Below, piece after piece: positions 1 through 64,000 of a stretch of 64,000 nucleotides of DNA. The notes beneath the pieces were generated by a model, which saw only the letters and a list, made by a program, of their open reading frames with translations, did no database searches and was not told the origin of the DNA. How positions within the stretch are numbered: the first letter of the stretch is position 1; the number at the start of each line of letters is the position of its first letter. This DNA is from an uncultured Thermodesulfobacteriota bacterium (GTDB lineage Bacteria; Desulfobacterota; GWC2-55-46; JADFVP01), in the NCBI GenBank assembly GCA_964407495.1, contig CAYOVP010000003.1:1484-65483 (forward strand). Reading direction: 5' to 3'. Both the position numbers and the translations under genes were made by a program.

Positions 1-1158
1 ATTGAAGAAGTCGCCGGAGTTTAGGGTGTGGTTTACCTGTAGTTCGAAGTTCTGCGTAAGTAGATAGGTGAGCCCCAGCGTAACGGCAGTCTGCTCGCTG
101 GGTCCAAGGGCACCGGTGTTTCCAGACCTGAGACCAGCGCCAAAGGTGACCCTTCCGGGCAGTACGCCGAGTTCTGCGAGTATGGACCATGCGCGGGCAT
201 CGCCCGGGTTGGCGTTGAATATGTTCATTGGTTTGTCGGCCTTGCTGGCCTGGGCAACGGCATAGTTGAGGTACACGCCAAGGGGCATACCCATGACCGA
301 GCCCTGGGCCTGTGCATCAAGTGCCCAGCCCTCGGCCTTTTCCCTCGTAGAGCCACCCAGTTTGGTAGTGCCCAGCCAGGCCTGGCCGCCTGCGGCAAGG
401 TCCCAGCCCCCTATGGTATGCGTCCCCACGAGCCTCACGTAGTGCATGAAGGGCCCCGAGTCAGATGTGCCGTTCTCTGGTTGCCACATCGTGTAGTCTA
501 TATACCCAGTGTTGTGATATGCCACAAAGGCGAAGCCCTGCGCCGCGTGAGAGAGCCCCACAAACTGAATGGCCGATATGCCTGTAGTGTGCTCCAGGAC
601 ACGTATATTGGCCACTGCCGCGGTGTTGAGCAACTCGAAACCAAACTGAGGGCCCAGTGCATCTGTTGTAAAGGGCACTACCTCGACGTGAACGGTCTTT
701 AAGTCCGTACCTATAGGGGCCTTGAAGTTGGCGAACATGGAACTACCTGAATCCGCCATCTGCCCTTCAAGTAAAAAGCCGATATGCTCACCTATGCGAC
801 CGCCGAGGAAGAGGGCCGCCTCGTCTGGAAACTGGAACTCACCCTTGTTGGTGCCAGAGTCATTGTTCTGGCCGTCTGTCTTCTGATAGCGTATCTTCGT
901 GACAACAGCCGCGTTCAGGGTGGAGGGAAGGGAGAGAAAATCACCCTCTACAAGGCTCTGTCCACCCACCATGGTGAAGCCGTTGGCCTTGAAGGCCCTG
1001 CCAAAAGAGTTGAGGGCCGGGTAGTGCTGGTAGTGACAGGTGTTGCAGGCAAAACCCGTCTGTCTGGCAAATGCTGGTATTGCCCATGAGGATCTTGGAG
1101 CCGACAGGATGGTGATAATCAAGGCCGCGGTGAACGTAAGGAAAAGTAACTTTTTCAT
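1..1158 (-). CDS. cyc2: Cyc2-type outer-membrane monoheme cytochrome c-porin fusion (candidate Fe(II) oxidase), 3'-truncated by the window edge
   Basis: Not in the ORF track; hand translation of 386 codons with no stop. ATG at 1158 with GGAGG RBS at about 1163-1167. Signal peptide MKKLLFLTFTAALIITILSAPRSSWA, then IPAFARQTGFACNTCHYQHYPALNSFGRAFKANGF: AxPxFARQT motif, single CxxCH at 1047-1033, PxL four residues later. Followed by an amphipathic beta-strand-rich region (QFPDEAALFLGGRIGEHIGFLLEG ... TLGLTYLLTQNFELQVNH). Confidence 0.92.
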   Translation of the reverse strand, partial: MKKLLFLTFTAALIITILSAPRSSWAIPAFARQTGFACNTCHYQHYPALNSFGRAFKANGFTMVGGQSLVEGDFLSLPSTLNAAVVTKIRYQKTDGQNNDSGTNKGEFQFPDEAALFLGGRIGEHIGFLLEGQMADSGSSMFANFKAPIGTDLKTVHVEVVPFTTDALGPQFGFELLNTAAVANIRVLEHTTGISAIQFVGLSHAAQGFAFVAYHNTGYIDYTMWQPENGTSDSGPFMHYVRLVGTHTIGGWDLAAGGQAWLGTTKLGGSTREKAEGWALDAQAQGSVMGMPLGVYLNYAVAQASKADKPMNIFNANPGDARAWSILAELGVLPGRVTFGAGLRSGNTGALGPSEQTAVTLGLTYLLTQNFELQVNHTLNSGDFFN

Positions 1159-1265
1159 GATACCTCCTTGTGATTATCTCCTCAATGCCTCTTCTCGTTG
1201 GTGGTCTGTGGTGGTATGGCCTTGTAGAAGGAAGGAAAGTGGCTATGCATGACCGCCACGATGCT

Positions 1266-1294
1266 ATTACATTAGATATCGCATTTATTGTCAA
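1266..1294 (-). promoter_or_regulatory. sigma70-type promoter of cyc2
   Basis: Minus strand TTGACA (1294-1289), 17-nt spacer, TGTAAT (1271-1266); about 100-nt leader to the ATG. Confidence 0.7.
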
Positions 1295-1585
1295 GTACTT
1301 TAAGAACTTGTGTGGTCTGTCCATAAGCCTGAAGGCATCTCCGCGAAGAAAGTACTTGCCCTTGACCTTGTAGACTCGAGTTTGAAATATGGAAAAATTT
1401 CCGGGGCTATCGGGCCTTGGCCTGCCTTGGTACACGAACAACGGCCAAGGTGGGCAACCACTGAAAAGGCCGGTAGATTATGCGACAGGTTGGATGCCAC
1501 CTTCTATCCTGGGGGTGGTAAGAGAGAGGTACTCTCGTAAGGTGAGTAGGGCGGGTCTGGTGAGACTGGCTTGGGACAGAACCTT

Positions 1586-1636
1586 GCTTTTTCTTTCCCG
1601 TATTCGAATAATTCAGGGATGAATTATTCAGAGGTT
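1586..1636. repeat. AGGGAT-loop palindromic repeat, copy 1
   Basis: 47/51 nt identical to 38772-38822; core GAATAATTCA-GGGA-TGAATTATTC. Confidence 0.8.
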
Positions 1637-1685
1637 TCTGAAAGATCAGGGACGCATTATACAGGGGGGGCCTTAAGGGGGTTTC

Positions 1686-4280
1686 TCAAAAGAACTTGAG
1701 TTTTCTCCTGTAGTGGAGGCTGTTGCGGTCTGTGGGGTCTACATCAAGGGCCTTTCTGAAGTAGGCTGTTGCGCGGTCGAAGTTGGCGGCAGCGAAGTAG
1801 GCCCTGCCCACAAGGTTGTACTGACCGGCATAGTACTTTTTCATGAGTTTTTCTGCCAGGGCCTTTTTGTCCATATCATCATGTACTACAAGGTAGGGCA
1901 GGACAGGCTCTCGGAGCCGTACGAACTCTGCGATGTTTGGGGAGATGGTATTGATGTGGAGGCTCTTGGGGCCAGTGAACTCCACCACAGGCATGTCGTC
2001 TGTCATGACAGGGCCGTCGCCTGCGTACCTGCGGACACGGTCTTCGTTCATTACAAAGGTTGCAAGGAACTCCGCCGGGTCATCGAGGTCTATGTCCGAG
2101 AGGAGGTCCTTTATGTTGGGCATAGAGAGTTTCTTCACGAGCCGCTCATAATCTACGGTGAGTCTTCTCTCAGAGCCGAGCATGAAGATGTCCGTATTGG
2201 CGAGCCAGATGGAGGTGTGCGGGAAGACGGACTGGAAGGTACGGACCATGAGGCGGACGTCATCCACGGTGAGGTTGTAAAGAGGTATCCACTGCGACAT
2301 TATTCCGCCCTTCTTGAGATGGGCCTTGGCGAGTTCGTAGTATTCCTTTGTGTACAGGTTCACCACACCCGCAAGGGCCGGGTGCATGGGCTCCTCGGTG
2401 ATCACATCGTACTTGTTCTTTGTTACGGCAAGAAAACTCCGTCCGTCGTCTATGTTTATCTTGGATACCGGATTGTTCAGTACATCCATGTTGGCGTCCT
2501 TGAAGTACGAGGCCCCGCCAATGACGGCCTTGGCAATCTCCACATTGTCTACCTGTTTCACCGGAAACTGGCTCAGCGTACCAAAGGTAGTCCCGGAGCC
2601 AAAGCATATTACGAGGACGTCCCTTGGGTTGGGGTGAATGACCATGGGCAGTACGCCCTGAAAGCGGTTTATCTGTAGGCCCTCGTAATATGCGGCAGTG
2701 GCCCTGTTCCCATTCACCCAGAGGCGCTTGTTCGATGCCTCGATTCCAAAACCCTTTCGCTCGGCTATCATCACCGTGGCAGTGGCCCCTTCCTTGTAAT
2801 AGAGTATCTCCTCGCCGCGTCGAAGAAGAGACTTGTGAAGACTCAGTGGCATGTTCTCAGGAAGAGTGAGTACAAGACCTGCCATGGCCGCTACGCCTAT
2901 GACGGGTATGGCGAGTTTAGGCATGCGCCCGCCAATGGGGTTGGCAAGGGCCACGACAAGGCCTATGAGTATGTTGATGCCCGCGGTTAGGATAATGGCG
3001 TTCTGCATTCCCACAAAGGGTATGAAGACAAAGCCGCTTATGAAAGATCCAAGTATGCCGCCTACCGTGTTCAGCGAGTATACGCGGCCTATCTTCTCGC
3101 CTACGCTCTCGGCGCTCCAGTCATAGACCTTGCATATGAGGGGAAAGGTGGCGCCAAAGAGAAAGGTGGGTATTATGAGCGTTATGAAGGATGTAAAGAA
3201 GTTGAGATATACGAACTCTCCCCAGTTGGGCGTACTGTCAAGACGGGCGTAAAAGCCCATTCCCGGCAACTTGGCGTAGAGGATGATGAGGGCAAGGGAA
3301 CTGAGCCCAATGAGGATCTCTACGGCAGAGAAGAGATATATTACCGCGGCGCGTGAACGTATCCTGTCCAGAAAGGAGGAGAGTACGAAACTCCCGAGCG
3401 CTATGCCCGTCAGAAAGACTGCCAGCACCACGGCAAAGGCATATACCGTACCCGTGAGGATGAACCCCAGGACCCTTGTCCAGACCACCTCGTAACACAG
3501 GCCCGTAAAGCCCGATAGACCAAAGGCGTAGAGTATGATGGTGTTGAAGTATGGCGGTATGGCCTTCTCAGGAGGGCGATGGTTGTCTCTGGCAGGCCCT
3601 GACCTGGGCCTGGCTTGGTCTTCGGCCCCGGTCATGTCTACCTCGCGGGCAGTCTCGGTCCTTCCAAAGAGTATGGCCGAAGCGCCTATGGCGAAGTTCA
3701 GCACCCCCGAGCCGTAGAGTATGGCCGAGAGCCCGAAAGAAGGGATGAATACAAAGGCCGCCAGTACGGCGCCGGTAACGGCCCCAAGAGTGTTGATGGC
3801 GTAGAGCCCGCCTATGTCCCAGGCAAAGGTGCGCCTTCCGCGCGCAAGGGTCTTGCTGAGTATGGGGAGAGTGGCGCCCATGAGCGTGGTGGGCACGATG
3901 AGGAGCAGGGCAGAGAGTATGAACTTTATGAGCGTGAGCCCGGCAAAACCAGAGCCCGTGGCCTGGGCAAGGAATACATAGGCGCTGTTGTTGACCTGCA
4001 GGAGGATGCCGAAGAGTATGGCATATACCCCTATGAGTATCTCGGCACCGCCGTACCAGAAAAAACCGCCCCTGTGGCGCTCGATCCACTTTCCGCCGAG
4101 AAAACTCCCGAGGGCAAGGCCGCCGAAGAAGGACGTGAGGACCGTACTCACGGCAAGGAATGTGACGCCAAAGGTGAGGGTTAGGAGTTTTGTCCAGACC
4201 ATCTGGTAGATGAGCGCCGCGACCCCAGAGGCGAAGAACATCAGGTAGATGAGTGCTCTCAATATAAAAAACCCCTTCAT
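1686..4280 (-). CDS. Fused multi-TM/spermidine-synthase-like (aminopropyltransferase fold) protein with C-terminal TPR
   Basis: About 13 TM segments (SGVAALIYQMVWTKLL, FGATFP repeats), then ICFGSGTT SAM-binding motif, DDGRSFL and EEPMHP; TPR-like tail. Confidence 0.85.
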   Translation of the reverse strand: MKGFFILRALIYLMFFASGVAALIYQMVWTKLLTLTFGVTFLAVSTVLTSFFGGLALGSFLGGKWIERHRGGFFWYGGAEILIGVYAILFGILLQVNNSAYVFLAQATGSGFAGLTLIKFILSALLLIVPTTLMGATLPILSKTLARGRRTFAWDIGGLYAINTLGAVTGAVLAAFVFIPSFGLSAILYGSGVLNFAIGASAILFGRTETAREVDMTGAEDQARPRSGPARDNHRPPEKAIPPYFNTIILYAFGLSGFTGLCYEVVWTRVLGFILTGTVYAFAVVLAVFLTGIALGSFVLSSFLDRIRSRAAVIYLFSAVEILIGLSSLALIILYAKLPGMGFYARLDSTPNWGEFVYLNFFTSFITLIIPTFLFGATFPLICKVYDWSAESVGEKIGRVYSLNTVGGILGSFISGFVFIPFVGMQNAIILTAGINILIGLVVALANPIGGRMPKLAIPVIGVAAMAGLVLTLPENMPLSLHKSLLRRGEEILYYKEGATATVMIAERKGFGIEASNKRLWVNGNRATAAYYEGLQINRFQGVLPMVIHPNPRDVLVICFGSGTTFGTLSQFPVKQVDNVEIAKAVIGGASYFKDANMDVLNNPVSKINIDDGRSFLAVTKNKYDVITEEPMHPALAGVVNLYTKEYYELAKAHLKKGGIMSQWIPLYNLTVDDVRLMVRTFQSVFPHTSIWLANTDIFMLGSERRLTVDYERLVKKLSMPNIKDLLSDIDLDDPAEFLATFVMNEDRVRRYAGDGPVMTDDMPVVEFTGPKSLHINTISPNIAEFVRLREPVLPYLVVHDDMDKKALAEKLMKKYYAGQYNLVGRAYFAAANFDRATAYFRKALDVDPTDRNSLHYRRKLKFF

Positions 4281-4716
4281 ATAATATTCAAGCCCCGGGT
4301 CCGCTTGACTTCACCAGACCACGGGGCGGCATGGTTTACCGGATAGACATATCCCCTATATTTAAACATAAAAGGACGCCCTTTTACAACTCCCAGTTCC
4401 TCTCTGGGGCGAAGAGACGCTGTCTTCCCCTCTTTTCTTCCATGCCGCCTCTCCTGCACACCCCTCTTTTTCAGGTCTGCACTCAATTTATGGTAGATAT
4501 CACGGGAGATGAGAAGGAGGCATGAGGAGAAGAAGACCTGAGGGCAGTACGGAAAACAAGAAGGCCGCTCGTCCCTACCCTCTCTGGACTCCGGGGAAAG
4601 AAGAGAGTAAGGGGAAGCAAGGAGGAGGGAGCGGGTGCTTGGTTGACAAGGTGACTCAGGCCACTCTCAAGGGTTGAGACTCTTGGGTTGAGGAGGAGCC
4701 ATGCTTTCGGTCTCTC

Positions 4717-5838
4717 TCAACGGCCCCTCTTGAAGAGGTCCATCTCGCCCAGGGAGAGGAGGTCAGGGTCTTTTTCCTCCAGGGGTACCGTCTCTTCCTC
4801 GGCTGGTCGGCCTGTCTTGGCAAGGGTTTTCTTCCCTTCAGAAGGTTGGTCGGGCGCGGTCTCCTTGCGGCCTATGAGACCAGTATATATGGGCCGCTCG
4901 AAGATCCTCTGATAGGGGGTCCATGAGGCGCCCTCTTCCACCTCTCCTGTCATGACCCGCAGGGCCGCCATCTTTGCGTCCATATCGTCGAGGAAGGAGA
5001 GCATGATGGCCTCTGCGAACTTGGGCCTCTTGGGAGAGCCAAACTCCAGTATGCCATGATGGCTCAGGATGAGGTGGTTGATCGCCATGCGGGTGTGTTC
5101 CGGAAACCCGGGGATGGCCGCAGTCTTCCTGTTTACGAGTTCCACTCCAAGGGTAATGTGGCCGATGAGTTTGCCCTGGTCCGTATAATCAAAGGAACTG
5201 GTGTAAGAGAGTTCGTATATCTTTCCTATGTCGTGGAGGATGGCCCCTGCCATGAGGATATCGCGGTTGAGGGCAAGGTCTTCTCTGTAGTGCTCCACTA
5301 CGAAGTCCACTATGGAGCAGATGGAGAGGACGTGCTCTATGAGTCCGCCGATAAAGGCATGGTGCATGGCCTTGGCAGCCGGGGCGGTCCTGAAGCGGGA
5401 CCTTACATCGGTGTCGGCGAAGATGGCCTTCAGGAGGGCCTTTATCCATGGGTCTTCAAGGGTCTCGATAATGCCATCGAGTTCACCCATCATCTCCTCG
5501 GGGTCTCGTCTCGATGAGGGGAGAAAGTCTGATGGTGAGCATTCCTCTGGCGGAGTCTTTTCTATGGAAGATACGTTCAACTGGACATCTCCGCGGTACG
5601 AGAGGGCATAACCACGGACGCGCACCACGTCTCCTGCTTCGAAGAGGCGTGCCATGGCCTCGGCATTATCCCAGACCCTGGCGTCCATGGACCCTGTGGA
5701 GTCCATGAATCGGAGGCTCAGATAGGGCTTTCCGGTCTTGCTGACGCCCATATCTTTTCTTGCAACAAGAAAGACGTCGTCGATGCGGTCGCGTTCCTTT
5801 ATGTCTTTTATGAAGGTCTTTTTTGCCGATTTATTCAA
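4717..5838 (-). CDS. yhaM: 3'-5' exoribonuclease YhaM-like (OB fold + HD domain)
   Basis: N-terminal OB fold (KTGKPYLSL...DSTG), HHAFIGGLIEH, LHDIGK, HHG, DDMDAK. Confidence 0.8.
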   Translation of the reverse strand: MNKSAKKTFIKDIKERDRIDDVFLVARKDMGVSKTGKPYLSLRFMDSTGSMDARVWDNAEAMARLFEAGDVVRVRGYALSYRGDVQLNVSSIEKTPPEECSPSDFLPSSRRDPEEMMGELDGIIETLEDPWIKALLKAIFADTDVRSRFRTAPAAKAMHHAFIGGLIEHVLSICSIVDFVVEHYREDLALNRDILMAGAILHDIGKIYELSYTSSFDYTDQGKLIGHITLGVELVNRKTAAIPGFPEHTRMAINHLILSHHGILEFGSPKRPKFAEAIMLSFLDDMDAKMAALRVMTGEVEEGASWTPYQRIFERPIYTGLIGRKETAPDQPSEGKKTLAKTGRPAEEETVPLEEKDPDLLSLGEMDLFKRGR

Positions 5839-5962
5839 GGTATTTCCCTTTTTGTCTTTCTTTGTTGGAAGTGCAAGCCTTGTTTAGAGTGTTTGCCTGG
5901 TTTCGCTTCGCTCTACCCAATTTTTCTGTTGGGCCCTGTCCATCCTACGAGTCTACAGGTCT

Positions 5963-6030
5963 TTCCAGCGGGCGCGGCCCGCTGGAACTGGTTTTCTTTG
6001 CTCCACTTTCTTTTTTCTAAAAGAAAGTGG
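5963..6030 (+). repeat. Family-1 dispersed hairpin repeat, copy A, preceded by a GC hairpin
   Basis: TTCCAGCGGGC-GCG-GCCCGCTGGAA hairpin, then GGTTTTCTTTGCTCCACTTTCTTTT-TTCT-AAAAGAAAGTGG. Confidence 0.85.
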
Positions 6031-6100
6031 AAGAATCTTCTCTTCTCTTGGCGGGCCCTGTCCGCCCATCATACATTTTTTTCTTCTCTATAAGATCCTT

Positions 6101-7078
6101 TTAAGCCTTTATCTTTTCTTTTTTCTCTTCTTCGACCCTTTCGAGGAACCACTTTACGTATCTTCTTATGCCTTCTTCAATACCCACTTGTGGTCTGAAC
6201 CCGAGGAGGCGTTCGGCCTTTGATGTATCGGCGCTGGTGATGGGCACGTCTCCAGGCACAGGCGGGAGGTACTCTATCAGGGCCTTTTTCCCGAGGTTTT
6301 TTTCGATAAGGGTTATGAGTTCCCTTACCTCCACGGTTTTCGATCCGCCGAGGTTTATTATTTCGTATCTCATGGGCTTATATACCGATGCCACGAGGCC
6401 ATTTATTATGTCTCCGATGTAGGTAAAGTCGCGTATGGCCGACCCGTCGCCATAGAGGGGGATGGGCGAGCCCGCGTGGATGAGGCGCGTGAATTTTGCC
6501 ACAGCCATGTCAGGCCTGCCCCGCTCGCCGTAAACGGTAAAGAACCTCAGGCATGTAACCTGTAATCCGAAGAGGTGCGAGTAGGTATAGCACATGAGTT
6601 CAGAAGCCCGTTTTGTGGCGGCATAGGGCGAGATGGGGCCCTCGAGTGGGTCCTCCTCGGAGAAGGGGACCTTGGAGTTAAGGCCGTAGACAGATGAGGA
6701 CGAGGCAAAGACGAGGTTGCCGAGGTTTATCTTGCGCGAGGCCTCAAGGACATTGAGCGTTCCCAGGGAGTTGACCTCTTCGTACAGAACGGGTGCCTCG
6801 ATACTGGGGCGCACCCCTGCCCGGGCGGCTATGTGGCAGACCACGTCGGGCCGTTCTGTCTCGAAGACAGTGGCTAATCTGGCGCCGTCCCGTATGTCGA
6901 GTTCATAGAGGCGGTAGGACGGGTTGTTCATTGCAGAGGCGATGTTGCGTCTCTTTATGGCAGGGTCGTAAAAGTCGTTGAAGTTGTCTATGACAACTAC
7001 ACTCTCGCCCCTTTCAAGCAGGTTATCCGCGAGGGTAGAGCCTATGAAGCCGGCCCCGCCGGTTATGAGAATTTTCAT
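6101..7078 (-). CDS. NAD-dependent epimerase/dehydratase (UDP-glucuronate 4-epimerase-like)
   Basis: GGAGFIGS, ASSSSVYG, YAATK (YxxxK), RFFTVYG..GRPDMA. Confidence 0.9.
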   Translation of the reverse strand: MKILITGGAGFIGSTLADNLLERGESVVVIDNFNDFYDPAIKRRNIASAMNNPSYRLYELDIRDGARLATVFETERPDVVCHIAARAGVRPSIEAPVLYEEVNSLGTLNVLEASRKINLGNLVFASSSSVYGLNSKVPFSEEDPLEGPISPYAATKRASELMCYTYSHLFGLQVTCLRFFTVYGERGRPDMAVAKFTRLIHAGSPIPLYGDGSAIRDFTYIGDIINGLVASVYKPMRYEIINLGGSKTVEVRELITLIEKNLGKKALIEYLPPVPGDVPITSADTSKAERLLGFRPQVGIEEGIRRYVKWFLERVEEEKKEKIKA

Positions 7079-7167
7079 CCCACCAAACTAACACAGCCGG
7101 ACCGCAGTGGTCAAGGAGACAGAGGCTACCGGAGGATTTTCAAGGCCCTTTCTTAACTTGGCAAGAT

Positions 7168-7398
7168 GTGCTGATAGACTTAATCCATGGCAGGGATGGG
7201 AAGATGAAGAAAGAGGACATGGGATACGCCAACCACCTCGGCCTGTACTCCGAGGAAATAGCCCCCGCAACAGGAGACTTCCTTGGCAACTTCTCCCAGG
7301 CCTTCACCCACATAGGTTTCATAAACAGCGCCTTGTACCTCGGCAAGGCCGCTGGAATAGAACAGATGGGGCCCCCTCCGATTGGGACGGAGTTATGA
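7168..7398 (+). pseudogene. C-terminal remnant of a glycoside hydrolase family 15 gene
   Basis: GYANHLGLYSEEIAPATGDFLGNFSQAFTHIGFINSA matches the GH15 C-terminal signature (ANxLGLxxEE...GNFPQAFTH); no room for the rest of the gene. Confidence 0.75.
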
Positions 7399-7458
7399 GG
7401 CCAGGAGAAGAAGGTGAGGGTAGCCGGGCATGGCCCGCCGAAAGACAAAAAGATTTTT

Positions 7459-7500
7459 CCACTTTCTTTTGGAAAAAAGAAAGTGGAGCAAAGAAAACCC
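7459..7500 (-). repeat. Family-1 dispersed hairpin repeat, copy B
   Basis: Reverse complement GGGTTTTCTTTGCTCCACTTTCTTTT-TTCC-AAAAGAAAGTGG. Confidence 0.85.
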
Positions 7501-7508
7501 AGCGTGTC

Positions 7509-7536
7509 GGTTGGGTAGAGCGTAGCGAAACCCAAC
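7509..7536 (+). repeat. REP-like palindrome
   Basis: GGTTGGGTAGAGCGTAGCGAAACCCAAC; near-identical reverse copies at 48436-48466 and 48525-48552. Confidence 0.85.
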
Positions 7537-7577
7537 AGAGTGAGAGGGCAGAATTGCCCCCAAGGCCTCGGCAAAAC

Positions 7578-7751
7578 CTAAAAATCCTCGTCGAGGTAGA
7601 ATCTATCAGCCTTTTTCCTGAGTTTCAGCGGGCACTGGCAGTAGGGGCAGTATATCTGGTCTCCGGTCTTGTCCTCTTCGGAAATGGGCACTTCGGCATC
7701 GCAGAGCGGGCACTGCAGGTACCCCGAGAAGGTCTCTCTGTTATAGGACAT
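7578..7751 (-). CDS. Small LysW-like zinc-ribbon protein (57 aa)
   Basis: Not in the ORF track. GAGGAG RBS; MSYNRETFSGYLQCPLCDAEVPISEEDKTGDQIYCPYCQCPLKLRKKADRFYLDEDF; two CPxC knuckles and an acidic C-terminus; 40 nt downstream of gpmI. Confidence 0.8.
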   Translation of the reverse strand: MSYNRETFSGYLQCPLCDAEVPISEEDKTGDQIYCPYCQCPLKLRKKADRFYLDEDF

Positions 7752-7791
7752 CTCTTCTCTCCTCTTCTCTCGGCAAGGGTTTCCCGAACCA

Positions 7792-9315
7792 CTAAAAGAG
7801 CGCTTCCCCTGTCATCTCCGCAGGTTTTTCTATGCCCATTATCTTGAGCACTGTGGGCGCAACGTCCTTGAGCCCCCCGCCTCTTCGGAGGCTTACGCCC
7901 TTGAGGTCATCATCGACGAGTATGAATGGCACGTTGCTTGCCATGTGCGCCGTAAAGGGCGCGCCCGTTCTTTCGTCTATCATGCGTTCCACGTTGCCGT
8001 GGTCAGAGGTGATGATGACGCTCCAGCCGTTCCTGAGGGCCGTCTCCGTAACAAGGCCCACTGCACGGTCTACGGCCTCGCAGGCCTTTACAGCCGCACC
8101 GAGGTCGCCTGTATGCCCCACCATGTCGCCGTTGGCAATGTTGAGGAGTATGAATGAATACTTCTCCTCGCCGAGGCGCGTCGCCGTTGCTGTAGCGATC
8201 TCCATTGCCCTCATCTCTGGCACGAGGTCATAGGTTGCAACGTCTTTTATGGATGGGATTACGAGGCGGTCTTCTCCGTCAAAGGGCTTTTCTATGCCTC
8301 CGTTGAAGAAAAAAGTTACATGGGCGTATTTCTCTGTCTCGCTCACGCGGAACTGCCTGAGCCCCTCGCGGGAGAGGACCTCACCGAGGATGTTCTTGAG
8401 TTCCTCGGGCCTGAAGAGAACAGGCACCTTGAGGCGTATGTCATAGAGCGTCATAGTGGCTATGGCTGCGAGGGCCGGTCTTTTCACACGCCTGAAGCCA
8501 TTGAAGTCCTCTACAGTAAAGGCCGTAACGATCTCGCGCGCCCTGTCGGCCCGGAAGTTGAAGAAGAGGAGGCCGTCACCATTGGAGACAGGGCTATACC
8601 CGCCATCTATGATCGTTGGGAGCATGAACTCGTCGGTAAGACCTTCATCGTAGGAGGCCCGTACTGCCTCGACGGGGCCTTTGGCATGCTCACCCTTTCC
8701 GAGCACCATGGCGTCATAGGCCTTCTGGACCCGCTCCCAGCGCTTGTCCCTGTCCATGGCATAGTACCGCCCGGAGATGGTGGCAATACTCCCAACGCCC
8801 TTTTCCCTCATGCGTCCTGCAAGGGCCTCTATGAAACCAATGCCGCTGTCCGGGGGCGTATCACGTCCATCGAGTACTGCGTGTACGCGTATATCCTTCA
8901 TGCCAGAAGAGGCGGCTATATCCATGAGCGCGTAGAGGTGCTCTATGTGGCTGTGTACGCCGCCGTCAGAGACGAGCCCTGTCATGTGGAGGACGCCGCC
9001 AGCGGCCTTTGTCTTGTGTATGAGTTCCCGGAGTACGGGGTTCTCCGCCAGCGTACCCTCTTCAACGGCTTTGGAGATGCGCGTCAGTTCCTGGTATACG
9101 ACACGGCCAGAGCCCATGGTGAGGTGGCCCACCTCTGAGTTGCCCATCTGACCCTCAGGCAGGCCCACGGCAAGGCCCGAGGTCTTGAGTTCTGTACAGG
9201 GGTAGTCCCTGGACAATGAATCGAGCCTCGGTGTGGATGCTATATATATGGCATTGCCCTCTTTCTCAGGGTTCAGGCCCCAGCCGTCGAGCACCATGAG
9301 ACAGACGCGTTTCAA
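7792..9315 (-). CDS. gpmI: 2,3-bisphosphoglycerate-independent phosphoglycerate mutase
   Basis: LDGWG, GQMGNSEVGH, DGGVHSH, GRYYAMDRD, NFRADRA, ETEKYAHVT, DMVGHTG, SDHGN. Confidence 0.97.
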   Translation of the reverse strand: MKRVCLMVLDGWGLNPEKEGNAIYIASTPRLDSLSRDYPCTELKTSGLAVGLPEGQMGNSEVGHLTMGSGRVVYQELTRISKAVEEGTLAENPVLRELIHKTKAAGGVLHMTGLVSDGGVHSHIEHLYALMDIAASSGMKDIRVHAVLDGRDTPPDSGIGFIEALAGRMREKGVGSIATISGRYYAMDRDKRWERVQKAYDAMVLGKGEHAKGPVEAVRASYDEGLTDEFMLPTIIDGGYSPVSNGDGLLFFNFRADRAREIVTAFTVEDFNGFRRVKRPALAAIATMTLYDIRLKVPVLFRPEELKNILGEVLSREGLRQFRVSETEKYAHVTFFFNGGIEKPFDGEDRLVIPSIKDVATYDLVPEMRAMEIATATATRLGEEKYSFILLNIANGDMVGHTGDLGAAVKACEAVDRAVGLVTETALRNGWSVIITSDHGNVERMIDERTGAPFTAHMASNVPFILVDDDLKGVSLRRGGGLKDVAPTVLKIMGIEKPAEMTGEALF

Positions 9316-9388
9316 TCCTTACCTCGCTTTGTGAGATTGTTGTTATCCATGATTGGCAGGGTTCCTGACCAGGCCCTATCGCGAGGTC

Positions 9389-10705
9389 CTACCTTGCGTC
9401 CGGGTTCATCTGCAGAGTATCCCACTCGCCACAGAAGGCGCACCTTCCGGTCCATTGGCGAAAGGTGGTGGAGCAGTCTGAGCAGGTGAAGGCCGGTCTG
9501 GTCTCCGAGTCGGCACCAAGAAGACTGCCGAAGATCTCTGCGGCCCGGGCGTCATAGCCCTGTTTCTTGTAGGCCGTGCCAAGGAGGACTTTCGAGTAAT
9601 AGGTCTCGCGGCCCTCGTCTCGGATCCTTTCCAGTTCCTCCACGGCCCTGTCCACCATCTCTATCCTCAGGTAAAATCTGGCCAGAAGCAGCCTCAGGTT
9701 CAGGTCGTCGGGCCGGGCCTCCAGTTCCCTCTTGTATAGTTCTATCATCTTCTGTGGTGCCGAGGCCTCTACCTGGTAGTCCTCTATCCTGAACAGGAGC
9801 GCCGCGCTCCCCGGGGCAAGGGAGTAGGCCTTCTCCCAGACCATGAGGGCCTCGTATGCACCGTATTTTTTCTTGTAGATCTCACCGAAGAGGATGTTGG
9901 ATGGTACGAAGTCGTCGTCCTTCCTGAGGGCATCCTTTAAGACCTCCTCGGCCTTGTCGAGGTCGCCTTCGGCAACGAGTGAACGGGCCTGCTCGTAGAG
10001 GAGCCCCGGGAGTTTTCCATGGTCGTGACCGCTGCCACGGAACCAGCCCTTTTTCCTGCTCTCCAGGAGTTTCTCTTCGAGCGAGGCGGCCTCGGCCCAT
10101 TTTTCCTGGTCTATCTTTATGTCGCGAAGTTGCCTTATGGCATACTGGTTCTCTTTCTCGGCCTTGAGTATCTCCTCGAAGGCCCTCTCCGCTCGCTCCG
10201 TATCGCCAGCCTTTCTGGCATAGGTGCCAAGGGCGGTAAGCAGGGCCACTGAAGAGGGGTTGTGGAAGAGTTCGGACTCGATTACCTCCATGGCCTCGTG
10301 AGGGGCGCCTTCGCGCATATGAGTCTCGGCGAGGGAGAGTACTATGGGCAGGTCGCCGGGGACGCCGAGAAGCGCCTTCTCAAGGAGTTCACGGGCTCCG
10401 CCGTAATCGGCGCGGGCCATGGCCTCGAGGGCCCGAAGGTATGTCTTGCGGGCCTCTTCGACCTTTTTGGCGGCCTTCTTGGCCTTCTTGGCGCGAAGTG
10501 TGCGCATTGTGTCGGAAATTACGGCATCGAGGCCCATCATGACCACGCCTGCAACGAAACTCAGAACCATGAGCAGGACAAGGGGTAGGGTATAACTATG
10601 CCCCTTGGCAAGGACAAGCGTTGCTGTGCCGGGGTTTTCTACATAGAGGTAGAAAAAACTCGACAGCGCGATGAGGGCGAGAAAAAAGAGGAGTTTTATG
10701 TTCAT
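9389..10705 (-). CDS. LapA/LapB-like TPR membrane protein with C-terminal rubredoxin-type metal site
   Basis: Two N-terminal TM segments (LapA-like ..VENP), TPR repeats, C-terminal CSDC...CAFC; start taken at MNIKLLFF. Confidence 0.75.
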   Translation of the reverse strand: MNIKLLFFLALIALSSFFYLYVENPGTATLVLAKGHSYTLPLVLLMVLSFVAGVVMMGLDAVISDTMRTLRAKKAKKAAKKVEEARKTYLRALEAMARADYGGARELLEKALLGVPGDLPIVLSLAETHMREGAPHEAMEVIESELFHNPSSVALLTALGTYARKAGDTERAERAFEEILKAEKENQYAIRQLRDIKIDQEKWAEAASLEEKLLESRKKGWFRGSGHDHGKLPGLLYEQARSLVAEGDLDKAEEVLKDALRKDDDFVPSNILFGEIYKKKYGAYEALMVWEKAYSLAPGSAALLFRIEDYQVEASAPQKMIELYKRELEARPDDLNLRLLLARFYLRIEMVDRAVEELERIRDEGRETYYSKVLLGTAYKKQGYDARAAEIFGSLLGADSETRPAFTCSDCSTTFRQWTGRCAFCGEWDTLQMNPDAR

Positions 10706-10769
10706 GGGCCTTTTATCGTGGTTGTGAGCGTGGAGCAGGTCTTTTTCCAGCCATGAGGCCAGGTGCCGC

Positions 10770-11249
10770 TCAGTGCGAGTATGGCTCGCCTCTTGATATG
10801 GTAAAGGCCCTGTAGACCTGCTCTGCAAGTACGAGGGCCGCCATCTCGTGTGGCAGGGTCATTGGCGATAGCGATAGACGCATATCAGCATCTTTGACAA
10901 TACTCTTGTCAAGGCCGTAGGCCCCGCCGATGATGAAGACGAGGTCTCTGCCAAGGGCCAGCCTCTCTTCCATAAACCCGGCAAAGCCCCCTGATGTAAA
11001 GGCCTGGGCGCCTCTGGCCTCGGTGAGGGCGATCCTGAAGGCGCCCTTTGCGTCAAGGCGTTTATTTATCCGCCGGGCTTCTTCACGCAGACCTTTGCAC
11101 CTCCCGTCTGCCTTTCTGCCCATGGGACTGTCTTTTATCTCGATGACCTCTACGCCGCAGTATCTCTTCAGCCTCTTGATGTACTCGTAAAAGCCCTCTT
11201 TGAGGAGGCTTTTTTTTAGGGAGCCTGTGAGAATAAATGTTATCTTCAT
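10770..11249 (-). CDS. rlmH: 23S rRNA (pseudouridine1915-N3)-methyltransferase
   Basis: FIIGGAYGL, LSLSPMTLPHE, EQVYRA, GEPYSH; follows rsfS. Confidence 0.95.
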   Translation of the reverse strand: MKITFILTGSLKKSLLKEGFYEYIKRLKRYCGVEVIEIKDSPMGRKADGRCKGLREEARRINKRLDAKGAFRIALTEARGAQAFTSGGFAGFMEERLALGRDLVFIIGGAYGLDKSIVKDADMRLSLSPMTLPHEMAALVLAEQVYRAFTISRGEPYSH

Positions 11250-11254
11250 CTCTT

Positions 11255-11323
11255 CCAGCGGCCATCAGGCCGCTGGCATTGGTTTTCTTTGTCTTACTTT
11301 CTTTTTTCCAAAAGAAAGTAAGG
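11255..11323 (+). repeat. Family-1 dispersed hairpin repeat, copy C, between rsfS and rlmH
   Basis: CCAGCGGCC-ATCA-GGCCGCTGG hairpin, then GGTTTTCTTTGTCTTACTTTCTTTT-TTCC-AAAAGAAAGTAAG. Confidence 0.88.
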
Positions 11324-11381
11324 AATCTTTTAATATGCGGCCAAAGGCCGCCAACCTTCTTCTTTTCTTTTCTTTTCTCTT

Positions 11382-11759
11382 CTATCCGCCCGTTTTTTCG
11401 AGTTTTTTCGTCTTGCCTGCCTTCAGTTCCACGACCTCGGCATCCGCCCAGAGGCCTTCGAGGTCGTAGTATGTGCGGAGCGGTTCGATGAAGATATGCA
11501 CCACGATGTCTCCATAGTCGAGTAGCGCCCACCTGCCGGTCTCTATTCCTTCTGTGCCAAGCGGCCGCACCCCCTTCTCGCGGAGGCCGTCCAGTATGTT
11601 CATGGCAATGGCATGGACCTGCCGCTCCGAGCCTGCCCCGCAGATGAGGACATAGTCGGATACAGAGGAGATCTTTTTTATCATTAATATTACGGGATTG
11701 TCTGCCTGTTTCTGAAGGGCCAGGCGGGCCGCTCTGAGGACCTTTGCTTTTGGGTACAG
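11382..11759 (-). CDS. rsfS: Ribosome silencing factor
   Basis: DYVLICGAGSERQVHAIA, WALLDYGDIVVHIF, YYDLEGLW; frame is open upstream of the track start, true start uncertain (CTG at 11759 used). Confidence 0.92.
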   Translation of the reverse strand: MYPKAKVLRAARLALQKQADNPVILMIKKISSVSDYVLICGAGSERQVHAIAMNILDGLREKGVRPLGTEGIETGRWALLDYGDIVVHIFIEPLRTYYDLEGLWADAEVVELKAGKTKKLEKTGG

Positions 11760-11808
11760 TTTCCTCTCTCCTTTTTTCTGGTTGCAGGGTGGAAAGCGGT
11801 GGCCGTGT

Positions 11809-12465
11809 TCAGGCGTATAATCTCTTTGTCATTATATACTCTGCCACTTCACGGGGCAAGAGATACCTTATGGAGAGGCCCTCTCTGACGCGTTCGCGTA
11901 TCTCTGAAGACGATATGGCCATGAGCGTTGTGGTGAGATATGTGATGGATGTGCCGAAGTCGCTCTGGTAGGCCTCTGAGTCGCTGTCATACCAGTATTT
12001 TCTCGCGAGGCGCTCTGGCAGGACCTCGGCTATTTTTTTGACAGGCGTCTGCGGGCGTTCCACCACTATGAGCGAGGCGAGGGTGAGTATTTCCTCGTAC
12101 TCGCACCAGGTGGTGATGTCGTTGAAGGAGTCCCCGCCTATGATAAGGCTTGTGGCGAGGTCGGTCTCCCCCTTGTAGCCGTTTTTTTTAAGTTCCCTCA
12201 GGGTCTCGACCGTGTACGATGGGCCCCCGCGCCTTATCTCCATCTCCGAGACCTCGAAGCCGGGGTTGTCCTCTGTGGCTATGCGTGTCATCTCGAGGCG
12301 GTGTTGTGCTGTCGAGGCCTCGGCGCCTCCCTTGTGGGGCGGGATGGCGGCAGGGACAAAGACCACGAGGTCGAAGCCAAGGCCCTCGCGGACTTCTTCG
12401 GCAAGGCGAAGGTGGCCGTAGTGGATGGGGTTGAATGTGCCTCCGAAGAGGGCGATTTTTTTCAA
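11809..12465 (-). CDS. nadD: Nicotinate-nucleotide adenylyltransferase
   Basis: GGTFNPIHYGH, PPHK, GPSYT, IIGGDS, ISSSEIR. Confidence 0.96.
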   Translation of the reverse strand: MKKIALFGGTFNPIHYGHLRLAEEVREGLGFDLVVFVPAAIPPHKGGAEASTAQHRLEMTRIATEDNPGFEVSEMEIRRGGPSYTVETLRELKKNGYKGETDLATSLIIGGDSFNDITTWCEYEEILTLASLIVVERPQTPVKKIAEVLPERLARKYWYDSDSEAYQSDFGTSITYLTTTLMAISSSEIRERVREGLSIRYLLPREVAEYIMTKRLYA

Positions 12466-12841
12466 AAGAGGCCAACTCCTCAGGTAAAATAACTACTTTT
12501 CAATGCTATAGGATAAGAAAAAGACTGTCAACGCTTTTTAGGATTCAGCCTTGTTGGAAACATGGCGAAACCCCCTCTTTCGGGGGATTGACAGGTATCG
12601 CGCCTTTGTAATATAAGTATAGGTAACTATCTTAAAAATCGAACCTCCTCCGTACCCGCGGGTTTTTCTCTCCAGGCCTCGATTTTTCTGGACTGGCGGG
12701 TCCCGGAGAGTGGGAGATATCTGATAAGGGGGTCAGAAAAGCGCGGCTCCTTGAAGCCAGAAGCGGCAATTAAGAGAGATTCCAGGGTTCGCGGTTCCCG
12801 CGTTTTCTAGTCTACATGGGTCAAAGGCGAGAGACCTTGAA

Positions 12842-13636
12842 GTGAAGAAACTTCTCAGCATATCATTCTTTATCTGCCTTATTCTTCTCTCTGCCCTCTC
12901 ATGGGCGGCAGATGAGAGCCCAGTGGGCCTGGTGGTCATAGACCCCGGCCACGGAGGCATTGACAGGGGCGCCATAGGGCCTGATGGTTTGAAGGAGAAG
13001 GACTTGACACTCATGGTGGCCAAGAGGCTTGCCACCATACTCAAGAACAAGTACGGATTCATGGTGGCCCTTACGCGCGAGGACGATACCTATGTGCCCC
13101 TTGAGAAGAGGACGGCCATGGCCAACTCCCTTGGAGCCAGCCTCTTTATAAGTATCCACGTAAACGCCGCTCTGAGCCCGCGGCCCAAGGGGGTTGAGAC
13201 CTTTTTCCTGAGTTATGACGCCACAGATGAAGAGGCCGTGCGGCTGGCCGCCGTGGAGAACGGATTTGACCCCTCCAAGACGGGTATAAAATACGAGTTC
13301 AACAATGACCTCAAGACAACGCTCCTCGATCTCCTCGAGACAGCGGCCCATCACGAGAGTTCCACCCTTGCAGAGGCCGTTCATACGAGTATAATAAGAA
13401 TTACGAGAAGGGATGACCGCGGAGTGAGGCAGGCGCCCTTTGCCGTACTCGACGGAGCCACAATGCCGGCAGTTCTCGTGGAACTGGGCTTTATCTCCAA
13501 CCGGTCTGACGAACAATGGCTCAGGTCCAAGGAGGGCGCGGCCCTTGCCGCAAGGTCCATCGCCCTTGGCATAGCGGACTTCGAGAACAGGACCGGCATG
13601 GAGGTAAAGAGGGCTGGATTTGAAAAACACGATTAA
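12842..13636 (+). CDS. N-acetylmuramoyl-L-alanine amidase (Amidase_3), signal peptide plus catalytic domain only
   Basis: [33 protein letters not shown]. Confidence 0.92.
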
Positions 13637-14363
13637 GAGGGCAGACGGCAGGGCGCCAGACGAACTCCGTGAAGTGAGGATCACAAGGGGCTTTCTCCAT
13701 ACGGCCGATGGCTCGGCCCTCATCGAGACAGGCCTTACAAAGGTACTCTGCACGGCAACCCTCGAGGACAGGGTCCCACCATTTCTCCAGGGCACGGGCC
13801 GTGGCTGGCTTACGGCAGAGTATGCCATGCTCCCGCGGGCGAGCAGGACGCGCATTCGGAGGGAATCTGCAACTGGCCGCGTTGGAGGCAGGACCCACGA
13901 GATACAGCGTCTAATAGGCCGGAGCCTGCGTGCCGTCTGCGACCTCGAGGCCCTTGGCGAGAGGACGGTCATCATAGACTGCGATGTGCTACAGGCCGAC
14001 GGAGGGACACGGACGGCCTCCATCACAGGTGCCTATATAGCGCTCCTCGATACCATGCGCGTCTCCATGGAAATGGGCATAATAGAGCGCATGCCCGTCG
14101 TCGAGGCCGTTGCCGCTGTAAGCGTTGGCATAGTGAGGGGAGAACCCTTGCTCGACCTCACCTATGAAGAGGACTCCAGTGCAGACGTGGACATGAATAT
14201 CATCATGACCGGCGGCGGAAGGTTCGTGGAGGTCCAGGGCACAGCCGAGAACAATACCTTCGCACGGAAAGACCTGGATAAACTCCTCGATCTTGCCGAG
14301 AGGGGCATAAGCAGCCTCTTCCAGTTGCAGAGGGAGGCTGGGGCCGAGGCCGCGGGCCCATGA
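13620..14363 (+). CDS. rph: Ribonuclease PH
   Basis: [44 protein letters not shown]. Confidence 0.97.
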
Positions 14364-14739
14364 CTTTACCAGGTCGCTTCCTGCCATAACCCCAACTCCA
14401 CCTAAACCCACCGCCAGATGATAAACTACCAGGAAAAGCCCGATCCGGATTCTGCCCTGCTTTCCTGGAGCACCTGGAAGGGCCTCCATTTTCAGAACTC
14501 TAAGTCTCTGAATATCTTTGGGAGAGATAACCGCGCTCTTTATTCCCCCGCTATCTTTATTCATGAAAGAATTTTTCAGAGGTTTGCCAGAAAGGCCGCC
14601 CCTCGTGAGAGGTCGCCGCGAGGTCTGTCCAGAGAGGTCCTGAGGCAGAGCCAGTTCTACCTGTTTCACCTCTCTTGGAATATGAAGAGTGGTACCAACG
14701 GGCAGGAGGAGAGGAAAGGACAAGGTAAAAGTATTACGT

Positions 14740-15363
14740 ATGAAAAAAATACTCCTTGCAACAAGGAACAGAAAGAAGATAGAAGAGTTTCGGGCCATGT
14801 TCGAGGACATCGGACTCGAGGTCCTCTCCATAGAGGACTTCCCCGGTCTTTCATGCCCGCCTGAAGATGGGTCCACCTTTGCCGAGAACGCCATCATAAA
14901 GGCGCGGTACGTTGCACTTGAGACAGGCATACCAGCGCTTGCCGATGACTCTGGCCTCGTGGTAGAGGCCCTTGGCGGGCGCCCTGGTATCTACTCGGCG
15001 AGGTATGCGGGAGAGGGGGCAACCGATAGGGAGAACATAGAGAAACTACTCCACGAGATGCGAGACCTCGAGGAGGGCCGGAGGACTGCGCGCTTTGTCT
15101 GCGTACTTGCCTTTGTAGACCCCGCCAGTGGAAGGGAATGGACCTTTACAGGTACGCTCCAGGGCAGGATTACGAGGCGCCCGCAGGGCCAGGGCGGCTT
15201 TGGCTATGACCCTGTCTTCTTCATACCTGAGAAGGGCTGCACAGCGGCCCAGGTCTCCATGGATGAAAAGAACGCCATAAGCCACAGGGGAAGGGCGCTC
15301 CGCGAGTTCAGGAGGTGGCTGATCGAGGGTGGCCGAGGTGAGGCTACAGAAGGAAGGAAGTAG
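14740..15363 (+). CDS. rdgB: dITP/XTP pyrophosphatase
   Basis: LATRNRKK, FAENAIIKA, ADDSGL, GFGYDPVF, KNAISHRG; rph-rdgB synteny. Confidence 0.95.
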   Translation: MKKILLATRNRKKIEEFRAMFEDIGLEVLSIEDFPGLSCPPEDGSTFAENAIIKARYVALETGIPALADDSGLVVEALGGRPGIYSARYAGEGATDRENIEKLLHEMRDLEEGRRTARFVCVLAFVDPASGREWTFTGTLQGRITRRPQGQGGFGYDPVFFIPEKGCTAAQVSMDEKNAISHRGRALREFRRWLIEGGRGEATEGRK

Positions 15364-15669
15364 GGTATGAGCCGGCAGGTGCCCAGACGGGGGCTCTTTT
15401 CAGAACAAGGGGCCCACCAAAAAAATACTTCGCTTCACATACGCCCAGTTTAAGGCTAAAATAAACCATATCCCACTGCCGGGACGAACGCCCCACTGGC
15501 GCCTTTGCCGGGGCTCAAGGTAGAGGCGTTCCCCGTCGAAGAAAAAGGGAGTCCTTTTTCTTCGAACCACGGGGCAGGAGTGTCTCTTGGGATAGGCGTT
15601 CTCTTTGTCACGGCGCCTGGCGCGTAGCAGGCCATGGGTCAGGCGCTCTTACGAAAAACAAGGGAGGTC

Positions 15670-16854
15670 ATGATGGAAGAGAGAGAGATGGAGGTTGTGC
15701 CCGGCCTCGAGGGCATACCAGCGGCCAACTCGGCCATCAGTTTCATCGACGGCCATGCCGGTGTGCTCGAGTACCGCGGTATTCCCATCGAGGAACTTAC
15801 AGAGAAGAGCACCTTCCTCGAGGTGGCCTACATGCTCATCTTCGAAGATCTGCCCACCATGGAAGAGTTCAGGAGGTTTCGCGACCACATTACACACCAT
15901 ACGCGGCTCAAGTACAAGATACTTCGTATGATGGAGGTCCTGCCCGAGGCGGGTCACCCCATGGACTATCTCCAGTCCGTTGTCTCGGCCATGGGAATGT
16001 ACTACCCGGCGCGCGACACCCTCGACCCGGAGGTCAGGTACTGGTCGTGCGTGCGTCTCGTGGCAAAGATGCCTACAATCGTGGCGGCCTGCCACAGGAT
16101 GCGCCAGGGAGACGCGCCCATACTGCCTCGAAACGACCTCGGCTTTGCCGCCAACTTTTACTACATGCTCTTCGAGAAAGAGCCCTCGCCGCTCGTGGAA
16201 AAGGTCCTCGACGTAATACTCATGCTCCATGCCGACCACACCATGAACGCCTCCACCTTCAGCGCCCGCGTCGTGGGATCTACCCTTGCCGACCCCTATA
16301 CAATAGTCTCATCAGCCATAGGGACGCTCTCGGGGCCACTGCACGGTGGGGCCAACGAGCGTGTCCTCGACATGATAGAGGAGATCGGCGACGTGAGCAG
16401 GGTGGAGGCCTATGTGGATGAGAAGATAGCAAAGAAAGAGAAGATCATGGGCATAGGGCACAGGGTCTACAAGACCGCAGATCCCAGGGGCAAGATTCTC
16501 AAGGCATACATGATGAGGCTCCGCGACGAGGGTCAGTGCTCTGTTGACCCGGCCGTGGTGGAGATCTCCGAGGCCCTCGAGAAGGCCGTGGCCAAGCGCC
16601 TCGGTCCAAAGGGCCTCTGGCCCAATATCGACTTCTACTCGGGTGTGGTCTTCAGGGCCCTTGGCATGGAGCCGGAACTCTTCACGCCCCTCTTTGCCAT
16701 GGGCCGCGTGGCGGGCTGGCTCGCTCACTGGATGGAGCAACTCAAGACCAACCGCATCTACAGGCCCGTGCAGAATTACATAGGCCTCAGACAGAGGCAT
16801 TACGTGCCTCTGGAACTCCGTGAAAAGGCCGCTGCCGGGAAGGGTGCTTCCTGA
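15670..16854 (+). CDS. gltA: Citrate synthase
   Basis: GLEG, LEYRG, ADHTMNAST, GPLHGGAN, GIGHRVYK, PNIDFYSG, RIYRP. Confidence 0.93.
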   Translation: MMEEREMEVVPGLEGIPAANSAISFIDGHAGVLEYRGIPIEELTEKSTFLEVAYMLIFEDLPTMEEFRRFRDHITHHTRLKYKILRMMEVLPEAGHPMDYLQSVVSAMGMYYPARDTLDPEVRYWSCVRLVAKMPTIVAACHRMRQGDAPILPRNDLGFAANFYYMLFEKEPSPLVEKVLDVILMLHADHTMNASTFSARVVGSTLADPYTIVSSAIGTLSGPLHGGANERVLDMIEEIGDVSRVEAYVDEKIAKKEKIMGIGHRVYKTADPRGKILKAYMMRLRDEGQCSVDPAVVEISEALEKAVAKRLGPKGLWPNIDFYSGVVFRALGMEPELFTPLFAMGRVAGWLAHWMEQLKTNRIYRPVQNYIGLRQRHYVPLELREKAAAGKGAS

Positions 16855-16855
16855 T

Positions 16856-17707
16856 ATGAGAAGACCCCCGGCCTGCCGCACTCTGGCGGTTATCATCCTC
16901 CTATTGGTCTTTTTCGTGAGCGGCGGCTGTGTGGCCCAGAGGGCCCTTAGGCTGAGAGACGGCGCCGAGGTGCCTATTGCGCAGATGGAGCGCGACCTTC
17001 GTGGTGTGCGCCTTGTCTTTGTGGGCGAGTTTCACAAGAAACTCGCCCACCACAGGATGCAACTCGGCGTAATAAAGGCCCTCCATGCCGCTGGTGTAAA
17101 ACTCGCCATAGGCATTGAGATGTTTTCCGCGGACAACCAGGACGTCCTCGACCGCTGGGTGGCCGGAAAGATGAGCGAGAGGGCCTTCCGAAGGGCCTAT
17201 TACCGCAACTGGAACATATCCTGGTACAAGTACCGCGGCATATTCATATACGCCAGGAAGCACAAGATACCCCTTGTGGGCCTGAACCTCCCCAAGAAGA
17301 TAACACACAAACTATTTACAGGCGGGACAAAGTCGCTCTCTCCCGAAGACCGGAAGAAGATAGGCGACATTACTTGTGATGTGGATTTGGAGTATGAGAA
17401 GATGATACGCGATGCCATGGGTCAGCACTCTCACATGAAGGACGCAGAGTTCCTGGACTTCTGCCGGGTGCAGATGGCCTGGGACACATACATGGCCTCG
17501 CGTATAGTGGATTATCTCGTTGCCAATCCCGGGCGTGTCATGGTGGTGCTCGCCGGGAGCGGCCATGCCTGGAAGCGTGGTATCCCGCGCAAGGTACGCG
17601 CCGCGGCACGCCTCGAGAATATAGTCATACTACCCGAGGTGGTCGGCGAGTTCGACAGGCGTGACGTGGGGTTTGGAGACACGGATTATCTTCTCCTGGC
17701 ACGATGA
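16856..17707 (+). CDS. ChaN-family lipoprotein (putative haem/iron-uptake, Tiki superfamily)
   Basis: Lipobox-like VSGGC; VFVGEFH, HHRMQL, IGIEMF, QMAWD..MA, LAGSGH. Confidence 0.8.
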   Translation: MRRPPACRTLAVIILLLVFFVSGGCVAQRALRLRDGAEVPIAQMERDLRGVRLVFVGEFHKKLAHHRMQLGVIKALHAAGVKLAIGIEMFSADNQDVLDRWVAGKMSERAFRRAYYRNWNISWYKYRGIFIYARKHKIPLVGLNLPKKITHKLFTGGTKSLSPEDRKKIGDITCDVDLEYEKMIRDAMGQHSHMKDAEFLDFCRVQMAWDTYMASRIVDYLVANPGRVMVVLAGSGHAWKRGIPRKVRAAARLENIVILPEVVGEFDRRDVGFGDTDYLLLAR

Positions 17708-17874
17708 AGCGGCAGGGGCGCGCGTAGAGGTACTTCCAAGAGGGGCCTGCCTGCTTGAGTTCGAGAGGTATTAAGGATGGGTAGGGGGGCTTGCGGGCAG
17801 AAAAAAGGGCTCTCTCTGGGCGATCATTGTAGCATGGTTTTTTCGGACCCCGCCAGGGCCCGAAGGCCCCAGGC

Positions 17875-18975
17875 CTACTTCTGGTTGGCGGCGAATATGA
17901 GTTCAAACTCGCCGGCGACCTCCCTGAAGGCCTTGTAAATCTCCGGGTCAAAACCGTGGCTCTCCGACCTGTCCATGATGGAGAGCGACTTTTCGTGGTC
18001 ATAGGGCGGCTTGTAGGGCCTCTTGCTCCGAAGCGCATCATACATGTCCACAAGATGTACTATGCGCCCGCTGACCGGTATCTCAGTCTTGGTCCGTCCC
18101 GTAGGGTACCCGCTCCCGTCCCAGCGTTCGTGGTGGTTGAGGGCAATGTCCATCGCGGTCTTGAGGACAACGGGGCCAGGGTTGTGAAGGATGTTGGCCC
18201 CTATCTCACAGTGCCTCTTCATTACGGAATACTCGGTATTCGTAAACTTGCCTGCCTTTAGCAGCACGTTGTCAGGTATGCCTATCTTGCCCACGTCGTG
18301 CATGGGGCTTGCCCTGTATATGGCCTCCACCTCCTCACTGTCGAGCCCCAACTTCTTCGAGAGCAACCGGGCATAGAGGCTTATCCTCCTGATATGCGCG
18401 CCTGTCTCCTTGTCGCGGTACTCGGCGGCGAGGGTGAGCCGCGCAACGGTCTCAAGATAACTGCTCCTTATCTGCTCATAGGCCTCCTCAAGTTCGAGTG
18501 TCCTCGTCTTCATCTCGTGTTCAATGGCCTTTCTGCTCTCAATGAGGTAGTTCTCATACTTTCTCACCTTGAGTAGGTTTCGCACACGAAGACAGAGTTC
18601 GGTCTGGTCAACCGGCTTGTTGAGAAAATCGTCTGCCCCGGCCTCCAGGCCCTTGAGCCTCGATTCCTTGTCCTGGAGGGTAGTTACGATTATTACCGGC
18701 GTGTACATGGTGCGAGGGTCGCTCTTCAGATGCCGCGTGAGTTCAAAACCATTCATCCCCGGCATGACGACATCGGTGATGACAAGGTCTGGTTCTACTC
18801 GGAAAGACTCCTGCACAGCCTCCAGACCGTCCTCTACCGTAAGGGTCTCGTACCCCATCTCCTCGAGAAAATCCCTGAAGACCTCGCGAAAGAATACATC
18901 ATCGTCTGCAACGAGTACGAGAGACCCGCTCGCGTCTGAGATGACTTGCGGGATATCCTGTTTTTTTCTGTTCAT
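17875..18975 (-). CDS. Response regulator receiver + HD-GYP cyclic di-GMP phosphodiesterase (RpfG-like)
   Basis: LVADDD...DVVMPG...KP receiver; MHDVGKIGIPD, HHERWDGSGYP, DMYDAL. Confidence 0.93.
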   Translation of the reverse strand: MNRKKQDIPQVISDASGSLVLVADDDVFFREVFRDFLEEMGYETLTVEDGLEAVQESFRVEPDLVITDVVMPGMNGFELTRHLKSDPRTMYTPVIIVTTLQDKESRLKGLEAGADDFLNKPVDQTELCLRVRNLLKVRKYENYLIESRKAIEHEMKTRTLELEEAYEQIRSSYLETVARLTLAAEYRDKETGAHIRRISLYARLLSKKLGLDSEEVEAIYRASPMHDVGKIGIPDNVLLKAGKFTNTEYSVMKRHCEIGANILHNPGPVVLKTAMDIALNHHERWDGSGYPTGRTKTEIPVSGRIVHLVDMYDALRSKRPYKPPYDHEKSLSIMDRSESHGFDPEIYKAFREVAGEFELIFAANQK

Positions 18976-19443
18976 AGCCTTCTCCTCGATGAACTCCTTC
19001 TCTCTGTTCATCCGGTTAAGGATAAAACATCGGCGCCATGCAGTAAAGATTTTTTATCATCTTGAAGGAGGTTTCACGATGATCTGCAGGGGCTTGGTCT
19101 GCAGTTATTCTTTTACGTAGGATAGGTGCGGCCTGCCGACCGAACTCAATGATGTGAACCGCCTCCGGGGCCATGCAAAAAAAAGGATTTAATGGAGGCT
19201 GATAGGGTATGCGGTGTCTCTATGTCTGTTTATCGGCAGTGATGGTCCGCGTTATAGGCAAGATGAAGCGGACCGTGGAGTTGGGGGCAGAAGAGTGGGT
19301 ATGGTTCTCTGCGTGTGGTGCTCTCGATGCCCTTCCCATTCTTTAGCACCGCCCTTATTATCCTCTTTTTTGATCTTCTCCCGATGTGACCCTGGTAACT
19401 GACACAAGTTCTTTCCTGGAGTATGTTTTTCTGTGGAAGACCC

Positions 19444-19472
19444 TTGACATGAGAGAGGCGATTTACTATTAT
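19444..19472 (+). promoter_or_regulatory. sigma70-type promoter of the M23 peptidase gene
   Basis: TTGACA-17-TATTAT. Confidence 0.55.
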
Positions 19473-19530
19473 TAGCGGGATTTGAGCCCTTGGGTCGCGA
19501 TTTACACCGTGGCGGCGCACTTACCTGGAG

Positions 19531-20790
19531 ATGCCCTTGAAGAGGCTTGTGAAAAAAACTTACCGAGGCCACGTCCTCGCTACCCTTGTCATAGGTATAT
19601 TCGTAATCACAGGTCTGATCTTCATATACAGCCCCGATGCCTCCTCCAACAAGGACATGGGGCAGACCCCTCCGCCCCAAAACCAACCCCAGAGACACGA
19701 CATAGAGATATCGTCCTCAGACACCTTTTACGGCGTCATGAGGGGCTTTGATATCAGCCCTCAGGAGATAAAGAAGATAACAAGGGCTGCAAGACCCTTT
19801 TACAACCTATCCAGGCTCCGCCGGGGCTCGGTTGTAAGCGTCTTCACCCTTGATGGGAAGATCAGAAAAATCCTCTTCAAGATGGACCCCTACGATGAAC
19901 TCGTCATCACGCCCGACCCTGAGGCAAAGTACGGATTTACTGTTGCAAGGCAGGCACTGCCCCGGGAGGTGAGGCTCAGGAAGGCTACCGGCGTAATCAA
20001 CACCTCGCTTTACCGCGCGGCCCTGGACGCGGGCCTCTCACCCTCTGTCATTCTCACCCTCTCTGACATCTTTGCCTGGGACGTGGACTTTTCCACTGAT
20101 ATGAGGCAGGGCGATACCTTCAAGGTCCTCTATGAAGAGATATACGTAGACGGCAAGTTCGTGGAGAACGGCGCTGTCGTGGGGGCTGAACTCACGAGTA
20201 GCGGCAGGAACTACAAAGCCATATATTACAAGGACAGCAAGGGCAGGGCCGGTTACTACGACCTTCAGGGCCGGTCTCTCAGAAGGATGCTCCTGCGCTC
20301 GCCCCTCCGCTACCGGCGTATAAGCAGTTACTTCACGGAGCGCCGATACCACCCCATACTCAAGAAGTACAGGCCCCATCATGGCATAGACTATGCCGCG
20401 CCCAGGGGCACGCCTGTTGATGCCGCAGGCTCTGGGAGGGTAACCTTTGCAGGGTGGAAGCGTGGCTATGGAAGATTCATAACCATTAAGCACAGTAATG
20501 GATATTCTACTGGATACGGCCACCTCTCACGGATAAGAAAGGGCATACGCCGCGGTGTACATGTCGAGCAGGGCGAGGTAATAGGCTACGTTGGCTCGAG
20601 CGGGCTGTCCACGGGCCCCCACCTCCACTACGAGGTCCGTAAGGGTAGAAAACTCATCAACCCCCTCCGCATACGCGGCAACCCCCTGAAGGCTGTATCC
20701 GGTGCAGATCGCGCGGCCTTTGTCCTCGTAAAGAACGAAGTCCTGAAAAGACTCTCCTCAGAAGAGCCCATAATCTCGGTAAAGAGATAG
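19531..20790 (+). CDS. M23-family murein DD-endopeptidase (MepM-like)
   Basis: N-terminal TM, DIFAWDVDF, HHGIDYAAP (HxxxD), YGHLS, TGPHLHYE (HxH). Confidence 0.92.
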   Translation: MPLKRLVKKTYRGHVLATLVIGIFVITGLIFIYSPDASSNKDMGQTPPPQNQPQRHDIEISSSDTFYGVMRGFDISPQEIKKITRAARPFYNLSRLRRGSVVSVFTLDGKIRKILFKMDPYDELVITPDPEAKYGFTVARQALPREVRLRKATGVINTSLYRAALDAGLSPSVILTLSDIFAWDVDFSTDMRQGDTFKVLYEEIYVDGKFVENGAVVGAELTSSGRNYKAIYYKDSKGRAGYYDLQGRSLRRMLLRSPLRYRRISSYFTERRYHPILKKYRPHHGIDYAAPRGTPVDAAGSGRVTFAGWKRGYGRFITIKHSNGYSTGYGHLSRIRKGIRRGVHVEQGEVIGYVGSSGLSTGPHLHYEVRKGRKLINPLRIRGNPLKAVSGADRAAFVLVKNEVLKRLSSEEPIISVKR

Positions 20791-20970
20791 GACACCGGGC
20801 TGATCCCCCTTTTTTCCCTTCTCCCCTTGCGGTATGCCTTAGTTGCCGCTGGCACTGGTTCTGTCTGGCCTGTTTTCTTTTTTCCAAGATAAGTAAGAGA
20901 TTTCTTATGGGTTGTTTTTTTACTTCTGCCCTGGTCCGGTCTCCTCTTGCACCTTTTTTCCGTTATCTCC

Positions 20971-20998
20971 TTGACAACTCGGCCTCAACAGGTAGAAT
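20971..20998 (+). promoter_or_regulatory. sigma70-type promoter of the btuB leader
   Basis: TTGACA-16-TAGAAT immediately before riboswitch 1. Confidence 0.65.
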
Positions 20999-21007
20999 AG
21001 GATATCC

Positions 21008-21180
21008 ATAGTCACAGGCGGCCCCATGGGGCCTTAATAGGGAAGTACGGTGCAAGACCGTCGCGGACCCGCCGCTGTAACCGGGGACAAAAGCCGCATA
21101 TGTGCCACTGTTCTCTTCATGGGAACGGGAAGGCGCGGCGAGTAGGATGATCCGGGAGCCAGAAGACCTGCCAGTGATCT
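21008..21180 (+). ncRNA. Cobalamin riboswitch 1
   Basis: TAATAGGGAAGTACGGTGCAAGACCG...CCCGCCGCTGTAA...GCCACTG...GGGAAGG...GAGCCAGAAGACCTGCC (B12 box). Confidence 0.93.
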
Positions 21181-21245
21181 GCTAAGTTTTTTCGTCCCTC
21201 GTGGAAAGGGGGGTGGAATCATGCCTGGAGGATGAAAAACGGCAT

Positions 21246-21281
21246 CCCCGGACTCCTGTTGCAAGGGGTCCGGGTTTTTTT
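21246..21281 (+). terminator. Intrinsic terminator downstream of riboswitch 1
   Basis: CCCGGACTCCT-GTTGCA-AGGGGTCCGGG followed by a U-tract. Confidence 0.75.
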
Positions 21282-21373
21282 GTCTCATCAAGGTGGACCA
21301 CTGGCAGAAAGGAGGTGTTGGCGACTGCGCGGGAGTGGCGCAGGCAGAGGAAAACAGGCCATAGATAATCAAT

Positions 21374-21522
21374 CGTCATGGTGCAAGGGAAGGGGGTGAG
21401 AGGCCCCCGCCGCCCCGCGACTGTAACCGGGTACGAAGGCCGCAGGCATGCCACTGTCTCCAGGGAGATGGGAAGGTGTGGCCAGTAGGATGATCCGGGA
21501 GCCAGGAGACCTGAGCCATGTC
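21374..21522 (+). ncRNA. Cobalamin riboswitch 2 (short P2 variant)
   Basis: GGTGCAAGGGAAGGGGGTGAGAGGCCCCC..CCCCGCGACTGTAA...GCCACTG...GGGAAGG...GAGCCAGGAGACCTG. Confidence 0.9.
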
Positions 21523-21568
21523 CTCATATCGCTTCGAGCCCCGAGGGGGGCGGAAAGGAGACCAGAAC

Positions 21569-23488
21569 GTGAGGTACATCTCTATATTATTGTGTTTTTT
21601 TCTCTACACGAGTCTTCATCTGGCCATTGCAGTAGAGAGCGCCGTGGCCGGTGAAGAGGCAGACAAGGTGATTGTGACGGCAACGAGGATAGAGACACCG
21701 GTGGACGAAGTTGGAAGCGATGTTACGATAATCAGCGGGAAAGAGATAGAGAAGTCGCAGAAGAAGACCGTTGCAGAAATACTTCGCGGTGTTGGTAGCC
21801 TTGACGTGGTCCGAACAGGCGGACCAGGGAGCACCACGAGCGTCTTTATCCGCGGGGCCAAGGCCGAGCACACGCTCGTGATGATAGACGGCGTGGAGAT
21901 GAATGACCCCATCTCCGCTGGACGCACCTTCAACTTCGCAGACCTCACGGTGGACAACATAGAGCGCATAGAAATAATAAAGGGGCCGCAGAGCACGCTC
22001 TATGGTTCGGACGCAATGGGAGGCGTCATCAATATAATCACAAAGAAGGGTTCTGGCAGACCCCGGGCCTTCATAAGCGGCGAGGCCGGGTCATTCAGCA
22101 CTTACCGCGAGAGCGCGGGGCTGAGCGGCGGCACGTCGCTGGTTAATTATTCCTTGAGCCTCTCGCGCGAGGACACGGATGGTATCTCCTCTGCCGCGGC
22201 AAAGGACGGTAATACCGAGGCAGATGCCTATGAGAATACCACTGTTGCAGGCCGCTTCGGCCTCACCCCTACTGAGTATCTCTCCCTCGACCTCACTGCC
22301 AGGTACACCGACGCGAGGCACGATATAGACAACGGAGGCGGGAGGGGCATGGACGACCCGAACAACACCATGGAATCGAAGAGATTGTCCTTTCGTACCT
22401 CTGCGAGCCTCTTTCTCTTAGATGGCATACTGGAGAATACGGTTGGTTTTTCTCTTACAGACCAGGAGAGCGAGAACAACAACGGCACCGACCCGCTTCA
22501 TCCTGCGAGCCTGACCCTGAGTTCCTTTGACAGTCAGTCGAGAAAGACCGATCTCCAGAGTACGCTCCGCATGGGCCGTGCAGGGACCCTCACGGCAGGC
22601 ATAGAATACGAGGAAGAGGAGGGAGAGTCCAAGTTCCATTCAGAGAGCGCTTGGGGTCCCTTTACGAGCAACTTCAGCAACCAGAAGGCCCGCAACACGG
22701 GTTATTACGCAGAGGAGAGCATAGGGTTTTTCGAGCGCCTCTTCCTTACCGTGGGCGTACGCTCGGACAATCACAACAGGTTCGGCTCCGAGACCACCTA
22801 CAGGGCTACGGGCGCCTACAAGATCAAGGAGACGGGCACAACGCTGAAGGCCACCTTTGGCACTGGTTTCAAGGCCCCAACGCTCTTTCAACTCTTCTCG
22901 CAGTACGGCGATGTGCATCTTCTTCCAGAGACGAGCACGGGCTGGGATGCCGGCATCGAGCAGACCCTTGCCAGCGGCAGGGTGAGCCTCGGCGTCACGT
23001 ACTTTGCCAACAACTTCGACGACCTCATCGACTTCGACAGTGCTACCTGGAAGTACAGGAATATCTCCGGGGCAGAGACAAGCGGCGTCGAGATCAGCGC
23101 CATGGTGAGGCCTCTCGACGACCTTTCCATTCGCGCACGCTACACATATACGGATACGCTCGACAGGTCCACGAGGATGCAACTTCTTCGCCGCGCACCA
23201 AACAGTCTCAGTCTGAAGATGGTCTATGATTTTTCGGACAAGGGCAACGTGAACATGGACATAAACTACGTTGGCACACGTGATGACAAAGACTTCTCCA
23301 CCTTTCCGGCCACGCGCGTTACCCTTGGGCCCTATACCCTCGTTGACCTTGCCGCATCCTATGCGCTCACCAAGAACGTGACCATTACCGGTCGCATAGA
23401 GAACCTTCTTGACCAGGACTACGAAGAAGTGGCGGGCTTTGGTACGCCAGGCATAGGGGCCTACGGCGGCGTGAGGGTTACATTTTAG
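21569..23488 (+). CDS. btuB: TonB-dependent cobalamin receptor
   Basis: Signal peptide, TonB box VIVTATR, plug (SVFIRGA...VMIDGV, IERIEIIKGPQSTLYGSDAMGGVINIITK), C-terminal F; follows B12 riboswitches; GTG start with AAAGGAG RBS. Confidence 0.92.
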   Translation: MRYISILLCFFLYTSLHLAIAVESAVAGEEADKVIVTATRIETPVDEVGSDVTIISGKEIEKSQKKTVAEILRGVGSLDVVRTGGPGSTTSVFIRGAKAEHTLVMIDGVEMNDPISAGRTFNFADLTVDNIERIEIIKGPQSTLYGSDAMGGVINIITKKGSGRPRAFISGEAGSFSTYRESAGLSGGTSLVNYSLSLSREDTDGISSAAAKDGNTEADAYENTTVAGRFGLTPTEYLSLDLTARYTDARHDIDNGGGRGMDDPNNTMESKRLSFRTSASLFLLDGILENTVGFSLTDQESENNNGTDPLHPASLTLSSFDSQSRKTDLQSTLRMGRAGTLTAGIEYEEEEGESKFHSESAWGPFTSNFSNQKARNTGYYAEESIGFFERLFLTVGVRSDNHNRFGSETTYRATGAYKIKETGTTLKATFGTGFKAPTLFQLFSQYGDVHLLPETSTGWDAGIEQTLASGRVSLGVTYFANNFDDLIDFDSATWKYRNISGAETSGVEISAMVRPLDDLSIRARYTYTDTLDRSTRMQLLRRAPNSLSLKMVYDFSDKGNVNMDINYVGTRDDKDFSTFPATRVTLGPYTLVDLAASYALTKNVTITGRIENLLDQDYEEVAGFGTPGIGAYGGVRVTF

Positions 23489-23540
23489 GTGAAGGCCAGG
23501 TGTGCCAGTACAACTCGTGAAAACAAGGGGGTAGGCGACC

Positions 23541-24716
23541 TTGAAGACAGGTGCCTCTGAGAGTGAAGATAGGCTTCATGTCATGGGAGAGGTTTTCCCC
23601 CCTGGTATCAGAACCATCTCCCTTGGAAGGGTACCCGCGTACCTCGGGGACAAGGGACTTACACTGCCCCTTGCGCTCTCGGCCCTTGTTCACGTAGTAT
23701 TTCTTACACTGGTCTTCGGCATCTTTGTTGGGGGGCACGGTCCCGTAGGGGCCGGGGGGTCAGTTGTCTTCGTGGATATTTCCGCCCTTTCGACCGGGCC
23801 TCGTCACCGGGGGGCCGGGCTTCCATCGCACGGTCATATAAGCATGGATCCGGCCAGGGGGGCTCTGACACTGGCCAGAGGCCACGAGGACGCCGTCCGG
23901 CGGAGGGAGGATACGCCGGTGTCGTCTGCAAGGACCGTAAAGACCGGTCTCGGCGCCAGCCCCAGGCACCTCCTCAATAGCGGCCCTGTAGAGGCCCTCC
24001 CGTCACCAGGGGTAACCAGGGAAGGGGGAGTCTTGGTGAAAGGCCGTGTGGCAATGAAGGCGGAGGGCGGGGATATTGCGATCAAGACCAAAGACAGGGA
24101 AAAAACAGTTGACCCAGGAGAGGGAGGGACGGGGAGCGCCAATGATGCCCCTTCCAATGGCGGCCTCCATGCCTTGGGTGCCCTCAGGGCAGAACCCCTC
24201 CGGGGCGCCAAGGACGAGACCGCTGACAATGAGATGCAAGTAAACTCCGGGGCTCATGGAGGGCAGGAGAAGGGGCAGGGTCTTGTGGTTGCCTCTATCT
24301 CTGACCGTGCCATGAGCAGGCCCCTGCTGGGAGGGGCCGCGCAGTTGGGAGGGAAAGGCAGTGAGGGGGCGGAGGAGGCGGCCCCTGGCAGAGGGGCTGG
24401 CCAGGGGCATCATGCAGGGCCTTCTGGTACGGGAAGCGGGGTGAGCATAAGGGGACTCCGGGCCCCGGCATACCCCCTTATATCGAGACTCCGGGGCGAG
24501 GAAGGGACGGTAGAGATAGGGGTCGAGATAGGCCCGGGCGGGGCCCTCTTGAGCGCAAGGGTAAGCAGATCGAGCGGTTTTGCCTCCCTTGACAGGGCCG
24601 CACTCAAGGCCGTAAGGGCCGCCCGTTTCTCGGCACGGGGTATCATGCCCGGTGCCTCACCATACAAGAAAAACATTGTCTTTGTCTTCAGGCTCAAGGA
24701 TAGGCGTGAGAATTAA
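23541..24716 (+). CDS. tonB: TonB-family energy transducer with long Gly/Ala/Pro-rich linker
   Basis: TM anchor with SALVH (SxxxH); C-terminal YPLISRLRGEEGTV...SSGFASLDRAALKAV; start uncertain. Confidence 0.78.
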   Translation: MKTGASESEDRLHVMGEVFPPGIRTISLGRVPAYLGDKGLTLPLALSALVHVVFLTLVFGIFVGGHGPVGAGGSVVFVDISALSTGPRHRGAGLPSHGHISMDPARGALTLARGHEDAVRRREDTPVSSARTVKTGLGASPRHLLNSGPVEALPSPGVTREGGVLVKGRVAMKAEGGDIAIKTKDREKTVDPGEGGTGSANDAPSNGGLHALGALRAEPLRGAKDETADNEMQVNSGAHGGQEKGQGLVVASISDRAMSRPLLGGAAQLGGKGSEGAEEAAPGRGAGQGHHAGPSGTGSGVSIRGLRAPAYPLISRLRGEEGTVEIGVEIGPGGALLSARVSRSSGFASLDRAALKAVRAARFSARGIMPGASPYKKNIVFVFRLKDRREN

Positions 24717-25671
24717 GCCGCTCTTCTCTACGAGGAAGGCCCTCATGGGGGTCCTCCTCCTGGTCCTCATCGTGGTTTGTGCTTTTTCATCGTTTGCTTG
24801 GGCCGGTCGCGAGGGTTCTTCCCATGGTACCTCCACCGGCCTGGGGCAGCGCATAGTCTCGCTCTCACCCGGTGTTACTGAGACCCTATTCGCCCTTGGC
24901 CTCGGCCCCCGCGTCGTGGGCGTGACGCGTTTCTGCTCATACCCGCCAGAGGCCTGCATGCTCCCCAAGGTGGGTGGCTTTGTAGACCCCAATTATGAGG
25001 CCATTGCATCTCTTGGTCCAGACGTGGCCGTGGTCCTGCCCGAGCAGGCCGGGGTGGCCAGGAACCTCCAGGCCCTCGGGATAAAGACCATTACAGTGAA
25101 CAACAAGACCGTTGAGGACATAATGGGGGCCATAGCCACGCTTGGCCGGGCCTTTGGCGCCCATGGGCGCGCAGAGGCGCTTCTTTCAGACCTCCGTAAG
25201 AGGATGGATGCCCTTGGCCGCAGGGCCCCCGGAGGGCCCAGGCCCCGGGTCCTCGTCTCAGTGGCGCGCGGCATGGGTTCCCTTGGTATGAAGACCGTCT
25301 ACATAGCCGGCAGGGGGAGTTACTTCGATGAACTCGTGAAGATGGCAGGCGGGCGGAACGCCTATGGGAGAAAGACCCCAAAGTACCCCCGCCTCTCATG
25401 GGAAGGTCTCCTCGACCTCGACCCTGACATCATCATAGACCTGGTGCCTTCTCTTGAGAAGAGGGGATGGGACGAGAAGGCCATACTCGCCCAGTGGCGC
25501 GTAATGAAAGGGCTCAGGGCCCTTGACGAGGGCAGGGTCTTTGTCCTCGGAAAGGACTATGTCACCATACCTGGGCCAAGGTTCATACTACTCCTCGAAG
25601 ATATGGCGCGCATAATACACCCCTCGAAGGGGAGGGCAGGGCGCAATGAGACCAAAGGCCATAGAAGTTAG
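24706..25671 (+). CDS. btuF: Cobalamin ABC transporter periplasmic binding protein
   Basis: RIVSLSPGVTETLFALG, VVGVTRFCSYP, PNYEAI, PGPR. Confidence 0.85.
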   Translation: MRIKPLFSTRKALMGVLLLVLIVVCAFSSFAWAGREGSSHGTSTGLGQRIVSLSPGVTETLFALGLGPRVVGVTRFCSYPPEACMLPKVGGFVDPNYEAIASLGPDVAVVLPEQAGVARNLQALGIKTITVNNKTVEDIMGAIATLGRAFGAHGRAEALLSDLRKRMDALGRRAPGGPRPRVLVSVARGMGSLGMKTVYIAGRGSYFDELVKMAGGRNAYGRKTPKYPRLSWEGLLDLDPDIIIDLVPSLEKRGWDEKAILAQWRVMKGLRALDEGRVFVLGKDYVTIPGPRFILLLEDMARIIHPSKGRAGRNETKGHRS

Positions 25672-26431
25672 AGACCTCTTCTTTTCCATAGGAGACAATC
25701 CCATACTGCGGGGCGTCTCGCTGGACGTGGAGACAGGGGAGTTTGTCTCCATAATCGGGCCCAACGGCGCTGGCAAGAGTACGCTCCTCAAGTGCCTCGT
25801 CCGAGTCTATGGCCGGTGGAAGGGAGTGGTGCGCCTCAAGGGCCGCGGACTTGCCAGGTACTCGCAGAGAGAACTTGCCCGCACCATGAGTTACGTGCCG
25901 CAGGCCCGCGACAGGGCCATGCCCTTTACTGTCTTGGAGTTTGTGCTCATGGGCCGCTATCCCCACCTCAGCCCCTTCTCCATCATAGAGAGGGCAGACG
26001 AGTCTGCGGCCATGGAGGCCCTCGCCATGGTGGGCATGGGGGGCTTTGCCCGCCGCGCCATGGATACGCTGAGCGGTGGCGAGCGCCAGAAGGTCCTCAT
26101 AGCCGGGGCCCTCTCGCAGGGCTCGGAGATAATGCTCCTCGATGAACCAACCACCTTCCTCGACCCCCGCCATGAGCACGAGATAATAGACATCCTCAAC
26201 AGGATAAACAATGAGAGGGGCGTAACCATCGTCTCTGTTACACACGACATAAACCATGCCGCCCTTTTCAGCACAAGGATAATCGCCATTAAGGACGGTG
26301 CCGTGGTCTTCACCGGTACGCCCCATGACCTGATGAACGAAGAGGTCCTGGGAGGTATATACGAAAAACCCTTTACCTTTGTCATGCACCCAGTGGCAGG
26401 CAGGCCCGTTGTAATACCGGAGGCTAGGTGA
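25646..26431 (+). CDS. btuD: Cobalamin/iron ABC transporter ATPase
   Basis: GPNGAGKS, LSGGERQ, LLDEPT. Confidence 0.85.
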   Translation: MRPKAIEVRDLFFSIGDNPILRGVSLDVETGEFVSIIGPNGAGKSTLLKCLVRVYGRWKGVVRLKGRGLARYSQRELARTMSYVPQARDRAMPFTVLEFVLMGRYPHLSPFSIIERADESAAMEALAMVGMGGFARRAMDTLSGGERQKVLIAGALSQGSEIMLLDEPTTFLDPRHEHEIIDILNRINNERGVTIVSVTHDINHAALFSTRIIAIKDGAVVFTGTPHDLMNEEVLGGIYEKPFTFVMHPVAGRPVVIPEAR

Positions 26432-27423
26432 GAAGGGTTGCTCTGAAGAAGAGGAGGCTCCTTGGCGTGCTCCTCGCTCTGGCATTTCTATCTCTGCTCC
26501 TGACCCCCTTTGCCGGTATAATGACCATTCACGCAGGCGACGTTCTTGGGGGCACTGGAGGAGCGAATGTCTTCTGGGAGATAAGGGTGGCGAGGGTGCT
26601 CACTGCCTTTGTCGCCGGAGCGGCCCTCTCTCTGAGCGGCATGACCTTCCAGGCCATCTTCCGTAATCCCCTTGCAACTCCCTTTACCCTTGGTGTAGCC
26701 AATGGGGCGGCCCTCGGGGCCGCGCTCTCCATCTGGCTTGGCCTTGGGTTCAGCATCCTCGGGTTCCCGGGTGACTCGGTCTTTGCATTCATGGGCGCAG
26801 GCGCCGCCATATTCCTCGTATACGGCCTTACGAGGCTGAGACGCGGCCTATCCACACTTACCATGCTCCTTGCCGGTGTTGCCGTGGGGGCCTTCTGCTC
26901 ATCCATCATACTCTTCATCCAGTACATGAGCGATTTTACCCAGTCCTTCCAGATCATACGCTGGCTCATGGGCGGGCTCGAGGTAGTGGGATATGAGCCG
27001 CTACTCGAGATGCTCCCCTTTGTGGCCGCAGGGGCCCTTGTAATATTCTTTATTTCACGGGAACTCAATCTCATGATAACAGGCGAGGAGGTGGCCGTGA
27101 GCCGGGGCGTAAACGTGAGGCGCACGAGGCTCCTTGCCTTCCTCGCCACATCCGTGATGGTGGGCGGCGTGGTCTCGGTCTGCGGGCCCATTGGGTTTGT
27201 GGGCATGATGGCCCCTCATATCTGCAGGCTCGTCATTGGTCAGGACCACAGATATCTTGCCCCGGCCTCTCTTCTCTTTGGCGGTGCCTTTCTCCTTCTC
27301 TGCGACACGCTTGCAAGGACCATAATATCGCCTGCAGAGATACCCGTGGGGGTGATTACCGCACTCCTTGGTGGGCCTTTCTTCATCTGGCTCCTCATGG
27401 GAAGGAAGGGTCCTGCGCTCTGA
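26428..27423 (+). CDS. btuC: Cobalamin/iron ABC transporter permease (FecCD family)
   Basis: RNPLATPFTLG, GPIGFVG..PH, EIPVGVITALLGGPFF. Confidence 0.87.
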   Translation: MRRVALKKRRLLGVLLALAFLSLLLTPFAGIMTIHAGDVLGGTGGANVFWEIRVARVLTAFVAGAALSLSGMTFQAIFRNPLATPFTLGVANGAALGAALSIWLGLGFSILGFPGDSVFAFMGAGAAIFLVYGLTRLRRGLSTLTMLLAGVAVGAFCSSIILFIQYMSDFTQSFQIIRWLMGGLEVVGYEPLLEMLPFVAAGALVIFFISRELNLMITGEEVAVSRGVNVRRTRLLAFLATSVMVGGVVSVCGPIGFVGMMAPHICRLVIGQDHRYLAPASLLFGGAFLLLCDTLARTIISPAEIPVGVITALLGGPFFIWLLMGRKGPAL

Positions 27424-27528
27424 TGGTTATGTAACCATGGCCTGGGCGGATAAAGAGAGTGACCGGCTATGGCGGGAAAGAAAGGACATATGGTTGTGCT
27501 TGGGAGAGAGAGGGGGCTACAACAGTAG

Positions 27529-28080
27529 ATGGAAAGACCTGAACAGAAGCCAGGAGAAAAAAAGGGCGCTCTCTTGTCCTTTGCAAGGTATGATTCGCCC
27601 CTTGGTCCGGTCCGTATAGTGGCAGATGGAGGGGCCCTCGTTGCGGTCTCCTTTCTCCAGGGGTTCCATGCCCTGAAGGACCATCTCGCTTCAAGATTTG
27701 GCCGGCAGGTCATGCTCCGGGAGGACAGGGCCGAACTCGGCGCTGTCCTTGCCCTCTTTGAGAGGTACTTCAGGGGCGCGGACGTTGATTTTTCGTCCAT
27801 AAGGGTCAAGACCCGGGGCTCTGCCTTTGAGAGACGGGTCTGGCGGGCCCTCAGGGCCATACCCTATGGAGAGGTCCGCTCATACGCAGAGGTGGCCGCT
27901 GTAATCGGAAGCCCGCGCGCCTGTAGGGCCGTTGCAGGCGCCTGCGCCCGCAACAAACTCCCTATTATAATACCCTGCCACAGGGTCATCCGTTCTGACG
28001 GAGGAGTTGGGGAGTGGTCCGGAGGTGGAGGCGTGGAGATCAAGAAGGGACTCCTTGCAATAGAGGGCAAGGTCATATAA
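27529..28080 (+). CDS. ogt: Methylated-DNA--protein-cysteine methyltransferase
   Basis: IPYGEVRSY, RAVAGAC, IIPCHRV active site. Confidence 0.93.
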   Translation: MERPEQKPGEKKGALLSFARYDSPLGPVRIVADGGALVAVSFLQGFHALKDHLASRFGRQVMLREDRAELGAVLALFERYFRGADVDFSSIRVKTRGSAFERRVWRALRAIPYGEVRSYAEVAAVIGSPRACRAVAGACARNKLPIIIPCHRVIRSDGGVGEWSGGGGVEIKKGLLAIEGKVI

Positions 28081-28185
28081 GTGGGTGCAGGGAAAGTTGT
28101 AGGTGAGCAGGAGACCAGGGAGGGACGTGCCTCCAGGGGGTTACCTCTTATTCTCAGGTGCTCTCCGGCCCACATCGCAAGGGCC

Positions 28186-28671
28186 TCATGACGAGAAAAA
28201 CCCGTGTGCAAAGACAGCACCGCCAGTAACGGCCACGAAAGACAGGATCATCAGGAACCAGTGCATGCGGTTCATCCTCGAGAATACTGCGTCAATGTCC
28301 ATCTTCTCGCTGTTCTTCATCATCCGCTCCAGCATCTTGCGTATCAAGAGAGGTTCGAGACCAAAGAGCATTACGAACCATAAGACCCAGATTAGGCTCA
28401 TGATGAGGAGCGGCAGACCTGCCCTCTTGAGGTAGAGAGACTGCCATCCCATGAGGAGGACCATGATTATGCCCGAGGCGCCGGTGATGAGGTTGTATAC
28501 CCGCGCCGTGCGCGCGAAGCGGTGTTCTATCTTCCTGAAGAGCAGGACCTTGGCAAGAGGGTCTTGTGTCCTGATGATAATGGGAAAGATCATGGTGGTG
28601 ATAAAAGAAAGCCCTCCTATCCAGAGGATTACGGTGATCAGGTGAATGATGTGCATCGCATGGAAGAGCAT
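28186..28671 (-). CDS. Conserved 4-TM membrane protein (CopD/DUF4149-like)
   Basis: HLITVILWIGG motif, four hydrophobic helices, C-terminal GAVFAHG. Confidence 0.6.
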   Translation of the reverse strand: MLFHAMHIIHLITVILWIGGLSFITTMIFPIIIRTQDPLAKVLLFRKIEHRFARTARVYNLITGASGIIMVLLMGWQSLYLKRAGLPLLIMSLIWVLWFVMLFGLEPLLIRKMLERMMKNSEKMDIDAVFSRMNRMHWFLMILSFVAVTGGAVFAHGFFSS

Positions 28672-29162
28672 GCAGGTACCTCGCTGTCTGTTTTTCGTAT
28701 TGGTCTCAGGTCTTGTGGCCTTGCCTCCTCAGGGGGTGGCGCCATCCCCGTAACCAGCGCCGCCCATCCCTGATATCCCTGACTTTTACCATGATTGCAC
28801 GAGCCGGGTCAAGGTCGTCCAAGGGAAGAGCCCAGCCTTGCCGATGAGGAGAGGAGCCCGCCCGGCCCTCTTTCTTCTCTCTGATGTGTGTCCTGTTTTC
28901 CCCTGGGCCATGTCTCCAGGGGCTTCACCCTCCTCATATCTCAGCCCACTACGTTCCAATCTTCGGTGCAATGCCTGCCGCCTTCCACCCCCACCCCACC
29001 TCAAGACCAATACAACCCCGCTCTGACCAGAGGACGCAAGTATCGAGGTCAATCTTCCCATTCTCTGAGGCCCCAGGGACCAAGAATCTCATATCTTCAG
29101 TCCCGTTCCAGGTACGCACTCACCTCTCAACAACCTTTTTTCGTCTCTGTGCAAAAAAAAAC

Positions 29163-29220
29163 TTGACAAGATTAGAATAATTATTATAATAAAATTAATC
29201 AAAGATAAGAATAGTTCTAA
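29163..29220 (+). promoter_or_regulatory. sigma70 promoter overlapped by two PerR/Fur-like 7-1-7 boxes
   Basis: TTGACA (29163) -16- TATAAT (29185); TTAGAAT-A-ATTATTA (29172-29186) and TAAGAAT-A-GTTCTAA (29206-29220). Confidence 0.65.
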
Positions 29221-29534
29221 TCATAATTTTCTCTGAGAGACGCCTAGTGAAAAATGAGTAGATAGTGCGGGGGGAGGCAGGTATGGGGGGCTGAATGGGG
29301 GGCTGATGAGGGGATGGCAGGAAACAAAGGAGGCCTGAAAAAGAAGAGACTACTGGATGCGGGACAGGGTGCAACAAGTAATTTAAGACAATGGGATGCG
29401 CAAGACGGGGCTACGCGAAAGCAGGATGCACGGAGGGCATGGAAGTGATAATGAAAAAAAAAGGGCTTTTATCTTGGCAAAGTGAGTCAGCGTACATATA
29501 AATAGAGGTAAGCAGCCTCTAAGAGGGTTTAGAC

Positions 29535-29942
29535 ATGGAGAGCATAATAGAGAAGTACAGGGCAAAGGGGTTCAAACTTACACCCCAGAGGCTGGCAATA
29601 CTACGCTACCTCGATGGCAACAAGGACCACCCCACAGCCGAGGATATATACAGAGACCTAAAGAAGACGAATCCCACGCTCTCCTTTGCCACTGTCTACA
29701 ATACGGTGCAGGCCCTCGTGCAGAGGGGCGAACTGGTGGAGATAACCATTGACCCCAGGAAACGCCACTTCGACCCCAATGCCAGACCGCACCATCACAT
29801 ACGCTGTACCGCCTGCGGTCGAATAGAAGACGTGATGGTGGACTATGCCCCATACCTGGACCTGCCCGAGGAAGTAGAGAAGGAGTTCACAGTAACAGGC
29901 AACCACGTTGATTTTTACGGGATTTGCAATAACTGCAGATAA
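29535..29942 (+). CDS. perR: Fur-family regulator, PerR-like
   Basis: [33 protein letters not shown]; upstream of ahpC. Confidence 0.8.
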
Positions 29943-29980
29943 GAAGAGCAAAAAAAACAAGACCAGGAGGAAAGAAAAAG

Positions 29981-30574
29981 ATGTGTGAGGCCTATATCCA
30001 GAAACCAGCACCAGATTTTACGGCACAGGCAGTATACGAGGATGGCTCCATAAAGGAACTCTCGCTCTCGAACTTCAAGGGCAAGTACGTAGTCCTCTTC
30101 TTCTACCCGCTGGACTTCACCTTTGTCTGCCCTACAGAGATCATTGCCCTCAGTGACAGGATAGAGGAGTTCAGGTCAAGAGATGCTCAGGTAATAGGCG
30201 TATCCGTGGACAGTCAGTTCTCACACGCAAGGTGGAGAAAGACGGATAGGAAAGAGGGCGGCATAGGGGAGATAGATTATCCCCTCGTATCTGACCTCAC
30301 GAAGGAGATCAGCAGGAAGTACGGCGTGCTTCTCGAAGAGGCGGGCGTTGCGCTACGCGGCGTCTTCATCATCGACAAGGCCGGTAAACTCAGGAGTTAC
30401 ACAGTGAACGATCTGCCCATTGGCAGGAACATCGACGAGATACTCCGCGTAATAGATGCCATAGATTTTTCCGAGAAGCACGGCGAGGTCTGCCCTGCAA
30501 ACTGGAAGAAGGGCGAGGACTCCATGAAGCCCACCCAGGAGGGACTCGAGGAGTATGCCAAGGCGCATCTCTGA
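29981..30574 (+). CDS. ahpC: 2-Cys peroxiredoxin (AhpC/TSA)
   Basis: [25 protein letters not shown]. Confidence 0.93.
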
Positions 30575-30650
30575 GGCCTTGTGTGCAGGGAAGCATGGCA
30601 ATGGAATAAGACAAGACAGAGACTGAGATTGCAAAGGAGGTGGCTGAGAC

Positions 30651-30755
30651 ATGGCCCAGTGGAAGTGCAGTAAGTGTGGTTACACGAAAGAATCGAGATG
30701 CAAACCAAGAAAGTGCCCGGAGTGCGAGGCCAAGGAGTTCGAGAAGGCCGAGTGA
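30651..30755 (+). CDS. RCKP-type rubredoxin-like miniprotein (34 aa)
   Basis: Not in the ORF track. AAAGGAGG RBS; MAQWKCSKCGYTKESRCKPRKCPECEAKEFEKAE; CxxC, RCKP, CxxC. Confidence 0.85.
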   Translation: MAQWKCSKCGYTKESRCKPRKCPECEAKEFEKAE

Positions 30756-30809
30756 TGAAGATGAATTAGACGTCTACAGGGCAGACAGACAAGAAAGGGG
30801 GGGTGAGAG

Positions 30810-31805
30810 ATGATAGGTCGCGAAGCAGTAAAGAGGGTTGTCAAGGAACACGAGAAGGTGAAACCTGCCTACAGCCTCTTGCCCCGTCATGAAGAGATGG
30901 CTGATGCCGGCCCCGACAGACCCCTCAAGAGGCCTCAGGCCCGACGTGGCCGTAGGCTCAAGACAGGGGCTTCGCATGGCAAGAACGCCATAACGACATA
31001 CTTCGAGAGCATCAAGGGCATAGGCCTCCTTACGGCAGACGAGGAAAAGGCCCTGGCTGAGAGGATCGCCCGTGGTGACGAGGAAGCCAGGCGCAGGATG
31101 ATAGAGGCCAACCTCAGGCTCGTAATCAACATTGCCAAGCGGTACACCGGAAGGGGCCTGCCCCTACAGGACCTCATCGAAGAGGGCAACATCGGCCTCA
31201 TCAAGGCTGTGGAGCGTTTCCGGTCTGTAAAGGGTTGCAGGTTCTCCACATACGCCACCTACTGGATCAGGCAGTCCGTGGACAGGGCAATAGCAAACCA
31301 GGCCAATACGGTCCGCCTGCCCATACACGTTACCAACGACCTTGCAAAGATAACGAGGGCGAGACGGAGCCTCAGGGCAAAGTTCAGGAGAGAGCCCCTT
31401 ATCTCCGAGGTAACGGGAAAGACGGGCCTCAAGGAGAGGTATGTAAAGAAACTCGATGCAATCGTCAAGAAGACCTGTTCACTCGAGTCAACACTGCCCG
31501 GTGAGTTCGAGCAACCCCTCCTCGAGAGGATCGAGGACACCACCTCGCCTACACCCATGGAGGTAATAGACAACGAGAAGAGGGTCAGGAAGGTCCGCGA
31601 GTGGCTCTCACTCCTCGAAAAGAACGAGGCCGAGATAATAAAACTCCGCTTCGGCATAGACGGCACAGAGGTGGAGACGCTGGAGAAGATAGGCCTCAGG
31701 ATGGGCGTTACGAGAGAACGGGTCAGGCAGATAGAGGTAAAGGCCCTTGGCAAACTCAAGAAGATAATACATGACCACGAGATGACCTTCAGCGACGTGG
31801 TCTGA
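30810..31805 (+). CDS. rpoS: RNA polymerase sigma-70 group 2 factor (RpoS-like)
   Basis: Regions 1.2, 2 ([28 protein letters not shown]), 3 and 4 (TRERVRQIE); no region 1.1. Confidence 0.75.
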
Positions 31806-31893
31806 TGCCGGCCCCTGGCTGGCCCCAGGGGCAGGCAAGACTTTCGTTCTGCATATCACCAAACCGCAACAAGAGTAATCCCTTTCCTACCAA

Positions 31894-31926
31894 GAAGCCC
31901 CCCTCCCCAAAGGGGAGGGGGGCTTC
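31894..31926 (+). terminator. Perfect 15-bp hairpin after the sigma factor gene
   Basis: GAAGCCCCCCTCCCC-AAA-GGGGAGGGGGGCTTC; weak U-tract. Confidence 0.55.
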
Positions 31927-32112
31927 TCCTCTTGTTGGCCCTTGCACCGGCCCGGCCTCTTTTGACGTATTTTTTTCTACGCCTGCCCCTTGGCGGCTTT
32001 TCTGCCATCTGCAAGTACGCCCCTTTCAGAGGCCCTTCCTTTCTGGTATAATCCAGTCCATGACAGAACGCTATGACCTCATGAAGGGAGAACCCCGGGC
32101 CCGGCAAGTCCG

Positions 32113-32877
32113 GTGAGAGAACATATGGAAGATCAGGCAGGGCATACCAATGGGCCCCTTCTCGAAAATGTCTCCATAGTGCTCGTAGAGCCGCAGGGGC
32201 CGGCCAACATAGGGGCCACTGCAAGGGCCATGCGCAACAACGGCCTCAGAAGTCTCGTCCTCGTAAACCCCTGTGAGTACATGAACGATGAGTGCCTTGG
32301 CAGGGCCTGCAATGCCGGAGACCTAATCCTCTCTGCAAGGGTCTGCAATAGCCTTGAAGAGGCGCTCTGCGATTCCGGTTTTGTAATAGCCACAACACGG
32401 CGGACAGGGAAACAGCGCGAGCCCATGCTGGACCTCGGCGAGGGGGTAAGGCTCATCCTGGAAATGAGCCGAGCCAACGATATCGCCGTACTCTTCGGAA
32501 GAGAGGACAGGGGCCTTGTAAACTCCGAACTCGCCCTTGCCGATGCACTCATGGAACTGCCTGCCCATGAGGACTATCCTTCGTTGAACCTCTCCCATGC
32601 CGTCTTTCTCCTCGCCCATTATCTCTTCATGGAGTCCCGGGAGGCTGGGACCGGGCGGGCAGTCAGGGCCGCCCCGCGACTGGAGCGGGAGAGGATGTAC
32701 GAGCACATGGAAAGAACGCTCCAGGCCCTCGATTATGGCGACGAGGGCAGGGAGTTTCTTCTCCGGGCCATAATGGCCAACTTCAGAAGGCTCTTCGGCA
32801 GGACCTCGCTCATGGACAAAGAGGTCAATATGATACGCGGTATCTGCACCCAGATACTTGCGAGGTTGGGGCGCTGA
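32113..32877 (+). CDS. trmJ: tRNA/rRNA 2'-O-methyltransferase, TrmJ/LasT family
   Basis: VLVEPQGPANIGATARAMRN, VLFGREDRGL, SLNLSHAV. Confidence 0.85.
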   Translation: MREHMEDQAGHTNGPLLENVSIVLVEPQGPANIGATARAMRNNGLRSLVLVNPCEYMNDECLGRACNAGDLILSARVCNSLEEALCDSGFVIATTRRTGKQREPMLDLGEGVRLILEMSRANDIAVLFGREDRGLVNSELALADALMELPAHEDYPSLNLSHAVFLLAHYLFMESREAGTGRAVRAAPRLERERMYEHMERTLQALDYGDEGREFLLRAIMANFRRLFGRTSLMDKEVNMIRGICTQILARLGR

Positions 32878-32955
32878 GGTGCAACATGGAAGAGACACGG
32901 TGGATGAGGAGGCAGTGGAAATGAAGATGTACCAAGCCTGCAGGCAAGCAAGGCG

Positions 32956-33348
32956 ATGAGATCTCCTGAAGGACCTCGGGCCGTTATAATCATAGGACAC
33001 GGGAGCAGGCAGGACGAGGCCAATGAGACTGTCAGGGAGACGGCCCGTGCTCTTTCGAGGCTGGGAGGCTTCGGCCCCGTGGTGCCGGCCTTTCTAAAGT
33101 TCGGCGAACCCGATTTTCGCTCTGCCCTCGAGGGCCTCATAGTGAAGGGCTTTTACGAGATCATGGTGATGCCCTACTTCCTCTATCCAGGGGCGCACGT
33201 CAGGGAAGACATACCTCAAGAGATATGCCGTGTACAGAAAAAGCATCCTCACGTCAGGATCCGCCTATGCAGGACCCTTGGTTTTGACGAGAAGATTATC
33301 GAGGTAGTTGCAGATAGGCTCGAAGAGGCCATGGCCGCGGAGGGATGA
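32956..33348 (+). CDS. cbiX: Short sirohydrochlorin chelatase (CbiX/SirB, single domain)
   Basis: IIGHGSR, AFLKFGEP, PYFLYPGAHVREDIP. Confidence 0.85.
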   Translation: MRSPEGPRAVIIIGHGSRQDEANETVRETARALSRLGGFGPVVPAFLKFGEPDFRSALEGLIVKGFYEIMVMPYFLYPGAHVREDIPQEICRVQKKHPHVRIRLCRTLGFDEKIIEVVADRLEEAMAAEG

Positions 33349-33455
33349 CAGAGAGCCCTGGTGCCTGGAAGATATGACAGGACTTGCTGGCCTTGAGCAC
33401 GGACTTATGAGGCTAAAGCGCGTTACAAGGATAGTGGTGAAAAGGAGAAGGTAAG

Positions 33456-34448
33456 ATGCACATCCCTGATGGCTACCTCGGGCCGGCTACATGTGCTGTC
33501 TTCTATGGCGTCGTGGCCCCCCTCTGGTACAGGGGAGCACGGCGGCTTGAGGGTAGCCAGAGCGCCAGGGAACTTCCAAGGATCTCCCTTGCCTCGGCCT
33601 TTGTCTTCGTCCTCATGATGTTCAACTTTCCCCTGCCTGGCGGCACTTCGGGACACCTCGTGGGGGCCGCCATACTCTCAGTGACCCTTGGCCCCTGGGC
33701 CGCCTTCATGGCGCTGAGCCTGGCCCTCTTCATACAGGCCGTTGTCTTTGGAGACGGCGGCATCACGGCCCTTGGGGCAAATGCCTTCAACATGGCCTTT
33801 CTCATGAGTTTCTCAAGTTACGGCATATACAGGATCCTTGCGCCTCGGGGACGTGGCAGTGCCTTCAGGTATGCCCTGGCTTCTGCGCTCGCCGGCTATG
33901 TCTCAGTCTGCCTTGCCGCCCTTGCCCTTGCCCTGGAACTCGGCATCCAGCCGCTCGTGGCAGCGGACGCTGCCGGCAACCCCCTCTACGCCCCCTATCC
34001 CCTCGGCATCACCATGCCCGCTGTCCTGATCCCCCACTTACTATTCTTCGGTCCTGTAGAGGCCCTGGGAACGGCCCTTGTGCTCGCCTCTCTCCGTGCC
34101 AGGGGGGAGACAAGTGCAGTGAAGGGCCACCGTGGCAGCAGGCCCCTATGGTGGGGGCTCTCTGCCCTCGTGCTCGTAACCCCGGCGGGCCTTGCGGCCT
34201 CTGGCGCGCCATGGGGCGAGTGGGGCCCCCATGCCTTCAGGGAGATCTTCGGTTTTCTGCCCAGGGGCATGGAGAGGCTCGGGGGTATCTGGAGGGGAGT
34301 TCTACCTTCATACGGCGCAGGGGGCCTTGGCGCAGGGTCGGGCAGGCTTGGCTCAGCCCTTCTCTACATGGCATCTGCGGCCATTGGGAGCATTCTCATC
34401 GTCTTACTTGTCTATGTCTGGGGGAGGTTGTGGCAGAGAGACCCTTAG
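33456..34448 (+). CDS. cbiM: ECF cobalt/nickel transporter S component CbiM fused to a CbiN/PDGLE-like domain
   Basis: MHIPDGYL N-terminus, GTSGHLVG, GDGGITALGAN; C-terminal WGEWG-containing domain. Confidence 0.88.
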   Translation: MHIPDGYLGPATCAVFYGVVAPLWYRGARRLEGSQSARELPRISLASAFVFVLMMFNFPLPGGTSGHLVGAAILSVTLGPWAAFMALSLALFIQAVVFGDGGITALGANAFNMAFLMSFSSYGIYRILAPRGRGSAFRYALASALAGYVSVCLAALALALELGIQPLVAADAAGNPLYAPYPLGITMPAVLIPHLLFFGPVEALGTALVLASLRARGETSAVKGHRGSRPLWWGLSALVLVTPAGLAASGAPWGEWGPHAFREIFGFLPRGMERLGGIWRGVLPSYGAGGLGAGSGRLGSALLYMASAAIGSILIVLLVYVWGRLWQRDP

Positions 34449-35311
34449 TGCCTCCATGGATGAATAGCGAGCAGACGCCAGAGCCGCGCGGTCCAAGGCG
34501 CCTGGCCTTTCTCGATAAGATTGCTGGGAGGCTCCAGGGTGTAAAGGAGTGGTTCTCTGATAACGGGGCCGGGAGGGGCATCCTCCGTCGTCTGGACCCT
34601 GCGGCCCGCATGGGGGGCGCGCTACTCCTGCTCATTGGCGCGGCCCTTGCCAAAGGGCCTCTCGGCCTCGGCGTTGTGGCGCTTTCCCTTGCCCTTGGGC
34701 TGGCGGTCTCTGGGCGGGCGCTCCGACCACTAATAAGGAGAACTCTCCCCCTATTTTTCTTTACAGGGGTGGTGACCATACCGGTCTTTTTCGGGCTCTC
34801 TACACCTGATGGCCACCTCGCAGGGCAGGGCGGTGGCTGGATTGGGGCGCACCTCGGGCTGAGTTACGAAGGACTTGCACGGGGCGGCTTCTTCCTCGCC
34901 AGGTCTACGCTCATGGCCGCGGTGGTCGTTTTTACAGGACTGCTGACCACACGATCGGAATTTGTTCGCGGGCTTGGCAAGTTTCCCCTGCCAGGGCTCT
35001 TGGTCACCCTGGTCTTCATTACTATTGCCAACATCTGGCGTCTTCTTCGTGTACTCGAAGAAGTGGTTCTGGCGAGGAAATCGCGTATCATAATTGGTGC
35101 CAGTTTTTCCGAGCGCGAAGGTTGGTTTGCATCTAAGGCACGTTTCCTCATGGACAGGGCCATGAGTACATCGGAGGAGGTGGCCATGGCCATGGCCTCG
35201 AGGGGATTTGACGGCAGGATGAGGACCTTGAGGACAGGGTTCCTGGGGGCCTGGGATTTTCTCTTTATAGGGCTCTGCGCCTTTGTCCTCCTTTTGGCGG
35301 CATTACTCTGA
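34430..35311 (+). CDS. cbiQ: ECF transporter T component
   Basis: LDPAAR, multiple TM segments, LARKSR, AMASRGFDG; start uncertain (34430 GTG or 34460 ATG). Confidence 0.82.
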   Translation: MAERPLVPPWMNSEQTPEPRGPRRLAFLDKIAGRLQGVKEWFSDNGAGRGILRRLDPAARMGGALLLLIGAALAKGPLGLGVVALSLALGLAVSGRALRPLIRRTLPLFFFTGVVTIPVFFGLSTPDGHLAGQGGGWIGAHLGLSYEGLARGGFFLARSTLMAAVVVFTGLLTTRSEFVRGLGKFPLPGLLVTLVFITIANIWRLLRVLEEVVLARKSRIIIGASFSEREGWFASKARFLMDRAMSTSEEVAMAMASRGFDGRMRTLRTGFLGAWDFLFIGLCAFVLLLAALL

Positions 35312-35342
35312 ATTGTACTGTTTTTTCAAGTAAAGGGCGATC

Positions 35343-36152
35343 ATGACCGAAGAAGTCTATGGGGTGAGGGGGGTATCTTTCAGTTACGGCGAGGTCTGCG
35401 CCCTGAGACAGGTCTCCTTTGCCATGAGAAGGGGCGAGTCTCTCGCTGTACTCGGTGCAAGCGGGGCCGGAAAGACCACGCTCCTCAGGGTCCTTAACGG
35501 CCTTCTCGAGCCCCAGTGCGGTGAGGTGGGATTCATGGGCCGCCCTCTCCAGGGGCACTGGCTCGGAGGCCCGGAGGAGGCGCGTTTTCGCGCCATGGTG
35601 GGCCTCGTCTTCCCAGAGCCCGACGTCCAACTCTTCTGCGCCACTGTCTCTGACGAGGTGGCCTTCGGGCCCCTTCAACTCGGCCTTGCCCGCGACGAAG
35701 TCAAGACGAGGGTAGACGATACCCTGGAGTTGGTGGGTATCAGCGGGCTCAGGGAGAGGCCGCCGCAGAGGCTTAGTAGCGGCGAGAAGAAGAAGGTACA
35801 GATAGCCTCCATACTCTCGGCAAACCCCTCTGTACTGCTCCTCGACGAACCCACCTTTGGTCTCGACCCCAGGACACAGGTCTGGCTCCTCGAACTCCTC
35901 ATGAGGCTCAAGGACATGGGAAAGACCTTTGTCCTGGCAACCCATGACCTCAGCCTCGTAGAGGACTTTGCCGAGAGGGTGATAGTCCTTGGAGAGGACC
36001 ACAGCCTTGTAGCCGAGGGGAGGGCGGTGGAGATACTGAGGGACAGGGAACTGCTCCTCAGGGTAAATCTCATCCACGAACACGCACATAGGCACGGTAC
36101 AGTTGTTCATAAACACAGCCATGGACCTTATGCACCTCATGATGAACACTGA
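35343..36152 (+). CDS. cbiO: ECF transporter ATPase with His-rich tail
   Basis: GASGAGKT, LSSGEKK, LLDEPT; C-terminal HEHAHRHGTVVHKHSHGPYAPHDEH. Confidence 0.88.
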   Translation: MTEEVYGVRGVSFSYGEVCALRQVSFAMRRGESLAVLGASGAGKTTLLRVLNGLLEPQCGEVGFMGRPLQGHWLGGPEEARFRAMVGLVFPEPDVQLFCATVSDEVAFGPLQLGLARDEVKTRVDDTLELVGISGLRERPPQRLSSGEKKKVQIASILSANPSVLLLDEPTFGLDPRTQVWLLELLMRLKDMGKTFVLATHDLSLVEDFAERVIVLGEDHSLVAEGRAVEILRDRELLLRVNLIHEHAHRHGTVVHKHSHGPYAPHDEH

Positions 36153-36180
36153 AATTCCCATTTTTTTCAGGAGGTGTCTT

Positions 36181-37479
36181 ATGAGGAAGGGTAATGGCAG
36201 TCTGGTCTCGGCCTTGTTCGCCTTTTTTGTCTTCTCCATTTTTTTCACTCCAGGCATTGTAGAGGCACAGGATAAGGACAGGATCAAGGACCTGGAGAAG
36301 CGTATAGAAAGGCTCGAGAGAAAAGACGGTGATACCAGTGTGAGTTCCGAGCGGTCACACCGCCTGCACCCCGTGCACAGCGAGTTTGGTCTCGAGATAA
36401 CGGGCGGCATTACCCTTACCCTACAGGGCGTTGCCAATGTACAGGGTCAGAAACGCACCGAGGCCGCCATCTCCGGAGACCTCGCAGTAGAGGGCCCCAT
36501 CGGCGCGAACGGTCTGGCCGTCATTGTACTCGACCTCCAGCAGGGCCTTGGCGTGGAGGGCCTTGGGCTCCTTGCCGCACCAAACGGCAACCCCACAGGG
36601 CCGAACGCGGACGTGGAGTCCTTCAATGACATGAGGATAAACGTTACTCAACTCTACTATGAACACCACTTTCTCGATGGCGGCCTTACTGTCTCAGTGG
36701 GGCAACTCGATATAACGGGTTACCTCGACGCCAACGAGTTCGCCAATGACGAGACAGGCGCCTTTCTGGCCAATGTCTTCGTAAACAACCCTTCTATTGA
36801 GTTCGGGGGCTCGGATAACTTCTACTCTCCGGGCCTGGCCCTGGTATTCTCTCCTGCAGGGAAGATGGACCTTGCCATCGGCGCCTTTGATGGCGACGGC
36901 GATTATGCCAGGCCCTTTGACGCCCCCTTTTTAATGGCAGAGGCGGACTTCAGGCCGAGATTCCTTGGCAAAGAGGGTACATACAGGGTATATTACTGGC
37001 GGCGGTCTTCGAGGCCCGCGGCCAACCTGGAGTTTCTCGCCGACCCCACCAAGACCGCCCTCGTAAAGGCCTTCAACCAGGGTGTGGGGCTGAGTTTTGA
37101 TCAGTATATAGGCCACAACCTCGGGCTCTGGCTCCGTGGGGGTACGCAACGCGAGACAGTCTCGCAGATGAAGGCATTTCTCGGCACCGGCCTCCATGCC
37201 AGCGCCGCTCTCATAGGGCGTGAGCACGACTCCATGGGCCTGGGCTATGGTGTAAACTTCCTGGGCAGGGATTACAGGGAGTACCGGCAGGGTAGTACAA
37301 GAGGCTTTGACCCGGGGAATGAGCATTACATAGAGGTCTACTACGACGTCTTTCTCAGCGGACTGGGGGGCATGGGGTTGCACCTCGCCCCTGACTTTCA
37401 GTATATAATCAACCGTGGCGGCAATAGACGAACAACGGACGCCTTTTTGTACGGCCTTAGGATACAGGCCGATTTTTAG
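36181..37479 (+). CDS. OprB-family (carbohydrate-selective-type) outer-membrane porin with N-terminal coiled coil
   Basis: Signal peptide, DRIKDLEKRIERLE, DANEFANDETGAFL, EVYY, PDFQYIIN, GLRIQADF terminus. Confidence 0.82.
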   Translation: MRKGNGSLVSALFAFFVFSIFFTPGIVEAQDKDRIKDLEKRIERLERKDGDTSVSSERSHRLHPVHSEFGLEITGGITLTLQGVANVQGQKRTEAAISGDLAVEGPIGANGLAVIVLDLQQGLGVEGLGLLAAPNGNPTGPNADVESFNDMRINVTQLYYEHHFLDGGLTVSVGQLDITGYLDANEFANDETGAFLANVFVNNPSIEFGGSDNFYSPGLALVFSPAGKMDLAIGAFDGDGDYARPFDAPFLMAEADFRPRFLGKEGTYRVYYWRRSSRPAANLEFLADPTKTALVKAFNQGVGLSFDQYIGHNLGLWLRGGTQRETVSQMKAFLGTGLHASAALIGREHDSMGLGYGVNFLGRDYREYRQGSTRGFDPGNEHYIEVYYDVFLSGLGGMGLHLAPDFQYIINRGGNRRTTDAFLYGLRIQADF

Positions 37480-37510
37480 CGCCAGGAGCGATTCGTGAGA
37501 CAGGTACAGC

Positions 37511-37894
37511 GTGCGTAAGAACCTCTTCCTCGTTTTCCTGTACATGGCCTTCGTCTTCGTTGTCTCGGTTCTGCCGACACCCGAGGGCGTAGACCCCTTT
37601 ACGGGTTTTGACAAGGTAGTACACTTTGCGATCTACGGGCTGATGGCAATACTCTGGGCAAGGGTCTTTGCAGGCGGAAGGGGCATTGTGGGCAATGGTT
37701 TCTCCGGCAGGGTCTTTGTCATCGTCCTTGCTCTGGCCTTTTTTTACGGCCTTTTCATAGAACTCGTTCAGGAACTGACGCCCTCGCGGGAGGCTTCTTT
37801 TTATGATGCCCTTGCAAACGGCCTTGGCGGGGCCGCCGGCGCAGGCCTGTACTTCCTTGTCCACAGGTTCAGCAAGAAGAAGGAGAGGTTATGA
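37511..37894 (+). CDS. VanZ-like membrane protein
   Basis: DKVVHFAIYG, ELVQ..PSR, DALANGLG. Confidence 0.85.
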   Translation: MRKNLFLVFLYMAFVFVVSVLPTPEGVDPFTGFDKVVHFAIYGLMAILWARVFAGGRGIVGNGFSGRVFVIVLALAFFYGLFIELVQELTPSREASFYDALANGLGGAAGAGLYFLVHRFSKKKERL

Positions 37895-38607
37895 TACTGG
37901 AAGAGATGACAATGGAAGAGTTCAGCGCGGCCTTGAAAAAGACCAGGACCATTGCCCTACCCTATGGTACACTGGAGGCGCATGGGAGGCATCTGCCCCT
38001 GAATACCGATACTATTGTGGTGCGCCGGGTCCTGGAGGAGGCGGCAGGGGAGAGAGATTTTTTCATCTCCGCGCCCCTGCATTACGGCGTCTGTACATCC
38101 ACGGGCCAGCATCCAGGAAGCATAGGCATTACCCCGCCAACGCTCCGGAGGCTTACCCTTGATTTCGTGGAGGACGCCTACAGGAGGGGGTTACGGAAGG
38201 TCCTCCTTATATCCGGCCATGCAGGGGGAGCGCACATGGCGGCCATAAAAGAGGCCGCAGAGGTGCTTGCCCAGAGGCTCGATGGGCTTGTCATTGCGGC
38301 CCTCTCCATCTATGATGCCGTCTGGGATGACCTTACGCGCATAGCCGAGACAGAGAACGACTCGCACGCCGGAGAGATGGAGACTTCCCTCATCCTCCAC
38401 CTTGCTCCCCAACTCGTGAAGGGCCGCTCCGAGGAGGAGTACCCGCGGTTCAACAAACCAATCATCAACGCCGACAAGGTAAGCGAGTGGCCCGGCGCTG
38501 TCTGGGGCGACCCTCGCAAGGCTACTGCCGAAAAAGGCAGGGAACTATTCGATTGCATGGTGAAGGAAGTACTCGCCATACTCGAAAAAATGGAAGAGAC
38601 TGTCTGA
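37891..38607 (+). CDS. Creatininase-family amidohydrolase
   Basis: GTLEAHGRHLPLNTD, SGHAGG, HAGEMETS, GDPRKATAEKG. Confidence 0.88.
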   Translation: MILEEMTMEEFSAALKKTRTIALPYGTLEAHGRHLPLNTDTIVVRRVLEEAAGERDFFISAPLHYGVCTSTGQHPGSIGITPPTLRRLTLDFVEDAYRRGLRKVLLISGHAGGAHMAAIKEAAEVLAQRLDGLVIAALSIYDAVWDDLTRIAETENDSHAGEMETSLILHLAPQLVKGRSEEEYPRFNKPIINADKVSEWPGAVWGDPRKATAEKGRELFDCMVKEVLAILEKMEETV

Positions 38608-38660
38608 GAGGCCGGGGCCTCGAAGAGATAGGGGGGTGGAGGATATGCGGCCCTTGGCCC

Positions 38661-38826
38661 CGCGCTTTCTTATGTAAAGTCTGATTGATTCAGACTTTAC
38701 TGCGGCCCAGGGATGGGCCGCCATTTTCAGGACTGATAAGCCCTTGAAAATGTGAGGGAAAGAAAAACCGCGCTTTTTCTTTCCTGTCTCTGAATAATTC
38801 AGGGATGAATTATTCAGAGGTTCCTT
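38661..38826. repeat. Palindrome cluster including AGGGAT-loop repeat copy 2 (38772-38822)
   Basis: Stems GTAAAGTCTGA/TCAGACTTTAC, GCGGCCCA-GGGA-TGGGCCGC, CATTTTCA/TGAAAATG, CTCTGAATAATTCA-GGGA-TGAATTATTCAGAG. Confidence 0.75.
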
Positions 38827-38939
38827 ATATGAAAGGCAGGGGGAAGAAGATAGGGACCAGTTCCAGGGGCCTTGGCACCTACCTCTCTCGGGTTTGCGGC
38901 ATTTCAGGGGACATAGACCAAGGACAGGTAGAAAGGGTA

Positions 38940-40121
38940 TTGGAGATACATCGAGTTGTCATCATCGTAATAGACGGTCTCGGCATCGGGGCCCTGCCCG
39001 ATGCCGCAGAGTACGGCGACACCGGCGCCCATACCCTTGACAACACTGCAAGGGCAGTCGGCGGACTCGGTCTTCCGACGCTCCAGTCTCTCGGCCTCGG
39101 CCTCGTGGAGGGCGTAGAGGAGATAGAGAGGACGCCTTTGCCCCGCGGCGCCTATGGCAGAATGCAGGAGGCCTCGCCCGGAAAGGATACCCTCACAGGT
39201 CACCGCGAGATGATGGGTGTCATACTCGAAGCGCCCTATCCAACATTCCCAGAGGGCTTTCCCAGGGCCATGATGGAGGAGTTCAGGGATGCAACAGGCA
39301 GGGAGTGGCTGTATGGAAAACCTGCCTCTGGCACGGAGATAATCGAGAGGCTCGGCCCCGAGCACATGGCAAGTGGCAAACTCATCGTCTACACCTCTGC
39401 GGACAGCGTCTTCCAGATAGCGGCTCATGAGGACGTGGTTCCAGTAGAGGAACTATACGATATATGCGCCAAGGCCCGCTCCATGCTCAACAAATATGGC
39501 CTGGAGCGCGTCATAGCAAGGCCCTTTACAGGAAGGCCAGGTGCCTTCAGTCGCACGCCGAGGCGCCGCGACTTCGCCCTTCCGCCCAAGCGCCCAATCC
39601 TGCTCGAGATGCTCGCAGAGAAGGGCCTGCCTGTTATTGGCATAGGGAAGATAGGCGATATCTTCTCCCATAGGGGCCTTACCGAAGAGGTCCATACCAG
39701 GAGCGATGCCCAGGGCATGGACCGTACACTCGAGGCCTTCGGGTCTCTGAGGCCGGGCTCGAGGGCGCTCATATTCACCAACCTCGTGGACCTGGACATG
39801 AAGTACGGCCACAGGCGTGACGCCCAGGGGTGCGCCAGCGTCCTTGCGGCAGTGGACGCCTGGCTCCCATCCCTCATGGAAGAACTCCATGACAGGGACC
39901 TCGTCATCATCACCGCAGACCATGGTTGCGACCCCACAACGCCCTCTACAGACCACTCTCGTGAATACGTCCCCCTTCTTGTCTTCGGTCCCTGCGTAGG
40001 AGGGGGGACGAACCTCGGTACAAGGAAGACCTTTTCTGATATCGGGGCAACGCTTGCCCAGGGGTTCGGACTCGGCCCTGCGGTGCCGGGCCGGTCCTTT
40101 CTCTCCTCCATCCTCGCCTGA
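38940..40121 (+). CDS. deoB: Phosphopentomutase
   Basis: IDGLGIG, GKDTLTGH, TSADSVFQ, RVIARPF, GHRRD, TADHGCDP, TDHSREYVP; TTG start chosen. Confidence 0.95.
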   Translation: MEIHRVVIIVIDGLGIGALPDAAEYGDTGAHTLDNTARAVGGLGLPTLQSLGLGLVEGVEEIERTPLPRGAYGRMQEASPGKDTLTGHREMMGVILEAPYPTFPEGFPRAMMEEFRDATGREWLYGKPASGTEIIERLGPEHMASGKLIVYTSADSVFQIAAHEDVVPVEELYDICAKARSMLNKYGLERVIARPFTGRPGAFSRTPRRRDFALPPKRPILLEMLAEKGLPVIGIGKIGDIFSHRGLTEEVHTRSDAQGMDRTLEAFGSLRPGSRALIFTNLVDLDMKYGHRRDAQGCASVLAAVDAWLPSLMEELHDRDLVIITADHGCDPTTPSTDHSREYVPLLVFGPCVGGGTNLGTRKTFSDIGATLAQGFGLGPAVPGRSFLSSILA

Positions 40122-40184
40122 GCCAGGTATTTTACCTTGACCACGAGGTAATATTGGCGTACTATATCCTGGAAGAACAATATA

Positions 40185-40290
40185 CCTCTATCTCCGAGCC
40201 CCTCTCTCCTAAGGCCGACCGCGGCTATGGAGGCCGGGCCGTTCAGGGTATGCCGGGAAACGGACATGCCTCCCCTTTGGAAAGGAGAGT
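40185..40290 (+). ncRNA. Moco (molybdenum cofactor) riboswitch
   Basis: CTCCGAGC...CCTAAG...TATGG...GGAAAC...GCCTCCC-TTTGGAAAGGAG; directly upstream of modABC. Confidence 0.87.
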
Positions 40291-40296
40291 CTCCAT

Positions 40297-40326
40297 AACC
40301 GGCCTTTCCGTGGCCGGTTTTTTTAT
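40297..40326 (+). terminator. Terminator of the Moco expression platform
   Basis: AACCGGCC-TTTCCGT-GGCCGGTT plus U-tract. Confidence 0.7.
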
Positions 40327-40431
40327 CTCTTAAAAACCAAGACCAGCAGGTGGAGGGACAAAGGGGAGGATGGTGCATCGTCTCCTGGCGCACCTTCTTT
40401 TGCCACGACTTCTTTGCCTTGGCAAGGGACC

Positions 40432-41214
40432 ATGACAGGATCGGTAAAAAACATCTTCGCCTTCTGCGCGGCCTTCTTGGTGGTCTTTTTTCTTTCTCTT
40501 CCGCCTTCGCGAGCCACTGAGAAAAAGACGCTCTCCGTGGCCGCGGCGAGCAGTTTTTCCGAGGCCCTGCTGGAGATAGGCAAGGGTTTCGAGGCAGGGG
40601 AAGGAGTACGCCTAAGGCCTGTATTCGGTTCCTCGGGGATACTCTCGCGCCAGATAGAGCGCGGCGCGCCCTTTGATGTCTTCATCTCCGCCGGCAGTGC
40701 CTATATGGACGGCCTTGTGGAGAGCGGCGCCGTGCAGGGGGAAACGGTGCGCGCCTTTGCAAGGGGTGTTCTCGTAATGGTATATCGGGAGGACGGGGCG
40801 CTTCGCATCGGGAGGATGGGAGACCTCCTTGACCCCGGAATAAGGCGCGTGGCAGTAGCAAACCCCGAGCACGCGCCCTATGGCCGCGCCGCGGTAGAGG
40901 CCATGAAGAAGGCCGGGGTCTATGGGGCTGTACGGAAAAAACTCGTCTATGGCGAGAACGTCCGCCAGGCCCTTCAGTTCGTGGAGAGCGGCAACGCGGA
41001 AGTGGGTTTCGTGGCCCTCTCCATAGCAAGGCGAGAGGGCATGGGGTACGTGCCCCTCAGTGCCGGGCTCTACAGCCCCGTAATACAGACCGTGGCAGTA
41101 GTTAGTACGACTCGCAATGGCGCAGATGCCGAGAAGTTCATAGAGTATCTCACGGGTCCGGCCGGGCAGAGGGTGCTCGAAAGGTATGGTTTCAGGCCGG
41201 TTGAGGGCAGATGA
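40432..41214 (+). CDS. modA: Molybdate ABC transporter binding protein
   Basis: VAAASS, FGSSG, DVFISA, NPEHAPYG, ENVRQA. Confidence 0.93.
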   Translation: MTGSVKNIFAFCAAFLVVFFLSLPPSRATEKKTLSVAAASSFSEALLEIGKGFEAGEGVRLRPVFGSSGILSRQIERGAPFDVFISAGSAYMDGLVESGAVQGETVRAFARGVLVMVYREDGALRIGRMGDLLDPGIRRVAVANPEHAPYGRAAVEAMKKAGVYGAVRKKLVYGENVRQALQFVESGNAEVGFVALSIARREGMGYVPLSAGLYSPVIQTVAVVSTTRNGADAEKFIEYLTGPAGQRVLERYGFRPVEGR

Positions 41215-41236
41215 AAACTTCGGGGGACAAGAGGCA

Positions 41237-41893
41237 ATGAACATCTTTCCGCTCTACCTCACCATGAAGGTATCTCTCGTGGCTACGCTCTTTGTAGTGG
41301 TCGTGGGCCTTGGCCTCGGCCTCGTTCTTGCCAGGAGAGAGTTCCCGGGAAAGAACGTCCTCGACGTTCTAATCATGCAACCCCTCGTCATCCCCCCCAC
41401 TGTGCTCGGCTATTATCTCCTTACGCTCCTTGGCCGTTCTTCTCCCCTTGGACGTTTTCTCGAGGGTGGGTTGGGGCTCGAACTCGTCTTTACCTGGAAG
41501 GGCGCCGTCGTAGCCGCATTTCTCTCGGCCCTGCCCCTCTTCGTAAAACCGGTTCGCGCAGCCATTGAGGGCGTTGGCCGCGAGTACGAGGACGCGGCAA
41601 GGCTCCTTGGCAAGACAGAATTCCAGGTCTTCAGGACCATTACTCTGCCACTTGCCTGGCGCGGCATAGCCGCTGGCACGGTCATGTCCTTTGCAAGGGC
41701 AACGGGCGAGTTCGGGGCAACGCTCATGGTGGCCGGGAATATCCCTGGTGTTACGCGTACCATGCCCCTTGCCATCTATGATGCCGTTCAGATGGGCGAC
41801 ACCCATACGGCAAACGTCCTGGTCCTCATAGTTACGCTCTTCTCGTTCGCCGTTCTCTACGCGGCGAGCATCATCACGAGGGGCAGGCTTTAG
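41237..41893 (+). CDS. modB: Molybdate ABC transporter permease
   Basis: PLVIPPTVLGY, FARATGEFGATLMVAGNIPG. Confidence 0.93.
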   Translation: MNIFPLYLTMKVSLVATLFVVVVGLGLGLVLARREFPGKNVLDVLIMQPLVIPPTVLGYYLLTLLGRSSPLGRFLEGGLGLELVFTWKGAVVAAFLSALPLFVKPVRAAIEGVGREYEDAARLLGKTEFQVFRTITLPLAWRGIAAGTVMSFARATGEFGATLMVAGNIPGVTRTMPLAIYDAVQMGDTHTANVLVLIVTLFSFAVLYAASIITRGRL

Positions 41894-41913
41894 GGGAAGG
41901 GTGATGTGGCCTT

Positions 41914-41982
41914 GTCCAATGGCCGAAGGCCATTGGACCATCAGTTTTCTTTGTCTTACTTTCTTTTTCAAAAGAAAGTAAG
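41914..41982 (+). repeat. Family-1 dispersed hairpin repeat, copy D, between modB and modC
   Basis: TCCAATGGCC-GAA-GGCCATTGGA hairpin, then GTTTTCTTTGTCTTACTTTCTTTT-TC-AAAAGAAAGTAAG. Confidence 0.87.
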
Positions 41983-42020
41983 AAATTCCTTGGTCTTTTT
42001 TTTACTTCTTGGTTTTTATC

Positions 42021-43127
42021 ATGAGTCTTACGCTTCGTCTCAAGAAGTCATTCGGCGATTTTTCTCTTGGTCTCTCCCTTGCCCTTGGCGACGACCTGAC
42101 CGTTCTCTTTGGTCCATCGGGCGCAGGAAAGAGCCTTGTCCTGAGACTGATCTCCGGCATAGAGCGTCCCGACGAGGGTGTTGTGGAGATATGCGGGGAG
42201 AGGGTCTTTGACAGAGGGGCAGGCATTGATATACCCATACGGGAGCGCAGGGTTGGCTTCCTCTTCCAGGACTACGCCCTCTTTCCCCATATGAGCGTAT
42301 ATGAGAACATAGCCTACGGGCTTCGAGGCCCTGGCGGCCCGGGCTGGCCTGGTCGGGCCGAGATACGGACCATGGTGGGTGAACTCCTTGGCATAATGCG
42401 GCTCACCGGGCTCGAGGAGCGATACCCCCATGAACTATCTGGCGGACAGAAGCAACGTGTGGCCCTTGCGCGCACCCTTGCCGCCTCGCCGCGCATACTC
42501 CTCCTCGACGAGCCCTTCTCTGCCCTTGACTACCAGGTGCGTGAGAAACTCCGGCGCGACCTCCTGCGCATCCATGAGCGCTTTCCCATCACCATTGTCC
42601 TTGTAACACACGACCTCGAGGAGGCCTTCATGATGGGCTCTTCCATAGCAGTCATAAACAACGGCCAGGTAGAGCAGTTCGGCAGCACGGAAGATGTCTT
42701 CTACAGGCCAAGTACCCGCAATGTCGCGCGCTTTGTGGGTATACGCAATATTTTTACCGGTGTTGTCGTGGAGTGCTCGGGCAGGGCTGTCACGCTTCGG
42801 AGCAGGGCAACGGGCCTCATAAGGGCTACTCTCCCAGAGGGGCGGGTACTCAATAAGGGCCAGAAGGTGGACTTCTGCATACGTCCTGAGGAGATACCCG
42901 TGGTGAGGGCAGGGCGGGCCATGGAAGAGGCGAGGAGAACAAACGTAATCAGCGGAAGGATAACATCGGTTACAGGCATGGGCACCATGCACAGCGTCTT
43001 CGTAGAGGCGGGCTCCTGCCAGTTGAAGGTGGACCTGCCCAATTTCGTTATGCGGGATTTATCACTTGCCGAGGGCCATGATATCAGTCTATTATTGAAG
43101 AAGGAGAATATCTGGATAATACCCTGA
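42021..43127 (+). CDS. modC: Molybdate ABC transporter ATPase with TOBE domain
   Basis: GPSGAGKS, LFPHMSV, LSGGQKQR, LLDEPFSALD. Confidence 0.9.
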   Translation: MSLTLRLKKSFGDFSLGLSLALGDDLTVLFGPSGAGKSLVLRLISGIERPDEGVVEICGERVFDRGAGIDIPIRERRVGFLFQDYALFPHMSVYENIAYGLRGPGGPGWPGRAEIRTMVGELLGIMRLTGLEERYPHELSGGQKQRVALARTLAASPRILLLDEPFSALDYQVREKLRRDLLRIHERFPITIVLVTHDLEEAFMMGSSIAVINNGQVEQFGSTEDVFYRPSTRNVARFVGIRNIFTGVVVECSGRAVTLRSRATGLIRATLPEGRVLNKGQKVDFCIRPEEIPVVRAGRAMEEARRTNVISGRITSVTGMGTMHSVFVEAGSCQLKVDLPNFVMRDLSLAEGHDISLLLKKENIWIIP

Positions 43128-43143
43128 AGACGGAGCCTGCAAG

Positions 43144-44109
43144 ATGCCCGAGAACGTGATGAATAAAGACATGGGGCATGGCGAGAGAAGGATAAAACAG
43201 CGCCTTGCCGTCTCGGCTGTCCTTACGGGTATCATCTTCTTCGTGGAACTCGTGGGCGGCTATCTTACCGGGAGCCTCGCCCTCATGACAGACGCGGCCC
43301 ATGTCTTCATGGACGTCTTCGCCCTCTGTCTCACGCTCTCGGCCCTGTACATCTCGGAACTCCCCCCAACAGAGAAGAGGACCTACGGACTCCACAGGGT
43401 GGAGGTCTTTGTCTCCTTTATAAACAGCCTGACCCTCCTCGCAGTGACGCTCTATGTCTTTTACTCCGCCTACAAGAGGATCGTACACCCCCGCGAGATC
43501 GAGAGTGTCGGCATGTTCGTCGTGGCCGTAGTGGGGCTCGTGGTGAACCTCCTCGTGGCCTTCTGGCTCGGGTCCCTCTCGTCGAGAGACCTGAATATAA
43601 AGAGCGCCTTCCTGCACGTAGCAGGCGATGCCGCGGCCTCTGTCGGCGTCATCATAGCCTCGGTGATCATCTACTATACCGGCTGGACCACTGTGGACCC
43701 GCTCATAAGTATCTCCATCTGCGTGGTCCTGCTCTATGGCATCTGGCGCATACTTCGCGATTCTTCCAACATACTCCTCGAGGGCGTACCCCTGGAAGTC
43801 GATATACAGAAGGTGGTGAGGGATATGACCGCCGTGCGGGGGGTGACGAGCGTCCATGATCTCCATATCTGGAGCATCTGCCACAATGTCTACGCCATGA
43901 GCGCGCATATCGATATTGCCGAGCCCGAGAGGTGGCGTATGGGGGCAATATACAAGGAACTAAACGAAACCCTTGCCCGCAACCACCATATCTTCTATAC
44001 TACCTTGCAGGCCGAGTGCATAGGGTGCGAGAGCCCGGGGCTCTTCGGGAGCGTCTCTCACAGGGGCGCCGAGCACCACGGCCATGGCGGCCACGGTCAT
44101 CTTCATTGA
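43144..44109 (+). CDS. Cation diffusion facilitator (CzcD/ZitB-type)
   Basis: ALMTDAAHVFMD, TYGLHRVE, SAFLHVAGD, VHDLHIW; His-rich tail. Confidence 0.92.
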   Translation: MPENVMNKDMGHGERRIKQRLAVSAVLTGIIFFVELVGGYLTGSLALMTDAAHVFMDVFALCLTLSALYISELPPTEKRTYGLHRVEVFVSFINSLTLLAVTLYVFYSAYKRIVHPREIESVGMFVVAVVGLVVNLLVAFWLGSLSSRDLNIKSAFLHVAGDAAASVGVIIASVIIYYTGWTTVDPLISISICVVLLYGIWRILRDSSNILLEGVPLEVDIQKVVRDMTAVRGVTSVHDLHIWSICHNVYAMSAHIDIAEPERWRMGAIYKELNETLARNHHIFYTTLQAECIGCESPGLFGSVSHRGAEHHGHGGHGHLH

Positions 44110-44289
44110 GAAATCGGCTAAGGACTAAAGAAGTCCGAGAGCCTTTGTTCGGGCCTTGGTTACCTCATATCCTCTTTCCCTCTGAACGGGTTGGCCCGGC
44201 TTTTCATGAAGACATACCGAACCATGGAGGCCTGCGAGTGCCTTCATAGGAGTGTATTCCAAGAACTTTTATCATGAGGGGGTAGTACA

Positions 44290-46764
44290 ATGGCAAAACC
44301 AGAGAGGCTCTCTGCCTCCATGCTCGCAGAACTCTGCGACCCATCGGCTTTTCCCTTTGAGACCACGAAAGAGGTACCGAGCCTCCACGAGATAATCGGC
44401 CAGGACAGGGCCATAGACGCCATAGAGTTCGGCCTGGGAATGAGGAACTCCTCGTACAATATCTTTGTACTTGGCGAGGGCGGAACAGGCAAGCACACAA
44501 CGGCCATGAACTTCATAAGAAAGAAGGCCGCAGGCGAGCCCAGCCCCGACGACTGGTGTTATGTATATAACTTTGCCGAGCCCGATGCCCCAGAGGCCAT
44601 ACAGTTGCCCCCAGGCAAGGGCTCCCTCCTTGTTAGCGAGATGGACGGTCTCATAGCCTCGCTCCGCAGAGACGTACCAAAGGTCTTCGAGACAAAGGAC
44701 TACGAGAAGCACAGGGACGAGATACTGGACGGCCAGCAGGAGAGGACAAAGGCCGTATTCTCGCGTCTTGAGAGCATGGCCACAGACAGGGGTCTTATCC
44801 TCCGAAAGACAGCGGCAGGCCTTGCAGTGGTGCCTGCCAAGGACGGTAAGCCCATGAGCCAGGAGGATTTCGACAAACTCCCGGCAGAGCGGAAGACCGA
44901 GATAGAGCAGAACCTCAAGATCCTACAGGACCAACTTACCGCCGCCATCCACGAGGCAAAGAAGATAGAGAAAGAGACACGCGAGAGGATAGCCGCCCTT
45001 GACAGCGAGATGGTCCAGTACGTGGTCAACCCCATAATCAACGATATCTTAGAGAAGTTCGGCGAACACGAAAAAGTGGTTAACTTCATAAAGACCGTGA
45101 AGGCCCATATATTTGCCAACCTCGAGGAGTTCAAGCCCCGCGAGCCCCTCCCCGGCCCCCTCGGGGCTCTCGCCATTCAACGCGCCGAGCCGCCCTTTGA
45201 AAAATACAGGGTCAACCTCATAGTCAACAACGCCGAGACAAAGGGCGCGCCCGTTGTCTTCGAGTCGAACCCCACATATTACAACCTCTTTGGACGCATC
45301 GAGTACAAGGTTCAACTGGGAGTGGCCTCCACGGACTTCACGATGATAAGGGGTGGAGCCATACACAGGGCCAACGGCGGATACCTCGTCATAAACGCTC
45401 TGGATATGCTCAAGAACATCTTTGTCTATGATTCCCTGAAGAGGATGATAAAGAACCGCGAGGTCAGGATAGAAGATGTCTGGGAGCAGTACAAACTCGT
45501 CTCCACGGCCACGCTCAAGCCCGAGGCCATACCTGTTGACATAAAGATAGTCCTAATAGGAGACCCCTTTCTGTACTACCTCCTCTATTCCCTTGACAGG
45601 GAGTACAGGAAACTCTTCAAGGTAAAGGCCGACTTCGAGACCATCATGGACCGCGACAAGACCAATACAGAGAAGTACGCCTACTTCATCTCTGCCTGTT
45701 GTGGAAAAGACACGCTCAGGCCCTTTGACAGGACAGGTGTGGCCCGGGTCGTGGAGTACGGCTCGCGCCTGGCCGGACACAAGAACAAACTCTCCACGCG
45801 TTTCAATGACATACAGAACCTCGTAGAAGAGGCCAGTTACTGGGCCGGGGCCGGAGGCTCGGAGACCGTCACAGCCGAGCACGTGGAAAAGGCCATAAGG
45901 GAGAAGATAAGGCGCCACTCCCGCATAGAAGACCGCCTTCGCGAGTACATAGAAGAAGACACCATCATGGTGCAGACAGAGGGCGAGGCCGTGGGGCAGA
46001 TAAACGGCCTTGCCGTACTGAGCCTCGGCGACTATACCTTTGGCAAGCCCTCGCGTATAACGGCGCGGACGTTCATGGGGGATGCCGGCGTAGTGAACAT
46101 AGAACGCGAGGCCAAGATGAGCGGCCGCATTCACAACAAGGCCCATATGATACTCAAGAGTTTCCTCGGTGCGCGCTTTGCCACAGACTTCCCCATCACC
46201 CTCTCTGCCTCTGTCTGCTTCGAGCAGTTGTACGAGGGCATAGAGGGCGACAGCGCCACCTGTGCCGAGGTCTATGCCCTTCTATCGAGCCTCTCTGGGG
46301 TACCCATAAGACAGGGAATCGCCATAACAGGGTCCATGAACCAGAAAGGCGAGGTCCAGCCCATAGGAGGGGTAAACGAGAAGATAGAAGGCTTCTTCGA
46401 TGTCTGCGTGGCCAAGGGCCTTACAGGCGACCAGGGCGTTATCATACCAGGGCGCAACGTCCGTAACCTCATGCTCAAGAAAGAGGTCCGAGACGCAGTT
46501 GAAGAGGGCCGCTTCTCCATCTACTCCATAAACGATATCGACGAGGGCATAGAGATACTCACTGGAATGCCCGCAGGCGAGCGCAGTGGGGATGGTAAGT
46601 TCCCCGAGGGCACGGTCAATCGTCTCGTGGAGGACAGACTACGCGAACTTGCAAAGACATACAAGGCCTTTGGACGGCCCAAACCAGGAAAGAAAAAGCC
46701 CCAGGCCCCCAATAACAACAATAATAACGACAACGATTCTGGAGAGGGGAAGGAAAAGACCTGA
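44290..46764 (+). CDS. Lon-like ATP-dependent protease (LonC/YcbZ type)
   Basis: IGQDRA, GAIHRANGGYL, GQINGLAV, SGRIHNK, GDSAT (catalytic Ser), GGVNEKIEGF (Lys). Confidence 0.9.
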   Translation: MAKPERLSASMLAELCDPSAFPFETTKEVPSLHEIIGQDRAIDAIEFGLGMRNSSYNIFVLGEGGTGKHTTAMNFIRKKAAGEPSPDDWCYVYNFAEPDAPEAIQLPPGKGSLLVSEMDGLIASLRRDVPKVFETKDYEKHRDEILDGQQERTKAVFSRLESMATDRGLILRKTAAGLAVVPAKDGKPMSQEDFDKLPAERKTEIEQNLKILQDQLTAAIHEAKKIEKETRERIAALDSEMVQYVVNPIINDILEKFGEHEKVVNFIKTVKAHIFANLEEFKPREPLPGPLGALAIQRAEPPFEKYRVNLIVNNAETKGAPVVFESNPTYYNLFGRIEYKVQLGVASTDFTMIRGGAIHRANGGYLVINALDMLKNIFVYDSLKRMIKNREVRIEDVWEQYKLVSTATLKPEAIPVDIKIVLIGDPFLYYLLYSLDREYRKLFKVKADFETIMDRDKTNTEKYAYFISACCGKDTLRPFDRTGVARVVEYGSRLAGHKNKLSTRFNDIQNLVEEASYWAGAGGSETVTAEHVEKAIREKIRRHSRIEDRLREYIEEDTIMVQTEGEAVGQINGLAVLSLGDYTFGKPSRITARTFMGDAGVVNIEREAKMSGRIHNKAHMILKSFLGARFATDFPITLSASVCFEQLYEGIEGDSATCAEVYALLSSLSGVPIRQGIAITGSMNQKGEVQPIGGVNEKIEGFFDVCVAKGLTGDQGVIIPGRNVRNLMLKKEVRDAVEEGRFSIYSINDIDEGIEILTGMPAGERSGDGKFPEGTVNRLVEDRLRELAKTYKAFGRPKPGKKKPQAPNNNNNNDNDSGEGKEKT

Positions 46765-46780
46765 CCCCGTTGCCAAGAGC

Positions 46781-47425
46781 ATGCTTCTCAACGAGATATT
46801 CTTCAGCCTCCAGGGCGAGTCCACCTATGTGGGCCTGCCCTGTGTCTTTATCCGTCTTGCAGGGTGCAACCTCGAGTGCCCCTGGTGTGATACCGCCTAT
46901 GCCCGCACCAAAGATGGCGCCAGGGAGATGAGCCTTGGGGACATCGTAAGAGAAGTGGAAGAGTACCCCCGCGGACTCGTGGAAATAACAGGTGGCGAGC
47001 CCCTCCTGCAGGAAGAGACGCCGCTACTTGCGGCCCGGCTCCTCGAGCGTTTTGATACAGTCCTCCTTGAGACCAACGGCAGTATGGATATTGGCCGTGT
47101 CCCCGAGGGCGTGGTGCGCGTGGTAGACGTAAAGTGCCCCTCCAGCGGGGCCTCCGGGTCTTTTGATATGGAAAACCTCTCACGCATGAGACCCTCCGAC
47201 GAGATGAAGTTCGTCATAGCCGACCGCACTGACTACGAGTTTGCCAGAGAGTTCATCTCCTCTGACGATGCCCTTGTGATCAGCAGGCGAAGTATCATCT
47301 TCTCGCCAGTCTCCGGGAGACTCAAGCCGAGCGTCCTTGCCGGCTGGGTCCTCGAAGACAGGCTTTGCATCCGGTTCCAACTCCAACTCCATACATGCAT
47401 CTGGCCCGGAGAAAAGGGTAGGTGA
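46781..47425 (+). CDS. queE: 7-carboxy-7-deazaguanine synthase (radical SAM)
   Basis: EIFFSLQGE, RLAGCNLECPWCDT, TGGEPL, ETNG, QLH. Confidence 0.85.
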   Translation: MLLNEIFFSLQGESTYVGLPCVFIRLAGCNLECPWCDTAYARTKDGAREMSLGDIVREVEEYPRGLVEITGGEPLLQEETPLLAARLLERFDTVLLETNGSMDIGRVPEGVVRVVDVKCPSSGASGSFDMENLSRMRPSDEMKFVIADRTDYEFAREFISSDDALVISRRSIIFSPVSGRLKPSVLAGWVLEDRLCIRFQLQLHTCIWPGEKGR

Positions 47426-47435
47426 GGGGCAGAAA

Positions 47436-48227
47436 GTGCTGATACTCCTCAAGACCGCGGCCATCCTCTATGTGCTCCATGTGCTCGTCACGCTCACGGG
47501 TCGCACCGGAAAGTGCAGACTCACGTCGCGCATATCCACGGCGCTCATACTCCTGGGTCTCACCTCCCATACCGCGGCCCTTGTCATGCGTGTAGCGGCC
47601 ACGGCCCACGCCCCCATGGCGAGCATGTTCGAGACCCTTGTCTTCTATGCATGGACAACGGCAGTTGTAACCCTCGTAGTAATCCTGCGTTACAAAGAAC
47701 GCGCCCCAGGTGCCATAACCCTGCCCGTGGCCGTGGCAGCCCTCGTCTTCGCCATATCGAGGTATGAGCCGGGCCGCCCCCTGAACCTCATACTCCGCAC
47801 CCACTGGTTCGAGGCACATGTTACGCTCTCCTTCGCGGCATACGCCCTCTTCACACTGGCCTTTGCCGGGGCGGTTCTCTTTCTTTTCGGTTCCTTCAGG
47901 AGTGGGCCTGCCGGCCCCAAGGTCTCTATCAGAAAATACGAGGACATCGCCGAGAAAGGCGTTCTCTGGGGCTTTCTCCTCTTCTCCGGGGCCATGATAT
48001 CCGGGGCTGTCTGGGCATACCTCGCCTGGGGTACGTACTGGCTCTGGGAACCAAAATCCATCTGGAGTTTTATCCTCTGGTTCTACTACGCCGGGGCAAT
48101 GCACGCATGGTACATAAAAAGATGGCGCGGAAGAGGCCTCGCCGTGGCAACGGTCATAGGCTTTGGCCTCGTCCTCTTCACCTACCTCGGCGTGAGCCTC
48201 CTCATGAAGAGTAGCCATATGTTCTGA
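47436..48227 (+). CDS. ccsA: System II cytochrome c synthase subunit (CcsA/ResC)
   Basis: HAP, HV, WAYLAWGTYWLWEPKS (WWD motif variant), MH, C-terminal H; no resB/ccsB adjacent. Confidence 0.82.
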   Translation: MLILLKTAAILYVLHVLVTLTGRTGKCRLTSRISTALILLGLTSHTAALVMRVAATAHAPMASMFETLVFYAWTTAVVTLVVILRYKERAPGAITLPVAVAALVFAISRYEPGRPLNLILRTHWFEAHVTLSFAAYALFTLAFAGAVLFLFGSFRSGPAGPKVSIRKYEDIAEKGVLWGFLLFSGAMISGAVWAYLAWGTYWLWEPKSIWSFILWFYYAGAMHAWYIKRWRGRGLAVATVIGFGLVLFTYLGVSLLMKSSHMF

Positions 48228-48278
48228 GCGGGGTTGCGAGTAAAAGGGAAGATAAGAAAAAAGAGGGGGGGGATTTCC

Positions 48279-48320
48279 CCACTTTCTTTTAGAAAAAAGA
48301 AAGTGGGGCAAAGAAAACCA
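48279..48320 (-). repeat. Family-1 dispersed hairpin repeat, copy E
   Basis: Reverse complement TTGGTTTTCTTTGCCCCACTTTCTTTT-TTCT-AAAAGAAAGTGG. Confidence 0.85.
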
Positions 48321-48383
48321 ATAATAAGTAGGTTATTTGGTGGGCAGTGCCCACCCAGCGTGGCTGCGAAGAAGAGTTTTTTC

Positions 48384-48552
48384 GTAGGTTGGGTTGGTTT
48401 TTTCAACCCAACGGTATTTTTTAACCAAGGGGGTTGTTGGGTTTCGCTGCGCTCTACCCAACCTACTGTGCTTTGTTGGGTTGGTTTTATCAACACAACG
48501 GTATTTTGGTTGTTTTCTTAAATTGTTGGGTTTCGCTTACGCTCTACCCAAC
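48384..48552. repeat. Two tandem REP doublets (REPIN-like)
   Basis: Forward GTAGGTTGGGTTG..CAACCCAAC (48384-48412; 48475-48499) paired with reverse copies of GTTGGGTAGAGCG..AGCGAAACCCAAC (48436-48466, with GTAG end; 48525-48552). Confidence 0.85.
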
Positions 48553-48590
48553 GGGGCTGCCCAAGTTTTTTTGTAACCCTTTGGTGTACT

Positions 48591-48992
48591 TTACCAGAAG
48601 CGGACCTTGAGAAGAGAGACAGACCCTCTTATCTCTGCGGTCTGTGTTGTCTTGTCAAAGGAGGACTTGGTCTTTACCGTTGGGATGTGGAGGCTGAGCC
48701 TTCCTCCCTCGAGTTCACCAAAGGCACGGTCCTGGACAGCCTCGCTCGTGATTATCCCGTAGGCCGTGCCAAGGAGCACACCAGCGCCTATGCCAGTGGG
48801 GATGTAGCCGAGGTTATCGCTGGGGTGGTCGGTGATGAGTACCACGGCGCCGGAGACGAGCCCGCCTATGACACCGCCGTAGATGGCGCTTCGCACTGTA
48901 TGCGCAAGGGAGTCTTCGGCAAGTGCCCGGGAACATGGAACGAGCAGTAGGGAGAGAACGATAATGATCAGGAACTTCTTCAGGTGTCTCAT
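48591..48992 (-). CDS. Hypothetical exported protein with glycine-zipper TM hairpin
   Basis: Signal peptide, GGVIGGLVSG and GIGAGVLLG segments, C-terminal beta strand ending in W; own promoter. Confidence 0.65.
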   Translation of the reverse strand: MRHLKKFLIIIVLSLLLVPCSRALAEDSLAHTVRSAIYGGVIGGLVSGAVVLITDHPSDNLGYIPTGIGAGVLLGTAYGIITSEAVQDRAFGELEGGRLSLHIPTVKTKSSFDKTTQTAEIRGSVSLLKVRFW

Positions 48993-49105
48993 GGATTTTC
49001 CCCTCGTGGTTTTGTAGTGTTCGGATTGAAGATCGGTTCAGTCTTTCCAACAGGGTCTTTGGTTCCATAAGCAAAGACAGCAACTTTTTAAGTCGTACTC
49101 CGTCT

Positions 49106-49134
49106 TTTATAACTCACGTTTTCTTTAATGTCAA
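49106..49134 (-). promoter_or_regulatory. sigma70-type promoter of the 48992 gene
   Basis: TTGACA-17-TATAAA on the minus strand. Confidence 0.6.
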
Positions 49135-49223
49135 CATGGTGTAATAAGACCGCTTCTTGGGTTCTGGGTGGCACTCTTACCCAGACCACATTCGCGGCTT
49201 CTTGCACTCCTATTCCTTGGCAC

Positions 49224-49260
49224 AAAAAAAAACGCCGCAACCCATGGTTGGGTGGCGGCG
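49224..49260 (-). terminator. Intrinsic terminator of the DEAD-box helicase gene
   Basis: CGCCGCCACCCA-ACCA-TGGGTTGCGGCG followed by U9. Confidence 0.8.
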
Positions 49261-49305
49261 GTCTGTCTCTGCGGTGGCCTTGGCTCCGGCTGAAGAATAT
49301 GCTCC

Positions 49306-50583
49306 TCAGCGGTGCGAAGTACCCCTGCTCTCATAATCCCCTCGGCCCCTTCGGCCTCTTGAGCGCGGGTTGAAGGAGGCTCGCCCCTGGCCGTTTCTCT
49401 GTTGCCTCCTCTGCCCCCCGCCGTAGCGTTGCACGCGGTGGCCTTCTTCAGGGCACTCGTCGTAGCAAAACCCCTCTACCTGTCTTACAGGGATATCGCG
49501 CTTGAGGAGCCTCTGGATGTTCCTAAGAAGTCCCTGCTCGCCCCGGCAGACAAGAGAGAGGGCCGTGCCCTCTTCACCGGCCCTTCCCGTGCGTCCGATG
49601 CGGTGAACGTAATCCTCTGGGACGTTTGGAAGGTCAAAGTTGACTACATGGGGCAGGTGGTCTATGTCGAGTCCACGCGAGGCAACGTCTGTTGCCACAA
49701 GCGTCCTTACGGCACCTCGCTTGAAGTCGGCCAGGGCCTTTGTGCGTGCGGCCTGGCTCTTGTTGCCGTGTATGGCCGTGGCCGTTATGCCGTCTCGCTG
49801 GAGTTGAGTGGCAAGGCGGTTGGCCCCGTGTTTTGTACGCGTGAATACAAGGACGCGCTTCCAGTTGTCTGTCTTTATGAGATGCGAGAGGAGTTCGCGT
49901 TTTTCCGAGTGCCCCACAGGGTGCACCACCTGGCTTATTGTCTCGGCGGCAATGTTCTTCCTTGCCACCTCCACGAACTCGGGGTTATGCAGAAATTCGT
50001 CGGCAAGTGCCTTTATCTCGTCAGAGTAGGTGGCCGAGAAGAGGAGGTTCTGTCTCTTTACAGGCAAGAGTTTCATTATCCGCTTTATGTCGTGGATAAA
50101 TCCCATGTCCAGCATGCGGTCGGCCTCGTCAAGTATGAGTATCTCCACCTTGGAGAGATTTACCGTTCGCTGTGAGGCATGGTCGAGGAGGCGTCCTGGC
50201 GTGGCAACGAGTATGTCCACACCACGGCGAAGTCTCTCTATCTGGGGGTTTATGCCGACACCACCGAAGACGACGCAGGACCTGAGTGGCATGTGTCTTC
50301 CATAGGTGCGAACGCTCGAGGCTACCTGTGCGGCCAGTTCGCGTGTTGGGGTAAGGACGAGGGCGCGTGGAAATCGTCCCCTGCCACCCTTACCGAGTAT
50401 CTGGAGCATGGGCAGTGTAAAGGCCGCCGTCTTTCCCGTTCCCGTCTGAGCGCCTGCAAGTATGTCTCGTCGTTCCAGCACCAATGGGATTGTACGGGCC
50501 TGTACAGGTGTGGGTGTTGTGTAGCCCTCGGCTTGGACTGCGCGCAGTAGTTCGGCCTGAAGACCGAGTTTCTCGAACTTCAT
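49306..50583 (-). CDS. rhlE: DEAD-box RNA helicase (RhlE-like)
   Basis: [43 protein letters not shown]; RG-rich tail. Confidence 0.88.
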
Positions 50584-50874
50584 ATAATTCTCCATCTAAA
50601 TCGCCTGCCCCTTGAAGGGCCGGTCCAGGCTGTATTCTTGAGGTTATTGCGGGGAAAGGGTTGAAGGACTTCTCTCGTTATGGAAGGTATATCAACCTTG
50701 ACTCTGCACGTACCGACCGGTTGGCACCAAGTGTAAATATAAATATAGCACGTGGTGAAGAGAATGTATAGGAAAATAAAAAAACTTCTGATCGGGCAGG
50801 TCGTCCCGCAAATAGAGAGAAAAAAGAAAGGAGAGAGTCTGGGGCTAAGCGCACCAGGATACGAAAAGACCTTT

Positions 50875-50918
50875 CCATTTTCTTTTGGGAAAAAGAAAGT
50901 GGAGTGAAGAAAACCAAT
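50875..50918 (-). repeat. Family-1 dispersed hairpin repeat, copy F
   Basis: Reverse complement TTGGTTTTCTTCACTCCACTTTCTTTT-TCCC-AAAAGAAAATGG. Confidence 0.8.
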
Positions 50919-50987
50919 TGGAAAAACTTTTAGGGTAGGCGGGTGAGCACTGCCCAGCGAAAACTACGCCCCCCTTCTACTCGGTCC

Positions 50988-51770
50988 TCATGCCCCTGTC
51001 TTCCACCAGATTATGGCCGACCTCTTGTGTATCCTCGATACGAGGCCGTTACCGCTTTTTTCGAGTTTTTTGCCGAGAAACTCGCGAAGCGTCCTGTCGT
51101 GTTCTTCTGTCACGAGGCACATGTGTTCCTTCCAGAACTCCACCGCCTCGTCGAGCGACACAAAGGGCTGGTCGAAATCGTACTCCACTATGCGTACGTT
51201 GGCGTAGATACCCATCTCGTGAAGGGCCGTGTAGGTGGCAAGGTAGTCCTTCCTTGGGCCGAACTCGCGGTTGAAGATGAGGGGGTAGAGTTCCTTGTAG
51301 TAGAACTTGTCGGCTCTGGGCCCGGCACCCTCTACGAGAAAGACGTACATCCCGGCCTTTTCGGAGGCCTCTCTGAGAAAGTCCGTCGAGCCCTTCAGGA
51401 GCCCTGGTACGTTGGCGCAGATGATAACATCCACAGGCTCTACGCACTCGGCCTCCCATGGCCTGATAATGGTCTTTATGTTCTTCAGACCAAGTCTCTT
51501 GATATCCTCCTGGAGTATGCTGATCATGGCCGCCGAGGGATCAAGGGCGGTTACGTCCTTTCCGGCCTTTGCCAGCGGTATGGCAAGGGAGCCGCAACCT
51601 GCGCCGACGTCAAGAAAGGTCCTGGCACCGGTGGCATGCCTTAGGATGTAAGGCGCTATCACCTTGGGAAAGGTAGAACCCTCGAGCCCGCGTCTGTACC
51701 ACCTGGCCTTTAGAGTATTCCAGAACCCGGGCCTGTTTCTGAATGTCCCGTGGCCACTCTCATTTTTCAT
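50988..51770 (-). CDS. Class I SAM-dependent methyltransferase
   Basis: FLDVGAGCGSLA, VTALDPS; start overlaps the stop of the AsmA-like gene. Confidence 0.85.
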   Translation of the reverse strand: MKNESGHGTFRNRPGFWNTLKARWYRRGLEGSTFPKVIAPYILRHATGARTFLDVGAGCGSLAIPLAKAGKDVTALDPSAAMISILQEDIKRLGLKNIKTIIRPWEAECVEPVDVIICANVPGLLKGSTDFLREASEKAGMYVFLVEGAGPRADKFYYKELYPLIFNREFGPRKDYLATYTALHEMGIYANVRIVEYDFDQPFVSLDEAVEFWKEHMCLVTEEHDRTLREFLGKKLEKSGNGLVSRIHKRSAIIWWKTGA

Positions 51771-54700
51771 CGTCTTCACCCTTGTCCTTTGGTACGAGGA
51801 TATCAGAGCCCATCTGTATTACTTTTATGGGCGATGTGATAAGGCGCTCTATCTTTCCCAGTATCCCCTTCTGTATGTTCTTTATACGCGCAGGCTCTAC
51901 AGACGGTGTCTTCAAGGGACCCTTTATGGTGTAGTAAAGGCTTACGGAAGACTTCTCCTTGCCGCCGATTATCCAGCCAACGAGCGGGATGTTCGTAACG
52001 ATCTTGTCTATAGTGACAAAGGGGTGCACGCCGAGGGTCGAGTCTATGGTCTTCCTGGTTGTGTCCAGGGAGATTACAGCCGACATGCGCATGGAGTCGC
52101 TGTCGAAGAGGAGGTCGTCTGTAGTGATGACGCCCTTTTTTATCTTGAAGTCTCCTGTTATGGAGCGGTAAGGCAGGCCCCTTTTGAAGAGTTCGTCTAT
52201 GGAGATGATATTCACTATGGAGAATATCTTGCTTATCACCTGGAACTTCCACATGCGTCCGTGCTCGGCCTTGACAAAGGCCTTGCCATCGAGGCACCGC
52301 GAGAAGGGCTTGGTCCCTCTGCGGCAGGAGATCTCGATATTACCGTAGAGGTCTCCAGTAAGGATGTCTTTCTTTGCGCCAAGGTCGCGAAGGAGTTCTT
52401 TCAGGTGTATGCCGGTGAGGCTGGCCGAGCCCTCGAAGGTATGGGGGCTTGTCTGCTCCCTGAAGAGGACGGATTTGCCCTTTACCGTCCCTCCCTTTGT
52501 GATGAATACGATCGGGTCCAACCTTATGAACTGGGGGCTCATCAGGATCTCGCTCTTGAAGTCCTTAACTTCCGTGCCGAGGACCCTCCCGCTCTTGATG
52601 CTAATCTTGCCCGTGCCGGTAAGGGGTTTTTCATTGTTCTTTCTTTTTTCTTCAAGACCCAGGTCTCTTATCCTCCGGCTCCAGTCAGCAAGGGCCTCCG
52701 TGCCTTCGCCCCAGATGTCAGAGGTGTCGAGCCTCCTCGAGACGAAGTTCATCTCCATCTTCTTCCTTGCTATGGAGGGCACCTTGATAGAGCCCTGAAA
52801 CTCGCTCGTTCCTATCTTGGCCTTGGGGATACGGATACTTGCCCCTCGGCCATCGAGTTCTGCGAATATCTCCAGTGACTTTACAGGTTCTGCTGCAAGG
52901 GGGCTCGTGAAGTGCCCCTTTTCAAGCGAGATTACACCCTTGTATATGGGCGCCGCCCCCCGGCTCTTGCGCCATGCCTTGAGGATGATGTTCAGCGTTC
53001 CGGCTGTGTCGGCTCTCTTATCGACCAGTGGGGTAATGTCTGCAAGATCATAGAGTCTTGCCTTTCTTGCCTCTACGAAGATATTGTAGGAGCCACTCCT
53101 CTTACCTCGTCCCATGGTGCCCTTGAGGCGGATGCTCGTGGCCAGGGTCTTGAGGTCTGTCTTCTTTATCTCTATGGTGTTTTTCTTTATGAGTAGTTCC
53201 GTGGTCAGTGAGAGGGGCACGCCTGCCTTCTTGCCGAGAAGGGCCCTGTACCCGATACCGGCAGGCCCGAGGTCTGCTTCGTACTTGACCCTCAGGTCCT
53301 CGAGTGGGCCCTTCACCCTTGCCGAGAATGGCACGGCATCTACAGTGGAGAGCCCTTCAAGGGTAGTACCAGTAAAGAAAGCAGAGAGCGTACCGCCGTA
53401 GATGCTGCCCTTGCCATCGAGGCTCAGGTAAGGGGTGGGGCCTGTATAGTCGCGTATATAGCCGTTCAGTGCCATGGAAGAATCTGCGCCGTCTCTCATG
53501 AAGAGGTCCGTAAAGGTGAAGCGCCGGTTGTCTATGTCTATGTTGCCGTCGAGGGAGGTAAAGGAGAGGGGAAAGCCATCGTAGCGGAACGTAGCCTTTC
53601 TGAACCCCAGGTTGACAGAGAACTTTGAACTGCCCTTTACGTCCATCGTACCCTTGAGGATGAACTTGACGCGAGTATCTCCTGTTGCCGAGATACGTCG
53701 GAGTTGCTTCTTTACCGCCTCGCCAGAGTTCCTGAAGAGCCTGATGGTGAGTCCAATGGCGCGGCCCGCGTCCATGTGGCCGAGGAGTGAGAGGTCATAG
53801 GTGAGATGCTTGTTCTTTGCACCTATGTTCTCCATCCTGTAAGAGAGTCTTTCTACGAGACCGGTGCCCACACGGCCTGAGACATCCTTGAAGTCTATTG
53901 TCCCGCCTGTTATGAGGAGTTTTCCAAAGAGGTTGGACACCTCCTCAGGGCCGAGGATCTTGTGTCGGAAACGGAGGCCTTCGAGCCCTGCTTCGAGCCG
54001 CATGACACCAGGCCTTGTGAAGGAGCCCTTCTGGCCGATGGCGCCCATGGTCGCTTTGAGATGAAAGGCCTTTACCGAGACCGCCCCGCCGAGGGGTTGC
54101 ACCTCGTTTATCCAGGCTATCTTTTTGTCCTTGAAGACCCTGTCCATGACCAGGGTCTTGACCGTCTTTGCGGGTATGGGCGTTGACTGAAGGCGAAGGT
54201 CCAGCGCAAGCGTCGAGGGCTTTTCCAAATCGCCCTTGAGATCCGCTTCTCCGCTCACTACGTAATCGTCCATATCGACCTCGGCCTTTCGTATCTCCAG
54301 TTCAATATCCTTCTCTCTCAGACCGAGACGAAAATCAGCCGTTCCTGTGCCGGAGCGAAGGGGCCTTGCCGAGATCTGAGGGGCGAGCATGGTGATGTCT
54401 CTGTAATTGATCCGGCCCCTTGCCCTCAGGCCGTCCTCATAGGTAAAGTCGAGGTCTGTGGAGGCCCGTCCCGAGAGAGTGGGGTGTTTTACGTATGACT
54501 TGAGCCGCGCAAGGTCCATGTCCGCTACTGTGGCACTGCCCCTCAGGCGGAACCTGCCTTCCGGTTTTGTCACCTCGCAACGGGTAAATATCTCTGTGCC
54601 GTCTTCGAGGCCCAGGTTGGCCTGGAACCTGATGGCGTCTTCATGACGTTCCACTCGCCCCCTGCCCATGACCGCCTTCATCATGAAGTCTCTCTCGCCC

Positions 54701-55179
54701 ATCCTGTCTTCCACCACTAGTACGCCGTCTGCGAGGGCCATGGATTTTACGGTGACCATATGTCTTCGTTTTATCACCCTCTCGTATATCTCCCGAAGGG
54801 GCATGGAGCCGTCTGGGCGGCGAAGTACGGCGAGCCGCCAGCCTTCCATGCTCATGCGTTCTACGACTATCTTTCTTAGGAAGAGAGGTAGGATGGAGAT
54901 GTGGAGCCTTACGGCCCTGGCGTCGAGGATACTCTTGTTGCCCTTGCTCATGTGTACGTCCCGGGCCTCGAGGTATGGCGCTGGCAACAAGCCGAGTCTT
55001 GCACTGCCTGCCGTGAGATTCGCACCAGTGACGTCTTCTATGCGTGAGATGATTGCGCCCTTGTACGAGGTTATGTCAATGGGTACGCGCCATAGATAGT
55101 ACGCCGCCGCGAGGGCCGCGCCCATGATAATAACCGCGAGTATGGCGAGGGTCTTTTTTCTGGGTATCAAGGGAGACAA
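51760..55179 (-). CDS. AsmA/YhdP-like envelope-spanning protein
   Basis: N-terminal TM, long beta-rich body, C-terminal AsmA_2-like region (LGVHPFVTIDKIVTNIPLVGWI). Confidence 0.8.
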   Translation of the reverse strand: MSPLIPRKKTLAILAVIIMGAALAAAYYLWRVPIDITSYKGAIISRIEDVTGANLTAGSARLGLLPAPYLEARDVHMSKGNKSILDARAVRLHISILPLFLRKIVVERMSMEGWRLAVLRRPDGSMPLREIYERVIKRRHMVTVKSMALADGVLVVEDRMGERDFMMKAVMGRGRVERHEDAIRFQANLGLEDGTEIFTRCEVTKPEGRFRLRGSATVADMDLARLKSYVKHPTLSGRASTDLDFTYEDGLRARGRINYRDITMLAPQISARPLRSGTGTADFRLGLREKDIELEIRKAEVDMDDYVVSGEADLKGDLEKPSTLALDLRLQSTPIPAKTVKTLVMDRVFKDKKIAWINEVQPLGGAVSVKAFHLKATMGAIGQKGSFTRPGVMRLEAGLEGLRFRHKILGPEEVSNLFGKLLITGGTIDFKDVSGRVGTGLVERLSYRMENIGAKNKHLTYDLSLLGHMDAGRAIGLTIRLFRNSGEAVKKQLRRISATGDTRVKFILKGTMDVKGSSKFSVNLGFRKATFRYDGFPLSFTSLDGNIDIDNRRFTFTDLFMRDGADSSMALNGYIRDYTGPTPYLSLDGKGSIYGGTLSAFFTGTTLEGLSTVDAVPFSARVKGPLEDLRVKYEADLGPAGIGYRALLGKKAGVPLSLTTELLIKKNTIEIKKTDLKTLATSIRLKGTMGRGKRSGSYNIFVEARKARLYDLADITPLVDKRADTAGTLNIILKAWRKSRGAAPIYKGVISLEKGHFTSPLAAEPVKSLEIFAELDGRGASIRIPKAKIGTSEFQGSIKVPSIARKKMEMNFVSRRLDTSDIWGEGTEALADWSRRIRDLGLEEKRKNNEKPLTGTGKISIKSGRVLGTEVKDFKSEILMSPQFIRLDPIVFITKGGTVKGKSVLFREQTSPHTFEGSASLTGIHLKELLRDLGAKKDILTGDLYGNIEISCRRGTKPFSRCLDGKAFVKAEHGRMWKFQVISKIFSIVNIISIDELFKRGLPYRSITGDFKIKKGVITTDDLLFDSDSMRMSAVISLDTTRKTIDSTLGVHPFVTIDKIVTNIPLVGWIIGGKEKSSVSLYYTIKGPLKTPSVEPARIKNIQKGILGKIERLITSPIKVIQMGSDILVPKDKGEDDEK

Positions 55180-55236
55180 GTCCTGCTCCGAGAGGGTATT
55201 AGAGTGGTGGCGCGCCAGACGCCCTAAGGCGCGTCT

Positions 55237-56373
55237 TCAGAGCCCTGGGATGATCTTTTTAAGCCAACCGGCCCTGGAGGTGATGGCCTCGTTGGGACAC
55301 ATCTCCTGACAACAGAAGCACCTTATGCACTGGTCATAGTCAATTATTATCTTTTTTCCGCTCTTCATGATGCGGGCCGGACAGACGCCCACGCAGAGGT
55401 CGCAGAGCGTGCAACGCGAGTCTATGATGTGGGGCCTGACGGTGAGGGCCTTTCTGAGTCTCGAGCCTATGAAGTATGGGAGTTTATCGGCAAAGTTCGT
55501 GTGCACGAGGGGCGGGAGCCTGAAGTCCTCGACCTCGAAGAGCCCTGGCGCTTCGCCCAGTGTCTCGATATCCTCGTAATCCACGCCAGGCAGGCCCCTC
55601 TCCCGTGCGGCCTCCAGTATGGGGACACTGCTGGCCGGAACGCCCAGAATGCGGGCGCAGACACGGTCGAGGGCGACTGCGTCTTCTGAGGCCGCTATCA
55701 GGCCCACGGGCCGTGGGTCGCCGCTTGCAGGGCCATTACCCTCCATGGCCACCACGGCGTCCATTATGGTGAGCCTCGGGTTTATGTAGAGGTAGAGGTC
55801 GAGTATCATCTGAGCAAAGTACAGAGTGTCAACGCCTGCGCTGAGGTGCCACTGGGGCTTTCTCTTTCCCGGGACACAGCCGAAGATGTTCTTTACCCCC
55901 ATGGTGAGGAGCATCTGGGCATGGGTCTTGAGTTTCGGGAGGTTGATTACGCCGTCGGCCTCCATGACCACACGGGCTACCTCGAGGCGCTTGTAAATAT
56001 GCCCCTCAGGGGTGGAGACGGCCTGGACCTCCTCGAAGCCCCTGTATTCGACGCCCTCGTCCTCGCAGACCGCGAGTATGCCGCACTTGTCGCCCACTTT
56101 GCGGGCGTTCCCGATGGCCGGGCTGTCTCCCACGATTGGAGTTGCCCCTGCCTCGCGAACGAGCCTTATTACTGCACGCACCACCGACGGGTGGGTCGTG
56201 ACAGCGGCATCCACAGGCTTGGCGGCAAGGAGGTTGGGCTTCAGGACGATCCTCTCGCCGGGGCTTACGAAGGCGTCCATGCCGCCCATGTGTCCAAGGG
56301 CCCTGCGTATTGCCTCGTAGACCCTCTCCTGCTCATAGTCGCCGCATTTTTCTAATGATACTATTCTGCCCAT
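55237..56373 (-). CDS. DUF362 domain protein with C-terminal 2x[4Fe-4S] ferredoxin
   Basis: LKPNL, TTHP, INLPKLKTH, GVKNIFG, AMEGNGP; CTLCDLCVGVCP and CIRCFCCQEMCP. Confidence 0.88.
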   Translation of the reverse strand: MGRIVSLEKCGDYEQERVYEAIRRALGHMGGMDAFVSPGERIVLKPNLLAAKPVDAAVTTHPSVVRAVIRLVREAGATPIVGDSPAIGNARKVGDKCGILAVCEDEGVEYRGFEEVQAVSTPEGHIYKRLEVARVVMEADGVINLPKLKTHAQMLLTMGVKNIFGCVPGKRKPQWHLSAGVDTLYFAQMILDLYLYINPRLTIMDAVVAMEGNGPASGDPRPVGLIAASEDAVALDRVCARILGVPASSVPILEAARERGLPGVDYEDIETLGEAPGLFEVEDFRLPPLVHTNFADKLPYFIGSRLRKALTVRPHIIDSRCTLCDLCVGVCPARIMKSGKKIIIDYDQCIRCFCCQEMCPNEAITSRAGWLKKIIPGL

Positions 56374-56819
56374 ATCTAAAGCATTCCCAATAGATTTTTA
56401 CTTTCATATTATACCCGAATACAGGTCCCCTGGGTATGACTTTTATCCAGTAGACCAGGGAGAAAACGTACTTCTTGGGCGGGGAACGCAGGTGTTATGG
56501 AGCGTGCCATGTCATATGTATTCTGGGGAGGAGATACCGGGGAGTACTTGCACTGCACCACCGCACTGTTTTGCCGGGCCTTATTAATCGCAGGTGGGGG
56601 CCGCAGGGGTACTGGAGCCTGGAGTGGGTGGAGGGTTGGGCCCCTGTGGCTCCGGGGCTGAGATGGCGATATGAGGAGGCGCAAGCGGGCGCTCCACGCC
56701 CTTTTCGTCGCATAACTCAGTACTTACCCCCGGACCCTGCGTTTATCTTCGTGCCCCGGCTCGTACGCACAGGCCCCCTGCCTTGGGCGGCAAGTGAGGG
56801 TGAGGGGTTAGAGGCACGG

Positions 56820-57953
56820 TTATTTCTTCAGTTTCTTGAGGCGTTCCCGGGCTTTACCGGCCTCAGGGCTATGAGGGTATTTCTCGATGAGTTTCTCAAG
56901 AAGGAGGCGTGCCTCTTTCTTTGAGCCCAGTTTGTCGAAGGAAAAGCCCTCCTTCAGGATGGCCGCAGGGACCTTGTCCCCACCGGGGTATTCCTTTATG
57001 ACCCTGTCAAACTCGAGTATGGCCCTCTCCCAGTCTCCCCGCGTGTAGTATATCTCCCCGAGCCAGTATCTTGCGTGGTCGGCGAGCCTGTTGTGGGGGT
57101 AGAGTTTGAGAAAGCGTCTGAAGGTGGCCGAGGCCTGGTCGTACTTCTTGTCCTTGGTGAGTTTGAATCCGCGAAAGTACAGGGCCTCGGGGTCCGAGGG
57201 TTTTGTCTCTTGTTTTGTCGTGGCAGGGGTTGGCTGCGGTCCTGCCTTGGCGGTCTTTACGCCGGCCGCGCCGCTCTCCTTTGCAACCTCCCCGCCTTGT
57301 CTCTTCCCGGCCACGGCGCTACTTGCCGGAGCGGACCCTTCGGAAGCGGGGGCCTGAGGCGTGAGCCCTGACCCCGGGCCTGAGAGGGGAGGCGGAGACA
57401 CGGCTCCAGGGGCCACCTCGGCTATGCCCGCTTCTATGGACTTCTTGAGGGTTTCCTTGAGTATCCCGATCTCTGATTCCAGTACGCTGATCTGCGTCAT
57501 GGCCGCCGCGGTACTGCTCTTGAGTGTCATGAGTTCATCGTGGTCTGATGTGGCGGCCTCGCCAATGGCGCGTATCTCTTCCTTTATGCCGCGCAGTTCT
57601 TCTTCTATGGATGATATCTCGCTCTCTATCTGGGCACGGGCATTGGCCGACTCTTCGAGGCTTCCCCGCACAAAGGAAAATTCCCTCGTAAGGTCCTCCA
57701 CTGACCTCGTTGTCTCGGCAAGGCTGAGTTTCAGAGCCTCAACGCCTTCTTTGTCCGCGCCTCGGCTCTCGAGGGCGTCGAGACGCTTCTCCAAGACATC
57801 GGTCTTCTTGGCCGTCCGGTCCACCTTGTCCATGTAGTCCTGTTGTTCCTCTGTGACAATGGGAAAACCAGGACCGCACCCATAGGTGGCGAGAAGGAAT
57901 AGGGGTACGATGAAGAGCCCCCTGGCCAGTCTGAAAATCTTCAATCTATCCAT
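56820..57953 (-). CDS. cpoB: Tol-Pal associated CpoB/YbgF (lipoprotein, coiled coil, TPR)
   Basis: LATYGC lipobox, long coiled coil, TPR with ARYWLGE and KYPHSPEA. Confidence 0.85.
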   Translation of the reverse strand: MDRLKIFRLARGLFIVPLFLLATYGCGPGFPIVTEEQQDYMDKVDRTAKKTDVLEKRLDALESRGADKEGVEALKLSLAETTRSVEDLTREFSFVRGSLEESANARAQIESEISSIEEELRGIKEEIRAIGEAATSDHDELMTLKSSTAAAMTQISVLESEIGILKETLKKSIEAGIAEVAPGAVSPPPLSGPGSGLTPQAPASEGSAPASSAVAGKRQGGEVAKESGAAGVKTAKAGPQPTPATTKQETKPSDPEALYFRGFKLTKDKKYDQASATFRRFLKLYPHNRLADHARYWLGEIYYTRGDWERAILEFDRVIKEYPGGDKVPAAILKEGFSFDKLGSKKEARLLLEKLIEKYPHSPEAGKARERLKKLKK

Positions 57954-58210
57954 TCTGTCTTCCGTTGCAGGGCATTGTGCCTTCTCTGGGCCCCTGCGAG
58001 TTGTCTTGTTCTTGTATGAATGCCGCGGCGCGGCAACCGGTGCTCCAGCGCAGAGCAGTCCTTGGCCGCCCATGTATCGAGGCCGCGGCCTTTCCCTTTA
58101 CAGTAGCAAGGGCCTTGCCGGAAAGTCTCCATCAACCGGGCCTTCATTAGCCGAGGTACAGGCCCCCCTCTTGTATTTACCTGTCCATACCTTCTTGGGG
58201 GTGCTGGGCC

Positions 58211-58795
58211 TCAGTTGAGTTTCTCGAACTCCACGCGCCTGTTCTTTGCCCAGGCCTCCTCGTTGTGTCCAGGGTCAACAGGGTCTTCCTCACCGTAACT
58301 GATGACAGAGAGCCTCTTGGCAGAGATCCCGAGAGAGACGAGGTAGCGCTTTACGCTGAGGGCGCGCTTCTCGCCGAGGGCCATGTTGTACTCGTTGTCG
58401 CCCCGCTCGTCGGCATGTCCTTCTATGCGTACGAGAACATCGGGGTGGTCCTTGAGCCACTGGGCGTCGGCCTTGAGTATCTCGGCGTCGCTCTCGCGGA
58501 TGGTGTACCTGTCGAAGTCGAAGTGTACGGGCTTGATGCCTGCGGCAAAGGCCGCGGCTGTGGCGGCCTTTCTCTCTTCTTCAGAGACAAAGGCCTCGCG
58601 GAACTTCTCGCCTGCCTTTATATCAGACTCCTTCACGCCCTTCTCTCCCACGCCCTCCTCGGGCACCACTGTCTCGCCCTTCTGGCCCGTTGCTGTGGTG
58701 ATGTCCTCCTGCACCGTGGTCTTCTTGTTGCCGGCGCATGCCGCGAGGGTCAGTGCCAGGAGCAGTAGCGGAAGTATTCTCAGGTACTTCTTCAT
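58211..58795 (-). CDS. pal: Peptidoglycan-associated lipoprotein
   Basis: LAAC lipobox, FDFDRY, EGHADERGDNEYNMALGEKRA, NRRVEF. Confidence 0.96.
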   Translation of the reverse strand: MKKYLRILPLLLLALTLAACAGNKKTTVQEDITTATGQKGETVVPEEGVGEKGVKESDIKAGEKFREAFVSEEERKAATAAAFAAGIKPVHFDFDRYTIRESDAEILKADAQWLKDHPDVLVRIEGHADERGDNEYNMALGEKRALSVKRYLVSLGISAKRLSVISYGEEDPVDPGHNEEAWAKNRRVEFEKLN

Positions 58796-59130
58796 TTAAT
58801 GCCTCCTTCTTCGTTATGGATGAAATATCTCAAGACATGATCTTTTTATGCTCTGTAAAGCCCGCGGCCATGGCTTCTCCCGCCCCTGGTCTCGTCTCTG
58901 GCCGGTCTGAAGGGATCGAGTGCCTGCGGATACAGGGAAGGGCCCCTTTCTCACGGGAGTAGTAACTGTATATAAGAAGAAAACAAAAAGATACTGTATC
59001 GCTACTCACATTTCAAGGGCCAAAGGGGCGAAAAGAGCAGAAAAAAGAGGCGAAGGCGTTTTCTCAGTCTCTGAACTTCAGGAATAGGAGTCCCTTTTGG
59101 GGCGAAGAGGGCAAACAAGAACCAGCCGGT

Positions 59131-60462
59131 TCAGTAGAGAAAGGGTGACCATGATGGAGAACTTATCTCACCTATGCCGAGCGGTATCTTTCTCACACCC
59201 GTGCCGTCTGCCTGCATTACGTAGAGGTCGCCGTCCGAGCCGTCGTATGAACGCGTAAAGGCTATGAACCTTCCGTCAGGAGACCAGGACGGAGACCTGT
59301 TATTCCCTTCGTATGTGAGTTGAACCTGTCCGCCGCCCCGGGCATTCACTACCCAGATATTGAAGGCGCCGCCGTCGGCCCTGGCATAGGCTATCTTCGT
59401 TCCGTCAGGAGACCAGACCGGGCTCGCGTTGTAGGTGCCCCCGTAAGTGAGTCGGCGTATCTTTTTGGTTCGCAAGTCTAACACAAAAATATGCGGATTT
59501 CCACTCCTATCTGAGACGAATGCTATCTTTGTACCATCCGGGGACCACGTGGGAGATACGTCTATGCCGTAGTTCGTCGTAAGGCGCTCATATCCTCCTC
59601 CGCCAAGGTGCAGGAGGTATATGTCCGGCCCTGTACGGGTACTGAGCGTAAGTGCTATGGACTTTCCGTCTGGCGAGAACCTCCCGCCAATGTTGAGGCC
59701 GTGTTTTTTGGAGATGATCTCGTCGTGCCCGGAGAGGAGGTCGAAGATGTACAGGTAGGGGTACCCCCGCTTGTAGGATGTATATATGACCTTCTTGCCG
59801 TCTGGAGACCACTTTGGCGAGAGGTTTATGGAGCCGTTGGACGTAATCTGCACCCTGTGGCCGCCGTCGTAGTCGGAGAGAAATATCTCTTTCTTGCCCC
59901 GTACCCTTGCAACAAAGAGCATCTTTGTGGTGAATACGCCCTTTCGCCCTGTCACCTCCTCGTATATGCGTTCGGAGACGAAGTGCGCGAGGCGCTCTGG
60001 CCGGCTCGGGCTCCCGATGAACCTCTTGCTCATGATGTTGGTATGCCGTACGGTGTCGAACAGCCGTACCTCCACAACGAGGCGTTCTCCTTCCAGTCTG
60101 AACCTTCCCTCCACCAGGGCATCGGCCCCGATCATGCGCCAGTCCCTGAACTTTATGCCCTCTGCGTCAAAGGCCGCTTTCTCGGGGTCTTCAAGAAAGG
60201 CCTCGTTGTCCAGTACGCGGAAGACACCAGAAAAGTCGAGGTCTCGCTTTATGGTTCTGAGCATGGCGCCGGATATGCCATGGATGTGTGTCCTCTCGGC
60301 CTCGGAGTAGGGGTCTGGCCCCAGGTACCGGAACTCCTGCACTGCAAGAGGGAGCCTCTTTATGGACGGTGCCGCGAGGTCGATGTAGACCTTTGCAGGA
60401 GCAGAGCCTGCCCCAAGGAAGAGGCCGAGTATAACCAGAACGAGAGTCAGTGTCTTTTTCAT
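59131..60462 (-). CDS. tolB: Tol-Pal beta-propeller protein
   Basis: TolB_N plus PD40 repeats (SPxWSPDG). Confidence 0.95.
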   Translation of the reverse strand: MKKTLTLVLVILGLFLGAGSAPAKVYIDLAAPSIKRLPLAVQEFRYLGPDPYSEAERTHIHGISGAMLRTIKRDLDFSGVFRVLDNEAFLEDPEKAAFDAEGIKFRDWRMIGADALVEGRFRLEGERLVVEVRLFDTVRHTNIMSKRFIGSPSRPERLAHFVSERIYEEVTGRKGVFTTKMLFVARVRGKKEIFLSDYDGGHRVQITSNGSINLSPKWSPDGKKVIYTSYKRGYPYLYIFDLLSGHDEIISKKHGLNIGGRFSPDGKSIALTLSTRTGPDIYLLHLGGGGYERLTTNYGIDVSPTWSPDGTKIAFVSDRSGNPHIFVLDLRTKKIRRLTYGGTYNASPVWSPDGTKIAYARADGGAFNIWVVNARGGGQVQLTYEGNNRSPSWSPDGRFIAFTRSYDGSDGDLYVMQADGTGVRKIPLGIGEISSPSWSPFLY

Positions 60463-60476
60463 AATCCTACCTTGTC

Positions 60477-61307
60477 TCAGTCGCAGGTGGGGCAGAACCT
60501 GAGGCCCGTCTCCAGCGTGTCTTCAGTAAAGTCTTCGGGTAGCGGCGGAAAGGGTGAGGCCTTTCTCACTGCCTTGAGGAGCGATTCGTCGAACTGTCTG
60601 TTCCCAGAGCCCTTCTCCACCCAACTCTTCAGGAGCGTTCCGTCACGGCCTATGCGTATGGATACTATTACCGAGATCTTCTCGTTGTCAAAATTCTCGG
60701 GGTATATCCAGTTGGCCTGGACGCGGTCTCTTATGAGTGCGAAGTAGGCCTTGTGCTTGAGTTCGAGGCTCTCTGTCCTGAGCCCGCCTGTGGGCGTGAG
60801 CAAAGGAGTGGCCCGCCGTTTCGCCACTGTCCTGGCCGGCGGGGGTGCGTCCAGGGTCTTCTTTATACTCTCGAGCCTCTTCATGAGGGCCTCGGCCTCC
60901 TGGCGCTTGCGTATCGCCTCTATCCTTGCGGCTAAGGCCTTTTGTTCTTCCTCGGACTGGACCTTCCTGCGTATGGCGCTGAGGGCCTCGGAGATCTCCT
61001 TTTCCACGTGTTTTTTCGGCCTTGGGGCTGCCTTTTTCTTTTTCAGGACAAGGGTCTTCTTCGCAGTCTTCTTGGTGGCCCTTCTTTTTTTCCTCGTCGT
61101 TATGGACTGTCTCGATTTTTTTCGTCCCTGTTTTTTCCGTTCCCTTGGTGGTTCCACCAGGCTCACGGTATAGACGGGTGTAAAGAAGACCTTCCTTTTA
61201 CCCCTCATGTATATGCCCAGCACTATTATGACCAGAAGGTGGGCTACCATGGAGATGTAAAGGAATTTCTTGAAGACCCTTGGGGTATGGCCGAAGGATT
61301 TAACCAT
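60477..61307 (-). CDS. tolA: TolA/TonB-like protein
   Basis: TM with SMVAH, Lys-rich linker, C-terminal SGNRQFDES..KAVRKASPFP. Confidence 0.85.
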   Translation of the reverse strand: MVKSFGHTPRVFKKFLYISMVAHLLVIIVLGIYMRGKRKVFFTPVYTVSLVEPPRERKKQGRKKSRQSITTRKKRRATKKTAKKTLVLKKKKAAPRPKKHVEKEISEALSAIRRKVQSEEEQKALAARIEAIRKRQEAEALMKRLESIKKTLDAPPPARTVAKRRATPLLTPTGGLRTESLELKHKAYFALIRDRVQANWIYPENFDNEKISVIVSIRIGRDGTLLKSWVEKGSGNRQFDESLLKAVRKASPFPPLPEDFTEDTLETGLRFCPTCD

Positions 61308-61393
61308 AAGTTATTCAAGAGACCTGGGACGGGGCGGAAGAGGCAAGAGAGGATGAATCCGGGCCGGCGTGCCTCGGGCGCGACCCCTGGCCG

Positions 61394-61813
61394 TCAGCCC
61401 TTTCCGGGCCTTGACTCGGTTATCATGCCAATCTTGGTGATCCCGGCCTGTCGTATCTCGGAGATGACCTTAACCACGTACCCATAGGGCACCTTTCTGT
61501 CGGCCTTGAGGAGCACCATGCTCCCGGGTTTCATCTTGTTTATGGCCCGGAGTTTCTTGGCGAGCCTTGCGGTGCTCATGCGTGTCTCGCCGAGGTAGGT
61601 GCGCTGGCGGCGGTCGATGGTCACCACTAGGGGCTCTGCCTTCGTGCTAACGGCCCTGGCCGTTACCTTCGGAAGGTTCACGTCTATTCCCGACTGCATC
61701 ATGGGCGCTGTGACCATGAAGATGATGAGGAGGACGAGCATGACGTCCACGAAGGGCGTTACGTTTATCTGCGACATGAGTTCCTTGTCGCGCCGCGGGG
61801 TCATCATCGCCAT
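61394..61813 (-). CDS. tolR: TolR
   Basis: INVTPFVDVMLVLLIIFMVTAP, LKADRKVPYG. Confidence 0.93.
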   Translation of the reverse strand: MAMMTPRRDKELMSQINVTPFVDVMLVLLIIFMVTAPMMQSGIDVNLPKVTARAVSTKAEPLVVTIDRRQRTYLGETRMSTARLAKKLRAINKMKPGSMVLLKADRKVPYGYVVKVISEIRQAGITKIGMITESRPGKG

Positions 61814-61844
61814 CTGTGCCTCTCGTCCATTCTTGTCCTCGGGC

Positions 61845-62540
61845 TCATCGCGAGAGTTGTTTTTCCACTATGTTCAGGAGATCTGCCGAGAAGTTCTCCA
61901 TCTCCGTTGCCACGCGGTTTATCCTCGATGTGATGTGGTTGTACCCCACCACGGCGGGTATTGCCACCACGAGGCCCATGGCCGTTGCCACGAGGGCCTC
62001 GGAAATCCCCGGGGCCACTACGGCAAGGTTGGCGGCTCCTCTTGCGCCAATGTCCTGGAAGGAACTCATTATGCCCCAGACCGTGCCGAAGAGACCTATG
62101 AAGGGGGCGGTGTTGCCGGCTGTTGCAAGAAAACTCACGGCATACTCCATCTTGCTGTGCTGGATTGCGCTGGTCTTTCGGAGTATGCGCTCAATGCGCT
62201 CCATCTTATCGGCTCCTGGCTCGGCCTTGGACTCGGCCCTGGACTTCATTATAATTGCCAGTTCGTTGTATGCCGCCGAAAAGAGCGGCGAGAGGGGTGT
62301 GTTCTTGTAGGTGCCGAGGATGGAGGCTATGTGCGAGAACTGTCGTTTTTCCCAGAAGACCTCGTAGAAACGAGAAGTCTCTTTCTCTATCTTCTTGAGC
62401 GCCATGGCCTTGTAGATGATTATGGCCCAGGAAAAGACAGAGAAGATGAGGAGTATGAGGAGGACGAGTTTTACTATTGGCCCGGCGTGGGCCACCATGG
62501 ACCATATGCCGAGGTGAGAGCCTAATGCGGTTGGGTTCAA
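61845..62540 (-). CDS. tolQ: TolQ
   Basis: APFIGLFGTVWGIM, VAPGISEALVATAMGL. Confidence 0.94.
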   Translation of the reverse strand: MNPTALGSHLGIWSMVAHAGPIVKLVLLILLIFSVFSWAIIIYKAMALKKIEKETSRFYEVFWEKRQFSHIASILGTYKNTPLSPLFSAAYNELAIIMKSRAESKAEPGADKMERIERILRKTSAIQHSKMEYAVSFLATAGNTAPFIGLFGTVWGIMSSFQDIGARGAANLAVVAPGISEALVATAMGLVVAIPAVVGYNHITSRINRVATEMENFSADLLNIVEKQLSR

Positions 62541-62758
62541 TGTTTTGTTCTCCTATGGTGCTTTGGGCGTTGCTTCTTATGCAGGGTTCTTCGGGCTCTT
62601 GAAGTGCCGATGATATATCCTCTGAAATTAACACGCTTTGCCCGTACAAGTCAACCGCCTTTGGAGGCAAAAGATTTTTGATTTCCAGGAGTCCTCTCTG
62701 GTATAACGAAGGGGCAACCGAGGGAACCAATTAATTGCAAACAAGCAAAGGAGCGCCC

Positions 62759-63130
62759 ATGGAGTTACTCTGGCTCTGCCTTGCCGGGGCTGGCGGCACA
62801 CTTTCAAGGTACCTGCTCTCTGGTTTTGTACAGAGGGTATCTGGCGGTGAGTTTCCCTGGGGCACCTATGCGGTGAATATACTCGGTGCCTTTCTCTTCG
62901 GTCTTGTCTGGAGTCTCTCGGAGGACCGTTTTCTCATCGGCGGGCATACGCGTCTCATAGTCCTCGGTGGTTTCATGGGCGCCTTTACTACCTTCTCAAC
63001 CTTCATGTTCGAGACAGGCCAGTTCATTCGCGACGGCCAGTGGGCCATGGCAGTGGGCAACCTTGCCCTTCAGAACGTCTCGGGCGTAATAGTCCTCTTC
63101 CTTGGACTCGCGGCAGGAAGGCTGCTGTAG
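62759..63130 (+). CDS. crcB: Fluoride channel Fluc
   Basis: GGTLSRY, PWGTYAVN, GFMGAFTTFSTF. Confidence 0.93.
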   Translation: MELLWLCLAGAGGTLSRYLLSGFVQRVSGGEFPWGTYAVNILGAFLFGLVWSLSEDRFLIGGHTRLIVLGGFMGAFTTFSTFMFETGQFIRDGQWAMAVGNLALQNVSGVIVLFLGLAAGRLL

Positions 63131-63216
63131 GGTGCCTATTGGTTTCTCTTTTTTAAGTAGCGCTCTTTCATGGAGACGCGTTGCGGGTTCAATAGGTGCA
63201 CGCTGGCCTGAGCAGA

Positions 63217-63263
63217 AACTGGTTTTCTTTGTCTTACTTTCTTTTTTCCAAAAGAAAGTAAGG
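63217..63263 (+). repeat. Family-1 dispersed hairpin repeat, copy G, between crcB and DUF190
   Basis: AACTGGTTTTCTTTGTCTTACTTTCTTTT-TTCC-AAAAGAAAGTAAGG. Confidence 0.88.
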
Positions 63264-63309
63264 TTGATTTGTTGTCTTTTTCGTCTTTTTCCTGTAGAGG
63301 AGGTCTTGC

Positions 63310-63660
63310 ATGGAGATGCCCTGTGATGTAGACATGTTGCGGGTCTTTGTGGGCGAGAGGCAGAAGTTCAGGGGGAGGCCCGTGTACGAGGCCATAGTGG
63401 AGGCCGCCCGTGAGCGGGGGCTAATGGGGGCCACGGTGATAAAGGGGTTCATGGGTTATGGTTCGCACTGCAAACTTCACACTGCCAAGGTATTCATGCT
63501 CAGCGAGGACTTGCCCATGGTGGTGGAGATTGTGGACAGCGAGGAGCGCATCAGGGACTTTCTTCCTGTCATAAAGGAGATGAACCACAAGGGGCTAATA
63601 ACTCTGGAGAAGATACAGATAGTTGCCTACAACTGTCCTGTTGAGGGGGACGAGGGGTGA
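63310..63660 (+). CDS. DUF190 (PII-like) protein
   Basis: LRVFVGE, GATVIKGFMGYG, LSEDLPMVVEIVD; usual crcB neighbour. Confidence 0.9.
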   Translation: MEMPCDVDMLRVFVGERQKFRGRPVYEAIVEAARERGLMGATVIKGFMGYGSHCKLHTAKVFMLSEDLPMVVEIVDSEERIRDFLPVIKEMNHKGLITLEKIQIVAYNCPVEGDEG

Positions 63661-63664
63661 AGGG

Positions 63665-64000
63665 TCAACTCTGGGCCGCACCTCTGGCGATGAACCTTCT
63701 TGCAGCCTCTATGGCCCTGGGAAATGCCTCCTCGCTGTGGGGCTCTATGGTATAGACGGGCCGGACGTCGTATTTTTGGAGCAGGCCAAAGTATCGGACA
63801 AAGTCTATGGAGCCCTCTCCGAGGGGCAGGTGTTCGTCCACCTCTGCGTTGTTGTCATGGAGGTGGAGTTCTGCTATATAGGGCCCAAGGGTCCTGAACC
63901 ACTCCTCGAAGTCCACCTCTGAGAAGACGTTGAGGTGGCCAGAGTCGATACAGAGCCTGAAGGCCGGCGAGTCTATCTCTTCGACGAGCCTCTTTAGGGG
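63665..64000 (-). CDS. Sugar phosphate isomerase/epimerase-type TIM barrel, 5'-truncated by the window edge
   Basis: Frame open to the edge: LCIDSGHLN, ELHLHDN, DEHLPLGEGSIDF, TIEPH. Confidence 0.85.
   Translation of the reverse strand, partial: PLKRLVEEIDSPAFRLCIDSGHLNVFSEVDFEEWFRTLGPYIAELHLHDNNAEVDEHLPLGEGSIDFVRYFGLLQKYDVRPVYTIEPHSEEAFPRAIEAARRFIARGAAQS

What the first reader, a model, noticed from the sequence alone, without database searches (positions are those of the whole stretch)
1..1158. Hidden Cyc2 cytochrome-porin (Fe(II)-oxidase marker) in a deltaproteobacteria-like chromosome
Seen: an ORF absent from the track because it runs off the edge, with a signal peptide, IPAFARQTG, one CNTCH, PAL four residues later, and a porin-like body. 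Known: this is the Cyc2 family, and ..AFARQTG..CxxCH....PAL(N)xFGRxFK resembles the Cyc2 of neutrophilic iron oxidisers (Zetaproteobacteria/Gallionellaceae, cluster 1). Inference: the host may oxidise extracellular Fe(II) even though its core genes look deltaproteobacterial, a group better known for reducing metals. Cyc2 has been reported in the vent lineage DTB120, so this could be a relative or a horizontal acquisition. It sits among housekeeping genes with a near-consensus promoter and no visible mobile element.
Basis: partly seen in the sequence, partly recalled or inferred. Interest (0 to 1): 0.85.

Follow-up and report, generated by a model that had tools for sequence, protein, structure and literature searches.

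The report
Known Cyc2 gene of Lō'ihi Ferristratum
The gene really does encode a Cyc2 cytochrome-porin, the marker for bacterial iron oxidation, but it comes from the Lō'ihi vent iron-mat lineage (DTB120, Candidatus Ferristratum) where this gene was already reported and shown to be expressed in 2020.

Summary
Window 1158..1 (minus strand) holds the first 386 codons of a 408-aa protein. It has a signal peptide, AIPAFARQT, one CNTCH, and PAL four residues later. The predicted body is a 16-strand porin resembling OprO/OprP. It meets every published sequence and architecture criterion for Cyc2 that I could test. It aligns end to end with a Sideroxydans lithotrophicus ES-1 Cyc2 (32% identity, E 5e-49) and a Leptothrix ochracea homolog (37%, E 7e-67). 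Only 22 residues are cut off by the window edge, and there is no frameshift.

The novelty claim fails. The window's first 11,158 bases are identical to contigs from Lō'ihi Seamount iron-mat metagenomes (Fullerton 2017). McAllister et al. 2020 described Cluster 1 cyc2 there in Candidatus Ferristratum (DTB120), expressed and responsive to Fe(II). The protein falls in a 100%-bootstrap clade. One member of that clade is from a MAG classified GTDB Desulfobacterota class GWC2-55-46 and placed next to the Sideroxydans ES-1 references in its authors' Cyc2 alignment. GC content (56%) matches the Ferristratum type MAG. Gene composition is native, so there is no sign of recent transfer.

One item may be unreported: a PEGA-domain lipoprotein gene always follows this Cyc2 subfamily, but not the cyc2 of Sideroxydans or Leptothrix.

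The parts
1..1158 (-). cyc2 coding sequence, codons 1-386 of 408. The last 22 codons and the stop lie beyond window position 1.
   Evidence: Translation; full-length identical protein P0001; 100% nucleotide identity to L001/L002, which carry the complete gene.
1081..1158 (-). Signal peptide, aa 1-26 (MKK, hydrophobic core, SWA). The cleavage site after SWA is inferred.
   Evidence: Read directly from the sequence. AF2 models aa 2-19 as a helix detached from the barrel. No SignalP run was available.
925..1083 (-). Monohaem cytochrome c domain, aa 26-78. It contains the Cyc2 signature AIPAFARQT (1083-1057), the haem site CNTCH (1047-1033) and PAL (1020-1012).
   Evidence: The motif definition is from Keffer 2021. 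In 182 of 201 homologs the motif sits at a fixed 3-residue distance from CxxCH, and 198 of 201 have exactly one CxxCH. A26, P28, F30, R32, Q33, T34, G35, C38, C41, H42 and L49 are invariant in 68 aligned homologs.
1..921 (-). Outer-membrane beta-barrel (porin) domain, aa 80-386 within the window (barrel continues to aa 408).
   Evidence: AF2 model has mean pLDDT 80.9 and pTM 0.80. DSSP strands from aa 80 to 407 merge to about 16. Foldseek probability is 1.00 to 16-strand porins, including OprP 2o4v and OprO 4rjw with TM 0.52. The C-terminal residue is F or Y in 201 of 201 homologs.
1163..1169 (-). Shine-Dalgarno sequence AAGGAGG, 4 nt before the ATG.
   Evidence: Read from the sequence. AAGGAGGTAnCATG is conserved in L001 and L005-L010.
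1264..1300 (-). Conserved promoter-like block TAAAGTaCTTGACA-N-CGATATcTA-N-TAATA. It contains TTGACA (1294-1289) and then either TGTAAT (1271-1266, 17-nt spacer) or TAATAG (1269-1264, 19-nt spacer). The spacer core is also conserved, so it may be an operator.
   Evidence: Alignment of six upstream regions. Not called by the strict consensus scan. Function not shown.

Best explanation
Window 1158..1 encodes the Cluster-1-type Cyc2 of a Lo'ihi Seamount iron-mat bacterium. The bacterium belongs to the DTB120 / GTDB GWC2-55-46 lineage, named Candidatus Ferristratum, and is probably the population of its type MAG. SHOWN: the protein has a Sec-type leader, a ~50-residue domain with one c-type haem site (C38/C41, H42) inside the Cyc2-specific AxPxFAR[Q/K][T/Y]...CxxCH....PxL signature, and a predicted ~16-strand outer-membrane barrel. 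It is homologous along its full length to the Cyc2 of cultured neutrophilic iron oxidisers. INFERRED FROM THE FAMILY (Keffer 2021 for Cyc2PV-1; Castelle 2008 for A. ferrooxidans, the latter from my own knowledge): after export and haem attachment the barrel inserts in the outer membrane. The small cytochrome sits at or inside the periplasmic mouth of the pore. Dissolved Fe2+ reaching the haem is oxidised to Fe3+ outside the cell, and the electron passes to a periplasmic c-type cytochrome and on to the respiratory chain. INFERRED FOR THIS LINEAGE: the terminal acceptor is probably nitrate via NarGH, giving nitrate-dependent Fe(II) oxidation by a heterotroph as McAllister 2020 proposed. In two vent-clade relatives the gene lies between a bc1-type complex and an Alternative-Complex-III-like operon. 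That fits a role in feeding electrons into or around the quinone pool. A PEGA-domain lipoprotein encoded immediately downstream is probably an outer-membrane partner of unknown role.
For: Family membership: motif, single haem site, PxL spacing and length of 408 aa. Barrel model and OprO/OprP-like fold, the same templates reported for Cyc2PV-1. 32% identity over aa 27-408, E 5e-49, to P0371. P0371 is the middle of three tandem paralogs at ~265 kb on CP001965.1, matching the three cyc2 genes Slit_0263-0265. 37% identity, E 7e-67, to the Leptothrix ochracea homolog. These identities fall in the 25-53% range seen within Cluster 1, not the 15-23% seen between clusters. Host: 100.000% identity over 11,158 nt to contigs of IMG 3300009408 (Fullerton 2017, Lo'ihi) and IMG 3300023548. 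P0001-P0014, all 408 aa, form a clade with 100% bootstrap, as reported for Ferristratum Cyc2. Clade member P0012 is from MAG Dive96_bin4.244, classified p__Desulfobacterota;c__GWC2-55-46. Its authors list it beside the ES-1 references in their Cyc2 alignment and report DTB120 MAGs with Cluster I Cyc2. Window GC is 56%, against 56.1% and 2.31 Mb for type MAG S6_Bacteria1 and 56.12% and 2.31 Mb for Fullerton's DeltaBin003. Function: cyc2 of Ferristratum MAGs is expressed in situ and rises with narG after Fe(II) addition. Respiratory neighbours occur in relatives L023 and L024. Native composition.
Against: No activity, haem incorporation or localisation has been measured for this protein or any DTB120 Cyc2. 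The expression data come from unreplicated shipboard microcosms. I could not compare it with the biochemically tested Cyc2PV-1 or A. ferrooxidans Cyc2, run the FeGenie HMMs, or include Cluster 2/3 references in a tree. The Cluster 1 label therefore rests on identity levels and published placements of clade members. In this species the gene lies among housekeeping genes, not respiratory ones. The cytochrome domain is modelled at low confidence, pLDDT below 50. The closest relatives at 50-68% identity come from lineages not known to oxidise iron, and they carry a PEGA partner that Sideroxydans and Leptothrix lack.
Confidence: 0.8

Rival explanations
1. It is a Cyc2-family protein, but in this PEGA-linked subfamily it does not conserve energy from Fe(II). 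It could serve another outer-membrane redox task, such as Fe(II) detoxification, electron export to extracellular acceptors, uptake from other donors (minerals, electrodes, partner cells), or redox sensing.
For: The nearest homologs at 50-68% identity are in Desulfobacterota, Nitrospirota, Nitrospinota, Methylomirabilis and Methylophilaceae MAGs not known as iron oxidisers. The subfamily has a conserved PEGA lipoprotein partner that the cyc2 loci of Sideroxydans and L. ochracea lack. Ferristratum is inferred to be a heterotroph. Keffer et al. themselves caution that Cyc2 may have additional functions. Cyc2 also occurs in the cathode-oxidising Tenderia electrophaga.
Against: Cluster 1 is the best-validated cluster, with Cyc2PV-1 shown to oxidise Fe(II). 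The habitat is an Fe(II)-rich mat, and Ferristratum cyc2 expression rose after Fe(II) addition in parallel with narG. The haem-domain signature is fully conserved.
Confidence: 0.15
2. The gene is a recent horizontal acquisition from a proteobacterial iron oxidiser (Zetaproteobacteria or Gallionellaceae sharing the mat), not a lineage trait.
For: Cyc2 phylogeny is incongruent with organismal phylogeny in general. The cyc2-PEGA pair lies next to a tRNA-Leu(UAA) gene both in vent-clade relatives and in a distant 3-Mb genome. It sits in a different genomic context in the window's species than in its 75-89% relatives. Both points suggest the module has moved.
Against: GC, GC3 and codon usage of cyc2 are typical of the window: 56.5% vs 57.1+-2.1%, 66.6% vs 67.7+-4.8%, rank 10 of 34. 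Identity to the Sideroxydans Cyc2 is only 32%. The closest relatives are all from the same or neighbouring Desulfobacterota-like lineages, and they form a deep 14-member clade spanning 73-100% identity. That pattern implies long residence in the lineage. No integrase, transposase or repeat was seen near the gene in the window.
Confidence: 0.04
3. It is an ordinary porin with a fortuitous CxxCH, not a cytochrome.
For: No Pfam, NCBIfam or PDB sequence match. A few homologs carry precomputed porin Pfam hits, PF13609 or PF13505.
Against: C38, C41 and H42 and the surrounding signature are invariant across 68 homologs down to 51% identity. They are retained in the Sideroxydans and Leptothrix proteins. 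198 of 201 homologs have exactly one CxxCH, always at the same place.
Confidence: 0.01

Closest known systems
Cyc2 of Candidatus Ferristratum sp. (DTB120), Lo'ihi iron mats (McAllister et al. 2020, ISME J, PMC8114936)
   Same: Same habitat, with contigs identical to the window from Lo'ihi metagenomes. Same Desulfobacterota-like host type. Monophyletic Cyc2 clade with 100% support. In all likelihood this is one of the genes that paper describes.
   Different: I could not access the Ferristratum MAG sequences (IMG Ga0454285-87, Ga0454293, Ga0454316) to prove identity gene for gene. The paper does not mention the PEGA neighbour or the genomic context.
Cyc2PV-1 of Mariprofundus ferrooxydans PV-1 (Keffer et al. 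2021, mBio, PMC8406198): biochemically validated Cluster 1 Fe(II) oxidase
   Same: Same architecture: signal peptide, one haem, the AxPxFAR[Q/K][T/Y] and PxL motifs, and a 16-strand porin modelled on OprO/OprP.
   Different: The host is an aerobic obligate lithoautotroph, whereas this host is inferred to be an anaerobic or facultative nitrate-respiring heterotroph.
Cyc2 of Sideroxydans lithotrophicus ES-1 (Slit_0263-0265) and the Leptothrix ochracea homolog
   Same: Full-length homology: 32% identity, E 5e-49, and 37% identity, E 7e-67. Identical haem-domain signature, and the same C-terminal aromatic residue.
   Different: ES-1 has three tandem copies, and L. ochracea has two c-type cytochrome genes downstream. 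Neither has the PEGA lipoprotein gene. Their barrels are 30-40 residues longer or differ in the loops.
Cyc2 of Acidithiobacillus ferrooxidans (rus operon; first characterised Cyc2, placed in a different cluster from the neutrophiles)
   Same: Same family concept: an outer-membrane monohaem cytochrome fused to a porin that oxidises Fe(II).
   Different: Acidophile. Only about 18-23% identical to Cluster 1 proteins according to Keffer Fig. S7. Encoded in an operon with cyc1, cox and rusticyanin genes (my own knowledge). Not compared directly here.
MtoAB / PioAB / MtrCAB porin-cytochrome complexes
   Same: Outer-membrane electron conduits for extracellular iron redox chemistry.
   Different: These are separate multihaem cytochromes threaded through a separate 26-strand porin. 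They are not a single fused monohaem protein, and they are unrelated in sequence.

Membership tests
Cyc2 fused cytochrome-porin (criteria of Keffer et al. 2021 / FeGenie) | N-terminal signal peptide | tested here: met
   MKK, then a 17-residue hydrophobic stretch, then SWA|IP, read. Modelled as a detached helix, aa 2-19. Judged by inspection only; SignalP was not available.
Cyc2 fused cytochrome-porin | Exactly one CxxCH haem-binding motif near the N-terminus | tested here: met
   CNTCH at aa 38-42 is the only CxxCH, and the protein has only two Cys. 198 of 201 homologs likewise have one.
Cyc2 fused cytochrome-porin | AxPxFAR[Q/K][T/Y] motif just upstream of CxxCH, stated to be unique to Cyc2 | tested here: met
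   AIPAFARQT at aa 26-34, three residues before C38. Definition. The same spacing occurs in 182 of 201 homologs.
Cyc2 fused cytochrome-porin | PxL motif four residues after CxxCH | tested here: met
   H42-YQHY-PAL. 177 of 201 homologs have it.
Cyc2 fused cytochrome-porin | Length of at least 365 aa | tested here: met
   Full protein P0001 is 408 aa. The window alone holds 386 aa.
Cyc2 fused cytochrome-porin | C-terminal 16-strand beta-barrel porin with structural similarity to OprO/OprP | tested here: met
   AF2 pLDDT 80.9, about 16 strands. Foldseek hits to 16-strand porins include 2o4v (OprP, rank 9) and 4rjw (OprO, TM 0.52). The same templates are cited by Keffer. The strand count rests on merging kinked DSSP segments.
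Cyc2 fused cytochrome-porin | Sequence homology (E <= 1e-5) to a reference Cyc2 | tested here: met
   E 5e-49 to S. lithotrophicus ES-1 Cyc2. E 7e-67 to the L. ochracea homolog. Not tested against Cyc2PV-1, A. ferrooxidans Cyc2 or Cyt572.
Cyc2 fused cytochrome-porin | Score above cut-off with the FeGenie Cyc2 HMMs | not testable with these tools
   FeGenie HMMs are not in any available library. Pfam and NCBIfam have no Cyc2 model.
Cyc2 Cluster 1 (neutrophilic iron oxidisers) | Phylogenetic placement with Zetaproteobacteria, Gallionellaceae and Chlorobi sequences, apart from Clusters 2 and 3 | tested here: inconclusive
   No Cluster 2/3 or zetaproteobacterial references could be retrieved, and deep nodes of my NJ tree are unresolved. 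Indirect support: 32-37% identity to Cluster 1 members, against 15-23% between clusters. Clade member Dive96_bin4.244 is listed beside the ES-1 references before the Cluster II block of its authors' alignment, and they report DTB120 MAGs with Cluster I Cyc2. Ferristratum Cyc2 was placed in Cluster 1.
Cyc2 (function) | Covalently bound haem and Fe(II)-oxidising activity | not testable with these tools
   Requires expression and biochemistry as in Keffer et al. 2021.
Host: Candidatus Ferristratum / DTB120 (GTDB class GWC2-55-46) | 16S rRNA gene within SILVA DTB120 | not testable with these tools
   No rRNA gene in the window.
Host: Candidatus Ferristratum / DTB120 | At least 65% AAI to Ferristratum MAGs, or a GTDB-Tk assignment | not testable with these tools
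   Ferristratum MAGs are not retrievable, and NCBI taxonomy has no such name. A related MAG carrying a 77%-identical Cyc2 is classified GWC2-55-46.
Host: Candidatus Ferristratum / DTB120 | Origin in Lo'ihi iron mats, with composition matching a described MAG | tested here: met
   100% identity over 11,158 nt to IMG 3300009408 and 3300023548 contigs. GC 56%, against 56.1% for S6_Bacteria1 and 56.12% for DeltaBin003. Circumstantial.

The most novel reading that the evidence does not exclude
The Cyc2 of this lineage belongs to a distinct, widespread subfamily. Members come from Desulfobacterota GWC2-55-46/DTB120, Nitrospinota, a 3-Mb betaproteobacterium-like genome and others, and share 40-100% identity. 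In this subfamily the gene is always followed by a ~290-aa PEGA-domain lipoprotein gene, and often preceded by a divergent tRNA-Leu(UAA). Classical iron oxidisers (Sideroxydans, Leptothrix) lack this partner. The most novel reading is that Cyc2 plus the PEGA lipoprotein form a two-component outer-membrane module. The lipoprotein could cap, gate or anchor the pore, or handle the Fe(III) product. Such a module would be specialised for anaerobic (nitrate-dependent) Fe(II) oxidation or another form of extracellular electron exchange, and would have spread as a unit. I found no paper mentioning Cyc2 together with PEGA.
Probability: 0.3. Interest if true: 0.55.

Novelty: already known. Interest (0 to 1): 0.22.

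Why it matters
Cyc2 is the main genetic marker used to infer neutrophilic Fe(II) oxidation in metagenomes. Its presence in a nitrate-respiring, Desulfobacterota-related heterotroph underlies the proposal that anaerobic nitrate-dependent iron oxidisers share vent iron mats with aerobic Zetaproteobacteria. That proposal is already in the literature (McAllister 2020; Keffer 2021; a Southwest Indian Ridge study in 2022; an Arctic vent preprint in 2026). This window re-finds a published gene in published data and opens no new question. What could add something is the conserved PEGA lipoprotein partner and the respiratory neighbourhood (bc1-type and ACIII-like genes) seen in relatives. These give concrete candidates for the still-unknown periplasmic and outer-membrane partners of Cyc2 in anaerobes.

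Tried and rejected
1. Pfam, NCBIfam and PDB sequence searches of the protein gave nothing. This is expected, because no curated Cyc2 model exists in those libraries.
2. I searched paper texts for printed Cyc2 motif strings to recover a reference sequence. The search returned only noise.
3. A second homolog search seeded with the Methylophilaceae protein P0116 found no named iron oxidiser. The third search, seeded with P0276, did.
4. I looked for the sample and contig identifiers in McAllister's supplements. None were present, so the link to Ferristratum MAGs remains circumstantial.
5. NCBI taxonomy has no 'Ferristratum'. 'Candidatus Deferrimicrobiota' turned out to be MBNT15, not DTB120, so I dropped that lead.
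6. I searched the window for homologs of the genes flanking cyc2 in relatives. None were found, so synteny could not be used to tie the host to those MAGs.
7. I tested whether the ACIII-like operon follows PEGA in the window's species. Contigs end about 400 bp after PEGA, so this is unresolved.
8. Conservation analysis was used instead.
9. Structure prediction of the PEGA protein was not attempted, because it lies outside the window and is not an admissible input.
Full report
OBSERVATION. The minus strand of window 1-1158 is an uninterrupted frame of 386 codons. It starts at the ATG at 1158-1156, four bases after an AAGGAGG Shine-Dalgarno sequence. The product begins MKKLLFLTFTAALIITILSAPRSSWA|IPAFARQTGFACNTCHYQHYPALNSFGRAFK. 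It has a signal-peptide-like leader, IPAFARQTG, a single CNTCH (the protein's only two cysteines), and PAL exactly four residues after the haem histidine. The frame leaves the window, but the complete protein is on record as P0001: 408 aa, 100% identical, ending ...LTTLMIFAAF. Only 22 residues are missing, and there is no frameshift or early stop beyond the edge. The gene is real. 1272 proteins match at E<=0.001 in the word-indexed search, and 2167 cluster representatives match in the exhaustive search.

WHAT IT IS. No Pfam, NCBIfam or PDB sequence model matches, which is expected because Cyc2 has no curated model there. Keffer et al. 2021 (PMC8406198) define the family operationally by these features:
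- a signal peptide;
- one CxxCH;
- an AxPxFAR[Q/K][T/Y] motif just upstream, said to be unique to Cyc2;
- a PxL four residues downstream;
- a length of at least 365 aa;
- a fused 16-strand porin structurally like OprO/OprP.
The window protein meets each one. The motif is AIPAFARQT, aa 26-34. In 201 retrieved homologs the motif occurs in 182, always three residues before the CxxCH. 198 have exactly one CxxCH, and all end in F or Y. An AlphaFold2 model built on 68 homologs is confident (mean pLDDT 80.9, pTM 0.80). It shows an all-beta body from residue 80 to 407 whose DSSP strands merge to about sixteen. The haem domain (aa 19-78) is modelled poorly, as expected without the cofactor. Foldseek against the PDB returns 16-strand porins at probability 1.00, including OprP 2o4v and OprO 4rjw, the latter with the highest TM-score of 0.52.

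LINK TO REFERENCE CYC2. Reaching a named reference took three searches. The third recovered P0371 from Sideroxydans lithotrophicus ES-1. It is the middle of three tandem Pfam-less paralogs at about 265 kb on CP001965.1, matching the three cyc2 genes Slit_0263-0265 (Zhou et al. 2022). The window protein aligns with it over aa 27-408 at 32% identity, E 5e-49. It aligns with the Leptothrix ochracea homolog at 37%, E 7e-67. Keffer's Fig. S7 gives 25-53% identity within Cluster 1 and 15-23% between clusters, so these values fit Cluster 1. I could not retrieve Cyc2PV-1, A. ferrooxidans Cyc2 or any Cluster 2/3 sequence, nor run FeGenie. My own cluster assignment is therefore indirect.

WHO THE HOST IS. 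The first 11,158 bases of the window are identical, with zero mismatches, to two JGI contigs. One is Ga0117756_1000047 (99 kb) of IMG 3300009408. Fullerton et al. 2017 name that IMG record as the composite metagenome of Lo'ihi Seamount iron mats. The same protein also occurs in two SRA-derived assemblies. McAllister et al. 2020 (PMC8114936) described Candidatus Ferristratum from exactly these mats. It has 19 MAGs, first binned as Desulfobacterota/'Delta', assigned to SILVA phylum DTB120. Those MAGs carry a Cluster 1 cyc2 forming a monophyletic clade with 100% support. The gene is expressed in situ and responds to Fe(II) addition together with narG.

Four results connect the window to that lineage:
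- P0001-P0014, all exactly 408 aa and 73-100% identical, form a clade with 100% bootstrap in my NJ tree.
- Clade member P0012 (77% identical) is encoded by MAG Dive96_bin4.244. The Southwest Indian Ridge study classifies that MAG as p__Desulfobacterota;c__GWC2-55-46 and lists its Cyc2 directly below the ES-1 references in the alignment table. Its main text reports DTB120 (Desulfobacterota) MAGs with Cluster I Cyc2, without naming the bins. Equating this bin with those MAGs is my inference.
- The window's GC is 56%. This matches the Ferristratum type MAG S6_Bacteria1 (56.1%, 2.31 Mb, cyc2 present and expressed) and Fullerton's DeltaBin003 (56.12%, 2.31 Mb, longest contig 128 kb). The other Ferristratum MAGs range from 48 to 58%.
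- NCBI labels the closest MAGs only 'Thermodesulfobacteriota' or 'Deltaproteobacteria bacterium'.
The assignment is not airtight. A 2026 preprint independently reports cyc2 in GWC2-55-46 MAGs from an Arctic vent.

CONTEXT. In the window the gene is followed upstream, across 527 bp, by an MFS/spermidine-synthase-like gene. Beyond that are an HD-domain protein, an epimerase, phosphoglycerate mutase, LapB and RlmH. Further on lie citrate synthase, a cobalamin-riboswitch-controlled BtuB-TonB-BtuF-BtuC cluster, a Moco-riboswitch-controlled ModABC, Lon, YhdP and others.

The strict scan rejects it because position 2 of the -10 hexamer is G. However, the whole block, including the spacer core CGATATnTA and a following TAATA, is conserved in five related loci about 136 nt upstream of the start codon. 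It is therefore probably a genuine regulatory region, perhaps with an operator.

GC, GC3 and codon usage of cyc2 are typical of the window's genes, so there is no sign of recent transfer.

BEYOND THE FINDING. Immediately downstream of cyc2, outside the window, lies a 287-aa lipoprotein gene (L001 11442-12305). It has the lipobox LLSGC, a C-terminal PEGA domain, and an N-terminal domain with only sub-threshold likeness to LpoB/YajG/DUF4136-type lipoproteins. It has no haem motif.

This gene follows cyc2 in nearly every related locus with enough downstream sequence: L001, L003, L005-L010, L012, L013, L015/L016, L019, L021, L023 and L024. The one exception is L011, which has about 1 kb downstream and gave no hit. 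The partner proteins are 32-45% identical to the window species' copy. The pairing spans Cyc2 identities down to 40% and hosts labelled Deltaproteobacteria and Nitrospinae, plus an unidentified 3-Mb genome. It is absent from Sideroxydans, which has tandem cyc2 copies, and from L. ochracea, which has two cytochrome c genes downstream. No paper in the library mentions Cyc2 together with PEGA.

In several relatives, and in the distant genome L015, a divergent tRNA-Leu(UAA) gene lies just upstream. The window's species lacks it. In L023 and L024 the pair sits next to an operon with the Pfam pattern of Alternative Complex III. L023 additionally has a bc1-type operon upstream, while L024 has a different Fe-S/NrfD-type complex there. 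That context supports a respiratory role. None of those flanking genes occurs in the window, so the module's position differs between species. What follows PEGA in this species is unknown, because all assemblies end within about 400 bp.

MECHANISM. Shown: the domain architecture and the homology. Inferred from the family: Sec export, haem attachment at C38/C41 with H42 as axial ligand, barrel insertion in the outer membrane with the small cytochrome at or in the periplasmic mouth, oxidation of dissolved Fe2+ at the cell surface, and electron hand-off to a periplasmic cytochrome. Inferred for the lineage: delivery of electrons towards nitrate reductase, possibly through or around bc1/ACIII, as McAllister et al. 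proposed. The main rival is that this PEGA-linked subfamily serves another extracellular redox task (about 15%). Recent horizontal acquisition (about 4%) and 'porin with a chance CxxCH' (about 1%) are poorly supported.

VERDICT. It is the Cyc2 of the Lo'ihi DTB120/Ferristratum lineage, in public data analysed in 2017 and interpreted in 2020-2021. Interest is low (0.22). The only possibly new element is the conserved Cyc2-PEGA lipoprotein module.

Noticed in passing
L001 11442-12305 (just left of window position 1); also L003, L005-L010, L012, L013, L015, L016, L019, L021, L023, L024: A ~290-aa lipoprotein gene with a C-terminal PEGA domain directly follows cyc2 in this Cyc2 subfamily, across hosts from different phyla. 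It is absent from the cyc2 loci of Sideroxydans ES-1 (L017) and Leptothrix ochracea (L022). No paper was found linking Cyc2 and PEGA.
   Followed up: partly
L007 1168-1254, L009 5667-5753, L010 5666-5752, L015 3650-3736 (partial copies at the starts of L005 and L006): A tRNA-Leu(UAA) gene lies 250-330 bp upstream of cyc2 and divergent from it, both in vent-clade relatives and in a distant 3-Mb genome. The window's species has no tRNA there, nor anywhere in the 64 kb. This suggests the tRNA-cyc2-PEGA unit has moved or been rearranged.
   Followed up: partly
L023 5691-8029 and 12481-19227; L024 12267-19227: In two vent-clade relatives, cyc2-PEGA is flanked by a gene set with the Pfam pattern of Alternative Complex III (multihaem c, molybdopterin-like, Fer4, NrfD, ActD, cytochrome c). 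In L023 there is also a divergent Rieske/cytochrome b/cytochrome c operon. An ATP-synthase-c-like small gene sits in between.
   Followed up: partly
window 1264-1300, minus strand: The promoter-like block upstream of cyc2 is conserved among six loci, including its spacer (CGATATnTA). A conserved spacer is unusual for a plain promoter and may mark a regulator binding site.
   Followed up: partly
window 20999-21189 and 21362-21534 (+): Two tandem cobalamin riboswitch aptamers (116.6 and 93.2 bits) precede a TonB-dependent receptor, TonB, a periplasmic binding protein and a FecCD-type permease (21518-27423). The second aptamer overlaps the first listed ATG of the receptor ORF, so the true start is probably further downstream.
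   Followed up: no
window 40180-40303 (+): A Moco/tungsten-cofactor riboswitch lies upstream of a molybdate-type ABC transporter: a solute-binding protein at 40414-41214, an unannotated ORF at 41186-41893 that is probably the permease, and an ATPase at 42009-43127. This fits a host that relies on molybdoenzymes such as nitrate reductase.
   Followed up: no
L001 end (12688), L003 end (3029), L002 end (11286), L004 end (1749): Four independent assemblies of this population all break either just after cyc2 or within ~400 bp after the PEGA gene. This hints at a repeat or strain-variable region immediately downstream.
   Followed up: no
L013 2-673 and 1523-2764: MAG Dive96_bin3.294 (also GWC2-55-46) carries two tandem cyc2 copies followed by one PEGA gene.
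   Followed up: no
window 1686-4280 (-): The gene upstream of cyc2 encodes an 864-aa protein that combines an MFS-like membrane region (below Pfam threshold) with a spermidine-synthase domain.
   Followed up: no
L019 7118-8281: In the GWC2_42_51-type locus, genes for a di-haem peroxidase-like protein (CCP_MauG) and a FixO-like cytochrome c lie shortly downstream of cyc2-PEGA.
   Followed up: no

Follow-up and report, generated by a model that had tools for sequence, protein, structure and literature searches.

A LysW-fold zinc-ribbon mini-protein with an EDF C-terminus, encoded next to gpmI in an uncultured Thermodesulfobacteriota bacterium, belongs to a sister family of LysW

P0001, a 57-amino-acid (aa) zinc-ribbon protein of an uncultured Thermodesulfobacteriota bacterium, belongs to a sister family (paralogue) of the carrier protein LysW and is not an ordinary carrier. 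The family is well conserved in LysX-free bacteria, in which the fold is kept and the carrier arm is apparently lacking. P0001 itself is a class-wide core mini-protein of Thermodesulfobacteriota-type bacteria without an assigned role. Here, we describe the gene, its relation to LysW, its neighborhoods across the phylum, and the functions that it may have. Positions refer to the window, the whole 64,000-nucleotide stretch of DNA that was analyzed (contig CAYOVP010000003.1, positions 1,484 to 65,483, forward strand, of assembly GCA_964407495.1).

The classic example of a protein bearing a biosynthetic intermediate is LysW, whose flexible C-terminal extension, lying beyond the globular domain, reaches the active sites of enzymes. 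Amino-group carrier proteins are small, with three or four zinc-binding cysteines in two knuckles, and LysW is defined by its zinc-binding cysteines together with an EDWGE motif, the terminal Glu of which is loaded by LysX or ArgX and carries the substrate (PMC10433800). A literature search found no paper on an EDF-tipped LysW-like family; the names "LysW" and "LysX" in delta-proteobacterial papers were collisions, denoting a lysine transporter and an HTH regulator.

The gene and its immediate surroundings were as follows:

7578..7751, minus strand: P0001, 57-aa LysW-fold zinc-ribbon gene, with CPLC at residues 14-17, CPYC at residues 35-38, and the C-terminus YLDEDF followed by the stop (direct translation)
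7759..7763, minus strand: AGGAG, Shine-Dalgarno-like, 7 nt before the P0001 ATG (read off the sequence)
7458..7487, minus strand: terminator-like hairpin with a 13-bp stem and a T-rich tail, ~90 nt past the P0001 stop (a pattern match from a consensus scan)
7792..9315, minus strand: gpmI, cofactor-independent phosphoglycerate mutase, upstream of P0001 (TIGR01307, 661 bits; PF06415; PF01676)

The gap from gpmI to P0001 is 40 nt and contained no minus-strand terminator-like sites in a simple consensus scan; P0001 is probably co-transcribed with gpmI, a reading that agrees with this anatomy. Beyond gpmI in the upstream direction, that strand also has the gene of a LapA-domain/TPR/LapB-ribbon protein as well as rlmH and nadD, and the genes downstream of P0001 code for an NAD-dependent sugar epimerase, a YhaM-like OB+HD nuclease, and an MFS-spermidine-synthase-TPR fusion. 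An Rfam scan of window positions 5000 to 13000 gave no matches.

The LapB/YciM-like protein (9389-10828, minus strand) carries a fused N-terminal LapA domain, followed by TPRs and a LapB rubredoxin-type ribbon; because its longest open reading frame (ORF) shares bases with the end of rlmH (10770-11249), the true start is probably further downstream. The 864-aa fusion (1686-4280, minus strand) joins an MFS-like membrane domain, a spermidine-synthase domain, and a C-terminal TPR (NF037959) and is kept downstream in relatives. At the place of the 430-nt stretch after P0001 (7140-7577, notably 7168-7398, plus strand), the relatives L014, L015, L018, and L071 have a full-length GH15 glucoamylase/trehalase gene (~609 aa, on the strand opposite to the ribbon gene). 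The window's lineage has deleted this gene, and only its tail is left beside P0001.

The P0001 ORF is a real gene under purifying selection. Among five 57-codon orthologues, dN/dS was 0.05 to 0.22 (Nei-Gojobori, pairwise, limited to pairs with estimable dS). A word-based search returned four 57-aa homologues with 68 to 88% identity, one of them an NCBI "hypothetical protein" of a Thermodesulfobacteriota MAG; the homologues are predicted by gene callers, and their contigs, when fetched, had the order nadD-rsfS-rlmH-lapB-gpmI-ribbon, as in the window. When 401 genomes of the phylum were searched with the ribbon profile, a strong match (E ≤ 4e-17) came from 13/13 other sampled genomes of the window's class, and strong matches came also from several other families (f17, 11/11 genomes; f19, 6/7 genomes), for a total of ~34 genomes with a strong match. 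The exact P0001 sequence is present in the ESM Atlas, where the matches belong to unnamed clusters and one cluster named "putative LysW." The features kept in 15 class-level orthologues are the four Cys, a YL ahead of the first knuckle, and a [YF][LF]xED[FY] end; across 55 family sequences, C35 and C38 do not vary, and conservation of C14 and C17 is ≥90%. A sequence-only reading of this DNA had described a 57-aa ORF with a good ribosome-binding site (RBS), twin CPxC knuckles, and a YLDEDF end, and the translation, the AGGAG 7 nt from the ATG, the dN/dS values, and the conservation in the class all agree with it.

The relation to LysW, proposed in the same reading, is supported by profile and structure searches, though the single protein stays under curated thresholds. 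P0001 alone scored 18.1 bits against PF21344 (cut-off [GA], 27) and 23 bits against NF041070 (cut-off, 75), and TIGR01206 gave no match at E ≤ 0.1. Of 1.84 billion representatives searched exhaustively with the profile, 82 matched at E ≤ 1e-3, mostly proteins of 48 to 80 aa, and among the 55 aligned family members, 44 matched PF21344 and 46 matched NF041070 (E < 0.01). Longer proteins matching the family profile were generic multi-zinc-ribbon or TIR proteins and were set aside as uninformative on function. Against PDB sequences, the best matches of the family profile were LysW of Thermus (E, 2.4e-5), Thermococcus (9.6e-5), and Sulfolobus (1.3e-3).

An AlphaFold2 model of P0001 was of moderate confidence (mean pLDDT, 75.5; last block, 73), with strands at residues 10-13, 20-23, 32-34, 41-47, and 50-55. 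The five best PDB matches by Foldseek were all LysW chains (probability, 0.98 to 1.0), with 3vpb_E at a TM of 0.75 and an rmsd of 1.0 Å; VIA-align placed the same chains as its top five (Z, 5.7 to 7.8; rmsd, 1.0 to 1.8 Å over 45 to 48 residues), and the next match was an unrelated fold (Z, 4.2). The LysW chains compared were those of Thermus thermophilus (3wwl, 3wwn, 5eio), Sulfurisphaera tokodaii (3vpb), and Thermococcus kodakarensis (5k2m). Because the PDB profile search, Foldseek, and VIA-align all put LysW first, the relation is real at the level of fold and superfamily. LysW and ArgW resemble P0001 in their length (~55 aa), in two CxxC knuckles at the same positions, in an acidic region ahead of the C-terminus, and, as judged from the model, in a globular fold with four Cys in two CPxC knuckles plus a beta-hairpin.

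The two part at the C-terminus. LysW ends in EDWGE with its terminal Glu, whereas P0001 lacks both and ends in DEDF; the EDF end noted in the sequence-only reading recurs in 14/15 class orthologues, with EDY in the remaining 1/15. None of 74 small representatives ends in DWGE, while 36 end in [ED][ED][FYW]-COOH and 6 more have the same motif followed by one or two residues; the tip is therefore a family trait and not a local accident. Residues 9-57 of the P0001 model superpose on residues 1-48 of 56 in LysW 3vpb_E or 1-46 of 54 in Thermus LysW (VIA-align), and F57 falls near LysW residue 46-48, ahead of the EDWGE arm, so that P0001 as modeled would stop where the 8-residue arm of LysW begins. 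In the model, residues 50-55 form a strand that pairs with the KLRKK strand. This suggests, in a model-dependent way, that the whole carrier arm may be missing, beyond the loss of the last Glu; in a sequence-profile alignment, the terminal F/Y lines up with the Trp of EDWGE, which competes with the arm-absent reading. The KLRKK strand is basic in P0001, whereas LysW is acidic at that place: the stretch after the second knuckle holds five Lys/Arg and four Asp/Glu in P0001, and its equivalent in the canonical LysW sequences that were read is acidic. As possible resemblances of the tip, we considered the C-terminal tip of SSB (DDDIPF), ligands of PDZ domains or TPR carboxylate clamps, and FYDLN_acid proteins, and we claim no relation to any of them.

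The enzyme that would load such an arm was sought in the window, the genome, and the class. No lysX or argX lies inside the window, as the sequence-only reading had stated, and the best match to LysX (TIGR02144) in the window's genome scored 39.7 bits against a cut-off of 275.6, in a draft (2.13 Mb, 117 contigs, 96% complete) whose lack of LysX is by itself not absolute. Two ORFs that passed the RimK Pfam cut-off were the D-Ala-D-Ala ligase Ddl (in a murB-ddl cluster) and the biotin carboxylase AccC, not LysX. At E ≤ 1e-30, LysX was found in 0/13 class relatives, whose genomes are 98 to 100% complete (one is a single closed contig), and no LysX or ArgX adjoined the ribbon gene in 20 genome loci. 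The window's genome has ArgJ (475 bits) and DapF, which by established pathway knowledge would mean an acetyl-cycle arginine route and a diaminopimelate lysine route. With no LysX or ArgX in the genome or class, arginine made via ArgJ, and lysine made via diaminopimelate, P0001 is very probably not an amino-group (LysX-loaded) carrier. The earlier claim that it cannot work as a canonical carrier thus gains support from the missing EDWGE and from the missing ligase in both genome and class.

True LysX exceeded the cut-off in five genomes of the phylum (G025, G036, G011, G327, and G171), and in all five, a weak match to the ribbon profile (23 to 35 bits) lies directly beside it. The LysX-adjacent ORF was read in G025, G036, G327, and G171 (L078-L082) and is, in each of these four genomes, a canonical LysW with the end EEDWGE. 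Elsewhere in the genome, G025, G011, and G327 have a strong ribbon copy (76 to 81 bits). Canonical LysW and the strong paralogue are separate genes in one genome, and the P0001 family is therefore a separate sister family. Consistent co-occurrence with lysX, which the sequence-only reading had named as a sign of ordinary LysW function, was looked for and is absent, LysX being present in just 3 of the ~34 genomes that hold the variant; the distinct small-protein family proposed there is upheld, since EEDWGE LysW scores just 23 to 35 bits with the family profile and three genomes hold both forms. Because the canonical and variant forms share genomes, they offer a clean comparison set for the gain or loss of carrier function. 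We caution that ribbons of this kind should not be labeled "lysine biosynthesis protein LysW." The lysW-lysX pairs, found in a few genomes of the phylum, indicate that an alpha-aminoadipate or ArgW-type carrier route is patchy there.

For the neighborhoods, 16 kb around each of 20 genomic ribbon copies was taken, the neighboring ORFs were clustered, and the window was added. Unlike LysW and ArgW, P0001 does not adjoin lysine or arginine genes. Group A comprises the window's class and ends in ...EDF/Y; in most genomes of the order, gpmI is its immediate upstream neighbor. The same pair of neighbors was seen in L014, L015, L018, L056, L070, and L084, the last being a metagenomic relative of 42% identity; in L052 and L055, the gene upstream of the ribbon has the opposite orientation, the ribbon of L054 follows a macro-domain gene, and in L067, other genes lie between gpmI and the ribbon. 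The adjacency is order-level synteny that is broken in some lineages. The epimerase and the YhaM-like nuclease come after the ribbon in several loci, directly so in L021, where the upstream gene is on the opposite strand, and RtcB or archease is convergent with and abuts the ribbon in four loci; RtcB occurs in 355/401 genomes, so this neighbor carries no phyletic signal.

Locus L071 (genome G060, of the same family as the window's genome) has DUF3553-like and 85-aa EF-Tu-domain-2-like genes between gpmI and the ribbon. The 85-aa mini-gene is translationally coupled to the ribbon gene, the DUF3553 mini-gene is divergent to it, and an AbiGi-like gene lies just downstream; these three neighbors are at 8152-8409 (minus strand), 8616-8843 (plus strand), and 7137-7880 (plus strand) of the locus. 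Single-protein queries found neither mini-gene in the window's genome, so they are not obligate partners of the ribbon.

Group B (f17; L053, L057, L058, and L060) has the C-terminus ...EDFEE or similar, and a metallophosphoesterase comes immediately after it; group C (f19; L064, L065, and L069) has ...EEEG or EEEE at the end, and carB comes immediately before it. Both resemble P0001 in matching the same profile (70 to 87 bits; E, 1e-19 to 1e-24), in size, and in knuckles, and both occur in LysX-free genomes and never adjoin LysX. More distant tip-bearing members adjoin ApbE and PilZ, glycogen phosphorylase and LemA, or hisS and endonuclease III. Across the 20 genome loci and the metagenome contigs examined, no ligase, PLP enzyme, or other catalytic partner recurred beside the ribbon; gpmI, the epimerase, the YhaM-like nuclease, and RtcB/archease recurred only inside the order or class.

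The best explanation, which we favor with moderate confidence, is a retained LysW-paralogue ribbon that has no carrier arm, is not loaded by LysX, and is a putative docking or regulatory subunit. P0001 would be a small metal-binding zinc ribbon that keeps the globular LysW fold and lacks the flexible EDWGE arm; its chain would finish level with the edge of the globular domain, in an invariant acidic-aromatic tip (E-D-F-COOH). Expressed in this lineage from the tail of the nadD-rsfS-rlmH-lapB-gpmI operon, it would serve a housekeeping partner as a docking or regulatory subunit without catalysis of its own: the carboxylate at the C-terminus, the Phe ring, and the acidic residues ahead of them would plug into a pocket of that partner, either basic or hydrophobic. 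A docking determinant is the simplest reading of the tip because the C-terminus is invariantly acidic-aromatic and the protein has no catalytic features; the docking mechanism itself is put forward tentatively, as a guess that we would sooner doubt than trust, and the neighborhoods (20 genome loci plus the window) brought out no docking partner. In a wider form of the idea, which seems improbable to us, the EDF/EDY ribbons would be widespread armless LysW-fold plug-in regulators, the tip entering a pocket of a core enzyme whose gene is in the same block (such as the YhaM-like OB-fold nuclease, iPGM, or the LapB-like TPR protein), and could represent either what LysW was before it became a carrier or a carrier turned regulator. 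The contigs that bear [ED][ED][FYW]-COOH ribbons have unlike gene contexts.

Like P0001, the Trm112/YcaR-type proteins are small, single-domain zinc-knuckle proteins, and in both, the role, known or proposed, is to bind a partner enzyme. P0001 could be a Trm112-like or ribosome-associated ribbon that activates or escorts an RNA-modifying or -processing enzyme of the same block (RlmH, RsfS, the YhaM-like OB+HD nuclease, or RtcB/archease), although we consider this unlikely. The operon contains rsfS and rlmH, many loci have the YhaM-like nuclease downstream or close by (directly after ribbon and epimerase in L021), and RtcB or archease abuts convergently in the four loci noted above, but RtcB is near-universal, and the synteny fits shared ancestry and is broken in L052, L054, L055, and L086. 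Weak Trm112_arch matches were seen in 9/55 members, and one JGI record says "Trm112 family"; these matches are far under threshold and cover one knuckle (P0001 against the Trm112 model NF038101, 16.8 bits versus 77; E, 0.0055; residues 5-25 only). Ribosomal zinc ribbons appeared at a Z of ~3, no Trm112 chain was among the matches listed by Foldseek or VIA-align, and an acidic tip alone is no pointer to RNA binding.

A non-canonical carrier, in which a ligase unrelated to LysX would load the alpha-carboxylate of the terminal Phe or a Glu/Asp of the tail and the product would be processed on the protein, draws on the homology to the proven carrier LysW and on the invariance of the tip residue. 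We hold it to be quite unlikely: the genome has no RimK/LysX-type ATP-grasp (those checked were Ddl and AccC), no ligase or PLP enzyme recurs in the 20 genome loci or the metagenome contigs examined, and no free arm able to extend into an active site is present in the model.

Small Fe-Cys4 proteins abound in the host phylum, and two CPxC knuckles are also the ligand geometry of rubredoxin, so P0001 might be a rubredoxin-like, iron-binding redox mini-protein of an anaerobe and not a zinc protein. An extra Cys at position 40 in many orthologues would fit such a role, but that position is S, T, or V in many others, the Pfam and NCBIfam matches include no rubredoxin family, the best structural matches are Zn-LysW chains, and the gene has no redox neighbors, all of which leave this reading very improbable. 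A spurious ORF or a relic of a decayed lysW is scarcely credible: P0001 is very short, scores under curated HMM thresholds, and adjoins a degraded GH15 gene, but the low dN/dS contradicts this, as do the intact ORF with Cys and tip conserved in 15 orthologues, the match in 13/13 class genomes, and the proper RBS.

Many RtcB genes of the phylum contain a single in-frame TGA (e.g., G186:C143:5902-7209 and G011:C125:38162-39469), which suggests that several families of the phylum may have a selenocysteine-containing RtcB.
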